From Planctomycetota bacterium (GTDB lineage: Bacteria; Planctomycetota; MHYJ01; WSZJ01): DNA of 64,000 nucleotides. The translations under genes and the position numbers were made by a program. The notes beneath the pieces were generated by a model. That model had not been told where the DNA came from. It was given only the letters and a program-made list of their open reading frames with translations, and did not search any database. Positions within the stretch are counted from its first letter, which is position 1; every line of letters begins with the position of its first letter. The stretch is from NCBI GenBank assembly GCA_009773755.1, contig WSZJ01000008.1:9160-73159 (forward strand), read 5' to 3'. Positions 1-64,000 of the stretch are shown here, one piece after another.

Positions 1-945
1 CTCTGCGATCCGCCTCACGCCACAGCGGCGCTGATTGCGGCGTGCTACGCGGCGGGGGCGAAATTCCTGAACCTGACGGTGGTTCGCGACGTGGTCTGGC
101 GCGAAAACCGCCTCGAGGGTCTCGTTGTGAATTACGCGCCGATCTACAGCATGCCGCAGGGCACGGCGCACGTGGACCCGATCCCGCTTGAAGCGCATAT
201 TGTTGTCGACGCGACGGGGCACGACGCCGCTGTGGTGAATCTGCTGGCGAAGCGGAACATCTGCGCGAAGCCGCCGGGAAACGGGGCGATGTGGATTGAG
301 GAATCGGAAGAAGAAGTCGTAAAGCGGACGGGTGAGTACCTGCCCAATCTGTGGATCTGCGGCCTCTCGGTGGCGGCGGTGCACGGCACGCCCAGGATGG
401 GACCTGCGTTCGGTGGGATGCTTCTTTCCGGCCAGCGGGCCGCGGAGCAGATTCTCGTGAAACTGCGGCGTCCCGCCACGCCCACGGCGACGCAGGCGTA
501 CAAGACGGCAACGCCCGGACCTGCCGCGGCGGGAGTCGTACAGGTCAAGCTTCCTCCGGTCGCCGGGACGCTTACGCCGATCGCGCCGACAAAGTCGTTC
601 GGGGCGGTCGCCACGCTTCCCCCCGCGCCTGTGACGACAGGCCGTTTCCCCGGCGCCACGATACCCGCGCCAGGGACGCCTGTTTCCGGCACGAGGACGC
701 CGAGCGGAATGCAACCGGCAGTGACGGCGCAAGTCCCGGCAAAGCCGGCACAGACTCCCAGCAGCGGAAACCTGCCAGCTGTTAACTCTGGCCAGAATCC
801 GGCCGGCTCGCCTTCAAATCCGCCGAGCCCCCCGGTGAATCCGCCGCCCGTCGCCCCGCCGGACCCCGGCATTCCGACGGTCAACCCGGAGACCAACCGC
901 TGGATGCGAGGCAGCACCAGCCGCTTCTTCAAGAAGAAGCCCTGA
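1..945 (+). CDS. thi4: Thi4-family thiazole synthase, 5'-partial (continues upstream of the window), with a ~160-aa Pro/Thr/Ala-rich C-terminal extension
   Basis: Frame 1 is open from nt 1 to the TGA at 943-945. Motifs HIVVDATGHDAAVV and GTPRMGPAFGGMLLSGQRAAEQIL match the C-terminal half of Thi4/THI1 thiazole synthases. Sequence after about nt 465 is low complexity. Confidence 0.8.
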   Translation, partial: LCDPPHATAALIAACYAAGAKFLNLTVVRDVVWRENRLEGLVVNYAPIYSMPQGTAHVDPIPLEAHIVVDATGHDAAVVNLLAKRNICAKPPGNGAMWIEESEEEVVKRTGEYLPNLWICGLSVAAVHGTPRMGPAFGGMLLSGQRAAEQILVKLRRPATPTATQAYKTATPGPAAAGVVQVKLPPVAGTLTPIAPTKSFGAVATLPPAPVTTGRFPGATIPAPGTPVSGTRTPSGMQPAVTAQVPAKPAQTPSSGNLPAVNSGQNPAGSPSNPPSPPVNPPPVAPPDPGIPTVNPETNRWMRGSTSRFFKKKP

Positions 946-953
946 CCTCGGCG

Positions 954-2237
954 CTACAAGCTGGTCTTGAGCGAATCCCGCAAGATGTCCAGCCCGCGAT
1001 CCAGGTCCGCCTTCTTCACATTCAGCGGCGGAATGAAGCGGATCACGTTGTGCGCCTGGCCGCAGTAGAGCAGGACGAGCCCGGCCTCCTGGCATTTCTT
1101 GCGCACGACCTCGACGAGTTCCGCGTTCGGATCGCGCCCGTTCTTCACGAACTCGATCCCGATCATCAGGCCGGGGCCGCGGACGTCGCCGATGACGGCG
1201 CACTCCTTCTTCAGCGCCATCAGCCGCTCGGTCACGTGCTTCCCCGCCGCGCGCGCCTTGTCGAGAATCTTCTCCTTCTTCATCGTCTCGATCACGGCCA
1301 GCGCCGCCGCGCACGCCACCGGATTGCCGCCAAACGTCGTCCCGTGCGCGCCCTTTTCCCATTTCTCCATGATCGACGCCTTCGCGCACACCGCGCCCAG
1401 CGGCAGCCCGCCGCCGATCGCTTTCGCGACCGCCATGATGTCGGGTGAGACGCCGAAGTACTGCGCCGCAAACCACTCTCCGGTTCGTCCAAAACCTGAC
1501 TGGACCTCGTCGAACACCAGAAGGATTCCGTGCTTGTCGCAGAGCTTGCGGAGTTCCTGCAGGAAGCGCTTCGGCGCCGGCGTGTACCCGCCTTCTCCCT
1601 GGATTGGCTCGATGATGAAGGCCGCGACTTCGTCGGGCGCGAGGCGCGTCTCGAAGAGATCCTGGATCTCCGCCAGCGTCGCCTTCGTCGCCGCCTCTTC
1701 GCTTCCCGCGCGGAACGCCGACGGGAATGGAACATGGACGACCTCCGGGACGAGCGGGCGGTACCTGCGCCGGTATTTGGCGGCGCTCGAGGTGAGCGAA
1801 AGCGAGCCCATCGTCCTGCCGTGGAAGCCGCCGGAGAACGCGATCACCGCCGGGCGGCCGGTGGCGTAGCGCGCGAGTTTGAAGGCTCCCTCGACTGCTT
1901 CGGTCCCCGAATTCGAGAAGAAAAACCGGTCGAGCCCCTCGGGCATGATCGACTGAAGCGCCTCCCCGAGGTCCACGATGGGCGCGTGCTGAAAGACGCC
2001 CCCGGTGTGGATCAGTGTCCGGACCTGCTTCTCGATCGCCTCGATCACCGCAGGATGACCGTGGCCGAGCGCGAGCGTGGCCGTGCCGCAGGCAAAATCG
2101 AGGTAGGTGCGCCCGTCGTCGCATTCGACGTGACAGCCGGAAGCGCGGATCGCGCCCAGCTGCGTTGCCCAGCCGAGCACCGGCGCGAGCACGGCAGGTG
2201 AACGCGAGGAAATCGTGGCGGCAGTCTTGCGGGTCAT
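954..2237 (-). CDS. Class-III (acetylornithine/GABA-type) PLP-dependent aminotransferase
   Basis: ORF 954-2300. Motifs SNSGTEAVEGAFKLAR, SGGFHGRT and DEVQSGFGRTGEWFA are typical of class-III aminotransferases. The ATG at 2237 (MTRK) is preferred over the TTG at 2300, but the start is uncertain. Confidence 0.85.
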   Translation of the reverse strand: MTRKTAATISSRSPAVLAPVLGWATQLGAIRASGCHVECDDGRTYLDFACGTATLALGHGHPAVIEAIEKQVRTLIHTGGVFQHAPIVDLGEALQSIMPEGLDRFFFSNSGTEAVEGAFKLARYATGRPAVIAFSGGFHGRTMGSLSLTSSAAKYRRRYRPLVPEVVHVPFPSAFRAGSEEAATKATLAEIQDLFETRLAPDEVAAFIIEPIQGEGGYTPAPKRFLQELRKLCDKHGILLVFDEVQSGFGRTGEWFAAQYFGVSPDIMAVAKAIGGGLPLGAVCAKASIMEKWEKGAHGTTFGGNPVACAAALAVIETMKKEKILDKARAAGKHVTERLMALKKECAVIGDVRGPGLMIGIEFVKNGRDPNAELVEVVRKKCQEAGLVLLYCGQAHNVIRFIPPLNVKKADLDRGLDILRDSLKTSL

Positions 2238-2396
2238 GGCAGGTTCCGGACGGGTGGGAATGGCGGCGAGTCGGCTCATTGCCCTATCGTCGGCGAACAA
2301 TTTTCATTTTTCAATGATCAATCTGCAGCCGCTTCATTGCGTCTCTCCGCTTCTGCGCCGACAATCCCTCCAGCCCCCTTTCCAAGGTGACTCCGC

Positions 2397-4118
2397 ATGG
2401 CCTTCCAGGGCGACGTCGGCCAGATCGGCCTTGCCGACGTCCTCGGTTCCATCGCCGCCAACCAGCTCGGCGGCACGCTTCACGTGTCCAGCGAGCGCGG
2501 CGAGGCGTGGCTGGCGTTCGAGGGCGGGGCAGTGAAGTCGTTCTCGCGAGGGGTGAACAAAGCGCTTACAGCGGAGGAGGTTTTCCGAAACCGGGTTCCG
2601 CCGGGCTCGGAGGACGTGGACTCGCTCGTCAAGAAGAAGCGCCGCACGAAGAAGTCCTGGGCGGATTTCGCCGAGGCGCAGGGCGCCATGGGGGCCGATC
2701 AGTTTCGCGGCCTTCTTTCCGCCGAGCTGACAGAAAACGCGGTCGAGATCTTCTTCTGGTCTCCCGCGAAATTCGATTTCGTCCCCGGCCCCCCGTCCGC
2801 CGAGATCTTCGGGGAGGAATTCGGCGTTGTCCTCGACGTGAACAGCCTGATCATGGAAGCGGCTCGCCGGCGGGACCACTGGGAAATGATCCACAAGGTC
2901 ATAGCGTCGCCGGAGGACGTCTTCATCCGCCGCCGCCCCGAACCGCCACAGGGCCTTTCACCGCTTCAGCAAGCCGTCTGGGACCAGTGCACCGGATCGA
3001 TGACGGTCCGGATGCTCGAGAAAGCGACCCGGGCGACCCGGTTTGCGACGTACGACGCGGTGTCGGAGCTGGTCCGTGGGGGGCACCTGCGGGCGTTGTC
3101 CGGGGACGAGATGGTCCGGCTCGGCGAGGAGCATTCCCGGGCCTCGCGAAACGCCGAAGCGATCCGGCTCTTCCAGCGCGCGTTGGATACGGAGCATGCG
3201 AATGTGGGGGTCCGGGAGAAGTTGGCCGAGGCTTACGTCAAGCACGGGGAACCCGCAAAGGCCGCGGGCGAGTACAAGCAGCTGGCGCACCGGGCGCAGG
3301 AGAAGGGGGAAGCGCTGGCGGCGGTGGGGCTGTACAAGAAGGCCGTCGCGTGTGCGCCGGACGATGCCGCGGCCCGGGAGAAGCTGGTACAGCTCCTGCG
3401 CGACACCGGACAGCGCGCGGACGCCGCTTCGGCCGCCCTCGGGCTCGCGATGCAGGCGCGGAAGATGCTGCTGCACGACCGGGCGCTGTCGGCGCTGAAC
3501 ACGGCGGTCGAGCTGGACCCGGCGAGCAAGCCGGCGCAGGAACTCCGCCTGGAGACGCTGCTCGCCCTCGGCCGGAAGACCGAGGCGGTCCGGCAGCTGG
3601 AAGCCATGGCCGACCGCGCTTCGGGCGACGACGAGAAGGTCACGCTGTTCGAGCGCGCCAACAAGCTGGATCCGGCCAGGACCGACCTGAAGCAGCGGAT
3701 CTCCGACATCCGGAGCGGCCGGCTGACGCGCAGGAAGGCGCTCCTCCGTCGGCTTGTCTGGGCGAGTTGCTTCGTCGCGATCATCTCGGCGGTGGGGTTT
3801 GCGGCCTTCTGGGAGATCAAGGCGCGGATTCGTTACGACGCCGCGCTGCAGGACGTCCACGTCCAGATGGTGGGTGGCGATTATGTGAAGGCGCTGGACC
3901 GTCTGCAGGAGTTCGCCCAGAGCGCCAAATGGACCCTGGCCGCGCGATCCGCAGACGCGGAAGCCAAATCGATTCAGGAGGCCGCGATCATCGAGCTGAA
4001 CAAAAAGCTGTCTCGCGCTTCCGAGGCGGACAAGCCCGCGATACTGGCCGAGAAAGAACTGCTAAGGATGTGGCCGAAGAAGCCGGCGCCGCCACCTCCC
4101 GGACCTGCGGGGCAGTAG
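2397..4118 (+). CDS. DUF4388 (PatA-like N-terminal) domain protein with TPR-like repeats and one predicted TM segment
   Basis: The N-terminus GDVGQIGLADVLGSIAANQLGGTLHV...AWLAFEGGAV resembles the DUF4388 signature. The central region has TPR-like helical repeats (AEAYVKHGEPAKAAGEYKQLA...). A hydrophobic stretch, LVWASCFVAIISAVGFAAFW, is present. Confidence 0.65.
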   Translation: MAFQGDVGQIGLADVLGSIAANQLGGTLHVSSERGEAWLAFEGGAVKSFSRGVNKALTAEEVFRNRVPPGSEDVDSLVKKKRRTKKSWADFAEAQGAMGADQFRGLLSAELTENAVEIFFWSPAKFDFVPGPPSAEIFGEEFGVVLDVNSLIMEAARRRDHWEMIHKVIASPEDVFIRRRPEPPQGLSPLQQAVWDQCTGSMTVRMLEKATRATRFATYDAVSELVRGGHLRALSGDEMVRLGEEHSRASRNAEAIRLFQRALDTEHANVGVREKLAEAYVKHGEPAKAAGEYKQLAHRAQEKGEALAAVGLYKKAVACAPDDAAAREKLVQLLRDTGQRADAASAALGLAMQARKMLLHDRALSALNTAVELDPASKPAQELRLETLLALGRKTEAVRQLEAMADRASGDDEKVTLFERANKLDPARTDLKQRISDIRSGRLTRRKALLRRLVWASCFVAIISAVGFAAFWEIKARIRYDAALQDVHVQMVGGDYVKALDRLQEFAQSAKWTLAARSADAEAKSIQEAAIIELNKKLSRASEADKPAILAEKELLRMWPKKPAPPPPGPAGQ

Positions 4119-4119
4119 C

Positions 4120-4971
4120 CTAGCTGTGGACGCGGTTTCCGCCGGCCGCCTTGGCGCGGTACATCGCCAGGTCGGCCGCCCGGACCAGCTCGCGCGAGGA
4201 CATCCCGTCCTTCATCGTCGCGACGCCGATTGACGACGTAATCGCCGGCCCGACCTCCTGCTCGACCCGCGCGCGCAGGCGCTCCGCGGCCGTCCGCCCG
4301 GCTTCCAGCTCCACTTCCGGGAAAATGAACACGAATTCGTCCCCCCCGTAGCGGAAGGCGAGGTCCACGTGGCGGCGAAGAGTCGTCAGCGCGGCGCGCC
4401 CGACCTTCCGAAGCGCACCGTCCCCCGCCTGGTGCCCCTGTGAGTCGTTGTATTCCTTGAACCCGTCCAGATCGGCCAGCGCCATCGACAACGGGTGCTT
4501 CATCCGCTTGGCGCGCTCGACCTCCTCGACAACCCGCTCGTTGAAATGCGCACGGTTATACAGCCCGGTCAGCGAATCCGTGATCGCCAGCCGTTTGAGT
4601 TCCCGCTCCAGCCGCTTCCGCCGCCGGATGTCCTTTGAGATGCCGATCGTTCCCAGGAGCTTCCCCGACTCGTCGCGAAGCTGCGACATCGTCACCGAAA
4701 CGTCGATCGACCGGCCGTCGCGGGACTTCACGCGCGTCTCATAATCGATGACCCTCCCCTTCTTCTCGATCAGCCGGAGCAGCTTCCGCCGCTCCTCCGG
4801 CTCTTCCCAGATCCCCTCAGCGGGCTTTCCCAGGATCTCCTCCCGCTTCCAGCCGAACAGGTGTTCCGCCGCGGGATTCCACTCGGCGACATTCCCTGCC
4901 TCGTCCGTCGTGACGATGGCGTCGGCGGAGTGCTCGAGGATCGCTCGCAAGTAGGCTTCGCTTCGGAGCAT
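4120..4971 (-). CDS. PAS-domain diguanylate cyclase (GGDEF)
   Basis: A PAS-like segment (ILEHSADAIVTTDEAGNVAEWNPAAEHLFGW) is followed by a GGDEF domain (DSLTGLYNR ... RYGGDEFVFIF). The ATG at 4971 is preferred because a terminator hairpin occupies 5033-5056. Confidence 0.85.
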   Translation of the reverse strand: MLRSEAYLRAILEHSADAIVTTDEAGNVAEWNPAAEHLFGWKREEILGKPAEGIWEEPEERRKLLRLIEKKGRVIDYETRVKSRDGRSIDVSVTMSQLRDESGKLLGTIGISKDIRRRKRLERELKRLAITDSLTGLYNRAHFNERVVEEVERAKRMKHPLSMALADLDGFKEYNDSQGHQAGDGALRKVGRAALTTLRRHVDLAFRYGGDEFVFIFPEVELEAGRTAAERLRARVEQEVGPAITSSIGVATMKDGMSSRELVRAADLAMYRAKAAGGNRVHS

Positions 4972-5023
4972 GGGGGCGCGGATTGTACGGGGCGCGGGTG
5001 CCAACGCAATCCTATGGGCCCAC

Positions 5024-5056
5024 CCAAACAAAAACGCCGGCCAGGAGGCCGGCGTT
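5024..5056 (-). terminator. Rho-independent terminator downstream of the RsbW-like gene
   Basis: A 10-bp GC-rich stem (AACGCCGGCC at 5033-5042 pairing with GGCCGGCGTT at 5047-5056) has a 4-nt loop. On the minus strand it is followed by TTTTGTTTG. Confidence 0.6.
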
Positions 5057-5075
5057 TGACGGTTTTGCGTTCGTC

Positions 5076-5501
5076 CTAAACGAACTTCACCAGCGTCAGC
5101 TCGTTCTGAAACCCCTTCCTGTACGTGTAGTTCACTTCGTCCATCACCTCGCGCATCAGGAAAATCCCCATCTGGTGCTTTCGCTCGTTCTCCAGGTGGG
5201 CCCGCAGCTCGTTTTCCATCATTCCCGAAGAGTCGCAGTGGTTGGTGAAGTCGTCGATGACGGCCCTGAAGCGGGTCTCATCGAGGTCGATCGAGATGCG
5301 GATATCGCCCTGGCGGTTGGTGCCGCGGGCGTGGTCGATGATAGAAGCGAGGGCTTCGTCGACGGCGTGGGTGACGAGGCGTCCGTCGCGCTCGGCGAGG
5401 CCGCGTTCGGTCCACATGGCCTGAACGGCGGCGCGGATGTCGACGAGGTGGCGCGGGTCGCAGGCGAACGTCAGTTCCTTCTGGTGGGTCTTGGCCGGCA
5501 T
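5076..5501 (-). CDS. Anti-sigma regulatory factor-like Ser/Thr kinase (RsbW/SpoIIAB-type HATPase)
   Basis: 141 aa. The pattern VTHAVDEALASIIDHA ... IRISIDLDETRFRAVIDDF ... GMGIFLMREVMDEVNY resembles the HATPase_c fold of anti-sigma kinases. Confidence 0.6.
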   Translation of the reverse strand: MPAKTHQKELTFACDPRHLVDIRAAVQAMWTERGLAERDGRLVTHAVDEALASIIDHARGTNRQGDIRISIDLDETRFRAVIDDFTNHCDSSGMMENELRAHLENERKHQMGIFLMREVMDEVNYTYRKGFQNELTLVKFV

Positions 5502-5619
5502 CTGGGTTCCTTTCAGCAGAGTGACTATATCAGCCCCCTGTCTTTCGGCTAGAACAAATAAGGAACTTAAAGAATTCGCAACGTATGCAAATTGAATCTT
5601 CGCATCCGACCGCGACGGT

Positions 5620-6621
5620 CTATTTTTTCTTCGGCTCCAGGTCCGGCACCGCGTATCGCAGGCCCTTCACGTACTGCTCCCGCAGCCGTCGCATGAACGA
5701 CTCGAGGGCCGACCGCTCCTTCTGCATGCCCCGGACCTGCTCGCGGAGGTTTTCGAAGGTCTGCGGATTTGCGGGGAAGCGCTTGTTAAGCCGGAGAACG
5801 TGAAATCCCATCCTGGTTTCCACCACGGCGGACAGCTCTCCCGGATTCTGAAGGGCGAAAGCGGCGTCCTCGAATTTCTCCCCGAGTCGGGTCATGCCGC
5901 GGATGAACTCCGGGAGCTTCCCCCCGTCTTTCGCAGAATTGGCGTCGTCGGACTCGGTCTGGGCGACCTTGCCGAAATCGGCGCCTTGCACGACCTGCTC
6001 GCGGAGGGCCGCGGCCTTCCGGGCATCTCCGACCACGAGGTGCGACAAGGAAACCCGGGGTTCGGTGAGGTAGGCGTATCCCAGCATGTACTCCAGCAGG
6101 ATCTGCCGCTGCAGGTCTTCGTTCTTCCCGATTTCCGTCCTGAGCTGGTCGACCGTCTTTCCCAGCTGCGCAAGGTATTCCTTGAGCGTCATCTTGTATT
6201 TCTGCTGCGTTTCGCGTTCCCGCGCCTGCATCTCCTGGTCGACCCTGGCAGCGAGTTCCTTGTCGGTGATGGAAACGCCGCTGTCCTTGACCGCGCATTC
6301 GAAGACGTGACGCAGGATGATCTCCTCGAGAACCTCGCGGCCGAACCACTCGACCGAGCGGCGCAGCAGTTCCTCGCGCGTGATCTTGCGACCGTCCATC
6401 TCCGCGACGATTTCGGGCAGTCCAAGAAGCGGCTGTTCGCCGGAGCCGGGGTCGCCGGCTGCGTTTCCGCCGGCCGCGGCGGCGGGGGGAACTTCGGGCT
6501 CCCGGACCGCGCGCGGCTCCGGATCGGATGCCGAGGTGACCGGTTCGACCGATTTCGTGCATTCGTCCGACGCACATCCCGCCAGAATCGCCGCGAGCGC
6601 TCCCGCCAGGATCCTTCTCAT
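5620..6621 (-). CDS. Parvulin-type peptidyl-prolyl isomerase lipoprotein (SurA/PrsA-like)
   Basis: Signal peptide with a lipobox (ALAAILAGC). The C-terminal parvulin motif is SHLVV...GADFGKVAQTESDD...GGKLPEF...MGFHVLRL. Confidence 0.75.
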   Translation of the reverse strand: MRRILAGALAAILAGCASDECTKSVEPVTSASDPEPRAVREPEVPPAAAAGGNAAGDPGSGEQPLLGLPEIVAEMDGRKITREELLRRSVEWFGREVLEEIILRHVFECAVKDSGVSITDKELAARVDQEMQARERETQQKYKMTLKEYLAQLGKTVDQLRTEIGKNEDLQRQILLEYMLGYAYLTEPRVSLSHLVVGDARKAAALREQVVQGADFGKVAQTESDDANSAKDGGKLPEFIRGMTRLGEKFEDAAFALQNPGELSAVVETRMGFHVLRLNKRFPANPQTFENLREQVRGMQKERSALESFMRRLREQYVKGLRYAVPDLEPKKK

Positions 6622-6630
6622 CTTTGACTC

Positions 6631-7596
6631 CTATCCCCCCCGGGATCGGAGAAACTCGGCCACCGCCCGGATCGAGTCGTCGAGCGAGCGGCCGGGGGTC
6701 CAGCCGAGGTACCTTCGAGCTTTCGAGCATGAAGCGACCAGGGACGCGGGGTCTCCGGCGCGGCGAGGGCCATCCACGAACGGTACCTTTTTTCCCATGA
6801 CGCGACCGACGGAAGAGACGACTTCCCGGACCGTCGTCCCTTGCCCGCTTCCCAGATTGTACGCGCCACCCTCTCCGGGACGCAGCCGCTCCAGCGCGAG
6901 GACGTGGGCGTCGGCCAGGTCCCGCACGTCGACGTAGTCGCGGACGCAGGTGCCGTCGCGTGTTTCGTAATCCGTCCCCCAGATCGTGAAGGGTTTTCCG
7001 GTCGCAGCCGCGCGGATCACGAGCGGAACCAGGTGCGTCTCGTGTTCCCGCACCTCTCCCAGCCCCCACTCCGGCGCCGCCCCGCAGGCATTGAAATACC
7101 TCAGGCACGCGTACGACAGTCCGTCCGCCGGCCGCGCGTCTTCCAGCGCCTCTTCGAACTGCTTCTTCGTGCGCCCGTACGGATTGATCGGATGCTGACG
7201 CGATTCCTCGTCGATCGGCGTGATGGCAGGCGTCCCGTAAACCGCAGCGCTCGAGCTGAAGACGATCTTCCGGCACCCGGCGACGCGCATCGCTTCCAGA
7301 AGCCGCAGGCTGCCGACGACGTTGACGTCGTAATACAGGCCCGGGTTCGAAACCGATTCCGGCACGACCGCCTTCGCCGCAAAATGCATCGCCGCGTCGG
7401 GCAGGAACTCGCCGAATGCCTTGTCCAGCGCGGACCTGTCCCGGATGTCCCCGCGATAGACTCGCATCCCCTGGCATGCCCAGTCGTGCCCAGTTGAAAA
7501 ATCGTCGAACACGGCAATTTCATGCCCTGCGGCCTGGAGCGCGCGCCCGGTTACCCCGCCGATGAATCCCGCGCCGCCGGTGACGAGGACTTTCAC
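6631..7596 (-). CDS. galE: UDP-glucose 4-epimerase
   Basis: Motifs [19 protein letters not shown] and LRYFNACGA, with end-to-end SDR-extended epimerase similarity. The GTG start at 7596 overlaps the upstream stop (GTGA). The rest of the 635-aa track ORF upstream is off-frame overlap with the next gene. Confidence 0.85.
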
Positions 7597-8591
7597 GTGC
7601 GCACTCCCGGCCCTGAGCGAGCGAAGCGAAGCGCCGGATTCCCTCGCTTCGTTCTCGCGACCTGTTCCCTGAAATAAGGAAGCGTGAGTTTCAGGCCTTC
7701 CGCCCGGCTCACGCGCGGCTCCCAGTCGAGGACCTGCTTCGCCTTCGAGATGTCCGGCCTCCGCTGTTTCGGGTCGTCGACCAGCGCCGGCCTGTTCACC
7801 ACGCGGCTCTTCGACTTTGTCAACGCGATGATTTCCTCCGCGAGCCTCAGGATCGTGATCTCGACCGGGTTGCCCAGGTTGACCGGCTCGCGCTCGTCGC
7901 TCTGCAGCAGCCGGTAAATCCCGTCGATGAGGTCGCTCACGTAGCAGAAACTTCGCGTCTGCTTTCCGTCCCCGTAAATCGTGATGTCCCTTCCCCCAAG
8001 CGCCTGCCCGAAAAACTGCGGCAGCGCGCGCCCGTCGTTCAGGCGCATCCGCGGCCCGTACGTGTTGAAGATCCGCACCATCCGCGTGTCCACGCCGCGC
8101 GTCCGCCGGTACGCCATCACCAGCGCCTCGGAAAACCGCTTCGCCTCGTCGTACATGCTCCGCGGCCCGATCGGGTTCACGTGCCCCCAGTAGCTCTCGC
8201 GTTGCGGGTGCTCGAGCGGGTCGCCGTAGACCTCGCTGGTCGACGCGTGCAGGAAGCGCGCCTTCTTCTTTGCCGCGAGCAGAAGCGCGTTCTCCGTGCC
8301 GGCGCTGCCGACGCGCAGCGTCTCGACCTGCAGCCTGACGTAATCCTCGGGGGACGCGGGGCTGGCGAAATTCAGCACGGCGTCGACTTTTCCGGGGACG
8401 CTGAACGGCCGAGTGATGTCCTGCCGGATGAAGCGGAACCCCTTTGTCTTCGAGAGGTGCGCGATATTCGCGGGCGAACCGGTGAGAAAGCTGTCGACGG
8501 CCACGACCTGGTGGCCCCGCGAGAGGAACAGATCGCACAGATGCGACCCGATGAATCCGGCACCGCCGGTGATGACAACGCGCATCTGCAT
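7593..8591 (-). CDS. UDP-glucuronate decarboxylase (UDP-xylose synthase)
   Basis: Motifs [31 protein letters not shown] and [10 protein letters not shown] are typical of the UXS family. The last ~20 aa ([21 protein letters not shown]) are low complexity and encoded by a repeat arm. Confidence 0.85.
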
Positions 8592-8628
8592 TCCTGATAG
8601 GGGAACTCGCTTCGCTCGCTCGGGCCGG
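7607..8628. repeat. Inverted repeat bracketing the UDP-glucuronate decarboxylase gene
   Basis: Arm 7607-7633 (CCGGCCCTGAGCGAGCGAAGCGAAGCG) matches the reverse complement of arm 8606-8628 (CTCGCTTCGCTCGCTCGGGCCGG). The match is 15 + 7 identical nt with one 1-nt bulge. One arm lies in the 3' end of the CDS and the other in its 5' leader. Confidence 0.6.
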
Positions 8629-8672
8629 TCGAGCCGAATAGTACGCGCCGCGTCCTCGACGTCAATGCGCGC

Positions 8673-9587
8673 TTAGCGTTCCCGCTGCGCTTCGCCCCAG
8701 CGCTGCCGGAGGTCGCGCATGCGCTGGTTCAGAAAACCCTCGACGCTTCCCTCTCCTACCACGTCGTCGCCGGTGCGGTAGGCCGAAATCACCTTGCGAT
8801 TGCGTTCGACTTCGCGGCGGATTTCGGAATCTTTCAGGGGTTTGGCGAGTTCGTCAGGATTCTCGGAAGCTTTTTTTTCGTTGGAGGCTTCAAGCAGCCT
8901 GACCTGTGCCGTGCGCGCCTTCAGACATTCGCCGGAATCGGAGGCGGCGAACACCGGCTGGAGTCGATCGATGTCCTCCCGGATGGTCGCGGAAGACCAC
9001 CAGCCCGGGAGAAAATGCCGGACGACGCCCTTCGCCGTGCAGAAGTACAGGCCGATCATCCCTGTGGGGCCGGTGTCTCCCTCCTCCGTCGGCGCCGCCT
9101 TCGGGTCGCGGTCGTCCGGTGCGCCGGCGACTTCCGCGTTCCACCAGAGGAGGACGAAGCGCGCGTTGAGCGCGTTCGCAAGATCCGGGTTCGAGATCTC
9201 GCGCCTCAGGGCTTCGCCGGCCCGCGAACGTGGCGCTTCCAGGGCGCCGTCAGCGCAGACAAGGAGGATCGGCTTCCCGGCCCGCACGGCCAGTTCCATC
9301 GCCGCCTTGATCCCCGTCGCCCACTGCGGCTTGCCGATTTCAGAAAGGGCATTCTTCAGACGCATCCTGACCTCAGCATCCTTCACCTGCCCGATCTCGC
9401 GTTCGATCAGGGCACGCGCTTCCGGTCCGAGCGCAACGAGGTCCTGCTCGGCCTGCTCGCGCACGGCCCAGGCGTCGTCGGCGAGCTTCGCGAGAAGCGC
9501 CTGGAATTTCTCCTCGATGCCCGCGTCCGCGAATACCGGCATCGCGGCGGCGAACAGAAGGGGGATCGAGGCGACGAAGCGAATCAT
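8673..9587 (-). CDS. Secreted hypothetical protein
   Basis: The ATG at 9587 is preceded by GGAGG. A signal-like N-terminus (MIRFVASIPLLFAAAMPVFA) is present. No motif could be assigned with confidence. Confidence 0.55.
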   Translation of the reverse strand: MIRFVASIPLLFAAAMPVFADAGIEEKFQALLAKLADDAWAVREQAEQDLVALGPEARALIEREIGQVKDAEVRMRLKNALSEIGKPQWATGIKAAMELAVRAGKPILLVCADGALEAPRSRAGEALRREISNPDLANALNARFVLLWWNAEVAGAPDDRDPKAAPTEEGDTGPTGMIGLYFCTAKGVVRHFLPGWWSSATIREDIDRLQPVFAASDSGECLKARTAQVRLLEASNEKKASENPDELAKPLKDSEIRREVERNRKVISAYRTGDDVVGEGSVEGFLNQRMRDLRQRWGEAQRER

Positions 9588-9733
9588 GGGGCGGCCTCCG
9601 GAGTGATGTGCGGGAGCGGCTCGAGGGATCGTAGCATCGGATCCTCCGCGCGTCTTTCCCATCTATGGACGCTGCTCGGCCCGCCAAGTTCACCCGCTGG
9701 CGCGGAATCTCGATAAAATGGCGCTAGCACCCG

Positions 9734-11269
9734 ATGTCGCGCCTCCTCCGCTCCATTCCCCTCCTCCTCGCCCTCGCTCTCGCGGCGGCCGCGGAGACGC
9801 GCACCGTCACCATCCTCCATACGAACGACCTGCACGGGGCGCTGCTTCCCCAGTCCGAATTTGAAACTTCCGGCGCGCGAAAGCCCGATCGTGGCGGCGT
9901 GGCGCGGCTGGCGACGGCGATTGCGGCGGAGCGCGACGCCGCCGCGAAAGAAGGACGGCCGGTCCTGCTGTTCGACGCAGGCGACTGTTTCCACGGCACC
10001 CCGGAGGGGAATGAGACGAAGGGCGAAGCGGCGATTGCGTGGATGAACTTCGCGAAGTACGACGCCATGGCGATCGGAAATCACGAGTGGGCCTACGGCG
10101 ACAAGAATCTCTCCCGGCTGGCCGGTATGGCCAAGTTCCCCTTCCTGACCTGCACCGTGACCCGCGTCGATCCGGCCGCGACGGTGGCGGCAATCGTGGA
10201 GTACGCAAAGCCCTACGTCGTGATCAAGGCTGGCGACCTGCGCATCGCCATCATCGGATTCACCACTTCCGGCACGCCCAACATGAATCTCCCGGAACAC
10301 GTCCAGGCTCTCGACTTCGGGCCGGACTACGGTCCCCAGGGGGCGTTCTACATGAAGCGCGCGCGGACGGAGGCGGACATCGTGATTGCGCTGACACACC
10401 TCGGCAGCCAGTCCGACGCCCGGCTCGCGGAGAAAGCGCCCGGCTGGGACCTGATCGTCGGTGGCCACGACCACCGGGAGTTTCCGAAAGGGTTCGAGCG
10501 CGGCGGGACGCTGATCGTGCAGGCGGGTTGCGACGGAGCCTCGCTCGGGCGCGTCGATCTGAAATACGACACCGAAACCCGCAAGGTCACTTCGCGTGAA
10601 GCGCGCCTCATCGCGATCGACTCCACTCTGAAAGAGGATCCGGCTGCTGCTGAAGTCGTGAAGAAATACATTCGCGCTGAACTCGACAAACCCGCGGGCG
10701 CCACGGCGGCCTTTATCGGCCGCGGCCCGGAGAGCCCGCTCGGGATGCTGGTCGCCGACGGCATCCGCATCGCCGCGAACGCCGACGCCGCGTTCATCAA
10801 CAGCGGCGGGATCCGCAACGACCTGCCGGGCGGACCGGTGACGGGCCGCGACCTGTACATGGCCGCGCCGTTCGAGGACACCCTCGTCGTCTTCTCGATC
10901 ACCGGCGCCGACCTGCGCACGCTTCTGGACGGCGCATTTCGCGAAGGACGGCTCGATTACCCCGTCTCCGGACTCCAGTTCTCCGTCGATTCGAAGAAAC
11001 CTGCCGGACAGCGCATCCTCGGCCTCAAGGTCGGCGACCAGCCGTTCGACCCGGCAAAAACCTACTCGCTCGCGTCGACGCGCTTCGCCGCTAACCGGCT
11101 TGCCGCCGACTCGGTCGGCAGGAAAGTGCTCGGACCGCCCGAAGAACCCAGGATCCCGCGCAAGGATCTGCCGACGTCTCTCCAGGCCGCGCTCCTGCGC
11201 CGATTCGAGGGAGGCGCGATCGTGCCGCCGCCGGAGCCGGGAAGAGTGACGTTTGTGACGCGGAGGTAA
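9734..11269 (+). CDS. 5'-nucleotidase / UshA-like bifunctional metallophosphatase (secreted)
   Basis: Signal peptide followed by metallophosphoesterase motifs ILHTNDLHG, GDCFHGT, GNHEW and GGHDH, with a C-terminal 5'-nucleotidase-like region. Confidence 0.8.
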   Translation: MSRLLRSIPLLLALALAAAAETRTVTILHTNDLHGALLPQSEFETSGARKPDRGGVARLATAIAAERDAAAKEGRPVLLFDAGDCFHGTPEGNETKGEAAIAWMNFAKYDAMAIGNHEWAYGDKNLSRLAGMAKFPFLTCTVTRVDPAATVAAIVEYAKPYVVIKAGDLRIAIIGFTTSGTPNMNLPEHVQALDFGPDYGPQGAFYMKRARTEADIVIALTHLGSQSDARLAEKAPGWDLIVGGHDHREFPKGFERGGTLIVQAGCDGASLGRVDLKYDTETRKVTSREARLIAIDSTLKEDPAAAEVVKKYIRAELDKPAGATAAFIGRGPESPLGMLVADGIRIAANADAAFINSGGIRNDLPGGPVTGRDLYMAAPFEDTLVVFSITGADLRTLLDGAFREGRLDYPVSGLQFSVDSKKPAGQRILGLKVGDQPFDPAKTYSLASTRFAANRLAADSVGRKVLGPPEEPRIPRKDLPTSLQAALLRRFEGGAIVPPPEPGRVTFVTRR

Positions 11270-11277
11270 ACCCCAGA

Positions 11278-11991
11278 ATGAAGCGCATGCGCCGCGACTC
11301 GCCAGGTTTTACGCTCATCGAGCTCCTGATCGTCCTCGCGATCGCGATTCTGCTGCTCTCGATCGCGATCACCAGCCTCTCCCGCGCGCGCCTCGCTTCC
11401 AATGAGTCCCAGGCGGTCGCGGCGCTCCGAAACGTCGCGGTCCTTCAGACGGCCTGGCGGCAGAACGACGCGGACGGGAACGGTCAGGCGGACTTCTGGA
11501 CCCAGGACTGGTCGGGGCTGCACCGTGTGGCGAACAAGGACGGGGCGCCCTGGGCGTTCATCTCCGCAGAACTCGCGAAGGCGGACGGCGCGCCGGCGTT
11601 GGGGACGACCGGGACCGCGCGTCCTCTCGTGACCGCTCCGCTGGTGACCGGAGTGGCTGTCCCGCACGCGGGGTACTTCTATCGCGCCATGACATCGGAC
11701 AACTCCAATCCTCCGATGCCCTATCAGGCCGGAGGGCCGACGAATCCCGGGAAATTCGGTTTCACGGCCTGGCCAGCGGAGCCCGAAGCGACCGGACACC
11801 ATGTTTTTATTTTGATGGAATCAGGCGCGATCTGGGCGCGCGACCTCGAAGGGCCGGGACCCGGCGGCCCGGCGCCGGCGGGGGCGACGCTGATGGGGAA
11901 TTCGAAGGGCGGGCAGCTTGCGTGGCCGGGGGCGCCCGGGGGGAGCGCGCTCAATGAGCCGGAGGAGAGCGCCTGGAAGAGCGTGCAGTGA
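11278..11991 (+). CDS. Prepilin-type N-terminal cleavage/methylation domain protein (pseudopilin-like)
   Basis: The N-terminus GFTLIELLIVLAIAILLLSIA is the classical type IV pilin / T2SS pseudopilin leader plus hydrophobic helix. Confidence 0.8.
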   Translation: MKRMRRDSPGFTLIELLIVLAIAILLLSIAITSLSRARLASNESQAVAALRNVAVLQTAWRQNDADGNGQADFWTQDWSGLHRVANKDGAPWAFISAELAKADGAPALGTTGTARPLVTAPLVTGVAVPHAGYFYRAMTSDNSNPPMPYQAGGPTNPGKFGFTAWPAEPEATGHHVFILMESGAIWARDLEGPGPGGPAPAGATLMGNSKGGQLAWPGAPGGSALNEPEESAWKSVQ

Positions 11992-12474
11992 AGCTTGGAA
12001 GGGGGGGACGTACTTTTGGCAACACGGAGGTCACGGAGTTCACGGAGGGCACAGAGGTAAGAAAACTGTGCCCTGCCAAATCCGGGGCAAGCGCGACTCC
12101 TTGGCCGTTGAGATAACGACGCAGTCCTTCGGTCAGCTTTCTGGCGTGAAAATTGATGAGAAGTCCCGCTGTGAGTTCGGAGAGATGCAGGTAGGTCAGG
12201 ATCTGGGCTTCGTGCACATCAATCAGTTCCTCAACAGCTTTGAGTTCGAGAATCAGACGCTTTTCGACGAGCAGGTCAATCCGGTAGCCTCTTCAATCGT
12301 GACGCCCTTGTACTGAACCGGAAGAACAACCTGTCGCTCGACTTTCAGGCCTCGCAACCTCAGTTCGTGTTGCAGACAGACCTCATAGGCCCCTTCAAGC
12401 AAACCGGGCCCAAGTACGCGATGGACTTCGATCGCGCCGCCGATCACTGCGTATGTCAGATCGTTGAGTTGCAT
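11951..12474 (-). pseudogene. GxxExxY-family (PD-(D/E)XK-like) gene interrupted by a 1-nt frameshift
   Basis: The N-terminal part (ATG 12474, MQLNDLTYAVIGGAIEVHRVLGPGLLEGAYEVCL...PVQYKGVTIEE) stops at 12253. The expected continuation GYRIDLLVEKRLILELKAVEELIDVHEAQILTYLHLSELTAGLLINFHARKL is in another frame (track ORF 11951-12217). The frames switch near 12262-12275. The distal ~50 codons read through the left repeat arm. Confidence 0.75.
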
Positions 12475-12511
12475 TTCTCTGTGACCTCCGTGGACTCCGT
12501 GACCTCCGTGT
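12022..12511. repeat. 35-nt inverted repeat (9-mer tandem units CACGGAGGT) bracketing the GxxExxY gene
   Basis: Arm 12022-12056 (ACACGGAGGTCACGGAGTTCACGGAGGGCACAGAG) matches the reverse complement of arm 12477-12511 at 33/35 positions. Confidence 0.9.
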
Positions 12512-12536
12512 AACTCAATGAGACCTTGCCGCTCCC

Positions 12537-14489
12537 TCAAACCGCCCCTCTCCTCTCGGCCGTCGCAACCGCCTCCATCCCCTTCGGCGTCAGCACGAGT
12601 CGCGCCTCTCCATCCGCATCGACGTACCCCGACCGGGCCAGAACTTCCATCCGCTCGCTCCAGAACGACGGCTCCCCACCCAGCCGGCGCGCGGCCTGCG
12701 TCCTCGTCAGTCGACCCGGATTGCCCGCGACCAGATTCAGGATCCGAATCGCTTCCCCATGCGGCACCACGGGTCTCGGCCCGCCGGGTAACCATGTCGA
12801 CGCGGGACCGGGGACTTCATCGATCGCCCCTTCCTCGACAAGCGCCTTCCGCGTCTCCGTCAGCCTCGACGGCCCCAATCCCTCGAGCGACCCCAGGTGG
12901 GGCGTCCGGTGCAGTCCCCTCTTCGCCGCCGGCGCAATCTGCCCGGCCAGGATCTGGTTGAGGACGATTCGCGAAATGCCGCGCGGACCGAGTTCCCTGG
13001 CCGCCGCAAGCACCGCGGCTCGCACGGCTTCGTCGTCGGGATCGCGCCGGCCTGCGTAGACCCCCATCTCCCGGGCCTGCGGATGGTCCCCGGCGGATTG
13101 CCGGCAGCTGTCGCAGTTGCGACAGTCGAGGTCGGCAGGGACGCGCTCGCCGAAGTACCTTAGAAGCGCCGCGCGTCGGCAACGGCCGCCGTCGGCCCAG
13201 GCTTCGACCGCTTCGAGACGCGCGAGATCGGCGGATTTGCGGGCGCGAAGAGACGCAAGGTCGAGGGTCAGTGGAAGGGGCGCCAGCGGGCGGCCGGGGG
13301 CGAGCAGCCCCTGTTCGATCAGCCATGCGCGGGCGGACTGCCACTTTTCCGGCGGGAATTCTCTCGGAGGAGGCGGTCCTTCATCCGACAGGAGCCGCTC
13401 GTGCACAAGCCGGATCTCCGCTTCGGTGGGATAGCGGCGCTCGATGAAGAAGTGGTGGAGCGAAGAGTCGCGCGGGCTGTGGAGCAGCCAGCACTTCGCC
13501 GGTTCGCCGTCGCGCCCTGCGCGGCCGATCTCCTGGTAATAGGCCTCGAGCGAGCCCGGGAGGTGGAGGTGGACGACGGCGCGGACGTCGGGCTTGTCGA
13601 TCCCCATGCCGAAGGCGACGGTGCCGACCACGACGCGGGCGCGGCCGCGGATCCAGGCGTCCTGATTCCGGGAGCGCTGGTCGCGCTCCATTCCGCCGTG
13701 ATACGGGACGGCTGAGATGCCGCGTTCCACGAGGGCCGTCGCGACGTCCACCGTGTCCTTCTGGCGGCCGACATAGGCGATCGCCGACCCCTCGAGGCCG
13801 AGCTCGCGCGCCGCGGCGTCGATCTTCTTCTCCTCGGGGACCCTTTTTGATCCCAGGAACAGGTTTGGCCGGTCGAACGGGTTCACGATCACGCACGGCG
13901 ATCGCAAGCCCAGCCGTTCCACGATCTCCGCGCGCACGCGTGGCGTCGCCGTCGCCGTGAGCGCCAGCGTCGCCCCCGCCCCGAGCGCCGCCGCGTGGGC
14001 CGACAGCCCGAGATAGTCAGGGCGGAAATCGTGCCCCCAGTGCGAAATGCAGTGCGCCTCGTCGACGACAAAACGCGCGACGCCGGCGCGGCGAAGCGCT
14101 GCGACGGTGCCGGGAATTGCAAGGCGTTCCGGTGAAAGGTAGAGCAGCCTCAGGCGCCCGGCTGCCGCCTCCCGGATCCGCCTCATTCCCTCCCCCGCCG
14201 GCAGATGCGAGTGGATCTCCGCGGCTCCCTGGATGCCTCTTCGCCTCAACCCGTCCACCTGGTCCTTCATGAGCGCGATAAGGGGGGAAACGACGACCGT
14301 GAGTCCGGGCTTGAGCAGCGCCGGCAGCTGGTAGCAGAGGGACTTGCCGCCGCCGGTCGGAAGGATGCCGAGGGCGTCGCGGGCGTCGAGGAGGGCCTCG
14401 ACGAGGGGTTTCTGGCCGGGGAGGAAGCGGTCGTAGCCGAAGAGCCGCTTCAATTCGTCTTCGACGTTCATGCATCCATTATATGACAT
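12537..14489 (-). CDS. recQ: ATP-dependent DNA helicase RecQ
   Basis: Motifs FGYDRFLPGQ, LPTGGGKSLCYQLPA, DEAHCISHWGHDFRPDY, VATVAFGMGIDKPDVR and a zinc-binding Cys cluster, plus a C-terminal winged-helix-like extension. Confidence 0.9.
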   Translation of the reverse strand: MSYNGCMNVEDELKRLFGYDRFLPGQKPLVEALLDARDALGILPTGGGKSLCYQLPALLKPGLTVVVSPLIALMKDQVDGLRRRGIQGAAEIHSHLPAGEGMRRIREAAAGRLRLLYLSPERLAIPGTVAALRRAGVARFVVDEAHCISHWGHDFRPDYLGLSAHAAALGAGATLALTATATPRVRAEIVERLGLRSPCVIVNPFDRPNLFLGSKRVPEEKKIDAAARELGLEGSAIAYVGRQKDTVDVATALVERGISAVPYHGGMERDQRSRNQDAWIRGRARVVVGTVAFGMGIDKPDVRAVVHLHLPGSLEAYYQEIGRAGRDGEPAKCWLLHSPRDSSLHHFFIERRYPTEAEIRLVHERLLSDEGPPPPREFPPEKWQSARAWLIEQGLLAPGRPLAPLPLTLDLASLRARKSADLARLEAVEAWADGGRCRRAALLRYFGERVPADLDCRNCDSCRQSAGDHPQAREMGVYAGRRDPDDEAVRAAVLAAARELGPRGISRIVLNQILAGQIAPAAKRGLHRTPHLGSLEGLGPSRLTETRKALVEEGAIDEVPGPASTWLPGGPRPVVPHGEAIRILNLVAGNPGRLTRTQAARRLGGEPSFWSERMEVLARSGYVDADGEARLVLTPKGMEAVATAERRGAV

Positions 14490-14542
14490 GGTGCATATAT
14501 GTCAAGGGGGGCGGTTGAGAATACTGATGCGGACGATGCCGT

Positions 14543-15748
14543 TCACTTTGCCTGGCGCAGCGCCCTTGAGAACACGCCGGCGAGCCCGACCATGGCCCCG
14601 ATTCCTGCGCCGAGGAAGAGGGCCGGGGCGCCTATGCGGTCGCCGAGCCAGCCGGTGGCGAGGACGGAGAGCGAGGTGAAGCCGATCACGGTCAGCTGGA
14701 CGAGGGAAAAGGCCTGGGCCTGCATCTCGCGCGGAATCTGCTCCTGCACCAGGACGGTGCGCGGCACGGTGATGAGCGGGATCGTCAGGCCGTGCGCGAA
14801 AACCGCGAAGCACAGAAGCGGGAAGGAGCGGATCCAGAAGAAGGGGATGTAGGTCACGCCGTCGAGGAACATCCCGAGCAGCAACAGCTTCCCTTTCGGC
14901 AGGAAAAAGGTCGCCCGGCGTGCCAGCCAGATGCTGCCGGAGAACCAGCCCGCGGCGAGGCAGGCCTCGAAGATTGCCAGCTCTTTCACTCCGAGCCCGA
15001 AGGTCGTTTTCAGCAGGATCGCGCTTCCGACCATCGCCGGACCCATGATGAAGAAGTTGTCGACGGCGGTGAGGAAGAGGAGGGCGCGGAAGAGGGGGGA
15101 GCGGAGGGCGAGGGCGAGGCCTGCGGCGGCGGGGGCGGCGGCTCGCGGGGGGCGAGGGGCGGTGCGGATGAAGAACAGGCAGGCGGCCGAGAAGAGGAAT
15201 GTCGCGCCGTTGGCGGCGATGAGGGCGACCATGGTTCCCGGCTGGGCTGCCTTTTCAGCGCCGGCGGCGCCGAGGGCGGCGGCGGCGACGAGCATGCCGC
15301 CGATCATGGCGAGCTGGGTGGAGGTCTGGAGAAGGGCGTTGGCGCGAAGGAGGGCGAGGCCTTCGGCGATGTCGGGGACGAGGGCGCTCATCGCGGGCGA
15401 GAAGGCGCTGGAGAAGGTCGAAACGAGGAATGCCGCGGCGGCGAGGGTCAGCCAGGTGAGCTGGCCGGCCTGCCACAGGAACGGGATTGCGAGCAGGACG
15501 GCCGCGCGGGCGATGTCGGACGCCATCATGAGGCGCCGGCGGTCGACGCGGTCGGCGAGCATGCCTGCAAGCGGGCTGAGCAGCAGGAACGGGACGGTCG
15601 CGGCGAACCGCACGAGCCCCGCGCGGCCGCCGCCAACGCCCTCGGGGCTGAGCGCGAGGACGAGGAACACGAGCACGGCCGACAGCAGGGCGTCCCCCGC
15701 CTGCGACACGAACTGCCCGAGCCAGAGGAGGGCGAAATTGCGGCGCAT
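14543..15748 (-). CDS. MFS transporter
   Basis: The ATG at 15748 (MRRNFALLWLGQFVSQAGD) starts ~401 aa with about 12 hydrophobic segments and the MFS loop motif GMLADRVDRRR. The upstream part of the 616-aa track ORF is Arg/Pro-rich and overlaps the next gene. Confidence 0.8.
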   Translation of the reverse strand: MRRNFALLWLGQFVSQAGDALLSAVLVFLVLALSPEGVGGGRAGLVRFAATVPFLLLSPLAGMLADRVDRRRLMMASDIARAAVLLAIPFLWQAGQLTWLTLAAAAFLVSTFSSAFSPAMSALVPDIAEGLALLRANALLQTSTQLAMIGGMLVAAAALGAAGAEKAAQPGTMVALIAANGATFLFSAACLFFIRTAPRPPRAAAPAAAGLALALRSPLFRALLFLTAVDNFFIMGPAMVGSAILLKTTFGLGVKELAIFEACLAAGWFSGSIWLARRATFFLPKGKLLLLGMFLDGVTYIPFFWIRSFPLLCFAVFAHGLTIPLITVPRTVLVQEQIPREMQAQAFSLVQLTVIGFTSLSVLATGWLGDRIGAPALFLGAGIGAMVGLAGVFSRALRQAK

Positions 15749-15759
15749 GCGCTCCACGC

Positions 15760-16434
15760 TTACGGAGAACCTGGAAGTCCGGCGGCGCGCGCGGAGAAAA
15801 TGTAGCCCAGCGGATAACGCTCGCGGGCGAGGGGCCGCAGACACAGGAAAATCCGGTCGAGCACGGCGTAGAACGGATAGACCAGCACGCGAAGGAACCG
15901 CGGCAGCGATGGCGCGATCGTGTTGAAATTCAGGAGGAAGGGTCCCCCGCCGATCTCGCGCGCCGTCGCATCCGCGAACCCGGAATCCGTGAGGAGCCGC
16001 ACCAGCGCGGTTTTCGTATAGCGGAAATAGTCCTGCGGGTCCGGATGGTAGACGAACAGGAATGGGACGAATCCGACGAGCGGTCCGCCGGGCTTGAGGA
16101 TCCGCCGCATCTCCGCGAGCAGGTGGCGATGGTTGTAGATGTGCTCGAGCAGGTTGCAGCAGATTTCGCTGTCGACCGAGGCGTCGTCGTACGGAAGGCG
16201 GTCCTTTTCGTAGTCGATGCCGGAAATGGAGGCGTCGCTCGCCTCGATGCTCGCGTTCCCCTCCTGCTTGAGATACCCGAGGTAGGTCTGGTGCCGCCCG
16301 CCGCCGACGTCGACCGTGCGCCCCCGGATCGTTTCGGAAGCGAGCCCTTCGTCCATGAGGATCCGCAGCAGCGTCTGGTTCCGCCAGATACAACCGAGCC
16401 GGTGGATCAATCCCTGCTTCGGCATCCTCTCCAT
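15760..16434 (-). CDS. Class I SAM-dependent methyltransferase
   Basis: SAM motif I VDVGGG and motif RILKPGGPLV, with a Methyltransf_11-like layout. Confidence 0.7.
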   Translation of the reverse strand: MERMPKQGLIHRLGCIWRNQTLLRILMDEGLASETIRGRTVDVGGGRHQTYLGYLKQEGNASIEASDASISGIDYEKDRLPYDDASVDSEICCNLLEHIYNHRHLLAEMRRILKPGGPLVGFVPFLFVYHPDPQDYFRYTKTALVRLLTDSGFADATAREIGGGPFLLNFNTIAPSLPRFLRVLVYPFYAVLDRIFLCLRPLARERYPLGYIFSARAAGLPGSP

Positions 16435-16452
16435 CCTATTTCGAAGTTCGAA

Positions 16453-17481
16453 TCAGGGCAGAACCGTCGGCGTTCGCTTTACCCCCGCCATCGTCGCCGC
16501 CGCCTCCCGGTAAATCTCCATCATCGCCTTCGCCTCCGCTTCCGCCGAGTGGCGCGCCCTCGCGCGGATCGCGCCCGCTGCCCCGAGCGTGGCCCGAAGC
16601 GCGGCGTCCGTCGCGAGGCGCCGCGCGGCCTCCCGGAATTCGGCATCGGTTCGGAAGGTGAGACCGGTCACGCCGGATTCGACGAGACCGCGATTGCCGG
16701 GAATGTCTGAAGCGAGCACCGGGCGCGAGAAGTACATCGCTTCCAGAATCGCATTCGACATTCCTTCGAGGTCCGAGGCGTTCAGCACGACGTCCGACTC
16801 GCGGTAGGCTCCGGCCATGCGGGCGTGCGGACGGATTTCGATGAGGCGAACCCAGGGGCGTTCCCTGGCCGCCTCGACCACTTTCTTTGCGTACTCCTCG
16901 TCGAGTCGCGGGCCGGCGATGACGAGTTCGACGCCGAGGTCGTCCAGCGCATGGATCGCGCGCAGCTGCCCCTTTACCGGGCGGAGCCCCCCCGGCATCA
17001 GGAACAGCGGTCGATCAGGCGGAATTGAAAACGCCGCCCGGATCGCGAACGGCGCTTCCTCGACCAACCCCATTCCCTTCGGCACCACGCGAATTTTCGA
17101 CGCGAGCGAATGATCCGCTTCGAGAAGCGGCGCCGCCGTCTCGCTCTGGTGGACGACGAGGGCGTGCGCGGCGCGGCATGCGGCCAGCACTTCCTCGCGG
17201 CTGCCGGGAAGGTCGAGGTCGCGCCCGACGTCCGTTCCGGTCAGGGAGATCACGAGAGGGCGCGAATCGCGGACGAGAAATCCGGTCTTGCGCGCGTGGA
17301 ACGCGTGAACGACATCGGGTTCGTACGCCGCGATGATATTGGGGATGTAGACGCCGAGCGTTTCGAGGTCGAGGACTTTTGCCCGCGCGCCGGAAGCGAC
17401 GATGCCCTGGAGGATTCGCCGCGCGGAGATCGAGTTCCCCGTGACCGCACCGTACGCCGGGACGACGAGCGCGATTTCCAA
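16453..17481 (-). CDS. GT4-family glycosyltransferase
   Basis: GT-B fold pattern with a C-terminal E-x7-E-like region (SDLEGMSNAILEAMYFSRPVLASDIPGNRGLV). Confidence 0.75.
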   Translation of the reverse strand: MEIALVVPAYGAVTGNSISARRILQGIVASGARAKVLDLETLGVYIPNIIAAYEPDVVHAFHARKTGFLVRDSRPLVISLTGTDVGRDLDLPGSREEVLAACRAAHALVVHQSETAAPLLEADHSLASKIRVVPKGMGLVEEAPFAIRAAFSIPPDRPLFLMPGGLRPVKGQLRAIHALDDLGVELVIAGPRLDEEYAKKVVEAARERPWVRLIEIRPHARMAGAYRESDVVLNASDLEGMSNAILEAMYFSRPVLASDIPGNRGLVESGVTGLTFRTDAEFREAARRLATDAALRATLGAAGAIRARARHSAEAEAKAMMEIYREAAATMAGVKRTPTVLP

Positions 17482-17484
17482 GGG

Positions 17485-18297
17485 CTAGACCGCGCTCCAT
17501 TTCGAGAGCGTGAGGCCGCGGGCGCCGATTCCCTCGCGGATGCGGGGGTCGAGAAGAGCCTCGAGCTCGATTTCGCGTTCGGAGGTTGAGAACGGGAGGG
17601 AGCCGGCCTGCGGGTAGCCGGGATGAACGAGGACTTCGGAAATTCCGTCGCCGCAGAGGTCGAGGAGGCGCAGGAGAGTCCCCGGATGGACCGCGCCGAT
17701 CAGCCCCGCGCCGAGGTGTCGCTCCGGCCAGCGCCAGCCCGCGGCTTCCCAGAGTGGCCGCGACGCCGCGGACATTTCCCGGAAGCGGTTCAGGTAGGGC
17801 GCCTTGTCCGGGCCGGCCATGATCGTGCCGTCGGGGTGTTCGAAGACGAGCCGGACGCGGCGCGGCACTGAAAGCGCGAGAAGCCCGGCAGCGACGCGCG
17901 GAACGAGGTGGAGGTGCTGGTGGCCATCGAGGTGCGTGGGATCGACGCCGGCGCGGCGCATCAGCGACACCTGAGCCTCCGCCTCGATGCGGATTTCCGC
18001 CGGGTCGAACATCCCGCACAGCGCGAGGCGCCAGGTTTCGTCCTTGCCGAAGAACTCGCCGTTCCCGGCGGTGAGCGTCTTGTACGGGCCGCCGATCGGC
18101 CTGCCTTCGCTGATATTCAGGTGCAGCCCGCAGGGCAGCTCCTTCATGCGCGGATTGTGAACCGCGTCCTCGAACCCCTGTGTGTTCACAAGGAGCGACG
18201 CATCCGTCACGACGCCGCGCTGCGCGGCTTCGAAGATGCCGCGGTTGCGCGGGGCGTCGGCTCCAAGGTCGTCCGCGTTGATGATGAGGCGTCGCAT
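17485..18297 (-). CDS. YdjC/ChbG/HpnK-family carbohydrate deacetylase
   Basis: The N-terminal motif LIINADDLGADAPRNRGI and the downstream HLDGHQHLH are hallmarks of the YdjC-like family. Confidence 0.8.
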   Translation of the reverse strand: MRRLIINADDLGADAPRNRGIFEAAQRGVVTDASLLVNTQGFEDAVHNPRMKELPCGLHLNISEGRPIGGPYKTLTAGNGEFFGKDETWRLALCGMFDPAEIRIEAEAQVSLMRRAGVDPTHLDGHQHLHLVPRVAAGLLALSVPRRVRLVFEHPDGTIMAGPDKAPYLNRFREMSAASRPLWEAAGWRWPERHLGAGLIGAVHPGTLLRLLDLCGDGISEVLVHPGYPQAGSLPFSTSEREIELEALLDPRIREGIGARGLTLSKWSAV

Positions 18298-18399
18298 GGC
18301 TGAAGCGGGATTCTAGTCGTGCCGGCGATGCTTCGAAAGTCGGATTCCGGCATCCCGCCGCCTTTGACATACCGCCAGCCGCTTCCTTAGAGTGACGCC

Positions 18400-19005
18400 G
18401 TGTCCGCTTCCAAACCCGATGGCCTTTCCCGCCGCGATTTTCTCGGTGTCACGGGCGCCCTCGCCGGCGCCGGGCTTCTCGCGGGCAAGTCCACGGCCGG
18501 GGATGGCGACAACCGCCCGGCCGCCGGTGGACTCGGCCCGGATCCGGTGAAATTCGGGCTGCGGGTCAACGGCAAGGACCACGAGGTCGCCGCCGAGCCG
18601 CGCGCGACGCTTCTTGATGTCCTGCGCGACTCCCTCGACCTCACGGGCGCGAAGAAGGCCTGCGACCGCGGCGAGTGCGGCGCGTGCACGGTCCTCGTCG
18701 ACGGGAAAGCGGTCTACGCCTGCATGATGCTCGCGCTTCAGGCGAGAGGCCGCGAGATCCGGACCGTCGAGGGGCTCGCGAAAGGCGAAGATCTGCACGC
18801 CGTGCAGGCCGCGTTCATCGAGCACGACGGGTACCAGTGCGGCTTCTGCACCCCCGGACAGGTCATGGCCACCGTCGCCCTCCTCGAGAAAACCCCTTCC
18901 CCGTCCGGCGATCAGATCCGCGCGGGCCTCTGCGGCAATCTCTGCCGGTGCGCGGCGTACAACCGGATCTTTGACGCGGCAGCGGCCGCTTCGAAGGCGA
19001 AATAA
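18400..19005 (+). CDS. (2Fe-2S)-binding small subunit of a xanthine dehydrogenase/aldehyde oxidoreductase family enzyme, with a Tat signal
   Basis: Twin-arginine leader SRRDFLGVTGALAGAGLL. Cys motifs CDRGECGACTV and CGFCTPG...CRC. Confidence 0.85.
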   Translation: MSASKPDGLSRRDFLGVTGALAGAGLLAGKSTAGDGDNRPAAGGLGPDPVKFGLRVNGKDHEVAAEPRATLLDVLRDSLDLTGAKKACDRGECGACTVLVDGKAVYACMMLALQARGREIRTVEGLAKGEDLHAVQAAFIEHDGYQCGFCTPGQVMATVALLEKTPSPSGDQIRAGLCGNLCRCAAYNRIFDAAAAASKAK

Positions 19006-19006
19006 C

Positions 19007-21214
19007 ATGGCGAAGCGCACGCTGAGGGTCGGCTACCCCGGAAACTACCGCGAAATCGAGGTCGATTCGCCGGACGCCGAGCCGGCGCCGTGGGATGCGG
19101 ATTCGAAGCTGGCGGTGGTCGGGAAGCGGTCGCCGCGGCTGGAGGGAGCGGACAAAGTCACGGGGAAGGCGAAGTACACGGCGGACGTGAAGCTGCAAGG
19201 GATGCTGGTCGCGCGGGTGCTCCGGTCGCCGTACGCGCGGGCGACTGCGCGGTCCATCGGGCTTGCGAAGGCGCTGAAGATGCCGGGCGTGAAGGCGGCG
19301 ATCGAGGTGGAAAAGGAAGCGCGCTATCACGGGCAGGCGATAGCTGCGGTTGCGGCGGAGACCGAGGCGCAGGCGGAGGACGCGGTGGCTGCGATCGAGG
19401 TCGACTGGGCGGTCGGCGAGCACGTCGTCGACGTCGAAGCGGCGCGCAAGCCGAATGCGCCGCGCGTGCACGGCGGCAAGAACCCGAACGAGCGAGGCGG
19501 CGAGGCGCAGAACACGGCGACGGAAGAAGCCTGCGTTACGGCGCTCAAGAAGTCGCACGCGACGGTGGACATCACGTTCACGACGCCGGTGGTGACTCAT
19601 TCCTGCCTTGAAAGCCACGGGAGCGTCGCCAGGTGGGAATCCGACGGGTCGCTCACGGTCTGGGATTCGACGCAGTCGATCTTCGGCGTGCGCGACGGGC
19701 TGGCGCGCGGGTTCCAGCTTCCTGCCGAGAAAGTGCGCGTGGTCAAGGAACACATGGGCGGCGGCTTCGGCTCGAAGCTCGGCATGGGACAGCATTCGAT
19801 GATCGCCGCGCGCCTGGCGCGGGAGGCGAAGGCGCCGGTCAAGCTGATGCTGACGCGCAAGGAGGAGCACCTCGCCGGCGGAAACCGCCCGTCGAGCGTG
19901 CAGCGCGTGCGGGCCGGCGCGGACAAGGACGGCAAGCTGACTTGCCTCTGGCTCCAGAGCCACGGCACCGGCGGCATCAATGGAGGAGCGAATTGCGCAG
20001 GGCCCCTGATGTCCCTCTACAACTGCCCGGTGCGGCGTCTCTGGCACGCCGACGTGATCACGAACGCGAGTCCCGCTGCGGCTTTCCGCGCCCCCGGCCA
20101 CGTCCAGGGAATGTTCGCCCTCGAAAGCACGATGGACGAGCTCGCCGGAAAGCTCGGGCTCGACCCGATCGAATTCCGGAAGCGCAACGACCAGAACGAA
20201 ATGCGCCAGGCGGAGTACGGCGAAGGCGCGAAAATGGCGGGTTGGGAAGCGCGGGCCCATCTCCCGAACTCTGGTGGCAGGCACAAAGCTCGCGGCCTCG
20301 GCGTCTCCGCTTCCATCTGGGGCGGAGGCGGCGCGCCCGGTGCGCAGGCCCGCTGCGTCATCTCGCGCGACGGCGCCGTCGAAATCCAGTGCGGCACGCA
20401 GGACATCGGGACCGGGACGCGCACGATCATCGCGATGATTGCCGCGGAGGAACTCGGGCTGAAACCGGAACAGGTGCTCGTGAAGCTCGGCGACACGACG
20501 CTTCCCTTCTCTCACGGAAGCGGCGGCTCGATGACGGCCCCCAGCGTGACGCCGGCCGTTCGCGCGGCGACGGCGGCTGCCCGCGGGCGCGTGTTCGAGG
20601 CGTGCGCGAAGTCGCTGAAGGCCGACGCAGACAACCTGACAGCGAAGGGAGGCAATGTCGTCGCGAAAGGCGGCGCCTCCATCCCGTGGGCCGAGGCATG
20701 CTCGAAGATCGCCGGCGCCAACGTCAGCGAGCAGGCGACGCGCGCGCAGAATTTCCGCGGCTACAAGGACGGCACCGCGGGCTGCCAGTTCGCCGAGGTC
20801 GAAGTCGACCTCGAGACAGGCCACGTGCAGGTCCTGCGCGTCGTCGCCGTCCACGACTGCGGCCGCGTGGTCAATCCGCTTCTGGCGGAAAGCCAGATCA
20901 ACGGAGGCATCATCCAGGGACTCTCCTACGCCCTTCTCGAGCAGCGCATCCTCGACGACGCCACCGGACGCATGATGAACGCGAATTTCTCCGACTACCG
21001 CATCGCGGGGCCGAAAGAAATCCCGGAGATCAGCGTGGTGCTGTTCGACGTGTCCAACGGCCGCACCAATACCGGGGTGATGGGGATCGGCGAACCACCG
21101 ATCGTCCCGACCCCGGCCGCCATCGCGAACGCGGTCGCTCATGCGATCGGGAAGAGGATCACCGACCTCCCGATCACCCCGGACAAAATCCTCGCCGCGC
21201 TGGGGAAGAAATGA
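19007..21214 (+). CDS. Molybdopterin-binding large subunit (xanthine dehydrogenase family)
   Basis: The ATG at 19007 lies 1 nt after the upstream TAA. Motifs KVTGKAKYTAD, GGGFGSK and FRAPG, and a length of ~735 aa, fit the aldehyde oxidase/xanthine dehydrogenase Moco subunit. Confidence 0.85.
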   Translation: MAKRTLRVGYPGNYREIEVDSPDAEPAPWDADSKLAVVGKRSPRLEGADKVTGKAKYTADVKLQGMLVARVLRSPYARATARSIGLAKALKMPGVKAAIEVEKEARYHGQAIAAVAAETEAQAEDAVAAIEVDWAVGEHVVDVEAARKPNAPRVHGGKNPNERGGEAQNTATEEACVTALKKSHATVDITFTTPVVTHSCLESHGSVARWESDGSLTVWDSTQSIFGVRDGLARGFQLPAEKVRVVKEHMGGGFGSKLGMGQHSMIAARLAREAKAPVKLMLTRKEEHLAGGNRPSSVQRVRAGADKDGKLTCLWLQSHGTGGINGGANCAGPLMSLYNCPVRRLWHADVITNASPAAAFRAPGHVQGMFALESTMDELAGKLGLDPIEFRKRNDQNEMRQAEYGEGAKMAGWEARAHLPNSGGRHKARGLGVSASIWGGGGAPGAQARCVISRDGAVEIQCGTQDIGTGTRTIIAMIAAEELGLKPEQVLVKLGDTTLPFSHGSGGSMTAPSVTPAVRAATAAARGRVFEACAKSLKADADNLTAKGGNVVAKGGASIPWAEACSKIAGANVSEQATRAQNFRGYKDGTAGCQFAEVEVDLETGHVQVLRVVAVHDCGRVVNPLLAESQINGGIIQGLSYALLEQRILDDATGRMMNANFSDYRIAGPKEIPEISVVLFDVSNGRTNTGVMGIGEPPIVPTPAAIANAVAHAIGKRITDLPITPDKILAALGKK

Positions 21215-22179
21215 CAAGCCCCTTCACGTTCTGGGATGCGCGTACCGCCGAAGAGGCCGCGGCGCTTCTTTCGAAAAAGGGTGCCATGGCGCTGGGCGGC
21301 GGTGTGGATCTGCTCGGGGAGATGAAGGAAGGGATCCGGGCGCCCGAACACATCGTAAACCTGCGATCGATCCCGGGTCTCGACAAGATCCAGAAGACCG
21401 ACCGGGGATGGCGCGTAGGAGCGACGGCGCTGCTCACCGATATCGCGGACCACGCCGACCTTCGCAAGGACCTGCCCGGCTTTGCGGAATCGGCGGAGGC
21501 GGTTGCGACGCCGCAGATCCGCAATCAAGGGACGATCGGCGGCAATCTGGCGCAGCGGCCGCGCTGCTGGTATTACCGGGCGGCGGAGTTTGCGTGCGTG
21601 AAGAAGGGGGGAAAGGGCTGCCCGGCGGAGAAGGGCGAGAACCGCTACCTGGCGATCTTTGGCGACGGACCGTGCCACATCGTTCACCCGAGCGACTGCG
21701 CGCCGATGCTCGTCGCCCTCGACGCGCGACTCTTCCTTCGAGGTCCCGACGGCGCTCGAGACCTGCCGATCGCTGACTTTTACGAGCTGCCGTCGAAGAA
21801 TGCGCTCTGTGAATTCACACTCAAGCCGGGCGAATTCATTGAAGCCGTCGAAATCCCGACGGCTCTTCCCCGCTCGACCTACGTCAAGATTCGCGAAAAG
21901 GATTCGTTCGATTTCGCCATCGCCGCGTGCGCGATCGCAGGGAAGATCGACGGCGACCATTTCACCGATGCGCGCGTCGTCCTCGGCGGCGTCGCGCCGG
22001 TCCCGTGGCGCTCTGTGACGGCCGAGGCGAATCTCCGGAAGAACACGATCGCCGACGCCGTCGAGCCGGCGTCGAACTCGGCTACGGACGGCGCCAGGCC
22101 CATGTCGCAGAACGCCTGGAAGATTCCGATGACGAAAGCCGCCGTCGCACGCGCGATCCGCTCATTCCTGCCGAGGTGA
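21211..22179 (+). CDS. FAD-binding subunit (CO dehydrogenase flavoprotein-like) of the same oxidoreductase
   Basis: The ATG at 21211 overlaps the upstream TGA (ATGA). Motifs ALGGGVDLL and ATPQIRNQGTIGGNLAQRPRCWYYR are present. Confidence 0.8.
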   Translation: MTSPFTFWDARTAEEAAALLSKKGAMALGGGVDLLGEMKEGIRAPEHIVNLRSIPGLDKIQKTDRGWRVGATALLTDIADHADLRKDLPGFAESAEAVATPQIRNQGTIGGNLAQRPRCWYYRAAEFACVKKGGKGCPAEKGENRYLAIFGDGPCHIVHPSDCAPMLVALDARLFLRGPDGARDLPIADFYELPSKNALCEFTLKPGEFIEAVEIPTALPRSTYVKIREKDSFDFAIAACAIAGKIDGDHFTDARVVLGGVAPVPWRSVTAEANLRKNTIADAVEPASNSATDGARPMSQNAWKIPMTKAAVARAIRSFLPR

Positions 22180-22538
22180 CCGTGGACGTCCGCTTCGCCA
22201 ATCCGGACCAGGTCAGCCTCCTCTCACACATCTTCGCTTCCATTCTCCGCCGCGGCCTCGCCGATGCCGGAGTCGCGCGCAAGGTCGCGGGGCTCGGCCG
22301 CATCGGCGTCGAAATGGCCGGCATGTCCATCACGGCGGACTTCGGCGACTCCTCCGTCACCCTCTCCCCCGGCCGCGAGAGCTGCCGCGCCTGGGTCGGC
22401 GGCGGCATGGCCGATCTGCTCGAAGTCTGCCTTCGCGGGGCGGTCGTCCGCCCGTGGCTGGAAGGGCGCGTGGCGTGGGGAGGGAATCCGTTCGCGCTCC
22501 TGAAACTGCTGGCCGTGCTGGCCGCCGCGCGAAAGTAA
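22176..22538 (+). CDS. Small SCP2/sterol-carrier-like domain protein (tentative)
   Basis: The GTG at 22176 overlaps the upstream TGA (GTGA). It encodes 120 aa ending GGNPFALLKLLAVL, which weakly resembles SCP2-type lipid-binding domains. Confidence 0.4.
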   Translation: MTVDVRFANPDQVSLLSHIFASILRRGLADAGVARKVAGLGRIGVEMAGMSITADFGDSSVTLSPGRESCRAWVGGGMADLLEVCLRGAVVRPWLEGRVAWGGNPFALLKLLAVLAAARK

Positions 22539-22571
22539 GGGATCAGTCTCACCGCCTCAGCAATTGTCCTG

Positions 22572-22598
22572 TATATTCCACTCTTCCATGGAAATATA
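22572..22598. promoter_or_regulatory. Imperfect palindrome upstream of the ArsR-family gene (candidate operator / -10 region)
   Basis: TATATTCCA (22572-22580) and TGGAAATATA (22589-22598) form an AT-rich inverted repeat ending 13 nt before the ATG at 22612, in an otherwise GC-rich context. Confidence 0.35.
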
Positions 22599-22611
22599 GA
22601 ACCACCCCTTC

Positions 22612-22983
22612 ATGCGCCTCCACCACCGCCCCTCCCCCGCACCCCTTTCAGCTAAACGATCGTCGTCGCTCCCCTCGCGGCTCGACGCCGCCCGCATCCG
22701 CCGGCTCGCGGACATGTTCGGGCTCCTCAGCTCGCCGACGCGCCTGCGGATCTTCCACGCGCTGGCAATGGCGGGGGAACTGCACGTGCAGGGCGTCGCG
22801 GACGCGCTGCGCATGCGCGTGACGGCAGTTTCAAACCAGTTGCGGCTCATGGCGATCCTGGGAGTCCTTGCGGCACGGTCCGAGGGGTTGCGCGTCATTT
22901 ATTCCGTGGAAGCGACCTGGGCGCCGGCCCTCATGGCTGATGCACTGGCGCAACTTCGGGCGGGACGTTCGAAGCGGCGATAG
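22612..22983 (+). CDS. ArsR/SmtB-family transcriptional regulator
   Basis: Winged-helix pattern LLSSPTRLRIFHALAMAGELHVQGVADALRMRVTAVSNQLRLM. Confidence 0.8.
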   Translation: MRLHHRPSPAPLSAKRSSSLPSRLDAARIRRLADMFGLLSSPTRLRIFHALAMAGELHVQGVADALRMRVTAVSNQLRLMAILGVLAARSEGLRVIYSVEATWAPALMADALAQLRAGRSKRR

Positions 22984-23059
22984 CGACTGAACTCTGTTTC
23001 GACGCGCGAGGCCCCGCAGGTTGAATCCCGGGCGCGGGATGCGCGGCTATACTCCGCCG

Positions 23060-24496
23060 ATGCCCCTTCCCGAACTCGCCTCCCGGCTTGCCGCCCTGGT
23101 CGGCGCGGATCGCGTCTCGACGGACCCGGCGAAACTGCGTGAAGCGGCGCGGGACCTGACGGAAATTCGCGGGACGCCGCCGGATGTCATCGTTCGGCCG
23201 GCCGGCCTCGAGCACGTTCAGGCCGTTCTGCGGTTCGCGAACTCCGAACGCATCCCGGTCGTCCCGGTCGTCTTCAACACGAATGTCGGCGGTCTCGCGC
23301 TCCCATCGAATGGCGGAATCCTGCTCGACATGACCGGGATGAACCGGATCCTCGAAGTGAACGCCGACGACCTGTACATGGTGGTCGAGCCGGGGGTGAC
23401 CTGGGGACAGGTGAAAGAACACCTGGACCGGAATTATCCGCAGACGCGATTCGCCTATTCCCTCTCGCCGCCTGACACCTCCGTCCTCGCGAACACGCTG
23501 ATGGACGGGCTCCTGAATCTGTCGCTCCGCTTCGGCACGTCTTCGGACTGGCTGAACGGCGTGGAGGCGGTGCTGGCCGACGGCACGGTCGTGCGGACCG
23601 GCGCGGCGGCGTGGTCGACGGTGCAGTGGTGTTCTTCCGCGCCGATGCCCGATCTCACGGGGCTGTTCGTCAATCTCCACGGCACGACGGGGATCGTGAC
23701 GAAGGCGTCGATCCGGCTGCAGCACGGGAAACGACTGCGCCGGCGGTATTTCATGATGGGTTACGACCTTCGTGCGTGCTACACGACGATTCGAACGCTC
23801 GTGCGCGAAGAAATCTGCGACGACATCGGGCTGCTCACGTGGCCCGTCGCGAAAATGCTTTTCGGCGAAAAGCGCCCGCGCTGGCGGGGCCCGGGCGAAC
23901 CGCTCGCGATGATCTACCTCGACGTTTCCTCGAACCGGCAGGCGGAGATGGACCTCCGGCTCTCGATTCTCGAAGAAACGCTCGAAGCCGGGCGCAAGGC
24001 CGGCCATGCGTGGCAGGGACCGCTCGACGTGCGCGACCTCGTCAAAATCGAGCCCGCGTTCCGGAAGCTCGCGGAATTCCCGACGCGCCTCGACTTCATG
24101 CTCGACCATCCGGGCGGCGGCCTCTCGTGGGTCGGCACGTACGGCCCGACGAGCCGGTGGGACGAGGCTACCGAACTCGCCGTCCGCATCATGGAAGAGC
24201 ACGCCTTCCCGCCCTTTGCCGTCGCTCGCCCCATGGCCCAGGGACACTTTGGCGTCCTCCGGCTCATCGAGACGTTCGACCGCGACAAGCCGGCCGAAGT
24301 GGAAGCGGTCGCGAAGCTCAACGCCGCGCTCGTCGAGGCGCTCCTCCCCCTCGGATTTATTCCCTACAAGACGCCCGAATGGGTCTTCCGCGCGCACGGC
24401 TCGAAGATCGACGCCGGGTTCCGCGAGATGCTCCGGCGCGTCCGGTCCGCCCTCGATCCGAACGGCATCCTCAACCCCGGAAAATGGCCGGTGTGA
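23060..24496 (+). CDS. FAD-linked oxidase (FAD_binding_4 / GlcD-VAO superfamily)
   Basis: The N-terminal FAD-binding domain pattern is VIVRPAGLEHVQAVLRFANSERIPVVPV...GGILLDMTGMNRILEVN...VVEPGVTW. The start could be TTG 23021, ATG 23039 or ATG 23060. Confidence 0.75.
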   Translation: MPLPELASRLAALVGADRVSTDPAKLREAARDLTEIRGTPPDVIVRPAGLEHVQAVLRFANSERIPVVPVVFNTNVGGLALPSNGGILLDMTGMNRILEVNADDLYMVVEPGVTWGQVKEHLDRNYPQTRFAYSLSPPDTSVLANTLMDGLLNLSLRFGTSSDWLNGVEAVLADGTVVRTGAAAWSTVQWCSSAPMPDLTGLFVNLHGTTGIVTKASIRLQHGKRLRRRYFMMGYDLRACYTTIRTLVREEICDDIGLLTWPVAKMLFGEKRPRWRGPGEPLAMIYLDVSSNRQAEMDLRLSILEETLEAGRKAGHAWQGPLDVRDLVKIEPAFRKLAEFPTRLDFMLDHPGGGLSWVGTYGPTSRWDEATELAVRIMEEHAFPPFAVARPMAQGHFGVLRLIETFDRDKPAEVEAVAKLNAALVEALLPLGFIPYKTPEWVFRAHGSKIDAGFREMLRRVRSALDPNGILNPGKWPV

Positions 24497-25503
24497 CGCG
24501 GCCCCTCTTCGAGCGCTATCCCAAGCTCCTGGCCGCGGCCCCGATCGTCGAGATCGGCGCGTTTCCCACGCCGGTCGCGCCGCTTAAGTCCCTCGGCGCC
24601 GCGTGGGGAGTCGATCTCTGGGTGAAGCGGGACGACGTGACGGGCGAAGACTTCGGCGGAAACAAAGTCCGCAAACTCGAGTTTCTGCTGGCCGACGCAA
24701 AGGCGCGCGCCGAGCGGATCTGGGCCTACGCGGTGACGGGCTCGAACTGGGCAGTCGCCGTCGCCCACTACGGAAAGCGCTTCGGCATCCCCGTCGATCT
24801 TCTGCTCTTCAAGCGCCCGCTCAACCCGTACCTCAAGAAGAACCTCGAGCTCGCGCGGGGACTGGCGCGCTCTTCAAAGGTGACCCGGAGCGTCGCCACG
24901 ATCCCCTTCCACGGCCTCGTGCAACTCGTCTCGAACCTCCGGACCTACGTGATGCCGCCGGGCGGTTCCTCGGCGCTGTCGACGCTCGGCTACATCAATG
25001 CGGGGCTGGAGCTCGCGGCGCAGGTGAAGTCCGGCGAGTTGCCGCGTCCGGACGTAGTTGTAGTGGCGCTGGGGACGGGCGGCACGCTGGCCGGCGTTCA
25101 CGCAGGGCTCCGGCTCGCGGAGTTGAATGCGGAAGTCATCGGCGTCCGCGTCGCGGACCGGATCATTTCGAACGCGACGTTCACCGCGCGCATCGCCCGC
25201 CGCGCGACGGCGCTCCTCGCCCGCCGCTCCGGCGACGCTTCCGCCGCCATCGCCGTCCGCGCCCGCGACCTCCGTATCGTTCACGAGTTCATAGGAAAAG
25301 GATACGGAATCGCGACTCCCGCCGGAGATGAAGCGGCACGCGAACTCGAGGAACGGGAAGGACTGAAGGCCGAGAGCACCTATACGGCGAAGGCGCTCGC
25401 GGCGGTGAAGGCGATGGCGCCGGAATTTCGCGGGAAGCGCGTGCTTTTCTGGCTGACGTGCAACAGCCGCCCGATTGAGGGACTGGTGGTTCGGCACTCC
25501 TGA
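24484..25503 (+). CDS. ACC deaminase / D-cysteine desulfhydrase family PLP-dependent enzyme
   Basis: The ATG at 24484 overlaps the upstream gene by 13 nt. Motifs WVKRDDVTGEDFGGNKVRKLEFLL and GTGGTLAGV are present. Confidence 0.8.
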   Translation: MAGVTRPLFERYPKLLAAAPIVEIGAFPTPVAPLKSLGAAWGVDLWVKRDDVTGEDFGGNKVRKLEFLLADAKARAERIWAYAVTGSNWAVAVAHYGKRFGIPVDLLLFKRPLNPYLKKNLELARGLARSSKVTRSVATIPFHGLVQLVSNLRTYVMPPGGSSALSTLGYINAGLELAAQVKSGELPRPDVVVVALGTGGTLAGVHAGLRLAELNAEVIGVRVADRIISNATFTARIARRATALLARRSGDASAAIAVRARDLRIVHEFIGKGYGIATPAGDEAARELEEREGLKAESTYTAKALAAVKAMAPEFRGKRVLFWLTCNSRPIEGLVVRHS

Positions 25504-25584
25504 TTCCGTGGGTCGCGCCCTTCGAAAGCGTCCCACGAAATCAAAGCTGACTCACCACCCGGCGGCCCGGCATAGAATCGGCGC

Positions 25585-25893
25585 GTGAACCTTTTCCTGC
25601 GCGGCACGCTCATGGCCGTCACGTGGATCGCCGTCGCCGGCGGCGTGGTGTGGGTAGCTTTGAGGTGGACCAACGCGATCGGTGGCGTGCTGTGCGCGGG
25701 GGCGGTGCTGCTCCCGTTCGTGTACGTCATGGTCTGCACGCTCTACCCCGCCTGGGGCGACACGAAATGTCCGCGCTGCGGGAAGCCCGCGCTGCGGCGG
25801 CCGGACCCGAAGAACCCGCTTGGAGTGATCTGCGACGCGTGCGGTTACGAGGACCCCGAGCTATACCGCGCGTATCTGGACGAGATGCAGTGA
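25585..25893 (+). CDS. Small membrane protein with a C-terminal zinc-ribbon (CPRC...CDAC)
   Basis: GTG start, two hydrophobic helices, then CPRCGKPALRRPDPKNPLGVICDACG. Confidence 0.5.
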   Translation: MNLFLRGTLMAVTWIAVAGGVVWVALRWTNAIGGVLCAGAVLLPFVYVMVCTLYPAWGDTKCPRCGKPALRRPDPKNPLGVICDACGYEDPELYRAYLDEMQ

Positions 25894-26411
25894 GGGCGTA
25901 GTGGGTAGGAGGTAGGGGGTAGAAACGACCCGGCGTTCAGCCGCGCGCTTCCTGCGCGTCGCGTTCCGCCTCGAAGACGGCCAGGCGGGGGTAGGTCAGG
26001 TCGAAATGATGATCCCCAGTCGTCCAGTGCAGGACGATAAAGTGGTGGATGAGGTCCGACACCAGGAGTGCGACGCCGATGCGCATCGCCCAGACGATCG
26101 GCCAACCGTCATATGGTACGGCGAGCGCGCCGACCGAGGTTGCTGCGCCGACGTAGCCATGATGGATGCGTACGCCGAGCGTCAGCGGGGCGAGGAATGC
26201 GGTGTCGCGGGTCGACTGCATGTCGAGCCCCCAGCGGAAGGCGCAGGTGACGGCCTCGAACGCGGCCGTCAGGGCGACGATCCAGATCAGGTCGGTCATG
26301 ATGATCGGCAACTCCACCAGGGTGGCGACGCCGGATTCTACCGAATCCTGCCCGATGCCTCATCTGCCTTTTTGCCTTTCCTACCCCCTACCTCCTACCC
26401 ACTACCCCCTC
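25892..26411. repeat. Inverted repeat (7-mer tandem units GTAGGNG) bracketing a small membrane-protein gene
   Basis: 25898-25922 (GTAGTGGGTAGGAGGTAGGGGGTAG) is the exact reverse complement of 26381-26405. It extends to 31 nt (25892-25922 / 26381-26411) with one mismatch. Confidence 0.9.
25937..26317 (-). CDS. Hypothetical integral membrane protein (126 aa)
   Basis: Three to four hydrophobic helices and non-biased composition. No family recognised. Confidence 0.5.
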   Translation of the reverse strand: MELPIIMTDLIWIVALTAAFEAVTCAFRWGLDMQSTRDTAFLAPLTLGVRIHHGYVGAATSVGALAVPYDGWPIVWAMRIGVALLVSDLIHHFIVLHWTTGDHHFDLTYPRLAVFEAERDAQEARG

Positions 26412-26733
26412 TCCTCGAGTGGCTCACCACTTCATAAGTCTCGAGCGCATTGGCCACTTTCAAGACCCCATGCGGCGCCGGCTTCCCGGACTCCTTCGCC
26501 CTCTGGTGCCCCTTCTCAAACGCCTGCGACTTCGTCCACGCCTCGAACTCCTCTTTCGAATTCCAGTGCGACATCGAGATCAGCCGGCGCGGATTCTCGG
26601 CGCATTTGAGGAACGCGAAGGACAGGAAGCCCGGCTGCTGGTCGACCAGCCCGGACCGCTTCAGGAACATGGCTTCGAGATTCTGCGCCGAAGCGTCGTC
26701 TTCGCAGGTGAAGACGTTCATGGCGACGAACAT
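26395..26733 (-). CDS. Antibiotic-biosynthesis-monooxygenase (ABM) domain protein
   Basis: 112 aa with a ferredoxin-like ABM pattern (FLKRSGLVDQQPGFLSFAFLK...SMSHWNSKEEFEAW). The last residues (RRGGSG) are encoded by the repeat arm. Confidence 0.65.
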   Translation of the reverse strand: MFVAMNVFTCEDDASAQNLEAMFLKRSGLVDQQPGFLSFAFLKCAENPRRLISMSHWNSKEEFEAWTKSQAFEKGHQRAKESGKPAPHGVLKVANALETYEVVSHSRRGGSG

Positions 26734-26742
26734 CGCTCCTCC

Positions 26743-27885
26743 TTACCTCGGGCGGAACAATTCGCGCGCGATGATCACGCGCTGGATCTGGCTGGTTCCT
26801 TCGTAGATCGCGAAAATCTTCGCGTCGCGCATGAGCTTTTCGACGGGGTACTCGCGCGAGTACCCGTATCCGCCGAATACCTGCACCGCATCCGTCGTTA
26901 CTTTCATGACCATGTCCGCCGCGAACGCTTTTGCGATCGCCGCCTCCTTCGCGCATTTCTCGCCCGTTTCGGGCATCAGTGCGGATCGCCACACGAGCAG
27001 GCGCGCGGCTTCGACGTTGATGGCCATGTCGGCGATCATGAAGGAGATCCCCTGCTGCTCGTAGAGCGGCTTTCCGAACGCCTTTCGTTCGGTGGCGTAC
27101 TTGATCGACTCCTCCATCGCGCGGCGGGCGACGCCGACCGCGATCGCGGAGATCGCCGGGCGCGAACGGTCGAAAACACGCATCGCAATCGAGAATCCGT
27201 CGCCTTCCTTCCCGAGCAGGTTGGCTCTCGGGATGTGGACGTCCTCGAAGTGCATCGAGACGGTGTCGCTGGCGCGCTGGCCCATCTTGTCTTCCTTCTT
27301 GCCGACGCGCACGCCCTTGGCGCCGCGCTCGACGAGGAAGCACGACATGCCGCCGTAGCGCGCGGCTTTGTCGGTGTAGGCGAAGACGCAGTAGAAGTCG
27401 GCGACGGAGCCGTTGGTGATGAACTGCTTCGAGCCGTTGATGACGTAGGAATCGCCGTCCCGCTTCGCCGTGGTCTGGATTCCGGCCACGTCGCTCCCCG
27501 CCTCAGGCTCCGACAGCGCGTAAGCTCCGCGCCAGCCCTCGACGATCTTCGGCAGGAACTTCTTCTTGGTCTCCTCCGAGCCGCTCAACAGAATCGGCCA
27601 GTTCGAGAGATTGTTCACTTCCATCGACGCCGCCACGCCGCTGCACGCCCAGCCGAGCTCCTCGTTGATCAGCACCTCCTCCATCAGTCCAAGTCCGGTC
27701 CCGCCGTATTCCGCGGGGATGTTGACATTGAGGAGGCCGATTTCCAGGGCCTTGCGGAATATCTCGTGCGGAAACTCGTGGGTTTCATCGAACTTGCGGG
27801 CGAGCGGCAGGATCTCAGTCTGTGCGAATTTTTTCGCGAGCTCGCGGATTTCCTTCTGCTCTTCCGTCAGGGAAAAATCGACCAT
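26743..27885 (-). CDS. Acyl-CoA dehydrogenase
   Basis: The ATG at 27885 (MVDFSLTEEQ) starts the gene. Motifs ALSEPEAGSD, GSKQFITNG, QVFGGYGYSREYPVEKLMRDAKI and YEGTSQIQR are present. Confidence 0.9.
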   Translation of the reverse strand: MVDFSLTEEQKEIRELAKKFAQTEILPLARKFDETHEFPHEIFRKALEIGLLNVNIPAEYGGTGLGLMEEVLINEELGWACSGVAASMEVNNLSNWPILLSGSEETKKKFLPKIVEGWRGAYALSEPEAGSDVAGIQTTAKRDGDSYVINGSKQFITNGSVADFYCVFAYTDKAARYGGMSCFLVERGAKGVRVGKKEDKMGQRASDTVSMHFEDVHIPRANLLGKEGDGFSIAMRVFDRSRPAISAIAVGVARRAMEESIKYATERKAFGKPLYEQQGISFMIADMAINVEAARLLVWRSALMPETGEKCAKEAAIAKAFAADMVMKVTTDAVQVFGGYGYSREYPVEKLMRDAKIFAIYEGTSQIQRVIIARELFRPR

Positions 27886-27958
27886 CGTGGCGTGACCTCG
27901 TGGCGCGTGTCTTGAAGAGAACTTACTTGCGAACCGGTCGCTTGTCCAGCGAGGCGGG

Positions 27959-30193
27959 CTACCGCCTGTGCGCGGCAAACAGGTCTGCAATGCCCCCGGA
28001 GTCGCCCGCGAGGAGGCGGTAGTTCCCGCTGAGAGCGAGAAGGGGCGGACTGGGGAGCAGCCGGGCCGCCTGGGCGGCTTCGTGGGCAGCCGCCGCACGG
28101 TCGCCCGTCTGGTGCAGGAGCCTCGCGAGAATGACCCGCGACACGACGTGGCCGGGAGCCTCGGAGACCAGGCGGCGCGCCAGGGGAAGCGCCGCGGGTG
28201 CGCCGCGGGATTCTTCGGTGGCGAGAACGAGCGCGAGGAAAGCGGGGGCGAATCCGGGATCGAGAGAGAGGGCTGAGGCAAATTCTTTGGCTCCCGAGGC
28301 CCAGCTTCCAGCCCGGGCGTTCAGGCGCCCTTCCATCCAGAGCCCCTCGGCGGTCGGCGCGCCGGCCTTCGCGAGCACGATGCGCGCTTCGTCCCTGCGT
28401 CCCTGTTGAAGCCGCAGCGCCGCAAGTTCGATGGCGGCGGGTCCTTCCGCTCCTTCGGTCAAGACCAGCAGCCGTGCATCCTCCGTGCGGCCGAGGTCGA
28501 GAAGGCACATCACCCGGATGTGACGCGCCTCCGGTCCCTCTTCCCATCGGACGCGCAACCGGTCGAGGTCCGCGAGGGCCGCCATCGGGAGGCCGAGCCG
28601 GTAGCGAAGGTCGGCGCGGGCGAGCCACGACGACGGGAGATCGGGGAAACCGGAGACGAGGGCGTCGCAGCGACCCTCGGCGGCGGCGAGTCCACCCCGC
28701 GTGCGCATGGCTTGAAGGGCCTCGGCTGCCAGGCGGCCGCCGATCAGCGCGGTCGCGGAAGTCTCGCGGCCTTCCGGGGATTGAATCGCCACGGCGACGC
28801 GCGCGAGACCCGCCAGCGCGCTCGCGTTGCCCGGGTCGTCACGGAGGACCGAGTCGTAGAGCACCCGGACGCTGCCGAGCAGCGCGGGGTTCGAAATCGC
28901 CTGTTCTTCGATCACCGCCGCCTGTTCGAGGGACACCTCGATGTTGTCGGCGCGCGCCTTTGCCTCCCAGGCGAAAATCCCGATCAGCGCGCTCGGCAGA
29001 ACTGCGGCAGCGGCCAGGGCGGCCGCCAGAGCGGGATTCCGCTCGGCGCGGCGGCGGATGCGCCCGAGCAGCCCGATGGGGCGGGCGCTGATCGGTTCAC
29101 CCGCCATGTAGTGCCCCAGGTCCTGCGCGAGTTCTCTCGCCGACGGATAGCGGCGCTGAGGATCCTTCTCAAGGCACTTCGAAACAATCGTCTCCAGGTC
29201 CGGGTGAACTTTCGGCGCGAGCGTGGAGAGAAGCGCCGGCTCGGAGTGAATGGTGTTGTAGACGCTTGCGGCGGCCTGGTCGGCTTCGAAGGGCAGTTTT
29301 CCTGCGACGATTTCGTAGAGGATGCAGCCGCACGCGAAGACGTCCGCGGGCGGGCCCACGATTTCCTGGAGACCGAGCGCCTGCTCGGGAGCCATGTAGG
29401 CCGGCGTGCCGAATACGTCGCCCGCGACCGTGAGTCGCGTCACCGCGGTCTTGTCCACGGCGAGGCCGAAGTCCACGACCTTCGCGTGGCCTCCTTTTGG
29501 CGTCGGAAGCACGAGCACGTTTTCGGGCTTCATGTCGCGATGCGTGATCCCCGCCGTGTGCGCCGAGCCGAGCCCCTCCGCGCACTGCCGGACCAGCTCG
29601 ATCCGGCGCCGAGTTTCGGGACCCGTCGCGCGGTGGGCAATACGGTTTCGCAGCGTCTCGCCGGGGCAGAACTCGAGCGATATGAAAACAACGTTGCCCT
29701 GCACCCCGACCTCGTACACCTGCACGATGTTGGGGTGCGCGAGCCTCGCCGCCGCCCTCGCTTCACGCAGAAACCGCTCGCGGTGGTCGTCGTGCACCGC
29801 ATGCTCCTCGTGCAGCATCTTGATCGCCGCCCACCGGCCGAGCAGGTTGTCCCACGCCTTCCAGATCGTCCCCATGCCGCCGGAGCCGATTTTTTCGAGA
29901 AGCGTGTACCTCCCGAATTCGCTGCGAGGGTCCTTCGCGGCCGCCGTGACCTCGTCCGGCACGATCCGCTTGTGGGACGTCGATACGATCTCGCCGGGAA
30001 TCCGCGTCGTCGTATTGCCCCGGTCGCGGCGGATCCGGTCGACGTCCGTGTTGCGCAGCAGCCCGGCGTGCATGAGCGCCGACAGCAGATCCCCGCCGCC
30101 CGCCGAGGAGACCTCGTGACGAACCCTGTCGAGCTCCACGGTGGAAAGCAGCCCTTCCTGCACCGCAATCTGGGCGATATCGTTGTCTTGCAT
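27959..30193 (-). CDS. Ser/Thr protein kinase with one TM segment and a C-terminal TPR-like domain
   Basis: Hanks kinase motifs GSGGMGTIWKA, AIKML, HRDMKPENVL, DFGLA and APE, then a hydrophobic segment and Ala/Leu-rich helical repeats. Confidence 0.85.
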   Translation of the reverse strand: MQDNDIAQIAVQEGLLSTVELDRVRHEVSSAGGGDLLSALMHAGLLRNTDVDRIRRDRGNTTTRIPGEIVSTSHKRIVPDEVTAAAKDPRSEFGRYTLLEKIGSGGMGTIWKAWDNLLGRWAAIKMLHEEHAVHDDHRERFLREARAAARLAHPNIVQVYEVGVQGNVVFISLEFCPGETLRNRIAHRATGPETRRRIELVRQCAEGLGSAHTAGITHRDMKPENVLVLPTPKGGHAKVVDFGLAVDKTAVTRLTVAGDVFGTPAYMAPEQALGLQEIVGPPADVFACGCILYEIVAGKLPFEADQAAASVYNTIHSEPALLSTLAPKVHPDLETIVSKCLEKDPQRRYPSARELAQDLGHYMAGEPISARPIGLLGRIRRRAERNPALAAALAAAAVLPSALIGIFAWEAKARADNIEVSLEQAAVIEEQAISNPALLGSVRVLYDSVLRDDPGNASALAGLARVAVAIQSPEGRETSATALIGGRLAAEALQAMRTRGGLAAAEGRCDALVSGFPDLPSSWLARADLRYRLGLPMAALADLDRLRVRWEEGPEARHIRVMCLLDLGRTEDARLLVLTEGAEGPAAIELAALRLQQGRRDEARIVLAKAGAPTAEGLWMEGRLNARAGSWASGAKEFASALSLDPGFAPAFLALVLATEESRGAPAALPLARRLVSEAPGHVVSRVILARLLHQTGDRAAAAHEAAQAARLLPSPPLLALSGNYRLLAGDSGGIADLFAAHRR

Positions 30194-30325
30194 CCGCGCA
30201 TAAGGTAGCGGAAGAAGGCAGGGCGTGGGAACGCGAAAAAGCAGGCGATGCCGATTTTGCCGTTTCCCTGGCCCGCCTCACGATCATCTCGCCCTCTCCC
30301 GCCCTGCCGCATACACTTCCCCGCC

Positions 30326-31348
30326 ATGCCCACAGCCCGCGAACTCGCGGCATACCTCCAGGCGGACCTGACCGGAGATCCCGACATCGAGGTCCGGGAC
30401 GTCGGCGCTGTTGACGCCGCCAAGGCGGGAGACGCCGTCTTCGCCCTCGACGCCAGGTATCTCGCGCTCGCGGAAACCGGGCCTGCCGCCCTCGTCGTCG
30501 TCCCGCGCGCCCTCTCCAGCGCCCACAAAACGCTTCTGAAGGTCGATGACGCCCGCCTCTCCTTCGCAAAACTCGTCGAGCGCCTTCGCCCCGTCGAAAA
30601 ACCCGTCCCCGGAATCCACGCCTCCGCCATCGTCTCGCGCGACGCCCGCGTCGCGAAAACCGCTTCAGTAGGGCCCTTTGCGGTCATCGAATCGGGGGCG
30701 GAAGTGGCCGACCGTGCGGTGATCGGGGCAGGGTGTCTGCTGGGGGCGAGGAGCTCTGTCGGCGCCGACACGGCGCTGGCGGCGCACGTCACGATCTCGC
30801 GCGAGTGCCTGGTGGGCGAACGCTGCGTGATTCACGCGGGGGTCGTGGTCGGCGCCGACGGATTTGGATTCACGCCCGATGCGCAGGGGCGCTACGCGAA
30901 AGTCCCGCAGGTCGGCAACGTGGTGGTCGGCGACGACGTGGAAATCGGGGCGAACACGACGATCGACCGCGCGACGCTCGGGTCGACGACGATCGGCGAC
31001 GGGACGAAGATCGACAACCTCGTGCAGATCGGCCACAACTGCCAGGTCGGGAAGCACGTCATCATGGCTTCCCAGGTCGGCATCTCGGGCTCGTGCGAAA
31101 TCGGCGACCACGCCGTGCTGCTCGGCCAGAGCGGGCTCAAGGGACACCTCAAGATCGGCGAGCGCGCCGTGGTGATGCCCCAGAGCGGCATCGCTTTCGA
31201 CGTTCCGCCGGGGCAGACGGTCTTCGGCTCGCCTGCGGTCCCTAAGGTCGAGTGCGAGCGCATCTGGGTCGCCAGCCGGAAACTGCCGGAATTGCTGAAG
31301 CGGGTCAAGGCGCTGGAGAAAAAGCTGGGGCTGGAAAAGAAGTCGTAG
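30326..31348 (+). CDS. lpxD: UDP-3-O-acylglucosamine N-acyltransferase
   Basis: The N-terminal LpxD domain is followed by left-handed beta-helix hexapeptide repeats (VGDDVEIGANTTIDRA...IDNLVQIGHNCQVG). The ATG at 30326 is preferred over the track start at 30248. Confidence 0.85.
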   Translation: MPTARELAAYLQADLTGDPDIEVRDVGAVDAAKAGDAVFALDARYLALAETGPAALVVVPRALSSAHKTLLKVDDARLSFAKLVERLRPVEKPVPGIHASAIVSRDARVAKTASVGPFAVIESGAEVADRAVIGAGCLLGARSSVGADTALAAHVTISRECLVGERCVIHAGVVVGADGFGFTPDAQGRYAKVPQVGNVVVGDDVEIGANTTIDRATLGSTTIGDGTKIDNLVQIGHNCQVGKHVIMASQVGISGSCEIGDHAVLLGQSGLKGHLKIGERAVVMPQSGIAFDVPPGQTVFGSPAVPKVECERIWVASRKLPELLKRVKALEKKLGLEKKS

Positions 31349-31351
31349 CGA

Positions 31352-32641
31352 TCAAGTCCCGCCGCCGGCCTTTACCAACTCCCGCGCCGCCGCCCTCCCG
31401 CTCCTCACCGCCCCTTCCATCGTCGCCGGGTATCCCGTGTCCGTCCACGCCCCCGCCAGTACCAGCCCCGCGTGCCGCGTCCGCGGTCCCGGCCGCATCG
31501 GCGCCGTCCCCGGGCGCGCGCTGAACGTCGCACGGTGCTCGCGCGAAATCACGAATCGCACGAGCCGCGCTTCGCTTCTGAACCGCCGCTTCAGCTCCGC
31601 GTCGCAATCCGAGGCGATCTCCTCCCCCGGCCGGTGGGCCCAGTCGCGCGCCGCGCTGATCGAGCACGAGAGGTGCTGCCCGGGCCCCGGCAACCCGGAG
31701 ATGACGCTGCGGTTGAAGACCCACTGCACCCGCGAGTCGATCATGGCGAAAAACTCGAGGGAGGTGACCGCCTTGTCGTACCAGAGATGCGCGTTGAGGA
31801 TCGGCGAGTGCTCGAGCGGCGGCGCGGACTCAGGGAAGACCTCCGCCAGGTTTTCGTGGGGAAGCGCGAGCACGCACGCTTCCGCTTCGACGGTTCCTCC
31901 GTCGGTGAGTTCGAGGACGACGCGGCCGGTTTCCGGCCGGACCTTTGTCACGGTCGCGAGGGAGCGGATCGTTCCGCCTTTTGAAGTCAGGTAGGCTTCG
32001 GCGGCCGCCGGGAAGACGGTGCCGAGGGGGGCGCGGAAGAGGCAGAAGCGGGAGAATTGCGGCCCGAGGCCCATCGCGTCGCGGAGAACCCGTGCCGCGA
32101 GGGCGGCCGAGGAACGCGCTGCGGGCTCATTGAGCGCAGGGGCGAGGAAGAAATCCCAGAAGCGCGAGATCGAAGCGGGAGACTGCCCGAGATCGTCCAG
32201 CCAGTCTGCGGAAGTGAAATTGTCGAGAGGCGCGATTTCGGCGTCGCGCATTTTCCCGATGCGGCGAAGCGCGCGCGCAACGCGCCAGCGGTCCCCGAGC
32301 GACAGAAACGGGAACGTAAGGAATGACCACGAAGACTCCGTCAGCTCGGCGACGCGCCCGTCGGGTCCGACGAACGGAATGCGGAGGCGAGGCTGGCGCT
32401 TGAGGCGGTCGAGGCAGCCCAGGCGGCCGAACAGGCCCAGAAGCTCGGTGCAGGCCTCGATCGCGATGTGCTCGCCGTTGTCGATCTCGCCGCCGCTTTC
32501 GGGATCGGGAAAGGAGGCGACCATGCCGCCGAGGCGTTTCTTGCGTTCGAGGAGAGTGACCTTCCATCCGGCGTCGGCGAGGTCGCAGGCCGCGGAAATT
32601 CCTGCGAGGCCACCCCCGGCGACGATTGCTGTGCCTTTCAT
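31352..32641 (-). CDS. hpnE: Hydroxysqualene dehydroxylase (amine-oxidase/phytoene-desaturase fold)
   Basis: Dinucleotide motif AIVAGGGLAGISAACDL, ~430 aa, positioned after the hpnC and hpnD homologues. The start could be 32641 (MKGT) or 32674. Confidence 0.7.
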   Translation of the reverse strand: MKGTAIVAGGGLAGISAACDLADAGWKVTLLERKKRLGGMVASFPDPESGGEIDNGEHIAIEACTELLGLFGRLGCLDRLKRQPRLRIPFVGPDGRVAELTESSWSFLTFPFLSLGDRWRVARALRRIGKMRDAEIAPLDNFTSADWLDDLGQSPASISRFWDFFLAPALNEPAARSSAALAARVLRDAMGLGPQFSRFCLFRAPLGTVFPAAAEAYLTSKGGTIRSLATVTKVRPETGRVVLELTDGGTVEAEACVLALPHENLAEVFPESAPPLEHSPILNAHLWYDKAVTSLEFFAMIDSRVQWVFNRSVISGLPGPGQHLSCSISAARDWAHRPGEEIASDCDAELKRRFRSEARLVRFVISREHRATFSARPGTAPMRPGPRTRHAGLVLAGAWTDTGYPATMEGAVRSGRAAARELVKAGGGT

Positions 32642-32683
32642 CGATCCTGTGGAAAACAAAACGGCATTAGCCACAGAGCTCCC

Positions 32684-32875
32684 TCATTTCCTCTTCATGA
32701 AACCCCGCACGGCCCCCACCTCGAACGCCGACAGAAGAAATGCGCAGACGAGAATCCCGAACGCCACCGGAATCCGCCAGATCGGATGCGGGTGCCAGAA
32801 CCGGAACACCACCACGCACGCCACGGCACACTGCCCCAACGCAAGCACCGCGAGGCTTCCCTTCCACGTCTTCAT
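32684..32875 (-). CDS. Small two-helix membrane protein embedded in the hpn operon
   Basis: 63 aa with two hydrophobic helices. The ATG lies 1 nt after the hpnD stop, and the stop lies 10-40 nt before the hpnE start. Confidence 0.45.
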   Translation of the reverse strand: MKTWKGSLAVLALGQCAVACVVVFRFWHPHPIWRIPVAFGILVCAFLLSAFEVGAVRGFMKRK

Positions 32876-32876
32876 C

Positions 32877-33693
32877 TCAATACGTCCACGCGCGGAACCA
32901 TGCTTTCATCACGCACAGGATTTTCGCGGGCGCCGACAAAGACACCCGCCCCGCAAAAACATCGTGCCCTCGCCGCTCGATCCGGTCGAGGATCCCCGCG
33001 TACAAGCCTCGGATCGCGAGGGGGCAGAAGCGCGCCTTGCGTTCGAGCAGGGGGAACAGGCCTTCCGAGTTCGCGAACGCCTCCCGCGCCCTGGCGACCT
33101 GGAACTTCATGAGCTCCACGAACGAAGGGGTGAGCCGGAGCGCGAGCACTTCCTCCTCGCGGACGCCGAAGCGCGCGAGATCCTCCGCCGGCAGGTAGAT
33201 CCGCCCGCGCCGCGCGTCCTCAGATCTCGACGCAGACCAGCCCGACCGCGGATGCCACCTTGCAGCAGTATCCGCGGAGGTCCGCGAACGTCGCGTACCG
33301 CGTCACCGTGAGATCCTGCTCCGCGCCGTCGATGATTTCGGCGAGGTGCTGCTTCGGGAGATTGAAGCGTTTCGCCGCGTCCGCGAGCGCGACAAACACC
33401 TCTCCCTGGGGCGCGCCGGAAAACGCCGCTTCCAGACCTCGACGGAATTCAGCGAATCGGCCCGCGCGGTCTTCGATACCCGGCTCGTCGGCAATGTCGT
33501 CGGCTCCGCGCGAGAAGGCGTAGACCGCGCACATCGCGCGGCGGCGGTCCCGCGTCAGGCCGCGAATCGGATAGTAAAAGTTCCGGGCTTCGCGGCTCGT
33601 GAGGTCTTCGCAGAACGCGTAGGCGGAGTCGACGGAGACCGCCGGCGCGGGCGCCTGGAGACGGCCTGGAGGAGAAGCGGTCGGTTGGGTCAT
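32877..33693 (-). pseudogene. hpnD: Presqualene diphosphate synthase homologue split by an internal out-of-frame deletion
   Basis: The N-terminal fragment (33220-33693) carries YAFSRGADDIADE and ends VGLVCVEI-stop. The C-terminal fragment (to 32877) resumes in another frame with SEDARRGRIYLPAEDL. The ~27-30 aa normally between these motifs (compare hpnC here: FGQDD...LQLANHWQDVGR) are absent. Confidence 0.7.
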
Positions 33694-33721
33694 TGGGTTG
33701 GCGGTCCCGATTGTACGAGGC

Positions 33722-34570
33722 CTACCCCACGAGCGCCTTCATCGCCAGCCACACCTTGGTCTTCTTCGATACCTTCGGCCGCTTCACCAGCGTATCCCAA
33801 CCCTGCTTTTCGATCGCGTCCAGGATCGCCCGGCCGCCACCCAGAAACAGCTTCACGTCGCGCTTCAGCGTGCCGCTGACGAGGTCCAGAAGGGGCTCGC
33901 CTTCATCGAAGAGCGCCCTGGCCCGGCCGACGGAGACCTTCATAAGTTCGACGAAGCCCGGTGAGGTGCGCCGCGCCACGACGTCCGCTTCCTTCACGCC
34001 GTGCGCCTCGAGATCTTCCAACGGAAGGTAAATCCGCCCTTTTTCAGCGGCGTCGCGTCCCACGTCCTGCCAGTGATTGGCGAGCTGGAGTCCGGTGCAG
34101 ATCGCGTCGGACAGCGGCCCGCGCTTCGCGTCATCCTGTCCGAACAGCCCGAGGACCATGCGGCCGACGGGGTCGGCGGAATGGGCGCAGTAGAGGCGGA
34201 GGTCGTCCCATGTTTCCCAGCGCGACTGGCGCTGGTCCATGCGATTGGCCTCGATGAGGCGGAGGAAGGGGTCCTGTCGGAGTTTACGTTCGCGAATGGT
34301 GCGGGCGAGGGCGACGAGCATGAGTTCGGCGGGTTCGCCGCCCCAGCACTTGCGGACGTCCTTTTCCCACGCGTCGAGGGCGGCAAGGCGGTCTCCCGAC
34401 GCTTCGTCTCCGATGTCGTCGGTCGTGCGGCAGAACGCGTACACGGCGAAGAAATCGCGGCGCATTTCCTTGGGCAGGAACCAGGAGCCGACGGTGAAGT
34501 TCTCGTAGTGCGAGCGCGCGAGTTTTTCGCATGCGGCGTCGCCGGCGGCGATTTTCGTGGGGCTGGACAT
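33722..34570 (-). CDS. hpnC: Squalene synthase-like enzyme (hydroxysqualene synthase)
   Basis: The ATG at 34570 (MSSPTKIAAGD) starts the gene. Motifs YENFTVGSWFLP, YAFCRTTDDIGDE and QLANHWQDVGRDAAEKGRIYLPLEDL are present. The track N-terminal extension is repeat-derived. Confidence 0.8.
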   Translation of the reverse strand: MSSPTKIAAGDAACEKLARSHYENFTVGSWFLPKEMRRDFFAVYAFCRTTDDIGDEASGDRLAALDAWEKDVRKCWGGEPAELMLVALARTIRERKLRQDPFLRLIEANRMDQRQSRWETWDDLRLYCAHSADPVGRMVLGLFGQDDAKRGPLSDAICTGLQLANHWQDVGRDAAEKGRIYLPLEDLEAHGVKEADVVARRTSPGFVELMKVSVGRARALFDEGEPLLDLVSGTLKRDVKLFLGGGRAILDAIEKQGWDTLVKRPKVSKKTKVWLAMKALVG

Positions 34571-34585
34571 CCGATGAAATGATAC

Positions 34586-34768
34586 GCGGGCAGGCGGGCA
34601 AGCGGGCGGGAAAGGCTGCGGGCGTAAGGGCTGCGGGCGGGCGGGCAGGCGGGCGGGCGAAAGGACCAGCGGGCGGGCGGGCAAGCGGGCAAGCGAAAGA
34701 AAAGACGACGTCCGAAATCCGCAGGCCGTTTTTTTTCGCCCGTCCGCCCGCTCGCCCGTCCGCCCGCG
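34586..34768. repeat. G-rich octamer (GCGGGCRR) tandem arrays in three blocks, plus one inverted C-rich block
   Basis: The G-rich blocks are at 34586-34610, 34615-34659 and 34667-34695, separated by GAAAGG-like linkers. The C-rich partner is at 34737-34768. The element lies in the divergent hpnC / peroxiredoxin intergenic region. Confidence 0.85.
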
Positions 34769-34848
34769 TACCGTTGACCTCGTCACCGCCGCTTCCTATG
34801 ATCCGCCCCTCGTATTTCCTGAAGCAACCGCTTTACAAGGAGCCCTCC

Positions 34849-35319
34849 ATGCCTCTCGCCACCGGCGCCGCGGCGCCCGACTTCACCCTCAAGGGAACCC
34901 CGGCCGACGCGGTCACCCTGTCCGCGCACAAGGGCAAGGAAAACGTCGTCCTGCTCTTCGTTCCCTTCGCCTTCTCCCCCATCTGCACCGACCAGTTCTG
35001 CGGCATGCGCGACATCTGGAACGACCTCGGCAAGATCAACGCGAAGATCTACGGAATCAGCGTCGACTCGCCTCATTCACTCAAGGCCTGGAAGGCGAAG
35101 GAAAACATTCCGTTCGAACTCCTCTCCGACTTCAACAAGGCCGTGTCCAAAGCCTACGAAGCCCAGCACGAGAAACTCGGCGACTGGGTCGGCGTCGCGA
35201 AGCGCTCCGCGTTCGTGATCGACAAGGAAGGGAAAGTCGCCATGGCCTGGGTCAGCGACGACCCGAAAGTGAAACCGGATGTCGCGGCGATCAAGGCGGC
35301 GGTGCAGAAGCTGAAATAA
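34849..35319 (+). CDS. Peroxiredoxin (AhpC/TSA family)
   Basis: AAGGAG lies 6 nt before the ATG at 34849. Motifs APDFTL and LLFVPFAFSPICT (peroxidatic Cys) are present. 156 aa. Confidence 0.85.
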   Translation: MPLATGAAAPDFTLKGTPADAVTLSAHKGKENVVLLFVPFAFSPICTDQFCGMRDIWNDLGKINAKIYGISVDSPHSLKAWKAKENIPFELLSDFNKAVSKAYEAQHEKLGDWVGVAKRSAFVIDKEGKVAMAWVSDDPKVKPDVAAIKAAVQKLK

Positions 35320-35468
35320 ACGCCGAGTTCGGCTGAGGGGCGCCGGCGGTATGCTCACCGGGCCGCGCCGTGTGCATGGGTAGATCCCGACAGGTGAACC
35401 TTCGTCGAGGGAGCATTCTGTGAAAGCAGCCGCCGCCCTGCTGCTGAGGCACTTCGGAGCAGTTCGAG

Positions 35469-36047
35469 ATGGTTTTCGACGGGACCATCTCGATCGACCG
35501 CGTCGGAGACGACGGTCACGGCGAAGGACGCATGACCTTTTCGCGGATAGACGGAAAGGTGCGGACGAGCAAAGCGGCCATCAGGATTGACCTCAACACA
35601 ATCCAGCTGAAAGGGTATTCGCTTCGCTGCATCCTCACGGAGAGGGGCAATTTCGGCCTTGAATACCCACTCTGCCCGATGGGAAGAATAGACCTGTCCG
35701 AGAATTTCCGGGACTTGTTCATGGAATTTCCAAAGTCCCCTCTCTCCGCCGGGACATCGTGGACGGCGCGGCGCAACGGACTGACCGTGGCGCTGTCGCT
35801 GAAATCTCCCGGCGAAACGGTTCTGGCCATCGAAGGCGCACCCGACCCGGCCGAAATCGAAGTTCCCTCGAAGGCGGGCGGAATCCGGACAGCGTCAGGA
35901 GCGATTCACTTCCGATTCGATCCGGATGCCGGTTTCCTGACATCGATCGAAGAGGACGTCTCCTTCGAAAGCGTGAAACAGCCCGGCCCGGACGAAGTAG
36001 TGACGAAGCGGGTCTTCCGGCGCACGCTGAACGTCGAGAGGCGCTGA
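35469..36047 (+). CDS. Hypothetical protein (192 aa)
   Basis: Only ORF with non-biased composition at this position. An in-frame stop lies just upstream of the ATG. G+C is visibly lower than in the neighbours. No motif recognised. Confidence 0.45.
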   Translation: MVFDGTISIDRVGDDGHGEGRMTFSRIDGKVRTSKAAIRIDLNTIQLKGYSLRCILTERGNFGLEYPLCPMGRIDLSENFRDLFMEFPKSPLSAGTSWTARRNGLTVALSLKSPGETVLAIEGAPDPAEIEVPSKAGGIRTASGAIHFRFDPDAGFLTSIEEDVSFESVKQPGPDEVVTKRVFRRTLNVERR

Positions 36048-36058
36048 GCGCCCGAGTT

Positions 36059-36835
36059 TCAGACGGGATTGCCTGCAGGCGAATCGGCCGGGCCTGGTGC
36101 AGGCGGCGGTGCGGTCGCCTGGGCGATCGCCTGTTGCGCTTCCCCGTCCACGATCAGCCCATCGACCATTCGCACGACACGATGTGCACGCCGCGCGAGG
36201 GACGGCTCGTGCGTGACCATAACGAAGCAGGTGCGGCGTTCCTCGGCAAGGGACCACAGCAGGTCCTGAATCTCCTGCGATGTCACGGTGTCGAGGTTTC
36301 CGGTCGGCTCGTCGCAGAAAACCACCTCCGGATTCGTCATCAGCGCCCGCGCGATCGCGACGCGCTGACGTTCGCCGCCGGAGAGGGCGCCGGGGACGTG
36401 GTGCAGGCGGCTTCCCATGCCCATGCGGTCCAGCAGCGATTTCGCGCGGCGGCGCGCATCGCCGCGCACCATCGGCCACTTCAGGATCGACGACTGGATC
36501 ATGATCGGCATGATCGCGTTCTCGAGCGCGCTGAGCTCGGGGAGGAGGTGGTAGAACTGGAAGACGAACGAAAAGGTCGAGTTGCGCATGCGCGCGCGCT
36601 CGCCGTCGCTCAGGTCGCTGTACGGCGTGCCCTTGAAGAGCACGCTCCCCGACGTCGGCTTGTCGAGCAGGCCGAGAATGTGCAGGAAAGTGCTCTTCCC
36701 CGCCCCGCTGGGACCCACGATCGCGACGACGTCGCCGGGCTCGACGGAGAGGTCGATGCCGCGCAGCACGGGAAGCGTGCGGTCGCCGATCTGGAATTCG
36801 CGGCGGATGTCGCGGGCGTCGAGGAAGCCGCTCAT
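36059..36835 (-). CDS. ABC transporter ATP-binding protein (LolD/MacB-type)
   Basis: Walker A GPSGAGKST, signature LSGGERQRVAIARAL and Walker B VVFCDEPTGNLD. The ATG at 36835 overlaps the permease stop (ATGA). Confidence 0.9.
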   Translation of the reverse strand: MSGFLDARDIRREFQIGDRTLPVLRGIDLSVEPGDVVAIVGPSGAGKSTFLHILGLLDKPTSGSVLFKGTPYSDLSDGERARMRNSTFSFVFQFYHLLPELSALENAIMPIMIQSSILKWPMVRGDARRRAKSLLDRMGMGSRLHHVPGALSGGERQRVAIARALMTNPEVVFCDEPTGNLDTVTSQEIQDLLWSLAEERRTCFVMVTHEPSLARRAHRVVRMVDGLIVDGEAQQAIAQATAPPPAPGPADSPAGNPV

Positions 36836-38595
36836 TCGTACCTCAGGGCTTCGATGGGGTTGAGGCGTGCGGCTTTCCACGAGGGCCAGAGGGCGGCGAG
36901 GAGGCAGACGAACAGGGTCGCGCCGACGACGAGGGCCCAGACGGGCGGGTCCATCTGGTGGGGGATGCGGTCGAGGAGGTAGATGTTCTTGGGGAAGGGG
37001 TACCAGCCGGTGCGTTCGTAGAGCCAGTCGGCGAGCGGGTTGAGGTGGTCGAGGACGTACTTGGCGCTTCCCAGGCCGAGGCCGCACCCGAGGATTCCGA
37101 TGACCATGCCTTCGCCGAGGAAGATGGTCATGACGCCTCCGACGGTGGCGCCCTGGGCGCGGAGGATGCCGATGTCACGGGTTTTCTCGGTGACGAGCAT
37201 GGAGAGGATCGCGAGGATCGAGAAGGCGGCCATGATGACGATGAAGAACATGATGACGCCGGTGAGGGTGCGCTCGACGGCGACGGCCTGGAGGAGGATC
37301 GCTTTCTCGGCCTGCCAGGTGATGACGCCGTGGCGGCCGCCGAGGCCTTTGCGGATCCGGTCGGCGACACTTTCCGCGTCGTCGTAGTTCCTGATCCGGA
37401 CGCGGAGCCTGTTGACCCGGCCGGCCTGGATGCGCCCTTCGGCGTCCAGAATCGGCTCCCTGGTTTTGGCGTCGATGAGGCATTCGCGAAGCGAACGCTG
37501 CACGAATTCCAGCGGGGCGTAGACGATCGAGGTGTCGTATTCGTTCATGCCGGAGTTGAAAGAGCCGACGATGCCAAGTCTGGCGTTGGTCGGATCGATT
37601 CGCTTGTCGCCGATGCCTCGATCGCGCGCGTCCTCGGGGGTGATCGTCGTCACGGAAATCGACCGGCCGATGTAGGGATCCTGGACGCGCGAGACGAGCG
37701 CGAGGCGCGCGCCAGGGCCGGGCTCGATCGTGATTACCCCGGCGGCCCGGACGTTTTCGCCGCCGGGCTCGACGAGAATCTCCGCCTCCGTGAAGACGCG
37801 CAACCAGCGCCGCTGGTCGGACGGAAGCCGGTGCCACGCCTCCCGGTAAGCTGCTTCCGGCGGCAGCGCTTTGCCGAAGACGACCACGACGCACGGGCGC
37901 GTTTCCCCCTTGGGGTCGTAGGCGAGGAGGCGGAATGCCCGCTCCAGCGCGCCCGCCCAGTCTTTCACGGAGGCGTCTTTCCGGGATTTCAGCCACTCGG
38001 CGCCGGCGTGCAGCTCGCGCTCTTCGCCGCCGGAGTTGAGCTCGCCTGTCCACTCGGCGTCCCCTACGAGCAGTTCAAACTTGTCCTTTGGATTGACGGT
38101 GAAGAGCGCGCTGGCCGCAGAATCGACGGCGCCGGCTCCGTCGCAGACAAAGATGATGTCCTTGTGGCGGTGGTTCGCAAGAACTCCGGAGCCGATGATG
38201 CAGGGGCCCCAGTCGGGAGGTAGCGTCTGCTTCGAGAAATTCGTGAAGTCGGGCGGATGGCCGTCGAGCATGTGTTCTGCAAACCCGCTGACCTGTCTTT
38301 CGAGATCGGGAATGATTCCCACGAGCGTGGCGGGCTGGGGGGACTGGCCGTGGCTGATCATGATCGGCCACTCGAGCTGGGGGGAAATGGCGATGACTTC
38401 GTCCGGCGCCACGGCCCGGACCTTTTTCGCGAGCTCTTCCCAGTTCTCCATGGAGCCGAGGCGCGAAGCGGGTGACGACGTCACCGTGATGTGCGCCGTC
38501 ATCCCCCGGATGCGCGCCCGGAGGTCCCGCGCGAACCCGCCCATGACGCTCGTCACGATGAGGAGCGTCATGACGCCGAACCAGACGCCGATCAC
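36832..38595 (-). CDS. FtsX/LolC/E-family ABC permease with an enlarged periplasmic domain
   Basis: The C-terminal FtsX pattern is three TM helices (VIMFFIVIMAAFSILAI...GILRAQGAT...). The conserved N-terminal segment LFLALRYLRKRPISFLSV lies in frame upstream of the GTG at 38595, up to the stop at 38677-38679, so the true start is unresolved. Confidence 0.75.
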   Translation of the reverse strand: MIGVWFGVMTLLIVTSVMGGFARDLRARIRGMTAHITVTSSPASRLGSMENWEELAKKVRAVAPDEVIAISPQLEWPIMISHGQSPQPATLVGIIPDLERQVSGFAEHMLDGHPPDFTNFSKQTLPPDWGPCIIGSGVLANHRHKDIIFVCDGAGAVDSAASALFTVNPKDKFELLVGDAEWTGELNSGGEERELHAGAEWLKSRKDASVKDWAGALERAFRLLAYDPKGETRPCVVVVFGKALPPEAAYREAWHRLPSDQRRWLRVFTEAEILVEPGGENVRAAGVITIEPGPGARLALVSRVQDPYIGRSISVTTITPEDARDRGIGDKRIDPTNARLGIVGSFNSGMNEYDTSIVYAPLEFVQRSLRECLIDAKTREPILDAEGRIQAGRVNRLRVRIRNYDDAESVADRIRKGLGGRHGVITWQAEKAILLQAVAVERTLTGVIMFFIVIMAAFSILAILSMLVTEKTRDIGILRAQGATVGGVMTIFLGEGMVIGILGCGLGLGSAKYVLDHLNPLADWLYERTGWYPFPKNIYLLDRIPHQMDPPVWALVVGATLFVCLLAALWPSWKAARLNPIEALRYE

Positions 38596-38680
38596 CGAGA
38601 GGAAGCTGATCGGGCGTTTGCGGAGGTAACGGAGGGCGAGGAACAGTTTGTACAGGGCGGAGTGCCGAAAAGGTGGTTAG

Positions 38681-38860
38681 GGAAAAACGGCAACGACAAA
38701 TCCCAAATCCCAACTCCAACTCCAAATCCCAAGGTGCTGATTGCACGAACGGTGAGGCCTGGGAACCCGGAGCAAATCTCTAGAGGTACACCTTGTTCAA
38801 CGGCTTTTTGGGATTTAGGGTTGGAGTTGGGATTTGGGGTTGTCCTGGTCGTTTTCCCAC
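38681..38860. repeat. Imperfect inverted repeat of AAATCCC/AACTCC units with a 75-nt spacer
   Basis: The core arms are 38696-38732 (ACAAATCCCAAATCCCAACTCCAACTCCAAATCCCAA) and 38808-38843 (TTGGGATTTAGGGTTGGAGTTGGGATTTGGGGTTGT). The flanks GGGAAAAACGGCAACG and CCTGGTCGTTTTCCC are partly complementary. The element sits between the lysS stop and the permease start. Confidence 0.85.
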
Positions 38861-38864
38861 CCCG

Positions 38865-40334
38865 TCACTCCAGATTCCTCATCAGCGGGAACAGGATCAC
38901 ATCCCGTATCGACTTGCTGTCCGTCAAAAGCATCACCACCCTATCCACGCCAATTCCGATCCCCCCCGCCGGAGGCATCCCGTGCTCCTGCGCCACCAGG
39001 AAGTCCTCATCGATCCGCTCCATCCCCTCTTCCTTCGCCGTTATCTGCCGCTCAAATCGCTCCCGCTGCTCGATCGGGTCGTTCAGCTCCGTGTAGGCGT
39101 TCGCGATTTCCATGTTCGCGATGTAGAGCTCGAAGCGCTCCACGACGCGATTGTCCGCAGCAGACCGCTTCGTCAGCGGGCTCAGCTCGACCGGGAAGTC
39201 GATGACGAAGACCGGACCCGAGAGGTCCGCCTCGACCAGGTGCTCCCACACGTCGTTCGCGATCGCCTCGTGCGGGCGCTTCCCCACCTCCAGCTTGAGC
39301 TCACGGGCCTTCGCCACCACCTTCTCGTGGTCGAACCAGTCAAAGCCCGCCTTCTCCTGGAACAGGTCGAGGTACTTCTTTCGCGGCCACGGCGGCGTGA
39401 AGTCGAATTCGCGGCCGTCGAAAGGGACGCGGCCCGTCGTGGAGGTGAGCCGCGAGAGGTGCATGAGCAGCCCCTCCGTCAATTCCATCATCCCGTTGTA
39501 GTCGCTGTACGCCCAGTACAGCTCGCACATCGTGAACTCGGGATTGTGCCGCGGGCTGATCCCCTCATTGCGGAAGTTCCTGTTGATCTCGAACACCTTC
39601 TCCATCCCGCCCACCAGCAGCCGCTTGAGATACAGCTCCGGCGCGATCCGCATGTACAGCTGCATGTCCAGCGCGTTGTGGTGCGTCGTAAACGGCTTCG
39701 CCGCCGCGCCGCCAGGAATCGGCTGCATCATCGGCGTCTCCACTTCGATGAACCCCCGCTCCGACAGCCAGCGCCGCCACTCCGACACGATCAGCGACCG
39801 CTTCCGGAATGTCTCCATCACCTCCGGATTCGAAATCAGGTCCAGGTACCGCTGCCGGTACCGGATCTCCACGTTCTGCAGGCCGTGCCACTTTTCGGGA
39901 AGCGGCCGCAGCGACTTCGTCAGGACGCGGAACTCCATGACTTCAACGGTGGTTTCGCCGGTTTTCGTCTTGAAAAGCTTCCCCTTGACGCCGATCAGGT
40001 CGCCGAGGTCGAGCAGATTGAACAGCTCCATCGCGGCGTCGCCGACGATGTCCTTCTTCACGTAGAGCTGGATCTTTCCGGTCCAGTCGCGCAGGTCGAG
40101 GAAGTTCGCCTTCCCGAACTGCCGGCGTCCCGTGATGCGACCCGCGACCGAAACCTCGCGCCCCTCCTCGTACGCCGCGACGATGGGCCCGATGGAAGCG
40201 GTTCCGTCGTGGCGCCCGCCCCACGGGTCGATCCCTTTTGCCTTCACCGCGTCCATGTGCGCGCGCCGGTCCGCGAGGAGCTTCTCCTCCGGCCGGGGAC
40301 CTCCTGTCGTTTCCTTCTTTTCCTGCTCGCTCAT
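38865..40334 (-). CDS. lysS: Lysine--tRNA ligase (class II)
   Basis: The ATG at 40334 (MSEQEKK) starts the gene. Motifs YRQRYLDL, FIEVETPMMQ, FRNEG and GIGIGVDRVVMLL are present. 489 aa. Confidence 0.95.
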   Translation of the reverse strand: MSEQEKKETTGGPRPEEKLLADRRAHMDAVKAKGIDPWGGRHDGTASIGPIVAAYEEGREVSVAGRITGRRQFGKANFLDLRDWTGKIQLYVKKDIVGDAAMELFNLLDLGDLIGVKGKLFKTKTGETTVEVMEFRVLTKSLRPLPEKWHGLQNVEIRYRQRYLDLISNPEVMETFRKRSLIVSEWRRWLSERGFIEVETPMMQPIPGGAAAKPFTTHHNALDMQLYMRIAPELYLKRLLVGGMEKVFEINRNFRNEGISPRHNPEFTMCELYWAYSDYNGMMELTEGLLMHLSRLTSTTGRVPFDGREFDFTPPWPRKKYLDLFQEKAGFDWFDHEKVVAKARELKLEVGKRPHEAIANDVWEHLVEADLSGPVFVIDFPVELSPLTKRSAADNRVVERFELYIANMEIANAYTELNDPIEQRERFERQITAKEEGMERIDEDFLVAQEHGMPPAGGIGIGVDRVVMLLTDSKSIRDVILFPLMRNLE

Positions 40335-40711
40335 TCTTTTTTCCGCTTCTCCTCGACGACCGCCTGCACGACTCCGTTCAGCTTCTGGGCAAGCGCTTCG
40401 TACGCCTTTTGCGCCGCGACCAGTTGTTGAACAACCTTGCACGCGTCGAGGTTCGCCTGCACTTGCGCAATCCGCTTCGCTTCCGCCGGATCGAGCACTT
40501 TCCCCAGCCGCTTCAATTCCTGAATTTGCGCTCCCGCGTCCTGTGCGGATTTCACGAGCGCCTGGGCGACCGCGTCGGCCGCGTAGGCCCTTTCCCAACG
40601 CACCAGCTCGGCAAACTCAGGGCTGCCGGCGAGCGCTTCGCCAAGCCTGCGGGCGGTTTCTTCGAGGGTCATGGAGCGGCGGAGTGTATGAGGGGGTGGA
40701 AGCGGGGTCAA
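40331..40711 (-). CDS. Small helical protein, YlbF/YmcA-like (tentative)
   Basis: About 113-126 aa, all-helical and Ala/Gln-rich with heptad-like spacing. The stop overlaps the lysS ATG (ATGA). The family call is weak. Confidence 0.4.
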   Translation of the reverse strand: MTPLPPPHTLRRSMTLEETARRLGEALAGSPEFAELVRWERAYAADAVAQALVKSAQDAGAQIQELKRLGKVLDPAEAKRIAQVQANLDACKVVQQLVAAQKAYEALAQKLNGVVQAVVEEKRKKE

Positions 40712-40723
40712 TTCGGACCGGCG

Positions 40724-43700
40724 CTACTTCGCCAGGAGGCGCTTGAGCGATCCCGCGCGCGCCGCTTCCGCGACGGCGAGCGCTTCGACCTCTCTGTCGC
40801 CGTGAATGACGGCGACGGCCCACATCCAGGCGATGGCGGAGGGGGTGCGCGGGGACAGGGATCGGTGGATGCGCGCGAGTTCCAGCACCGTCCCCCGTTC
40901 GCGCGAGACCTTTGCGGCCTCGGCGGCGCGAGGGCTGCCGGCCAGCTCGAGAGCCATCGAATCCGAAATCCCGGAGGTTTCGAGGGAAGCGCCGAACGAG
41001 CGCTCGCTGAGCTCCTTCATGCGATGGACCTCGGGCCATTGGGCCAGCTTGCCGGCCACGTCGCGGTTCTTCCGGGCGTAAGCCCAGAGCGCCAGCATCG
41101 AGTATTTCGCTTCGACCCGGATCGCCTTGAATTCCGGATCTTCTCCCTCGAGTTTGTCAGCTGCAGCCCAGGCGTGAGCTTCCGTGACCATGTCGCGCGT
41201 GTCCGAGGTGTCGAAGGTCTTGAGCGCTTCCTCGGCCGCGACGATCGCTTCCCCGGTCGTGGCGCCCTTCACTCCCATCGCCACGGCCCGCAGGAATATG
41301 TCTGACTGACCCTTCAGGGCGTAAGCGAGCGTCGGGGCGTGCCCGGCCGCGCGCGCCCGTGTCACGCGCTTCGCCGCGAACGCGACCGCCCGTTCCATCT
41401 GCCGGATGTCGTCCGGGGTGTACTCCTTGCGCGCCAGGCGCTCGTTCCGCGCCGCCGCCTCAGGAAACGCGGGAGGGGACGCCTCCAGCGCTTCGCGCAG
41501 CCGTTTCAGGCGCGGCACGTCGGACGCCGCCGAGGCAAATTCCATCTGGACGCTGAAGCCGGTGGACTGATCGGGAGCGAGGAGCGCGGCGCGCTCGCCG
41601 AGGTCGGCGGCTTCCCGAAGCTCGGGCTGTGCCGAGACGCGCTTCCTCCAGTCTTCCCGGTCCGGCGCCGGGACGATGTACGGCCCCCAGTCGTCCGAGG
41701 GCATTTCCTGGAGGACGTCGACGCGAAGCGCGGTGCCGGTCAGGGTGCTCCAGCCGAAGTGGGCCATGCTGGCGACCGCGTTGGTGGTAAGGAGGGGGTT
41801 TTCGGGATTGAGGGCGAGCGCCTTGCGGAACGATTTCATGGCGTCGCGCAGAAGCGCCGGGTCGCCGGTGGCGAGGAAGGCGGTTTCGTAATTCACGCCC
41901 GCGTTGTTGAGCGAAGACGCCTGGTCGGTGTGTTTTTCCCAGTACGCGGCGGCCTGTTTGAGCAGCGGCACGGCCTCGGCGGCCTTCCCTTCTTCCATCA
42001 GCTTCCGCGCTTTCGTCTCGGCGATCATAGTGGCGACGTAGGGGTCGTCCTGCTGGCAGCGTCCGAGCCAGAGTAGTTCATCGTCGGAGTCTTGCGAGAC
42101 GAGGGCGCGAAGGGCGGCCGCGTGGGACTTCGCCGGGTCTTTCGGCAGCGTCGCCCACGCTTTCTCGAGAATGCGCGCGGCGGCGTCGGTGCGGCCGACT
42201 TCCCGGAGCGAATCGCCGAGTTCCGTGAGGATCAGCCCGTCCGGCGACTTCTCGAGCTTGTCGATCAGCGCGTCGGCTTCCTCGTTGCGCCCGAGCCAGA
42301 GGAACACCTGCACGAGCGCGAGATCGTCGCCGTCGTCGCCCCCGGAGACCTTGCGCAGATCGCGGAAGAGCCGCTCGGCTTCGGCGAGTTCGGTCTTGCG
42401 AGATTGCCCCGGGGGAAGCGCGCGCCCAGCGGAGAGGCGCACCATCGCGAGTTCGCGGGCCGCGATGCGGGCGTCCGCGTGCTCGCGGATCTTCGCGGCG
42501 AGTTCCCGCATCTTCGGCGCGCGGTCGACGTTGGTCTGGACCCACGCGGTGGCCTCTTCCTGCGCCTGGCCCTCCGGAAGAGCGTTGAGGCGCTTGACGA
42601 GCCCCTGGTCGATGCCTCGATTGAGCTGTTCCCAGAAGTGTTTCGTCAGCGACTCATTCTCCTTCTCCCAGGCCTGCCAGGCGGCGACGAAGGGCGGGAA
42701 GTGCTCGTTTACGAACGGGGAAAGCAGGTTGATGGCGTCCTGCGAGCGGCCGGCGCGCGCGTAAGAAACGCCGAGCCAGATGCGGGTCCCCGGGACGCCT
42801 TTGGACCGTTCCCCGATGGAGATCGCGCGGTCGGGTTCGCCCATGCCGAGCAGCCCCTGCATCGCCAGGGCGGCCATCTCGCCGTCGTCGGGAAACGCCT
42901 CGGCGGAAGCGATGGCGTGCGGGATCGTGAGGGTGAACGGGTATTTCTCCGGATCGGCGTCGTTGAGCTCGCTGTACGCAACCGCGAGTCGTCGCTCGAT
43001 GCCGGCCGCGTGCCAGGCATCCTGCGGCGCCTCCAGCTCGGCCACCTTTTTCGCGGCCTCGAGCATCGGAAGCCTCTTCGCCGCGCTTTCCTGCGCGTCC
43101 GCGTCGAGCATGGCGAGCAGCGCGGCGGGTAGCCGGGAGCGAAGAGGCAGCAGGTCAGCGCCGGCTTCGCGCCCGAGCCACGCATCGCGGGCGCGGAGGA
43201 GAAGCACGGGACGCGCGGCCTCCGCAGAGGCGGCGCCCAGGTAGACCAGCGCGTCCGCCTTCCAGCCCGGGTAGCGCTTGCGTTCGAGCTCACGGCCGAA
43301 CGAAGCGACCAGGTCCGAGGGAGGAGAACTTCCCTCATGCCAGGCGAGAACGGCCGCCTGCGTCGGCGGCCAGGGATGGCGCGCGCAGAATTTCAGCCCG
43401 GCCTGAAGATGCGGCCGGGATGCGATCGCGGGGCTCAGCTCCCGCGCCCAGTCGATGAGATCCCGCGGTGCCTGCGCCACCCGTTGATACGCGGCGGCGG
43501 AGTCCGGCGACGCTTCCGGATCCGGCAGACCCGGCCACGCAACCCGGTCGAGGCAACGGTCGACCGCCTTGAACAGCGCTTCGCCGAACCACGCCGTCGT
43601 TGTCGCCCGGGGCCACGACCAGATCTTCTTCCCCACGCCTTTCTGCACGAACTCCACCACCGCGTTCGCATCCGGCAGCCGGTCGAGCTCGCCGACTGCC

Positions 43701-44656
43701 GCGGCGCGCGCGATTTCGCCCGCCTTGCTCCGGATCTTTTCGTTCCGGGAAATCGTCGGCAGATAGAGCGCTTCCACCGCCTCGCGGTGCTTCCCCGCCT
43801 TCTCGAATTCCTCCGCGCGCGCCAGGTCGCGCTTCTGGAGCTCCTCCTGCTCGTCATGAAGCGCCGAGCGCACGCCGAGGAAGGTGAGGAGCGCGACGGC
43901 TGCGAGGGAGAAGCCGCGGGCCCAGCGGGCGAAGGCGGTGAGTGGGACGCGACCGAAGAACGTGGTGCCTTCGCCGGCTGCGCAGACGACGTAAGAGGTG
44001 AGTGGAAATACAGGAATGAAGAGCGCCGAAAGGCAGAGGGTCGAGACGTAGGTGCCGTCCGACTGACAGCTGCTGCGGCCGTAGAGTCCGACGCCGAAGC
44101 CGTTGATCCGGAAGAGCGGAGGAGCGGAGTTGATCGGGGCCATGAGGAGCCGCGGCTCGTCGAGCCATCGCTGGATACGGGCCTTCCCCGCCGGGCTGGT
44201 GGCCGCGGCGCGAATCTGCAGCAGTTTCCCGCGCGCTTTCCCGAGCCGTCCTTCGCGCGCCATCGCCGCGACGTCCATCAGCCCCATCGCGACCCCGGGG
44301 TCGTTGCGGTCCTGCTCGAGGATGAACTTCATCTCGTCCGATCGGGCTTCCCGCGCCGCTTCCTCCTGCCACTTCACCGACATCTCCGCCGACCCTCCCT
44401 GCCGGAGGTTCAGAATCGCAGCCTTCCGAAGAACCTGGGCGTAACCGTCGCGCAGGTCGTTCGCCGCTGCAGGGCCGGTCTTGTCCAGCTCCCGGGCCGC
44501 GGGGAGAGCGATAACGCCGGCCTGCGACACGAGCGCGGCCAGGCGCGCCTCGGCGGAGCCGCCCGGCGACGAAGCGCGTTCCAGGAGGTCCAGCGCCTGG
44601 GCGAGTTCCTGAAGGGCGAGGAGGGATTCTTCGAGAAGGGGATCCACAGCGCGCAC
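40724..44656 (-). CDS. Very large (1310 aa) helical-repeat (TPR-like) protein with an internal membrane hairpin
   Basis: Continuous ORF with Ala/Leu-rich TPR-like repeats. The hydrophobic segments LCLSALFIPVFPLTSYVVCAA and FSLAAVALLTFLGV are preceded by FRINGFGVGLYG. Confidence 0.7.
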   Translation of the reverse strand: MRAVDPLLEESLLALQELAQALDLLERASSPGGSAEARLAALVSQAGVIALPAARELDKTGPAAANDLRDGYAQVLRKAAILNLRQGGSAEMSVKWQEEAAREARSDEMKFILEQDRNDPGVAMGLMDVAAMAREGRLGKARGKLLQIRAAATSPAGKARIQRWLDEPRLLMAPINSAPPLFRINGFGVGLYGRSSCQSDGTYVSTLCLSALFIPVFPLTSYVVCAAGEGTTFFGRVPLTAFARWARGFSLAAVALLTFLGVRSALHDEQEELQKRDLARAEEFEKAGKHREAVEALYLPTISRNEKIRSKAGEIARAAAVGELDRLPDANAVVEFVQKGVGKKIWSWPRATTTAWFGEALFKAVDRCLDRVAWPGLPDPEASPDSAAAYQRVAQAPRDLIDWARELSPAIASRPHLQAGLKFCARHPWPPTQAAVLAWHEGSSPPSDLVASFGRELERKRYPGWKADALVYLGAASAEAARPVLLLRARDAWLGREAGADLLPLRSRLPAALLAMLDADAQESAAKRLPMLEAAKKVAELEAPQDAWHAAGIERRLAVAYSELNDADPEKYPFTLTIPHAIASAEAFPDDGEMAALAMQGLLGMGEPDRAISIGERSKGVPGTRIWLGVSYARAGRSQDAINLLSPFVNEHFPPFVAAWQAWEKENESLTKHFWEQLNRGIDQGLVKRLNALPEGQAQEEATAWVQTNVDRAPKMRELAAKIREHADARIAARELAMVRLSAGRALPPGQSRKTELAEAERLFRDLRKVSGGDDGDDLALVQVFLWLGRNEEADALIDKLEKSPDGLILTELGDSLREVGRTDAAARILEKAWATLPKDPAKSHAAALRALVSQDSDDELLWLGRCQQDDPYVATMIAETKARKLMEEGKAAEAVPLLKQAAAYWEKHTDQASSLNNAGVNYETAFLATGDPALLRDAMKSFRKALALNPENPLLTTNAVASMAHFGWSTLTGTALRVDVLQEMPSDDWGPYIVPAPDREDWRKRVSAQPELREAADLGERAALLAPDQSTGFSVQMEFASAASDVPRLKRLREALEASPPAFPEAAARNERLARKEYTPDDIRQMERAVAFAAKRVTRARAAGHAPTLAYALKGQSDIFLRAVAMGVKGATTGEAIVAAEEALKTFDTSDTRDMVTEAHAWAAADKLEGEDPEFKAIRVEAKYSMLALWAYARKNRDVAGKLAQWPEVHRMKELSERSFGASLETSGISDSMALELAGSPRAAEAAKVSRERGTVLELARIHRSLSPRTPSAIAWMWAVAVIHGDREVEALAVAEAARAGSLKRLLAK

Positions 44657-44711
44657 TCTATCGAATCGGAACTCGGCAGCGAAATGGAGAAGTCCCGGCG
44701 TGGAGCTCTAC

Positions 44712-45269
44712 TCAGGTCCGTCGGGGCGGCGGATGGCCGACGGGATACAAGCCGACGTGGACGGCGCAGCGTTCTTCGCCGTTCCTGGGCGCGCGCTCCC
44801 GCCCCCTGGCAAACGCATCGAGAATCGCGCTGAAGCGGCGGTGGAGGCGGCGGAACTGCGCCGGGGTCGCCGAGATCCGGCTCGTCGACAGGCCGAAGAA
44901 GCGGCCCGGCTCCCGCAGGATGGCGCGGGAAGCGACACGGTGGATATCCAGCACTTCCGACAGCGAGGACCGGCGCATGAGAACGTCTTCGGCGGTCCCG
45001 TGGCGCGTCGCGAACTTCAGGCGGCGCCCGCGGGTCGAGAGGGCGAACAGCCGCTCGACGGTGCCCCGCGGTCCCGGTCGCGTCCCGGCGCGGCGCGCCA
45101 GCCCGGCCGACTCGAGCTTCCGGAGGTGGAAAGCTGCGGTCGCAGGGGCCGCGTCGATCTCCCGGCCGAGTTCCGTCTGGGTGGAGGGGCCCCGCTCGCG
45201 GAGAAGCGCGAGAAGCCGGGAGCGGACCGGGCTGGACAGTGCGCCTGCGAGAAGCGGAGCGGTTCCCAA
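44712..45269 (-). CDS. Winged-helix (ArsR-like) transcriptional regulator
   Basis: Pattern ALSSPVRSRLLALLRERGPSTQTELGREIDAAPATAAFHLRKLESAGLA. The track start is a TTG at 45269. Confidence 0.65.
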   Translation of the reverse strand: MGTAPLLAGALSSPVRSRLLALLRERGPSTQTELGREIDAAPATAAFHLRKLESAGLARRAGTRPGPRGTVERLFALSTRGRRLKFATRHGTAEDVLMRRSSLSEVLDIHRVASRAILREPGRFFGLSTSRISATPAQFRRLHRRFSAILDAFARGRERAPRNGEERCAVHVGLYPVGHPPPRRT

Positions 45270-45326
45270 TTGAGTCTCCTTTAATTGTCTATCGATTCTT
45301 TGTGACTCTATCGATTGAGACTCAAT
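45269..45326. promoter_or_regulatory. Repeat-structured short intergenic region upstream of the ArsR-like gene (candidate operator)
   Basis: A perfect 10-nt inverted repeat ATTGAGTCTC (45269-45278) / GAGACTCAAT (45317-45326) encloses two direct copies of TCTATCGATT (45288-45297 and 45307-45316). The region is AT-rich relative to its surroundings. Confidence 0.3.
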
Positions 45327-45329
45327 AAG

Positions 45330-45956
45330 TCAAGCCGTTTCCAGCTTCTCTATTTCCTCAAACCGGTCGAATACCGAGTCCGCACCGGCCATCTCCAGGG
45401 CGGCCCGTCCGGCAAACCCGTAGGCGGCCCCCCAGCACGGAATCTGCGCCGCGCGGGCCGTCTCGACGTCGACCGGCGTATCCCCGATCAGAACGGCGCG
45501 CGCGGCGCCTGTCCTCCGGAGGATCTCCCGGACGCCGGAAGGGTCCGGCTTTTTCGACGGGAGCGAATCCCCGCCCAGCGACGCGGCGAAATGCCGGGCG
45601 ATCCCCAGTCCTTCAAGAATGGCATGCGTCATCGCCTTCGGCTTGTTCGAGAGGACCGCCAGCGGCACGGAGAGCCGGGCAAGCGTGGCGGCGACTCCTT
45701 CATACAGGATCGTCGTGTCGAGCAGATGGGCTTCGTAGTGCGCCGTCCACGCGGCCATGGCAGGCGCGAAGAGATCCCGTCGCGCACCGAGGCACCGCTC
45801 GATCAGTCTTGCGGCGCCCTCGCCGACAAACGTCGTGATGCGGTCGACCGCGATTTCCGCAAGCCCGACCACCCGAAGCGCGTGATTCGCCGCAGCCGCG
45901 ATATCCAGCCGCGTCTCCGCAAGCGTCCCGTCCAGGTCGAAAATCAGGACGCGCAT
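45330..45956 (-). CDS. HAD-superfamily phosphatase (phosphoglycolate phosphatase-like)
   Basis: Motif I FDLDGTL, with motifs SNK and GD.P.D downstream. The ATG at 45956 (MRVLIFDLDGT) is preferred. Confidence 0.8.
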   Translation of the reverse strand: MRVLIFDLDGTLAETRLDIAAAANHALRVVGLAEIAVDRITTFVGEGAARLIERCLGARRDLFAPAMAAWTAHYEAHLLDTTILYEGVAATLARLSVPLAVLSNKPKAMTHAILEGLGIARHFAASLGGDSLPSKKPDPSGVREILRRTGAARAVLIGDTPVDVETARAAQIPCWGAAYGFAGRAALEMAGADSVFDRFEEIEKLETA

Positions 45957-46677
45957 CCCGGGGCCGGCCCGCGGCATGCCGCGGGCCTACTTCCACAAAC
46001 CGGAGGTTTCCGTCGGTGGGGCGCAGGGCCCCGGACGAGGTTTTCTGCTCGCTCTTCACCACCAGGCCGGGCATCTCCCGGCTTTCCCACACCTTGCTCT
46101 CCGCCTTCTGTCCCTCGATCTCCAGCACCACCGTCTTCACCCAGCACGCCACTTCCTTCTCGCCGATTTTGACCGCTTCCGACAGCTTCGTCACGGCGCT
46201 CGTTTCCGTGCGGCAGCCCCCCGGCACGACGAGCTTCTTCTCCGACTTCACCTCCAGCGGCGCCCCGGCGACCTCCGTGATCCAGACCGTCCAAAGGCTT
46301 TTTTTGTCCGAGCTCGTCGCAATCCGCACCGAACACTTCAGTTTCTGCCCGTCGATTTCCAGTTCCTCGTTCCCCTTTTCCTCCCACGTCCACTCCGGCG
46401 CCGCGGACGGCGTGAGCGGAAACTTCACGTCGGTGACGGGAAGCGCGTTCCCGCCCATGGAGGTCTCGATCTTGAGGGCGTAGAAGTCGGCGGTGACCTC
46501 GGTCAGGGTGAACTTCGACTCCTCGACCATTTCCTCGCCTGAGAGCTTCGCCGTTGTTTTTATTTTCACGAAGCTCCCCGCCTTGAACTTCGTCCAGCGA
46601 TCGGAGAAGGCGTCGGCGTCTGCGGAAGAACGGATGGCGAGGAGGGCAAGAAGAGCGATGGACAGCAGGCGGAGCAT
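45700..46677 (-). CDS. Secreted hypothetical protein (3' end uncertain)
   Basis: Signal peptide MLRLLSIALLALLAIRSSADA followed by ~210 aa of non-biased, beta-rich sequence. The last ~90 codons of the ORF are Arg/Pro-rich and overlap the HAD gene out of frame. Confidence 0.5.
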   Translation of the reverse strand: MLRLLSIALLALLAIRSSADADAFSDRWTKFKAGSFVKIKTTAKLSGEEMVEESKFTLTEVTADFYALKIETSMGGNALPVTDVKFPLTPSAAPEWTWEEKGNEELEIDGQKLKCSVRIATSSDKKSLWTVWITEVAGAPLEVKSEKKLVVPGGCRTETSAVTKLSEAVKIGEKEVACWVKTVVLEIEGQKAESKVWESREMPGLVVKSEQKTSSGALRPTDGNLRFVEVGPRHAAGRPRDARPDFRPGRDACGDAAGYRGCGESRASGGRACGNRGRPHHDVCRRGRRKTDRAVPRCATGSLRACHGRVDGALRSPSARHDDPV

Positions 46678-46795
46678 GCGGCGATCTCCTTAGAGTGGGG
46701 GAAGCGTAGGGCCTGACCCCATACCTCGTCAACGGCGCCGGAGTGGAAGGGTTCAAGTTGAGTATTCCCCGCCGGACGCTCATCATCTCTCCCTG

Positions 46796-47860
46796 ATGCC
46801 TCCCCCACTCCGCGTCCTCCTCCTCATCACCGAACTCGACCCCGGCGGCGCCGAGAAGCAGCTTTTTCACCTCGCAACCGGTCTCGACCGCTCCCGCTTC
46901 GATCCCCGGGTCCTCTGCCTGCGAGGCTTCGGCGCGGTCGGCGAGGCGCTGGTCAAGGCGGGCGTCCCGGCCGAGACGCTGGGCATGAAACGAAAATGGG
47001 ACATCGGCGCGCCCTTCCGGCTCAAGCGCAAGCTCGTCGAACTGAAGCCGGACATTCTCCACTCGTTCCTCTTCCATGCCAACATGCTCGGCCGCCTGGT
47101 CGCCCGGCGGGCCGGGGTGCGGGTGGTGATCGGAAGCGTCCGGGTCTGCGAGACGCGCAAGCACCACCTGATGTGGGACCGGCTGACGCAGGGGCAGATG
47201 GACTGCGAGACGTGCGTTTGCGAAGCGGTCCGGGAATACACGGAGCGGGTCGCGGGGATTGAAGCGGGCAAACTGGTGGTAGTGCGGAATGGTGTCGAGC
47301 TCCCCGCGCTCGAAGGGATCGACCGGTCGAGGCCGGAAGCGCTTTTCGTGGGCCGCCTCGAACCTCAGAAGGACCTGCGGACGCTGCTGGCGGCATGGCC
47401 GCTGGTGAGGAAGCGGGTACCGGACGCGCGGCTGAGAATTGTGGGAAAGGGGCCGCAGGAGGCCGAACTACGCGCGCTCGGCGTCGAGGGAGTTGACTGG
47501 TGCGGGTTCCATGAGGACGTGGCGCCGTTCTGGCGCAGCGCGCGAGCGCTGGTGCTGCCGAGCAAGTGGGAGGGACTTCCGAACGTGGTGCTCGAGGCGA
47601 TGTCGTGGGGGCTGCCGGTCGTTGCGACGGCGGTAGGCGGTTCGGTGGAACTGGTGCGCGAGGGGAAAACCGGGTATCTCGCGGCGCCGGGCGAGCCGCT
47701 TACGCTTGCGGACCGCGTAGCTCGCGTCCTGGAGGACCAGGACATGGCGCGAGCGATGGGAAACGCGGGTCGTGAGCTTGCCGGGAGCGAGTACACGATT
47801 TCGGGGATGGTGAAGGCGAACGAGGAACTCTACGACCGCCTGCTGCGTCAGAAAGTCTGA
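46796..47860 (+). CDS. GT4-family glycosyltransferase
   Basis: Motifs ELDPGGAEKQ and LPSKWEGLPNVVLEAMSWGLPVVATAVGG (E-x7-E region). Confidence 0.8.
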   Translation: MPPPLRVLLLITELDPGGAEKQLFHLATGLDRSRFDPRVLCLRGFGAVGEALVKAGVPAETLGMKRKWDIGAPFRLKRKLVELKPDILHSFLFHANMLGRLVARRAGVRVVIGSVRVCETRKHHLMWDRLTQGQMDCETCVCEAVREYTERVAGIEAGKLVVVRNGVELPALEGIDRSRPEALFVGRLEPQKDLRTLLAAWPLVRKRVPDARLRIVGKGPQEAELRALGVEGVDWCGFHEDVAPFWRSARALVLPSKWEGLPNVVLEAMSWGLPVVATAVGGSVELVREGKTGYLAAPGEPLTLADRVARVLEDQDMARAMGNAGRELAGSEYTISGMVKANEELYDRLLRQKV

Positions 47861-48143
47861 GCTCAAAGCGACATAGGGCTGGAGGCGGTCTCCCGATCCT
47901 GCGAAAACAGAGGCCCCAAAAAATATTCCGCATCTGGCGCGCCGTTTGAAAACGGCAAGGAACTTGTCAGCACCCTGAACACTTCCATTGCATTTCAGGC
48001 CCTGGTTGTAACTGCGATTGACACTTTCAACGATTGTGCCACCGTTGAAAAGTCATATCATATTGTGGCGCAAGGACTTAAGAAATTTGATTGCCACGGC
48101 ACATCCCTTGCTTTAATCCTCCCTCGTCCAAGGAAACAAGCCA
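47861..48143. promoter_or_regulatory. AT-enriched 283-nt non-coding region upstream of the FHA gene (probable promoter/leader)
   Basis: G+C is clearly lower than in flanking DNA. The region contains TTGACA (about 48019) and small hairpins, including TTTCAACG...CGTTGAAA at about 48026-48051. No convincing -35/-10 pair could be fixed. Confidence 0.25.
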
Positions 48144-50078
48144 ATGCTCACGGTAACCATCGAGCTGGACGGGAAAGAGACGACCCGGCACCTCGACGGG
48201 AAATCAACCGTGATCGGACGCTCCCGTTCCTCGGACATCCGGATCGATCACCCCAGGGTTTCCGGCCGTCACGCAAGAATCCAGATCGCTGACGACGGAA
48301 CCGCGGAGCTGGTCGATGCCGGAAGCCGGAACGGCCTCCTGGTCAACGATGTGAAGGTCGACCGCGTCGCCGTGACTGACGGGCTCGCCGTAACGATCGG
48401 TCCAGCCCGATTCCTCTTCTTAACAGGCGGTGGCCAGGCCCGAGCGGAAAGTCTGCAGCGGTTGCAGCTTCCGGACCCCGGAGCGTCGGGAATCTCCCCC
48501 CCTCCCGCCCCCGGCTCGGGCCTGGGAACCACCCGCCGTGGCGAGGTCAGCGCCACAGGCGCTGACCCCGTCACGGCGGCCCTGAGCGAGGGTGAGCGAA
48601 GCGAGCCCCAGTCGAAGGGCTCTACCGAGCCACCGCCAAAAATCGAAGCAGCGCCTGCTTCCCATTCTCCAGCCGCTTCCCTCCTCGCCGAGCTCGTCAG
48701 GAAGTCGGCGAAATCGGAAACACCTGCTCTCGAGGTGGCCCCTCCTCCCTCCCCATCTCTCTCATCCCCCAAACTCCTCGCCCCCTCCCGTCGCGCCGTC
48801 CTGCGAGCACGCGACCGCCGCTTCACCCTCAAATCCCTCGTCGCCGCCGCCACCGCTTCCGGCTCCCTCGCGCTGTCCCTCGGCATCCACGGTTTCATCG
48901 CGCTTCTCCTCACCGTCTGCGTCTACCGCCACTACATCACCGCGCCGCCGTCTCCGATCACCATCACACTCGCCCCGCCGAAGTCGATCTTCATTCCACC
49001 CGCGGACGCGTGGCAGGGGGACGGAAAGGGGATCCCGGACGGAGCCGATGCGCCGAAATTGACCAAGCGTCCCGCGACGCCGGACTTCGCGGATCAGGCG
49101 ACGGAGCCCGAACTGTCGATGGATGCGACCGCGCTCCCGGATTCAGCCCCCGTTCCCGACGCCTCGCCGCGAGCCTCTTCCGCCCCCCGTCCCGCGATTT
49201 CGCTGTCGAAGCGGAGCGCGATGAAGAAGCTGGTGAAGCTGGAGCTGGTGCCGGACGACGGGTCGTGGGAGAAGGGGCTGAAGCCGGTGCCCGGGCTGCC
49301 GGTGGAGAAGAAGATCGGCGGGAAGCCGAACGACGCCGTGGACATCAAGCCCGGCGACGACCCGGCGGAGCTGGTGCGCGGCAATCTCGAGAACGGGCAG
49401 CAGGGGGGGTGGAAGACGGTCGCGATGATGGAAGCGGGCGAAATCGCGGTCGTGACGGGTGAATACGACACGGTGCAGCGCGTGCTGGACAAGCTGAAGC
49501 TGCGGTACACGACGATTGAGCCGCGGAAATTCGGCGGGGTGAAGCTGAGCAGCGTGAAAGTGCTGATCATCAATTGCCCCGGCGAGCTGGACGGTTCGGG
49601 GATCCTGAAGCTGCGGAGTTACGTCGACAAGGGCGGCTGGGTCGTGAGCACGGACTGGGCGCTGTCTCCGATCAAGGAAGCGTTTCCGGGGTATCTGAGG
49701 AACGTGTCGCTGTCGCCCGAGACGTGGGTCGGAATCGAGGAGGCGGAGGGGGCGAAAGGAGATCCTCTGCTGAAGGACGTTTTCAATTTCAAAGGGGACG
49801 CGACGAAGTGGTACCTGGAAGAGCGGTCGTACCTGTTCAAGGTAGACGATAAGGCGAAGGAGAAAGTGAAAGTGCTGATCGAGAGCGCGGAGATGAAGAA
49901 GAAGTGGGGGACGGGGTGTGTGGCGGCGACGTTTGACTATGGAAAGGGGCGAGTGCTGCACATTGTGAGTCACCTGCAGCAGGTCTCGACGGACCCGAAG
50001 GCGCACTACTCGATGTACCAGTTCCTCGCGAACTGGCTGATTGGCGCCGCGGGGGTGGTGAGGGAAGAGAAGAAGTAG
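48144..50078 (+). CDS. FHA-domain protein with a Pro-rich linker, a TM segment and a C-terminal globular domain
   Basis: The N-terminal FHA pattern is STVIGRSRSSDIRIDHPRVSGRHARI...NGLLVND. The TM segment is LALSLGIHGFIALLLTVCVY. The C-terminal ~230 aa are non-biased. Confidence 0.8.
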   Translation: MLTVTIELDGKETTRHLDGKSTVIGRSRSSDIRIDHPRVSGRHARIQIADDGTAELVDAGSRNGLLVNDVKVDRVAVTDGLAVTIGPARFLFLTGGGQARAESLQRLQLPDPGASGISPPPAPGSGLGTTRRGEVSATGADPVTAALSEGERSEPQSKGSTEPPPKIEAAPASHSPAASLLAELVRKSAKSETPALEVAPPPSPSLSSPKLLAPSRRAVLRARDRRFTLKSLVAAATASGSLALSLGIHGFIALLLTVCVYRHYITAPPSPITITLAPPKSIFIPPADAWQGDGKGIPDGADAPKLTKRPATPDFADQATEPELSMDATALPDSAPVPDASPRASSAPRPAISLSKRSAMKKLVKLELVPDDGSWEKGLKPVPGLPVEKKIGGKPNDAVDIKPGDDPAELVRGNLENGQQGGWKTVAMMEAGEIAVVTGEYDTVQRVLDKLKLRYTTIEPRKFGGVKLSSVKVLIINCPGELDGSGILKLRSYVDKGGWVVSTDWALSPIKEAFPGYLRNVSLSPETWVGIEEAEGAKGDPLLKDVFNFKGDATKWYLEERSYLFKVDDKAKEKVKVLIESAEMKKKWGTGCVAATFDYGKGRVLHIVSHLQQVSTDPKAHYSMYQFLANWLIGAAGVVREEKK

Positions 50079-50082
50079 CCGT

Positions 50083-50264
50083 CCGTTCCCTTTCCCTTTC
50101 CCTTTCCCGTTCCCGTTCCCGACTGCGACGGCGCAGCGCGCACCCGCTTTGATCTCTCGCGCCGCAAATGACCCGACGCCCTTAATCTTCGCCGGCGTTG
50201 ACGCTTGGAGAATTCGGTGCCTTGTCGCAATCGGGAAAGGGAACGGGAAAGGGAAAGGGAACGG
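50083..50264. repeat. Inverted repeat of CCCTTT/CCCGTT hexamers with a 108-nt spacer
   Basis: The arms are 50083-50122 (CCGTTCCCTTTCCCTTTCCCTTTCCCGTTCCCGTTCCCGA) and 50231-50264 (TCGGGAAAGGGAACGGGAAAGGGAAAGGGAACGG), with 6 versus 5 units. The element lies between the FHA gene stop and the radical SAM gene start. Confidence 0.9.
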
Positions 50265-50350
50265 CACAGCCACGGCTCGCCTTGCGGAAGCCCCCCTCCC
50301 CCCTTAACATCCCCTTGGTAAAGTCTTCCCCTTCGCAAAGGTTTCCCCCG

Positions 50351-52813
50351 ATGTTCCACGACAATTCCATCCTCCACGCCCCGCCTCTTCTCCAGTTCGG
50401 CGAGAACGGCGCTCGCGTGCTCGTGGACCCCGACGGCCCCAACTGGGTTGCGACCGACCCGCGCGGCGCAGCGATTCTCGGCTGGGTGGACGGCCACCGC
50501 ACGGTGCGAGACATCGCCGACCGTTACGCGCGCGAATTCGCCGTCGAGCCGGCGAAAGCCTGGATCCACGTCCGCACCGCGATTGAGGACGGACTTCGCA
50601 CTCACCTGCTCGGCGAAAAACCGTTCACGCGCAGTCCCTACGCCGGACGCGCCGCGCACAAGAAACCGCAGTTGCGGGAACTGTGGATCCAGGTCAACAA
50701 CCTCTGCAACCTGACTTGCTCGCATTGCCTCGTCTCAAGCGGGCCGGAGGGGGCGAAAGGGTTTTCGCGGGAAGTTCTTTTCGGCGTCGCCGACCAGGCC
50801 GTCGCGCTCGGCGTGAAGGAATTCTTCGTCACGGGCGGCGAGCCGTTCTTGCGCGAGGACATTTACGACTTCATCGCGAAGGTCACCGCGACGGCCGGCC
50901 TCACGATCCTCACCAACGGAACACGCTGCGACGCGAAGCGGCTCGCGGCGCTTCCCCACCGCGACCGCCTGCGGCTGCAGATCTCGTGCGAAGGCGCGAC
51001 GCCGGCAACGAACGACCCGGTGCGCGGCGAGGGGACGTTTGAGCGGATCGTGAAGGGAGTGAAGGAACTGGTGTCGGCGGGGGTGCCGCACCTGACGCTG
51101 TCGTGCGTGGTCACAAATAAAAACATCGATGAGCTGCCGGCGTTCCCGGCGCTCGCGAAAAAGCTCGGCATCGAGTCGGTGCACTTCATGTGGCTCCACA
51201 AGCGCGGCCGGGCGATCGAACCGGGCAGCGACTTCTTCGTTCCGGTCGATCGCCTGATCCGGCAGATGCGCGCGACGAGGAAAGCTGCAGTCGTGGCCGG
51301 CGTGCGCGTCGACAACGACGAGGCCTTCAGGCTGCGGCTCGACCGCGCCGCCGGCGACAAGCTCGACCTCGGCAACGCGGGCGTCGAGTCGCTCTGCGTG
51401 AATTACGATGGCAAGGTCTACCCGAGCGCTTCGTTCAGCGGCGTGCCGGAGCTCCTCTGCGGCGACATCGCGACGCAGAAGCTCGACGCGATCCTGCGCG
51501 ACGCCCCCGTCTGCCGCGAATTCCAGCGGGCGTCCGTCCGCGAAAAGGCCCTCTGCCACGACTGCCCGCTCAAGTTCCTCTGCGGCGGAGGCGACATCGA
51601 ACACTCCTACTGGGCCTCGGGCGGCTCCGTGCTGGGCGCCGATCCCTACTGCGAACTCTGGAAGGCGACCATCGCCGACCAGTTCGAGGCGATGTCACAG
51701 GAAGCGCTGTCCCAGGTGAACCGGAAGTCGGGCTTCGACGCGCCCTACGCGGTCCGCGCGATGGGACAGGGCGAAAAACACTGCGCGAGCGAATACCGGC
51801 CGCTTCCCGGCGAAGTCACGGTCTCCACGACTCACTCGAACTGCGTGCTGTCCGTCGACATCGACCAGGCGCGGCAGCGCGTCCGAAAGTACTACGGAAA
51901 GGCGGCGGAAGAGCCCAAACAGGAGCTCTGCTGCCCGACCTCGTACCCGAAAGACCACATCGGTCACATCCCGAAGGACGTCATCGACCGCTTCTACGGC
52001 TGCGGCTCCCCCGTTGCTCTCACCGAACTCAAGGAAGGCGAAACGCACCTCGACCTGGGAAGCGGCGCCGGCATCGACTGCTTCATTGCGAGCAAGTTCG
52101 TCGGGAAGACGGGCAAATCGATCGGCGTGGACATGACCGACGAGATGCTCAAGGTGGCGCACGCGTGCAGGCCGATCGTCGCGAAGAATCTCGGCTGGTC
52201 GAACGTCGACTTCCGCAAAGGCTTCCTGGAAACGCTTCCCGTCGAGCCCGCGAGCGTCGACTGCGTGACGTCGAACTGCGTGATCAACCTGAGCCCGGAC
52301 AAGTCGAAGGTGTTTGCGGAAATGTGGCGCGTCCTGAGGGATCACGGCCGGATCGTGGTCAGCGACATCGTGAGCGAGATCGAGGTGCCGGCGCACCTGC
52401 GCGGCAACGAGCGGCTCTGGGGCGAATGCCTGAGCGGCGCGCTGACGGAGGACGCGTTCATGGCGGGACTGGAAAAAGCCGGGTTCTACGGCGTGCAGGT
52501 TCTCAAGAAGGTCTACTGGAAGAACGTCGACCAGTTCGCGTTCTACTCCGTGACGGTCCGCGGCTACAAGTTCGAGAAGAAGGCGGGCTGCGTCTACGTC
52601 GGCCAGACCGCGATCTACCAGGGGCCGGCGAAGGCGATCGTCGACGAGGAGGGGCACTTCTTCCCGCGAGGCGTCGCCGTCGAAGTCTGCACCGACACCG
52701 CCGCGAAGCTGCAGAAGGCGCCCTGGCTGGGGATGTTCGCCGTCACCGATCCAACCCGCGAGCGCCCCGCCGACTGGCAATGCTGCGGCGCCGACGGCAA
52801 GTGCTGCCCATGA
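50351..52813 (+). CDS. Fusion protein: PqqD-like N-terminal domain, radical SAM core with SPASM/twitch-like Cys cluster, ArsM-like SAM methyltransferase and Cys-rich tail
   Basis: The ATG is at 50351. The PqqD-like segment is WVATDPRGAAILGWVDGHRTVRDIADRYAREFAVEPAKAWIHVRTAIEDGL. The radical SAM motif is CNLTCSHC and the Cys cluster is CHDCPLKFLCGGG...DPYC. The methyltransferase part has CCPTSYP, YGCGSP, LDLGSGAGID, SNCVINLSPDK and WGECLSGAL. The tail is WQCCGADGKCCP. Confidence 0.8.
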   Translation: MFHDNSILHAPPLLQFGENGARVLVDPDGPNWVATDPRGAAILGWVDGHRTVRDIADRYAREFAVEPAKAWIHVRTAIEDGLRTHLLGEKPFTRSPYAGRAAHKKPQLRELWIQVNNLCNLTCSHCLVSSGPEGAKGFSREVLFGVADQAVALGVKEFFVTGGEPFLREDIYDFIAKVTATAGLTILTNGTRCDAKRLAALPHRDRLRLQISCEGATPATNDPVRGEGTFERIVKGVKELVSAGVPHLTLSCVVTNKNIDELPAFPALAKKLGIESVHFMWLHKRGRAIEPGSDFFVPVDRLIRQMRATRKAAVVAGVRVDNDEAFRLRLDRAAGDKLDLGNAGVESLCVNYDGKVYPSASFSGVPELLCGDIATQKLDAILRDAPVCREFQRASVREKALCHDCPLKFLCGGGDIEHSYWASGGSVLGADPYCELWKATIADQFEAMSQEALSQVNRKSGFDAPYAVRAMGQGEKHCASEYRPLPGEVTVSTTHSNCVLSVDIDQARQRVRKYYGKAAEEPKQELCCPTSYPKDHIGHIPKDVIDRFYGCGSPVALTELKEGETHLDLGSGAGIDCFIASKFVGKTGKSIGVDMTDEMLKVAHACRPIVAKNLGWSNVDFRKGFLETLPVEPASVDCVTSNCVINLSPDKSKVFAEMWRVLRDHGRIVVSDIVSEIEVPAHLRGNERLWGECLSGALTEDAFMAGLEKAGFYGVQVLKKVYWKNVDQFAFYSVTVRGYKFEKKAGCVYVGQTAIYQGPAKAIVDEEGHFFPRGVAVEVCTDTAAKLQKAPWLGMFAVTDPTRERPADWQCCGADGKCCP

Positions 52814-53919
52814 CGGCAGCCCTCGTCATCGCAGTCCTCGCCGTCGCCTTCGCGAACGGGGCCAACGACAACGTCAAGGGCGTCGCGACGATTCTCGGTT
52901 CGCGCACCGCGCGCTACCGGACCGCCATGGCGTGGGCGACGATCACGACGCTCGCCGGAGCCGTGGTGTCTATCTGGTTTGCGGAAGCGCTGTTCAAGGT
53001 CTTCGGCGGCGCGGACCTCGTCCCGGCCGGAGTTGCGGCGACGCCGGTGTTCCTGTTCAGCGCGGCGTGCGGCGCGGCGGGAGCCGTGCTCATCGCCACC
53101 GTGCTGGGCCTCCCGATTTCAACGACCCACGGCCTCATGGGCGCGCTTCTCGGCGCCGGCCTGGTCCTCGCCCCCCAGGATCTCCGCTGGAGCGTCCTCG
53201 GATCCAAGTTCGCGCTTCCCCTCGCCCTCTCCCCCGTAGCCGCCATGCTCGCGACGCTCGTCCTCTACCCGCTATTTCGCGGCGCACGCAAATCGCTCGG
53301 CGTAACGGCCGAATCCTGCGTCTGCATCGGACAGAAAGTTGTCGCGACGTGCCCGACTCCCGCCGCCGCCGTCGCTTACATGGAACAGCACGTCGTCCCC
53401 ACCCTCGAAACCGGCACCACCGCCTGCTGCACCCAGCGCTACAACGGCGCCGTCGCCGGCGTCTCCGCCCAGCAGGCCCTCGACTCCGCCCATTTCCTCA
53501 CCGCCGGAGCCATGTCCTTCGCCCGCGGCCTCAACGACGCGCCGAAAATCGCCGCGCTCGCCGTGGCCGCCAGCATCATGGGCGTTCGTGGAAGCGTCGC
53601 CCTCGTCGCCGCCGCGATGGCGGTCGGCGGGATCGCGCTCGCGAAGAAAGTCGCGCGGACGATGAGCGAGCGAGTCGCGGAGATGAACACCGGCCAGGGT
53701 TTCACCGCCTCCCTCGTCACCTCGGCGCTCGTCATCAGCGCCACCGCCTTCGGCCTCCCCGTCTCCACAACCCACGTCTCCTGCGGCGCCCTCTTCGGCA
53801 TCGGCACCGTCAACGGCTCGGCGAAGTGGAAGATGATCTGCACAATTCTGCTCGCGTGGGTGACGACTCTCCCCGTCGCGGCGCTGATCGCAATGGCGGG
53901 CGCGGCAATTCTGAAATAG
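52810..53919 (+). CDS. PiT (Pho4)-family inorganic anion transporter, divergent
   Basis: The ATG at 52810 overlaps the upstream TGA (ATGA). There are ~10 hydrophobic helices. Duplicated signature-like motifs are FANGANDNVKGVAT (N-half) and FARGLNDAPKIAAL (C-half). Confidence 0.7.
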   Translation: MTAALVIAVLAVAFANGANDNVKGVATILGSRTARYRTAMAWATITTLAGAVVSIWFAEALFKVFGGADLVPAGVAATPVFLFSAACGAAGAVLIATVLGLPISTTHGLMGALLGAGLVLAPQDLRWSVLGSKFALPLALSPVAAMLATLVLYPLFRGARKSLGVTAESCVCIGQKVVATCPTPAAAVAYMEQHVVPTLETGTTACCTQRYNGAVAGVSAQQALDSAHFLTAGAMSFARGLNDAPKIAALAVAASIMGVRGSVALVAAAMAVGGIALAKKVARTMSERVAEMNTGQGFTASLVTSALVISATAFGLPVSTTHVSCGALFGIGTVNGSAKWKMICTILLAWVTTLPVAALIAMAGAAILK

Positions 53920-53945
53920 CCGGTTCCCTGCTAGCATCGCGTCCG

Positions 53946-54551
53946 ATGAGCAGTTACGGAAATCTGAATTCGACGGAGTCGCTCGGCTCCGAACCCGATC
54001 TCGTAAGCGGGCAGCTGATCGCCTGCGGCAAATACATCGTGCCTGTCGGATGGATGTTTGCTGCGTCCTCATCGGACCGGATTCGCGGTGTCTCGCCGGA
54101 AGACGAATTCGAGTTTTTTTTCTATCGCGTTCCGAAGCAGATGGCTCTTGTCCGGCTTCAGACCGCTGTAACCACGTTGAAGAGGGACCGATATTTCTGG
54201 AGCGTATTCCACCACCTCGAAGGACTTGTAGGCGAGATCTCCGACGCGCCTCACTCTCGCCTCGAGATCGAGTTCTCGGAACTGATTGCTATGGGCCACG
54301 AGCCATTCCTCGAGCAGGCGGCGCGCGCGGTCGATGAATTGCCCAGTTTCCTTGCGTCCATTATTGCCGGGGACCGAAGCGCCGCACTCAAGCAGCTCAA
54401 CTCGCTCGAGGAATTGTGCGGAATGAAATTGACGGGGAATTCGACGACGGACGAACCGGCATGGAAGGGAGACATGAAATTCCTTGGGATTCCTACGGCC
54501 GAAGAACTCTGCCGATGGTGGGTTCGCGGTCACTTCAAATCGGAGTTCTAG
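53946..54551 (+). CDS. Hypothetical protein (201 aa)
   Basis: The ATG lies 26 nt after the PiT stop. Composition is non-biased, G+C is lower than in the neighbours, and no motif was recognised. Confidence 0.5.
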   Translation: MSSYGNLNSTESLGSEPDLVSGQLIACGKYIVPVGWMFAASSSDRIRGVSPEDEFEFFFYRVPKQMALVRLQTAVTTLKRDRYFWSVFHHLEGLVGEISDAPHSRLEIEFSELIAMGHEPFLEQAARAVDELPSFLASIIAGDRSAALKQLNSLEELCGMKLTGNSTTDEPAWKGDMKFLGIPTAEELCRWWVRGHFKSEF

Positions 54552-55285
54552 GAACGCTTGTTCGCCCCGCCCTCCGCCACCAGCTTGCTCGCGCGCAGCA
54601 GCGACTCAAAAGTCCCCGCGTCCGACCACCAGCCGTCCAACACGTCGTGCGTCATCGTCCCCTGCTCGATGTAGAAATTGTTTACGTCGGTGATCTCGAG
54701 CTCGCCGCGGCCCGACGGCTTGCAGCGCTTGATGAATTCCCACACCTGCTCGTCGTACATGTAGATTCCAATGACCGCGAATTTCGACTTCGGCTGCTTC
54801 GGCTTCTCTTCGATTTTCACGACCTGCGTCCCCTTCAACTCCGGCACGCCGAACCGCTCGGGATCCGGCACCTCCTTGAGCAGGATCTTCGCGCCCTTCG
54901 CCTGCGCCCGAAACTTCTTCACCGCTTCAGCGATGTTCCTCTCGATGATGTTGTCTCCGAGCACAACCGCGATCCGCTCCCCCTTCCCGAACTGCTCGCA
55001 GATCCCCAGCGCTTCCGCAATCCCGCCCTCGCCTTTCTGGTAGGCGTAATTGATCTGCTTCAGCCCGAATTCCTCGCCGTTGCCGAGCAGCTTCAGGAAA
55101 TCCCCCGCCGAGTTTCCGCCCGTAACGATCATGATGTCCCGGATCCCTGCGTCGACGAGCGCCTGGATCGGGTAATAGACCATCGGCTTGTTGTAGACCG
55201 GCAGGAGGTGCTTGTTGGTCACCTTGGTGAGCGGCATCATTCGGGTGCCAAGGCCGCCGGCGAGGACGATTCCTTTCACGGGCAT
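54548..55285 (-). CDS. Sugar-phosphate nucleotidyltransferase (RmlA-like, short form)
   Basis: The N-terminus KGIVLAGGLGTRMMPLTKVTNKHLLPVYNKPMVYYPIQALVDAGIRDIMIV closely follows the glucose-1-phosphate thymidylyltransferase signature. Confidence 0.85.
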   Translation of the reverse strand: MPVKGIVLAGGLGTRMMPLTKVTNKHLLPVYNKPMVYYPIQALVDAGIRDIMIVTGGNSAGDFLKLLGNGEEFGLKQINYAYQKGEGGIAEALGICEQFGKGERIAVVLGDNIIERNIAEAVKKFRAQAKGAKILLKEVPDPERFGVPELKGTQVVKIEEKPKQPKSKFAVIGIYMYDEQVWEFIKRCKPSGRGELEITDVNNFYIEQGTMTHDVLDGWWSDAGTFESLLRASKLVAEGGANKRS

Positions 55286-55355
55286 CTCCTTTTGAAGGGG
55301 CGCGAGTGTACCCGCAAGAGGAGGAACGGTTGATCGAAACGAAGCCGCGGCGGGC

Positions 55356-55718
55356 GTGGCAATGGATTCGCGCGCCGCTGATCGGGCTGGCGCTCTCGCC
55401 GACCTCGAGGCCGATGGTGGGACCGACACTCTCTCGATCGCCGACTGCCGCCAGGCGCTGGGCCGGCATGCCGAAGCCGTCAAATCCTACGACGCGTACC
55501 TTCGGCATTCCCGCTCACTCGACGTCGTCTACCGCCGGGGCGTCTCCCGCTTCGCCATCGGCGACCGCGCGGGCGCCCTGGAGGATTTTTCCCGGGCGTG
55601 TCTCGACGAAGGCTCGCCGCGGACGGCGGCAATGGACTTCATCCAGCAGCACCCCGGGGATCCCATGTCCGCCGTCCTGCAGGAAGCCCTGCGCCCGAAA
55701 CCCGAAGCCCCACGGTGA
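55356..55718 (+). CDS. Small TPR-like hypothetical protein
   Basis: 120 aa with helical-repeat-like segments (AEAVKSYDAYLRHS..., GDRAGALEDFSRACL). The start is GTG 55356 or ATG 55362. Confidence 0.4.
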   Translation: MAMDSRAADRAGALADLEADGGTDTLSIADCRQALGRHAEAVKSYDAYLRHSRSLDVVYRRGVSRFAIGDRAGALEDFSRACLDEGSPRTAAMDFIQQHPGDPMSAVLQEALRPKPEAPR

Positions 55719-55769
55719 GAACGGCATGATGCACATCTACTAATCCAGGTTCGCTTCGAAGGGGCGCGC

Positions 55770-56810
55770 GTGACCACGGAAAACCGGGAGGGATTGATCG
55801 AAACGGCTGTGCGGCGCATGCCGAAGGCGGAGATGCATTTTCATTTCGAAGGGGCGTTCCGGTGGTCGACGGTGCGCGAACTGCACCCGGACGGGCGGGC
55901 GCTCCCGGAGATCCCGCCGTGGCATGGAAAGCCCTTTGAGAACTGGGAAGCCTTCACCGCAGTCTTCAGCCAGTTCCTGAAACCCGTGACCGGCAAGCCG
56001 GAGTGGATCGAACGCCACGCGCTCGAAGCGCTCGAAGACCTCGCTCTTCAAAACGTGCGCTACGTCGAACTTCTCGTCTCGCATCGCTTCCATGCGTGGC
56101 GCGGCCTGTCCGAACGCGAGGTCTGGGAAGCGGTCGTGCGAGGCCGAGCGCGCGCGCAGGCGAAACACCGGATCGACGCGCCGCTCTTCCTGGGCGTCTC
56201 GCGCGACCAGCCACCCGAGGCGGCGGAAGCGATCTTCGAGCAAATCGCGGAATTCGCGGTGCCCGCCGGGTGGCTGAAAGGGATCGACCTGCAGAGCGAC
56301 GAGCGTGCGCGTCCGAACCGCGATTTCGCGCGGCTCTACGCGAAAGCGGCACAACTCGGGTTGAAATTGCGCGCGCACGCGGGCGAACACGGGGGAGCAG
56401 AAAACGTGCGCGACGCGGTGGATCTGTGCGGAGCCCTCCACATCTCGCACGGCACGCGCGCCGCCGAGGAGCCGGCGCTCGTCGCCTACCTGGCCCGCAC
56501 CGGCGCCTGGCTTCACCTGTGCCCGTCCAGCAACTGGCTCCTCGGAGTCTGCCCGTCCATCGCAGCCAATCCCCTTCGCAAGCTTCAAGACGCCGGCGTC
56601 CGCTGCACCGTCAACTCTGACGACCCGCTGCTCTTCGCGACCGATACGACGCGCGAGTACCTGATCGCGACAACGGAAATGGGGTTCAGCCGTTCGGAAA
56701 TCGCCGGGCTTGCGAAGAATGCTTTTGGAGCCAGTCTATTGGCCGATCGCGACATCGCGGAAGCGTGCGCCGAGATTGACCGTTGCCTCAGCACCAGGAA
56801 ATCACCATGA
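55770..56810 (+). CDS. Adenosine/adenine deaminase family amidohydrolase
   Basis: The metal-binding motif is PKAEMHFHFEGA, with HAGE and VNSDDPLLFATDTTREY near the C-terminus. The start is GTG 55770 or ATG 55818. Confidence 0.8.
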   Translation: MTTENREGLIETAVRRMPKAEMHFHFEGAFRWSTVRELHPDGRALPEIPPWHGKPFENWEAFTAVFSQFLKPVTGKPEWIERHALEALEDLALQNVRYVELLVSHRFHAWRGLSEREVWEAVVRGRARAQAKHRIDAPLFLGVSRDQPPEAAEAIFEQIAEFAVPAGWLKGIDLQSDERARPNRDFARLYAKAAQLGLKLRAHAGEHGGAENVRDAVDLCGALHISHGTRAAEEPALVAYLARTGAWLHLCPSSNWLLGVCPSIAANPLRKLQDAGVRCTVNSDDPLLFATDTTREYLIATTEMGFSRSEIAGLAKNAFGASLLADRDIAEACAEIDRCLSTRKSP

Positions 56811-56960
56811 ACTGGGGCCGCACCCGCTACCAATCGGTCGGGTCAGCGAGCTCAGGAATTCTCACGCCTTCGGCTTCGAGCACCGATTTCACTCTCGAGA
56901 GCATCTCCAGGGTCTTCACTTTCTCGAACGCACCGTACATGTCGCAGAGGCCCATGCGCG

Positions 56961-57740
56961 CTACTTCGAGAGCATTCCGGACGCCGGGCTCGACGGATTT
57001 CCTTCGAAGGACCGCTTCGGAATCCGCCCGGCCAGGAACGCCAACCGCCCGCCGATCACGCCGTGCTTCATCGCCGCCGCCATCTTCGCCGGGTCCTTCG
57101 CGTGGGCGATCCCCGTGTTGCACAGCACCCCCGCGGCGCCGAGCTCCATCGCGACAGCGACGTCGGAAGCGGTGCCGACGCCCGCGTCGACGATGACGGG
57201 GACGGCGAGTCGATGGAGGATGATCTGCAAATTGTGCGGGTTCAGGATCCCGAGCCCGCTGCCGATGAGCGACCCGAGCGGCATCACGGAAGCGCACCCC
57301 GCGTCCTGCAGCTTCAGCGCCGTCACGGGGTCGTCGCTCGTGTACGCCATCACGACGAACCCTTCCTTCACCAGCACCCGCGCCGCCTTCAGCGTCTCCT
57401 CCACGTCCGGCAGCAGCGTCTTCTCGTCCGCCAGAACCTCAAGCTTCACCAGGTCGCTCAGCCCCGCTTCCCGCCCCAGCCGCGCATAACGCAGCGCGTC
57501 ATCGGCGTTGAAGCACCCCGCGGTGTTGGGGAGGATCTTGAAGCGCTCCCGGTCGATGCGCGTGAGGATCGACTCTCTCGCCTTGAGATCGACGCGGCGC
57601 ACCGCGACTGTGACGCAATCCGCGCCCGAGGCGTCGAGCGCCGCGGCCATGACGTCGAGGGTCGCGTACTTCCCCGTCCCGACAATCAGTCGCGACCGGA
57701 ACTCGTGTTTTCCAACTTTGAAAGCATCCCCGTCGTTCAT
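56961..57740 (-). CDS. thiG: Thiazole synthase
   Basis: Motifs [23 protein letters not shown] and [13 protein letters not shown]. 259 aa. Confidence 0.95.
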
Positions 57741-57743
57741 CGA

Positions 57744-57773
57744 CCCTTTCCCTTTCCCGTTCCCTTTCCCGCC
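57744..57773. repeat. Solo CCCTTT/CCCGTT hexamer tract filling the thiS-thiG spacer
   Basis: The sequence is CCCTTTCCCTTTCCCGTTCCCTTTCCCGCC. It uses the same unit family as the arms at 50083-50264 and the tract at 63244-63279. No inverted partner lies nearby. Confidence 0.85.
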
Positions 57774-57782
57774 AATTCCCTG

Positions 57783-57983
57783 TTACCCGCCCCCGACGAA
57801 GCTCACCACCTCAACCCGGTCCCCGTCCTTCAACATCCGCCCAGCCCTCTCCGCTCTCACGACGATCTCCAGGTTGACCTCAGTCGCCACCATCGGCTCC
57901 CGGAGCCCGATCTCCCCGAGCAGTCCGTCGAGGGTCATTCCTTCGCGGACCTCTCGTTCGTCCCCGTTGAGCGTGATCTTCAC
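57783..57983 (-). CDS. thiS: Sulfur-carrier protein ThiS
   Basis: 66 aa, GTG start, ubiquitin-like pattern ending in VSFVGGG. Confidence 0.85.
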   Translation of the reverse strand: MKITLNGDEREVREGMTLDGLLGEIGLREPMVATEVNLEIVVRAERAGRMLKDGDRVEVVSFVGGG

Positions 57984-58059
57984 GCGGGAAAGTGTAAGCC
58001 GTCCCGTGCACGCCGCAAAGTCCCTGAAATCCGCCCTTGTTCCCGACTATGATTGCGCC

Positions 58060-59502
58060 ATGGATTGCAAGGGGTCCAAGAGCTGCATGAACCCGTTCGC
58101 GCCCTTCCTCCTCGCCATCATTCTCTGTTCCTGCGCCGCTCAGGAATCGCACGATGCCCTCGATTCGAAAACGTCGGAGACCCGGCGACGCATTGACGCC
58201 AGGATCGCCCGGGCGGAATCGGCAATCGCCAAATCCGTGGCGGAGTCGAACGCTTCGCCGAGCGTCGTGTCTCCCGAAAAGACGCGGGCTTCCCTCGTCG
58301 AGTACGACGCCCTGTCCGAGGTCGATCTGGTCGAGCCGGCGGAAGACGCGACCGTCTCCGGCTGGATCATTCGACTCGGCGATGCGACCGGGAGCGGATC
58401 GCGAAAGGCGTGGCAGAAACTTCTGGAGCAGGGTCTTCGAGTGGCCGGCCGTCTGCAGGAGGCGTCGCGCGAGGATTCGCTGAGCGGCATTCAGGCGTCG
58501 TCACTTCTCGACGTCATGGATCCTGAGATCACGGAGGGCTGGTGCCGCGACGGGCTCGCGGGCTGGGGGCTGATCGAAAATGGAAGCGGCTTCCTTGCCT
58601 GGACCGGCGATCCCCCTCGCACTCTCGTCCGCATTGCGACATCGAGCGGCGAGACAGTCTGGTCGGTGACCGAGCAAGCTCTTACGGACATTGTGGGAGG
58701 AAATGGCGAAATCTGGTGGAACCCAAGGCAATGCCCGGAGCTGGACTCCCTGACTCACCGGTACATTCTGGTTGATCGTGGCGCGCTTCGAATTGAGGTG
58801 GATGGAATCACCGGAAAACTCGAGGCCACTCGGGGCTTCCGACGCGATTTCGAAGTCCCGCTACCACCAGAGGTGTCGTCGGATCGCGCTTCGCTGACTC
58901 GAAGATTCTCGGACGGAGTAGTCGTAATGTGCCGCAAGGACGGCGCCTGGATCCGAAGCGCAGGCCGCTCAAGTTGGAACGACTTGACGGTTGGCTCCTA
59001 TCGAAAACATGCTCTTGACGTGGGCGTGACGCCGTTTCGCATCTTGGTTCTTTACCAGGACCGCCTACTCCTCTACGACCGAGCGAACTTCAAGTTGCTC
59101 GAAGAGACGATCCCGATCCGGGACGCCCGTTGGATGAGCGTGCAGGTTCAGGAAGGACTGGTCTTCCTCGGCGCCCCGGGGTGGACTTCGTTCGGCGTGC
59201 TCGGTGGGAGCCTCCCGCGGCCTCTCGGCCGTAGCCGCGCTTACACGGGACGGATGGTCGCGATGACCGGCGATCCGGATGGCCGCTGGGTTGCCGCGGC
59301 CGACAGAGAGGGTCTTATCCGCGTTTTCCTCGGGGCGACGCTCGAACGCATCGCGACGTTGGAAAGCGGGATGCGAATTCAGCGCCTTGAGTTCGTCGCT
59401 GATCCGCCTACGCTCGTGGCAATCTCGGCGACTTCAGATTGGCCAGAAAAGGTTCGCATTCGGACCTGGAACTTCGATGCGAGCACCACCGCCAAAAAAT
59501 GA
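58060..59502 (+). CDS. Hypothetical lipoprotein (480 aa)
   Basis: Signal peptide with a lipobox-like LAIILCSC. The C-terminal part has WD40/beta-propeller-like strands (GRWVAAADREGLIRVF). G+C is lower than in the neighbours. Confidence 0.55.
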   Translation: MDCKGSKSCMNPFAPFLLAIILCSCAAQESHDALDSKTSETRRRIDARIARAESAIAKSVAESNASPSVVSPEKTRASLVEYDALSEVDLVEPAEDATVSGWIIRLGDATGSGSRKAWQKLLEQGLRVAGRLQEASREDSLSGIQASSLLDVMDPEITEGWCRDGLAGWGLIENGSGFLAWTGDPPRTLVRIATSSGETVWSVTEQALTDIVGGNGEIWWNPRQCPELDSLTHRYILVDRGALRIEVDGITGKLEATRGFRRDFEVPLPPEVSSDRASLTRRFSDGVVVMCRKDGAWIRSAGRSSWNDLTVGSYRKHALDVGVTPFRILVLYQDRLLLYDRANFKLLEETIPIRDARWMSVQVQEGLVFLGAPGWTSFGVLGGSLPRPLGRSRAYTGRMVAMTGDPDGRWVAAADREGLIRVFLGATLERIATLESGMRIQRLEFVADPPTLVAISATSDWPEKVRIRTWNFDASTTAKK

Positions 59503-59532
59503 ACCCCGCGTCTCCGCAGGGTTTTGTTCTTC
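59502..59532 (+). terminator. Rho-independent terminator after the lipoprotein gene
   Basis: The stem AACCCCGCG (59502-59510) pairs with CGCAGGGTT (59515-59523) with one mismatch, followed by TTGTTCTTC. Confidence 0.5.
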
Positions 59533-59546
59533 GTCGTTCCTGCCTG

Positions 59547-59606
59547 CTACCTCCTACCAACTCCCCACTCCTCCCTACTCAATCCTCACCACTCCCAACT
59601 CCCAAC
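59547..59606. repeat. C/T-rich ~7-nt periodic tract (CTACCTC-like units), solo
   Basis: The sequence is CTACCTCCTACCAACTCCCCACTCCTCCCTACTCAATCCTCACCACTCCCAACTCCCAACC, in the convergent intergenic region before the rpsU stop. Its first units resemble the 26381-26405 arm. Confidence 0.7.
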
Positions 59607-59611
59607 CGGCC

Positions 59612-59821
59612 TTACCGGTAAACCTTCTTCACCTTCTTCTTCCCGATATTCCGGATGTTCTTTTCCCGCTGTTTGGCCTCACGGCGGCGCTGCTCGCTGG
59701 GCTTCTCGTAGTACGTCGAGCGCTTGATCTCTTTGAAAATTCCCGCGTCGTTGCAGATGCGCTTGAACTGTTTGAGTGCCCGATCGAGCTGGTCCTTCTT
59801 GTCGATGTTGATCTTGATCAT
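59612..59821 (-). CDS. rpsU: 30S ribosomal protein S21
   Basis: 69 aa, MIKINIDKKDQLDRALKQFKRICNDAGIFKEIKRSTYYEKPSEQRRREAK, matching the S21 pattern. Confidence 0.9.
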   Translation of the reverse strand: MIKINIDKKDQLDRALKQFKRICNDAGIFKEIKRSTYYEKPSEQRRREAKQREKNIRNIGKKKVKKVYR

Positions 59822-59853
59822 TCGCCGCCTTCGGTCCTTTCGTTGCTGGAGCT

Positions 59854-60162
59854 TCAATGGGGAGAGCGACCGCCGCCCCCGCCTTTCTGCTTGTCGAAAC
59901 AGGCGCGGCAATATACAGGCTTCTGCAGCCGGGGTACAAATGGAACTTCTGCCTCCGCCCCGCAGCCGGCGCACTTCGTCTTGTGCATCTGCTGCCCCGG
60001 CAGGAGCCCGCGCCCCTCCCGCTTCCGCTTCTCCCGGCACGGCGTGCAGCGCCGCGGCTCGTTGGCAAACCCCTTCTGCTGGTGGAACTCCTGCTCCGCA
60101 GCGGTGAAAACAAACGCCGCCCCGCAGTCCGAACAACTGAGCTGCTTGTCCTGGTAGGCCAT
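59854..60162 (-). CDS. Zinc-ribbon (double CxxC) small protein
   Basis: Motifs CSDCGAAFVFTAAEQEFHQQKGF..PRRCTPC and CAGCGAEAEVPF.P....PVYCRAC. The gene lies immediately upstream of rpsU. Confidence 0.7.
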   Translation of the reverse strand: MAYQDKQLSCSDCGAAFVFTAAEQEFHQQKGFANEPRRCTPCREKRKREGRGLLPGQQMHKTKCAGCGAEAEVPFVPRLQKPVYCRACFDKQKGGGGGRSPH

Positions 60163-60332
60163 ACAAGGACTCCCCTGATCAGTTGCACCGGCGGCGGAGT
60201 ATGCGTCAGAGTCTCCGCGCGGAGGCTGCCGTCCCTCACGGCCGCCAGCGCGACTGCCATTCCCTCCTTGGGGAGCAGGCTTGCAAGTAGCTTACGCCTT
60301 TCACGTGGCCTTAACGAAGCCCAAAAGCGCGC

Positions 60333-61205
60333 TTAGTCCGCGAGCTGCCGGAGGAGCCCGAAGCGGAGGCCGGTGGCGACGGGGACGAGGCGGTCGCGGC
60401 GGAGGTGACGGACGGCGAGGTGCACGACCGCTGCGCCGGCGGAAATGATGTCCTCGCGGCCCCACGGAACGCCGAGGCCAAGGATCTGCGGGGGAGACAG
60501 GGTGCGCAGGAGCGCAGACATCGAGGCGATGCGATCCGCGGCGAGGGGCTGGAAGGGGTCGGCCGGGTGGGCGAGCTTCGCGAGGGTGGCGACGGTCCCG
60601 CCGACGCCGATCAGCGTCCCGGGGAGATCCGGGGGGACGGAAGCGAGCGCCGCGAGGACGTGGTCTTCCAGCAGGGTCCACGAGCCTGCACGGGCGGGCC
60701 CGGCTCCGGGGAGGAAGCGCTCGCGGAGCCGGACGGCGCCGAGGGGGAGGCGGGTGGACCAGGTGACAATCTCGCCGTCGCCGGCGGTGATTTCCGCCGA
60801 GCCGCCGCCGACGTCCAGGACCACCGAAGGACCGGCCGGGAGGTTAAGCGTCCCGCCCAGCCACGAAAGACGCGCTTCCTCCTCCCCGCTCAGCACGCGC
60901 ACATCGAGGCCGCGACTCCGGCAGGCGAGAAGGAACTCGGCGGCGTTCGTCGCGTTCCGAGCCGCTTCCGTCGCGGTGACGACGGTCTGGGAAGCGCCCG
61001 CCTCGCGCGCTGTGGCGGCGAATTTCAGGGCGGCATCGATGGTGCGCACCATCGCGTCCGTCGACAGCGGCTTCCCCTCGCCGATCCCCTCTCCAAGCCG
61101 CGTGTAGGCGATTTCCTCCTTGAGCGGCGAGAGATTCCGCCCCTCGACCTTTGCCACGAGGAGCTTCACCGTGTTCGAACCGATGTCGATCGCTGCGAGG
61201 ATCAC
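60333..61205 (-). CDS. Ppx/GppA-family phosphatase (two-domain short form)
   Basis: The GTG at 61205 overlaps the mgtE stop (GTGA). Motifs AAIDIGSNTVKLLV and LDVGGGSAEI are present. Confidence 0.75.
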   Translation of the reverse strand: MILAAIDIGSNTVKLLVAKVEGRNLSPLKEEIAYTRLGEGIGEGKPLSTDAMVRTIDAALKFAATAREAGASQTVVTATEAARNATNAAEFLLACRSRGLDVRVLSGEEEARLSWLGGTLNLPAGPSVVLDVGGGSAEITAGDGEIVTWSTRLPLGAVRLRERFLPGAGPARAGSWTLLEDHVLAALASVPPDLPGTLIGVGGTVATLAKLAHPADPFQPLAADRIASMSALLRTLSPPQILGLGVPWGREDIISAGAAVVHLAVRHLRRDRLVPVATGLRFGLLRQLAD

Positions 61206-62557
61206 CCGAGGATTCTCAGGAGGGCGATCGAGCAGCCCATGTAGATGAGGGTCGCGGTGATGTCGTTGAGAGCGGTGATGAAGGGGCCTGCGGAGATGGC
61301 GGGGTCGGCCTTGAAGTGGTGGAGGATGAGGGGGAATGCGGTGCCGTTGAGTGCTGCGGCGGTGATCGCGGTGATCATCGAGATGGAGACGATGGCGCCG
61401 ATGTGCGCTGAGGCGGTGAACCAGCCCGCGGCCCCGATAAGCGCGCCGCAGACGAGGCCGATGAGGGCGCCGACGCGCGTTTCGGCGAAGAGAATCCCGA
61501 AGATCCTCGATGTTTTTATTTCTCCCGTGGCGAGACCCCGCACGACGAGCGTCGATGACTGCACCGCAACATTTCCCGCGGTCCCCATCATGACGGGGAT
61601 GAACAGCACCAGCGCGATGAACTCCAGCGGCTGCATTCCTTTGAACCAGTTCTGGATGTTCCCGACGATGAGCCCGCCCAGCAGCGGCGGGATCAGCCAC
61701 GGCATGCGCAACAGCACCCGCTTCATCACCGGGTCCGCGAACATGTTCAGCCCGCCCGCGCCGCCCATCTTCAGCAGGTCTTCCCCGGCTTCCTCGGCGA
61801 CTACCTGAAGGATCGTGTCCGCAGTAACGACGCCCAGCAGCCGCCCGTTCGCGTCCGTAACCGGAACCGCCGAGAGCGTAAACCGCCGCACGATGAGCGC
61901 CACCTCTTCCTGGTCCATCTGCGGCAGCACCGTGACCGTGTCCGGCTTCATGATGTCCGTGATCCGCGTTTCGGGCGAGGCGCGCAGCAGCGACCGGATC
62001 GACAGCACTCCCTTCAGCACTCCGGACGCATCCACCACGTAAATGTAGACCACCGTGTTCGACTGCACCGCGCCCTGCAGCGCCTTCAGCGCTTCCGTCG
62101 CCGTCGCCGTAACCGGGACTGCGACGAAATTGGTCGTCATGAGCGCGCCCGCGGTCTTCTCGCCGTACCGCAGCAGCTCCCGGACTTGCTCCTTCTGCCG
62201 CTTCGACAGGAACTCGAGCGCCGCGTCGCGCCCGTGCTCCTGCGCGATCAATCGCACCGTCGCCGCGGCGTCGTCAGCCGACATCGCGCCGAGGACTTTC
62301 TGCACGAGGTCCTGCGGAAGCGCGTTGACGACCTCTTTGGTCGCGTTGTCGTCGAGCTCCGCGAGCACGGCCGCCGCAGTCTCCATGTCGAGCAGCTTGA
62401 AGACCTGCGCCTTCTCTTCGCCGGTCAGGTCCTCGAGGATGAACGCCATGTCGACGGGATGGACGATTTCCAGCATCCCGTCCAGCTCGTCGCGCGAAAT
62501 TCCCTTTCGCTCGAGGATTGAAGCGAGTTCCTGGATGACGGCGGAGTTCTTCTCCAT
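61202..62557 (-). CDS. mgtE: Magnesium transporter MgtE
   Basis: An MgtE N-domain is followed by a CBS pair and five C-terminal TM helices with GNVAVQSS and PFITALNDITA. Confidence 0.9.
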   Translation of the reverse strand: MEKNSAVIQELASILERKGISRDELDGMLEIVHPVDMAFILEDLTGEEKAQVFKLLDMETAAAVLAELDDNATKEVVNALPQDLVQKVLGAMSADDAAATVRLIAQEHGRDAALEFLSKRQKEQVRELLRYGEKTAGALMTTNFVAVPVTATATEALKALQGAVQSNTVVYIYVVDASGVLKGVLSIRSLLRASPETRITDIMKPDTVTVLPQMDQEEVALIVRRFTLSAVPVTDANGRLLGVVTADTILQVVAEEAGEDLLKMGGAGGLNMFADPVMKRVLLRMPWLIPPLLGGLIVGNIQNWFKGMQPLEFIALVLFIPVMMGTAGNVAVQSSTLVVRGLATGEIKTSRIFGILFAETRVGALIGLVCGALIGAAGWFTASAHIGAIVSISMITAITAAALNGTAFPLILHHFKADPAISAGPFITALNDITATLIYMGCSIALLRILG

Positions 62558-62685
62558 GCAGTCCCGGGTGTGAGGCGAGGTCGGAGGAAGAAGCGGGCGG
62601 AAGCGGGCATTATGGACGGGGGGAGAGGCCCGCGCAAATCAAACGGAGAGAGATCGGATTCCTTCGTGTCCAGCGCAATGCAGCA

Positions 62686-62783
62686 GAACGAAAAACGAAA
62701 AACAAAAAACGAAAAGAAAACGACCGCGGTCGCTGTACTTTTCGTTTTTCGTTTTTCGTTTTTTGTTTTTCGTTTCGTTGTTC
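62686..62783. repeat. A/T-rich imperfect inverted repeat of CGAAAAA units
   Basis: The left arm is 62686-62716 (GAACGAAAAACGAAAAACAAAAAACGAAAAG). The right arm is 62738-62783 (CTTTTCGTTTTTCGTTTTTCGTTTTTTGTTTTTCGTTTCGTTGTTC). The ~21-nt spacer contains CGACCGCGGTCG. The element lies in the mgtE leader. Confidence 0.85.
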
Positions 62784-62803
62784 TCTGTTGCGGAATACTC
62801 AGC

Positions 62804-63193
62804 CTATTCCTTCGCCTGACCGCCTTCCTCCTCCTTCTCAAACGCGGTCGCCAGATCCCATCCTCCGTCAAAGTCCTCCCTCTTGTCTTCGTCGCGGCGT
62901 TTCATAACGCCGGCCTCGATGAGGTTGTAGACGATGTCGCCGAAGTGGCTGCTCTGCGTCACGCCCCACGCCTTGAACACCATCGGCGCCAGCCGCCCGA
63001 ATTCCTTCGCCGCCAGCCGCCGGATCCCCTCGAGCAGATCCTGCCCCGAAACGTGCTGCCGCTTCCCTTTCATCTCGTGCATCGTGTAATCGAGGCCCTG
63101 GAACGTGAACGCGTAGGCCTCGGCGGTGAAGCGCGGGTCTTTCTGGCGGATTTCGCGGAGCATCGCGGGGAAATCGGTGGTTTCTTCGGCCAT
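62804..63193 (-). CDS. Conserved-looking hypothetical protein (129 aa)
   Basis: Non-biased composition with an acidic C-terminus. The ATG lies 8 nt after the metG stop. No family could be assigned with confidence. Confidence 0.55.
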   Translation of the reverse strand: MAEETTDFPAMLREIRQKDPRFTAEAYAFTFQGLDYTMHEMKGKRQHVSGQDLLEGIRRLAAKEFGRLAPMVFKAWGVTQSSHFGDIVYNLIEAGVMKRRDEDKREDFDGGWDLATAFEKEEEGGQAKE

Positions 63194-63201
63194 GACTCCC
63201 T

Positions 63202-64000
63202 CTATTTCGACTTCCCCTCGGCCCCGCCTTGATCCGCGCCGTTGCCTTTCCCTTTCCCTTTCCCTTGCCCTTTCCCGCCCGCCTCTTTCTTCTCCGTCTC
63301 GATTCTGGGAAACAGGACCGCCCCCTCCCTGACTTTATGCCCCGCCGGCAGCGCCTCCCACTTCCCCGGCAGCCGCTCCGGTTTCGCCGGCAATCCGAGT
63401 TGCTCCCGGATTTTCTCCGCTGTCGAGGGCAGGAACGGGTGCAGAAGCGCCGAAATCCGCCCGATCGCCGTCGCCAGGTTCGTCATCACGGCCGCCACGC
63501 GCCCGGCCTTCCCCAGCTTGTTCAGCGCCCAGGGCTGGCTTTCCTCGATGTACGAATTCGAGCGGCGGACCGCATCCCAGATCCTCGTCAGCGCGCCGCT
63601 CAGGTCCTGCTTATCCATCAGCGCCGCAACCTCGTTCGAACACGCTTCCATGTGCGCCACCAGATCCGCGTCGGTCCCGCCCGGCTCCGTCGTCGCGGGC
63701 ACGGCCCCGCCGCAGTACGTGTTCACCATCTTCAGCGTGCGGTGCAGCAGGTTTCCGATGTCGTTCGCGAGATCCGCGTTGTAGCGCGCGATGAACGAAT
63801 TCCACGTGAAGTCCCCGTCGCGGTCCCACGCGATCTCGCGCAGCAGGAAATACCGGAGCGCGTCCGCCCCGTGCGGCTCGATGACGTCGAACGGATCCAG
63901 CAGGTGCCCCGTCGACTTCGACATCTTTTCGCCCTCGTAGTGCACCCAGCCGTGCCCCCAGACCTGTCTGGGAAGCGGAACTCCGGCGGACAGGAGCATT
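63202..64000 (-). CDS. metG: Methionine--tRNA ligase, 5'-partial in this window (N-terminus lies beyond nt 64000)
   Basis: The KMSKS motif and anticodon-binding helices (NDIGNLLHRT..., QPWAL) are present. The normal end LFPRIE is followed by a repeat-encoded tail TEKKEAGGKGQGKGKGKGNGADQGGAEGKSK. Confidence 0.9.
   Translation of the reverse strand, partial: MLLSAGVPLPRQVWGHGWVHYEGEKMSKSTGHLLDPFDVIEPHGADALRYFLLREIAWDRDGDFTWNSFIARYNADLANDIGNLLHRTLKMVNTYCGGAVPATTEPGGTDADLVAHMEACSNEVAALMDKQDLSGALTRIWDAVRRSNSYIEESQPWALNKLGKAGRVAAVMTNLATAIGRISALLHPFLPSTAEKIREQLGLPAKPERLPGKWEALPAGHKVREGAVLFPRIETEKKEAGGKGQGKGKGKGNGADQGGAEGKSK
63244..63279. repeat. CCCTTT-type hexamer tract inside the 3' end of metG
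   Basis: The sequence is GCCTTTCCCTTTCCCTTTCCCTTGCCCTTTCCCGCC. It is translated on the minus strand as GKGQGKGKGKG. Confidence 0.85.

Follow-up and report, generated by a model that had tools for sequence, protein, structure and literature searches.

Fusion of a peptide-maturase-like radical SAM enzyme to an ArsM-type methyltransferase, coupled to a PiT-family permease: a candidate organoarsenical biosynthesis core in a Planctomycetota bacterium

To our knowledge, the radical SAM routes to carbon-arsenic bonds described so far number two, those of ArsS and ArsL. We take ArsS to be the Synechocystis-type radical SAM (seleno)protein of family TIGR04167. In a canonical ArsM + ArsS cluster (locus L086) the gene order is DUF547, GT2, TIGR04282, ArsM, PiT, ArsS, MerA-like reductase, VTT and TIGR04283, and its ArsS scored 448 bits on TIGR04167 (cut-off 300). 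TIGR04282 (typed hypoth_equivalog) and TIGR04283 are NCBI "arsenosugar biosynthesis glycosyltransferase" families, names that are curated inferences and not tested functions. ArsS adenosylates DMAs(III) to 5'-deoxy-5'-dimethylarsinoyladenosine (PMC13598754). ArsL is reported to act as a non-canonical radical SAM enzyme in the transfer of a 3-amino-3-carboxypropyl group (bioRxiv 10.1101/2024.02.01.577332). For the three-gene arsQML cluster, the published abstract records no arsenosugar-type accessory genes (PMC8552651).

The window analyzed here, a 64-kb stretch of a Planctomycetota contig, carries a two-gene core only, with the following features.

50351..52813, + strand: fusion gene, 820 aa, PqqD-like RRE + radical SAM + SPASM + ArsM-type methyltransferase (ORF list, Pfam, NCBIfam, AF2, Foldseek)
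50417..50578, + strand: PqqD-like/RRE domain, residues 23-76 (PF05402, Foldseek to CteB, invariant residues)
50693..51139, + strand: radical SAM core, residues 115-263, with CxxxCxxC and GGEP at 162-165 (PF04055, invariant residues)
51383..51652, + strand: SPASM auxiliary Fe-S domain, residues 345-434, with C349, C370, C402xxC405x5C411xxxD415 and C434 (PF13186)
51848..52720, + strand: ArsM/AS3MT-type arsenite methyltransferase, residues ~500-790, with C527(/C528), C551, C643, C693 and the ArsM C-terminal domain (NF008823, CmArsM alignment, Foldseek)
52781..52807, + strand: C-terminal vicinal-cysteine tail CCGADGKCC, with C811, C812, C818 and C819 (conservation in homologues)
52810..53919, + strand: PiT-family permease, 369 aa, ATGA overlap with the fusion gene (PF01384)
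53317..53430, + strand: PiT central loop with conserved C170xC172...C207 (alignments of PiT homologues)

The original prediction, made from the sequence alone, of a single ORF of ~820 aa with four parts was borne out. All four domains exceeded the Pfam gathering cut-offs: PqqD (residues 23-76, 27.9 vs. 23.4 bits), Radical_SAM (residues 115-263, 75 bits), SPASM (Pfam extent 345-406, 25.4 vs. 21.5 bits) and Methyltransf_31 (residues 561-709, 95.9 bits). The motifs it had quoted were all located in the protein: CNLTCSHC in the radical SAM core supplies C119, C123 and C126; CHDCPLKFLC...DPYC in the SPASM domain supplies C402, C405, C411 and C434; and the methyltransferase motifs CC, YGCG, SNCVINL and GECLSGA supply C527/C528, C551, C643 and C693, respectively. 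Homologues begin at the same residue, in support of the called start codon, and a chance ORF is ruled out by the abundance of full-length homologues at 48-55% identity. The AF2 model reached a pLDDT of 87.3 and a pTM of 0.82. The C-terminal tail, WQCCGADGKCCP, which carries C811, C812, C818 and C819, is probably flexible, judging from its low confidence in that model.

C527, C551, C643 and C693 align to C44, C72, C174 and C224 of CmArsM (phmmer vs. PDB 4fr0/4kw7; E = 3e-38 for 4fr0) and are invariant in 53 homologues, so that the original assignment of the As(III)-binding cysteines holds. D568, G570, G572, G574 and D594 of the class I SAM methyltransferase fold and its SAM-binding motif are also invariant in the 53 homologues. 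The best HMM, sequence and fold matches of this domain were all ArsM/AS3MT, including the top 13 Foldseek matches of this half (E = 1e-22 to 1e-19) and the six best NCBIfam matches of the fusion. The domain is 35-46% identical to ArsS-linked ArsMs. The ArsM C-terminal domain is present: the CmArsM alignment reaches residue 790, and the match to NF040538 (AST ArsM; residues 631-812) extends to profile position 355 of 356, at 220 bits far below the cut-off of 500. The fusion did not reach the NF008823 cut-off of 263 bits (232.9 bits), which counts against our main reading. This cut-off is conservative, since the stand-alone ArsM adjoining the bona fide ArsS of L086 scored still lower, at 188.3 bits. 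On HMM, sequence and predicted-fold evidence we identified the C-terminal half as a full-length ArsM-type As(III) S-adenosylmethionine methyltransferase in which none of the catalytic cysteines is missing; its methylation activity is inferred. The vicinal-Cys tail is present as predicted and nearly invariant among fusion homologues, but it is not a fusion-specific trait, as tails of the CC...CC type are common at the ends of ArsS-linked stand-alone ArsMs.

In the N-terminal half, C119, C123, C126 and T161-G-G-E-P165 are invariant in the 53 homologues, as are D26, P30, W32 and G39 of the PqqD-like domain. C402, C405 and C411 are conserved in at least 90% of homologues, yet missing in P0075 and P0109; loss of SPASM cysteines in these two lineages counts against the main reading. 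The invariant D415 sits where the canonical SPASM motif has its last Cys, a replacement of the fourth Cys of CX2CX5CX3C by Asp that also occurs in PqqE. By these residues the radical SAM enzyme is intact and has its auxiliary-cluster ligands in the SPASM domain; its chemistry is inferred. The half resembles RRE-rSAM-SPASM maturases of RiPPs: its 470 aa gave Foldseek matches, RRE included, to CteB, SkfB, SuiB and ChlB, and the CteB alignment (5why; TM-score 0.72, 471 columns) covers the N-terminal RRE of CteB. An identification as ArsS was rejected, because DUF3641 was not found by Pfam and TIGR04167 was not among the 25 best NCBIfam matches. Identity to ArsS was 24-27% and limited to the common core (27.5% over 149 aa for the L086 ArsS). 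Since this half is like peptide-modifying enzymes and unlike ArsS, chemistry identical to that of ArsS is not implied, a point against the main reading.

This resemblance raises the possibility of a RiPP-type maturase, in which the RRE would bind a ribosomal peptide, the rSAM-SPASM part would cross-link it, and the ArsM-like domain would methylate a peptide thiol or other group, with arsenic not a substrate. The fold matches, the PqqD score above the Pfam cut-off and the identity of the best NCBIfam matches of this half (MftC, StsB, WgkB and ScmF) fit such an enzyme; however, every maturase-model score was far below its cut-off, and the four As(III)-binding cysteines are all invariant. The original prediction had seen no precursor-like small ORF nearby, and we could extend this to the best 80 fusion loci: clustering of ORFs of 18-95 aa within 3 kb gave no genuine conserved peptide family, the apparent clusters being low-complexity or antisense frames. 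The neighbours are arsenosugar-cluster accessory and ArsC-like genes instead of RiPP-cluster proteases or exporters. The peptide alternative that had been left open is thus without support, and we regard it as very unlikely. The PqqD-like domain is retained without an explained ligand, an observation that counts against the main reading.

The predicted overlap between the fusion stop codon and the ATG of a divergent PiT transporter was read directly from the sequence (PiT ATG 52810-52812, fusion TGA 52811-52813), and the PiT gene is translationally coupled to the fusion. PHO4 (PF01384) matched PiT residues 16-361 at 190.2 bits (cut-off 33.7). The protein is like PitA, CysP and the solved T. 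maritima PiT (6l85) in its full-length PF01384 match, and both conserved half-repeats align to 6l85. It differs in that the members of its subfamily are short (~370 aa) and share a CxC...C loop, which has no counterpart in the 6l85 alignment. C170, C172 and C207 are conserved in 33, 30 and 33 of 34 fusion-linked PiTs and in 120, 119 and 119 of the 120 best database homologues. PitA and CysP themselves were rejected as identities (50.4 and 50.3 bits vs. NCBIfam cut-offs of 800 and 400). The subfamily is also found away from any such cluster, which counts against the main reading.

The fusion belongs to a large, conserved, unnamed family of at least 120 full-length proteins and at least 80 genome loci spread over more than 12 phylum-level groups, anammox Planctomycetota among them (sampled as the 120 best protein matches and 80 best genome loci, all full-length fusions). 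No characterized fused example was found in the literature and no NCBIfam model matched above its cut-off, in agreement with the original statement that none was known. A homologous PiT lies within 10 kb in 38 of the best 80 fusion loci, directly adjacent in 24, across ~10 phylum-level groups, so the PiT pairing that had been proposed as a check recurs. Other neighbours in the 80 loci are TIGR04282/DUF2064 (25), MerA-like reductase (19), VTT (19), TIGR04283 GT2 (18), DUF547 (18), TlpA (13) and ArsC-like proteins (6). Fusion neighbours scored 237.9 and 219.8 bits on TIGR04283 (cut-off 182) and 206.3 bits on TIGR04282 (cut-off 134). ArsS was absent from all best 80 loci and from the window, and a second ArsM-like gene occurred in only 4-5 of the 80; ArsS could still be encoded elsewhere in these genomes. 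ArsS itself is surrounded by the same accessory set in 43 loci of at least 6 kb, with PiT in 8. Members of the PiT subfamily of the window adjoin ArsS in 9 metagenome loci and also in L086, whose PiT is 52% identical to that of the window; in canonical clusters their gene separates ArsM from ArsS. These data show that related genomes have the fusion where canonical arsenosugar-type clusters have separate ArsM and ArsS genes. Together with the PiT counts and the arsenosugar-family neighbours above cut-offs, the position of the PiT subfamily upholds the predicted organoarsenical module. The whole 64-kb window contains no TIGR04282, TIGR04283 or other accessory genes, which counts against the main reading.

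ArsM turnover needs disulfide reduction. The system might serve arsenic methylation or detoxification only, with the Fe-S half as a built-in electron-transfer or redox partner that, for example, re-reduces the ArsM catalytic disulfide without making a C-As bond. Frequent thiol-redox neighbours (the MerA-like reductase of 19 loci, TlpA and DsbD-type proteins), the lineages that lack SPASM cysteines and still keep the protein, and the absence of tailoring genes from the window are compatible with this. A pure electron-transfer domain would have no need of CxxxCxxC and GGEP, which are invariant in the 53 homologues, and in shared neighbourhoods the fusion replaces ArsS, not ArsM alone; we consider methylation alone unlikely. 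The thiol/selenol-redox neighbours could also point to another metalloid or chalcogen (Sb, Se or Te), with PiT importing the matching oxyanion. Several selenoprotein fusions occur among the ArsM-related NCBIfam models, ArsS itself is a "(seleno)protein" family, and the nearest PiT equivalog models are those of PitA and of CysP, a sulfate permease, with scores a long way under the cut-offs. Such a substrate seems highly improbable to us, given the ArsC-like arsenate reductase genes in 6 of the 80 loci, the demonstrated arsenic chemistry of ArsS and a tri-cysteine geometry that is the ArsM As(III) site.

Our main reading, to which we assign a probability of roughly 55%, is that the fusion and PiT form the core of a module that makes organoarsenicals by a pathway related to arsenosugar biosynthesis; none of the evidence here is a measurement of arsenic chemistry. 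The fusion is best read as a bifunctional enzyme standing in for ArsM + ArsS and is probably an additional enzymatic route to carbon-arsenic compounds; its radical SAM chemistry and the direction and substrate of PiT are inferred. The ArsM domain would bind As(III) on the cysteine triad and methylate it, probably as far as dimethyl As(III). A further carbon-arsenic bond would then be the work of the fused radical SAM domain, which might add a 5'-deoxyadenosyl radical to As(III), as ArsS does, or couple As(III) to a substrate radical. Fusion may ensure that the trivalent intermediate, which is toxic and oxidation-prone, does not leave the enzyme, and the flexible CC...CC tail could carry it from one active site to the other. 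PiT would most likely supply an arsenic oxyanion (arsenate as phosphate analogue); product export is the alternative. Because this stretch of genome shows the two-gene core only, later sugar or lipid tailoring, by TIGR04282/TIGR04283 elsewhere, is either absent or encoded outside the window.

A bolder version, which we consider doubtful, is that the RRE-rSAM-SPASM half performs an undescribed radical C-As bond formation. In a sactisynthase-like coupling, a substrate radical would meet As(III) bound by the ArsM cysteines, by the CC...CC tail or by an auxiliary cluster. The organoarsenical product would differ from that of ArsS and might be linked to a peptide or to the tail of the enzyme itself, and the role of the tri-cysteine PiT would be specifically to import arsenic. 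Such an importer would imply that anaerobes, anammox bacteria for example, acquire arsenic deliberately. Whether some bacteria take up arsenic on purpose is a question raised by the PiT, given its recurrence, its translational coupling and its conserved cysteine triad. If the main reading is correct, the family would be a third radical SAM route, in which a peptide-maturase scaffold is joined to a methyltransferase whose product is its likely substrate. The family has a wide distribution among uncultured lineages, most of them anaerobic (Acidobacteriota, Gemmatimonadota, Nitrospirota, Planctomycetota including anammox bacteria, Omnitrophota and Elusimicrobiota), and could therefore account for organoarsenical production in those sediments, soils and groundwaters in which no ArsS is found. 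The two-gene core is a compact construct for heterologous tests.

Compared with known systems, the fusion shares domain order, fold, PqqD-like RRE and SPASM cysteines with CteB, SkfB, SuiB, PqqE/PqqD and MftC, and differs from them in being joined to an arsenic methyltransferase, in lacking a nearby precursor peptide gene (best 80 loci) and in scoring far below cut-off on all curated maturase models. The originally proposed parallel to arsQML holds for the shared logic, in which a radical SAM enzyme forms a C-As bond, ArsM methylates and a permease is dedicated to the system (inferred on the fusion side), and for the noted differences, separate genes and a permease family other than PiT. It does not hold as the closest system. 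The ArsM/ArsS arsenosugar cluster is closer than arsinothricin arsQML, even though in the window the radical SAM partner forms the N-terminal part of one protein with ArsM, is of the RRE-rSAM-SPASM class without the DUF3641 of ArsS, and is not accompanied by glycosyltransferase-like tailoring genes. The fusion system and the ArsM/ArsS cluster both pair an ArsM-type methyltransferase bearing a CC...CC tail with a radical SAM enzyme, and TIGR04282, TIGR04283, DUF547, VTT, MerA-like reductase, thioredoxin-like proteins and the PiT subfamily are common to both.

Pfam finds four domains in the 820-aa fusion protein and PHO4 in the permease encoded after it, in agreement with the ORF and domain structure that the original prediction had read by eye; the motifs quoted there are all present in the fusion protein. 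The genes and domains are listed below.

48144-50078, + strand: FHA-domain protein
50351-52813, + strand: fusion ORF, 820 aa
Fusion residues 23-76: PqqD, Pfam 27.9 bits (cut-off 23.4, gathering score checked)
Fusion residues 115-263: Radical_SAM, Pfam 75 bits
Fusion residues 345-406: SPASM, Pfam 25.4 bits (cut-off 21.5, gathering score checked)
Fusion residues 561-709: Methyltransf_31, Pfam 95.9 bits
52810-53919, + strand: PiT gene, 369 aa; full-length PHO4/PiT domain, Pfam 190 bits
53946-54551, + strand: ORF of 201 aa without a Pfam family, starting 27 nt past the PiT stop
54551-55306, - strand: nucleotidyl transferase (translated from this interval)
55770-56810, + strand: adenosine deaminase
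56961-57983, - strand: ThiG/ThiS (named from translations only, no scan)

The first ATG of the fusion frame corresponds to the residue where homologues begin. Direct reading of the sequence bears out the proposed overlap of stop and start (ATGA): the fusion gene ends in ...TGC TGC CCA TGA, and the PiT ATG occupies 52810-52812. The window carries this two-gene core alone and the flanking genes are unrelated; a tblastn panel detected no TIGR04282, TIGR04283, DUF547, VTT, MerA-like, TlpA or ArsC-like gene in the 64 kb. The 201-aa ORF has ~56% GC vs. ~68% for the PiT gene and is missing from the otherwise syntenic locus L001, a Planctomycetota MAG and the closest among the 80 homologous loci; it looks like a lineage-specific insertion. 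A promoter/terminator scan of 49800-54700 found nothing, a result that carries no information in a Planctomycetota genome. The hexamer repeat (GGGAAM)n is present at four window sites (50083-50120, 50233-50264, 57745-57770, and 63239-63276), with 17 overlapping matches observed vs. 0.11 expected. The gap separating the FHA gene from the fusion start contains the first two sites, which pair as an inverted repeat of 50 nt with 86% complementarity and a spacing of 76 nt. This repeat may represent a REP-like element, or else a regulatory or terminator hairpin.

The methyltransferase half is of the ArsM type, as judged by HMM ranking, pairwise identities and fold search, without a phylogeny. All six of its top NCBIfam matches are arsenite-methyltransferase models. 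The best, NF008823, gave 232.9 bits, just below the cut-off of 263; this is no argument against ArsM identity, since the stand-alone ArsM of a canonical ArsM+ArsS cluster (locus L086) scores lower still (188.3 bits). In sequence comparison with solved structures, CmArsM, CrArsM and human AS3MT come closest (E = 3e-38 to 7e-35), aligning over fusion residues 507 to 790. C527, C551, C643 and C693 align with the four cysteines conserved in ArsM, and none of them varies among 53 homologues. When the AlphaFold2 model of the fusion (pLDDT 87.3, pTM 0.82) is compared with the PDB, the 13 top-ranked matches are all ArsM/AS3MT. Identity of the domain to ArsS-linked ArsMs is 35-46%.

The CC...CC tail at the fusion C-terminus is nearly invariant across the family. 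We rejected the idea that it is peculiar to the fusion: stand-alone ArsMs adjoining ArsS, the radical SAM enzyme of arsenosugar clusters, end in the same way, so the tail is a feature of the class. Residues 809-820 have low pLDDT in the AlphaFold2 model. As a speculation, the flexible cysteine tail is a candidate internal As(III) carrier.

In the radical SAM half, the CxxxCxxC (C119, C123, C126) and GGEP motifs are invariant in the 53 homologues, and SAM cleavage is therefore expected. The SPASM cysteines C402, C405 and C411 are conserved in at least 90% of homologues, and an invariant D415 stands at the place of the last cysteine of the canonical SPASM motif. Loss of the SPASM cysteines has occurred in two fusion lineages, P0075 and P0109 (alignment A1, columns ~520-560; locus L084); these lineages read …ADPFRF(L/I)xGGGD… and DPYY and retain the radical SAM and ArsM motifs. 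At the P0109 locus the usual fusion neighbors are all absent. The best curated matches of the radical SAM half are MftC, StsB, Rv1681, WgkB, ScmF and AhbD, all far under cut-off. By fold, the N-terminal half matches CteB over 471 columns, RRE included (TM-score 0.72 relative to CteB), followed by SkfB, SuiB, anSME, ChlB and PqqE.

The PqqD-like peptide-binding domain (RRE) had been taken to suggest a peptide substrate as an alternative, with the reservation that no precursor-like small ORF was visible nearby. For 80 loci, all ORFs coding for 18-95 aa and lying no more than 3 kb from the fusion were clustered by blastp-short; this recovered just low-complexity or antisense-of-PiT artefacts. The RiPP alternative is thus unsupported, because no conserved small ORF able to encode a precursor peptide was found in this range.

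A protein search with the fusion gave 1439 hits with E ≤ 1e-10 among scored candidates; the best 120 of these are 807-900 aa long with at least 96% query coverage and 48-90% identity. Database names of the homologues are just "methyltransferase domain-containing protein" or "radical SAM protein with 4Fe4S-binding SPASM domain." One genome per species was scanned and the best 80 loci were kept, all with near full-length fusion matches: 31 from Acidobacteriota, 14 from Planctomycetota (nine from anammox lineages), 13 from Gemmatimonadota, five from Nitrospirota, and the remainder from Elusimicrobiota, Omnitrophota, Latescibacterota, Chloroflexota and others. Locus L037, on a contig labelled "uncultured Bifidobacteriaceae," carries the fusion with neighbors arranged as in the Vicinamibacterales MAG L036 and is probably mis-binned.

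Recurrent neighbors at the 80 loci were counted with a tblastn panel after clustering of the ORFs. A metagenome scan with the L086 ArsS yielded 80 further loci, of which 43 of at least 6 kb were used for neighbor counts.

Genes near the fusion (80 loci) and near ArsS (43 loci)
PiT: fusion 38/80, ArsS 8/43
TIGR04282/DUF2064: fusion 25/80, ArsS 17/43
MerA-like FAD disulfide reductase: fusion 19/80, ArsS 14/43
VTT/TVP38: fusion 19/80, ArsS 11/43
TIGR04283 GT2: fusion 18/80, ArsS 20/43
DUF547: fusion 18/80, ArsS 6/43
TlpA-type thioredoxin: fusion 13/80
DUF3179: fusion 11/80
ArsC-like low-molecular-weight phosphatase: fusion 6/80
ArsM: ArsS 14/43

At least one recurrent neighbor from the panel was present at 68 of the 80 fusion loci. 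NCBI names TIGR04282 and TIGR04283 "arsenosugar biosynthesis glycosyltransferase" families; representative neighbors scored above the curated cut-offs (206.3 bits vs. 134 for TIGR04282; 237.9 and 219.8 bits vs. 182 for TIGR04283). Top matches of the ArsC-like neighbor are arsenate reductases, under cut-off. The PiT gene, whose partnership with the fusion had been inferred from this window and recurs in the wider survey, lies immediately downstream on the same strand at 19 loci in seven phylum-level groups and immediately upstream at five more.

Two local arrangements were also seen. Eight loci, mostly of Vicinamibacterales type (L042, L052, L058, L059, L066, L072, L079, L080), share a block with TIGR02453, DUF309, SET domain and alpha/beta hydrolase genes upstream (8/8), then (GT) and the fusion, DUF547 after the fusion (4/8), and a ~700-aa radical SAM protein downstream (7/8). 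The latter has its best match in the tetraether lipid synthase Tes (309.5 bits against a cut-off of 450), a hint that membrane-lipid modification may be connected; the alternative is mere order-level synteny. Scalindua-type anammox MAGs (L014, L016, L019, L022) keep the order TlpA, PiT, large GT2 (cellulose-synthase-like), DUF3179, 466-aa membrane protein (GT87-like), fusion, with PiT 4-6 kb upstream of the fusion and not adjacent.

The permease belongs to a short (~370 aa) PiT subfamily for which no dedicated curated model exists; against the PitA and CysP models it reaches about 50 bits. The three cysteines of a CxC...C motif in its central loop are present in 33/34, 30/34 and 33/34 of the fusion-linked members and, among the best 120 database homologues, in 120, 119 and 119. 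The solved T. maritima PiT aligned without a counterpart of this region. The triad was rejected as an arsenic-cluster marker and cannot alone be read as an arsenic signature, because it is common to the whole subfamily, including three homologues on long contigs with unrelated neighbors. From what PiT proteins do, arsenate import would be the natural inference; product export is not excluded.

The order of L086 is ECF sigma, anti-sigma, DUF547, GT2, DUF2064, ArsM-like methyltransferase, PiT, radical SAM+DUF3641, MerA-like, VTT, GT2, DsrE, DsbD-thioredoxin. Its radical SAM protein is ArsS (TIGR04167, 448.2 bits, cut-off 300), its TIGR04282 and TIGR04283 genes are above the respective cut-offs, and its PiT is a close homologue of the window PiT (52% identity). 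PiT often directly adjoins ArsS in the metagenome loci. The MerA-like and VTT/TVP38 genes form an adjacent pair in both a fusion-type (L081, 7812-9953) and an ArsS-type locus (L086, 9649-11784). An ArsS-like gene was found at none of the 80 fusion loci, where separate radical SAM genes were only Tes-like (Vicinamibacterales-type loci) or, in three cases, B12-type; a second ArsM-like gene occurred at only 4-5. Since the neighbors are common to both, one accessory set goes with either ArsM+ArsS or the fusion.

The data show a fusion whose two halves are catalytically intact and whose genomic context is shared with ArsS clusters, which supports the organoarsenical modification module originally proposed. 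Most simply, the fusion would be read as a functional counterpart of ArsM plus ArsS, the actual role of the radical SAM half being inferred. The fusion would methylate As(III), after which its radical SAM chemistry would make a further C-As bond. The compact two-gene construct makes this chemistry directly testable.

A full-text literature search found no description of the fusion or of its PiT link; the original prediction likewise knew of no characterised example of the fused architecture. The nearest known system is the ArsM/ArsS arsenosugar cluster and not, as first suggested, the arsinothricin cluster arsQML. ArsS adenosylates dimethylarsenite (PMC13598754). By sequence, the radical SAM half of the fusion is not ArsS: the L086 ArsS aligns over the common core alone (27.5% over 149 aa), and other ArsS proteins are 24-27% identical. 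The product may differ from that of ArsS, because this half comes from another class of radical SAM enzymes and has retained an RRE-like domain whose ligand is unknown. Within a known type of pathway, the fusion represents a widespread, uncharacterised variant.
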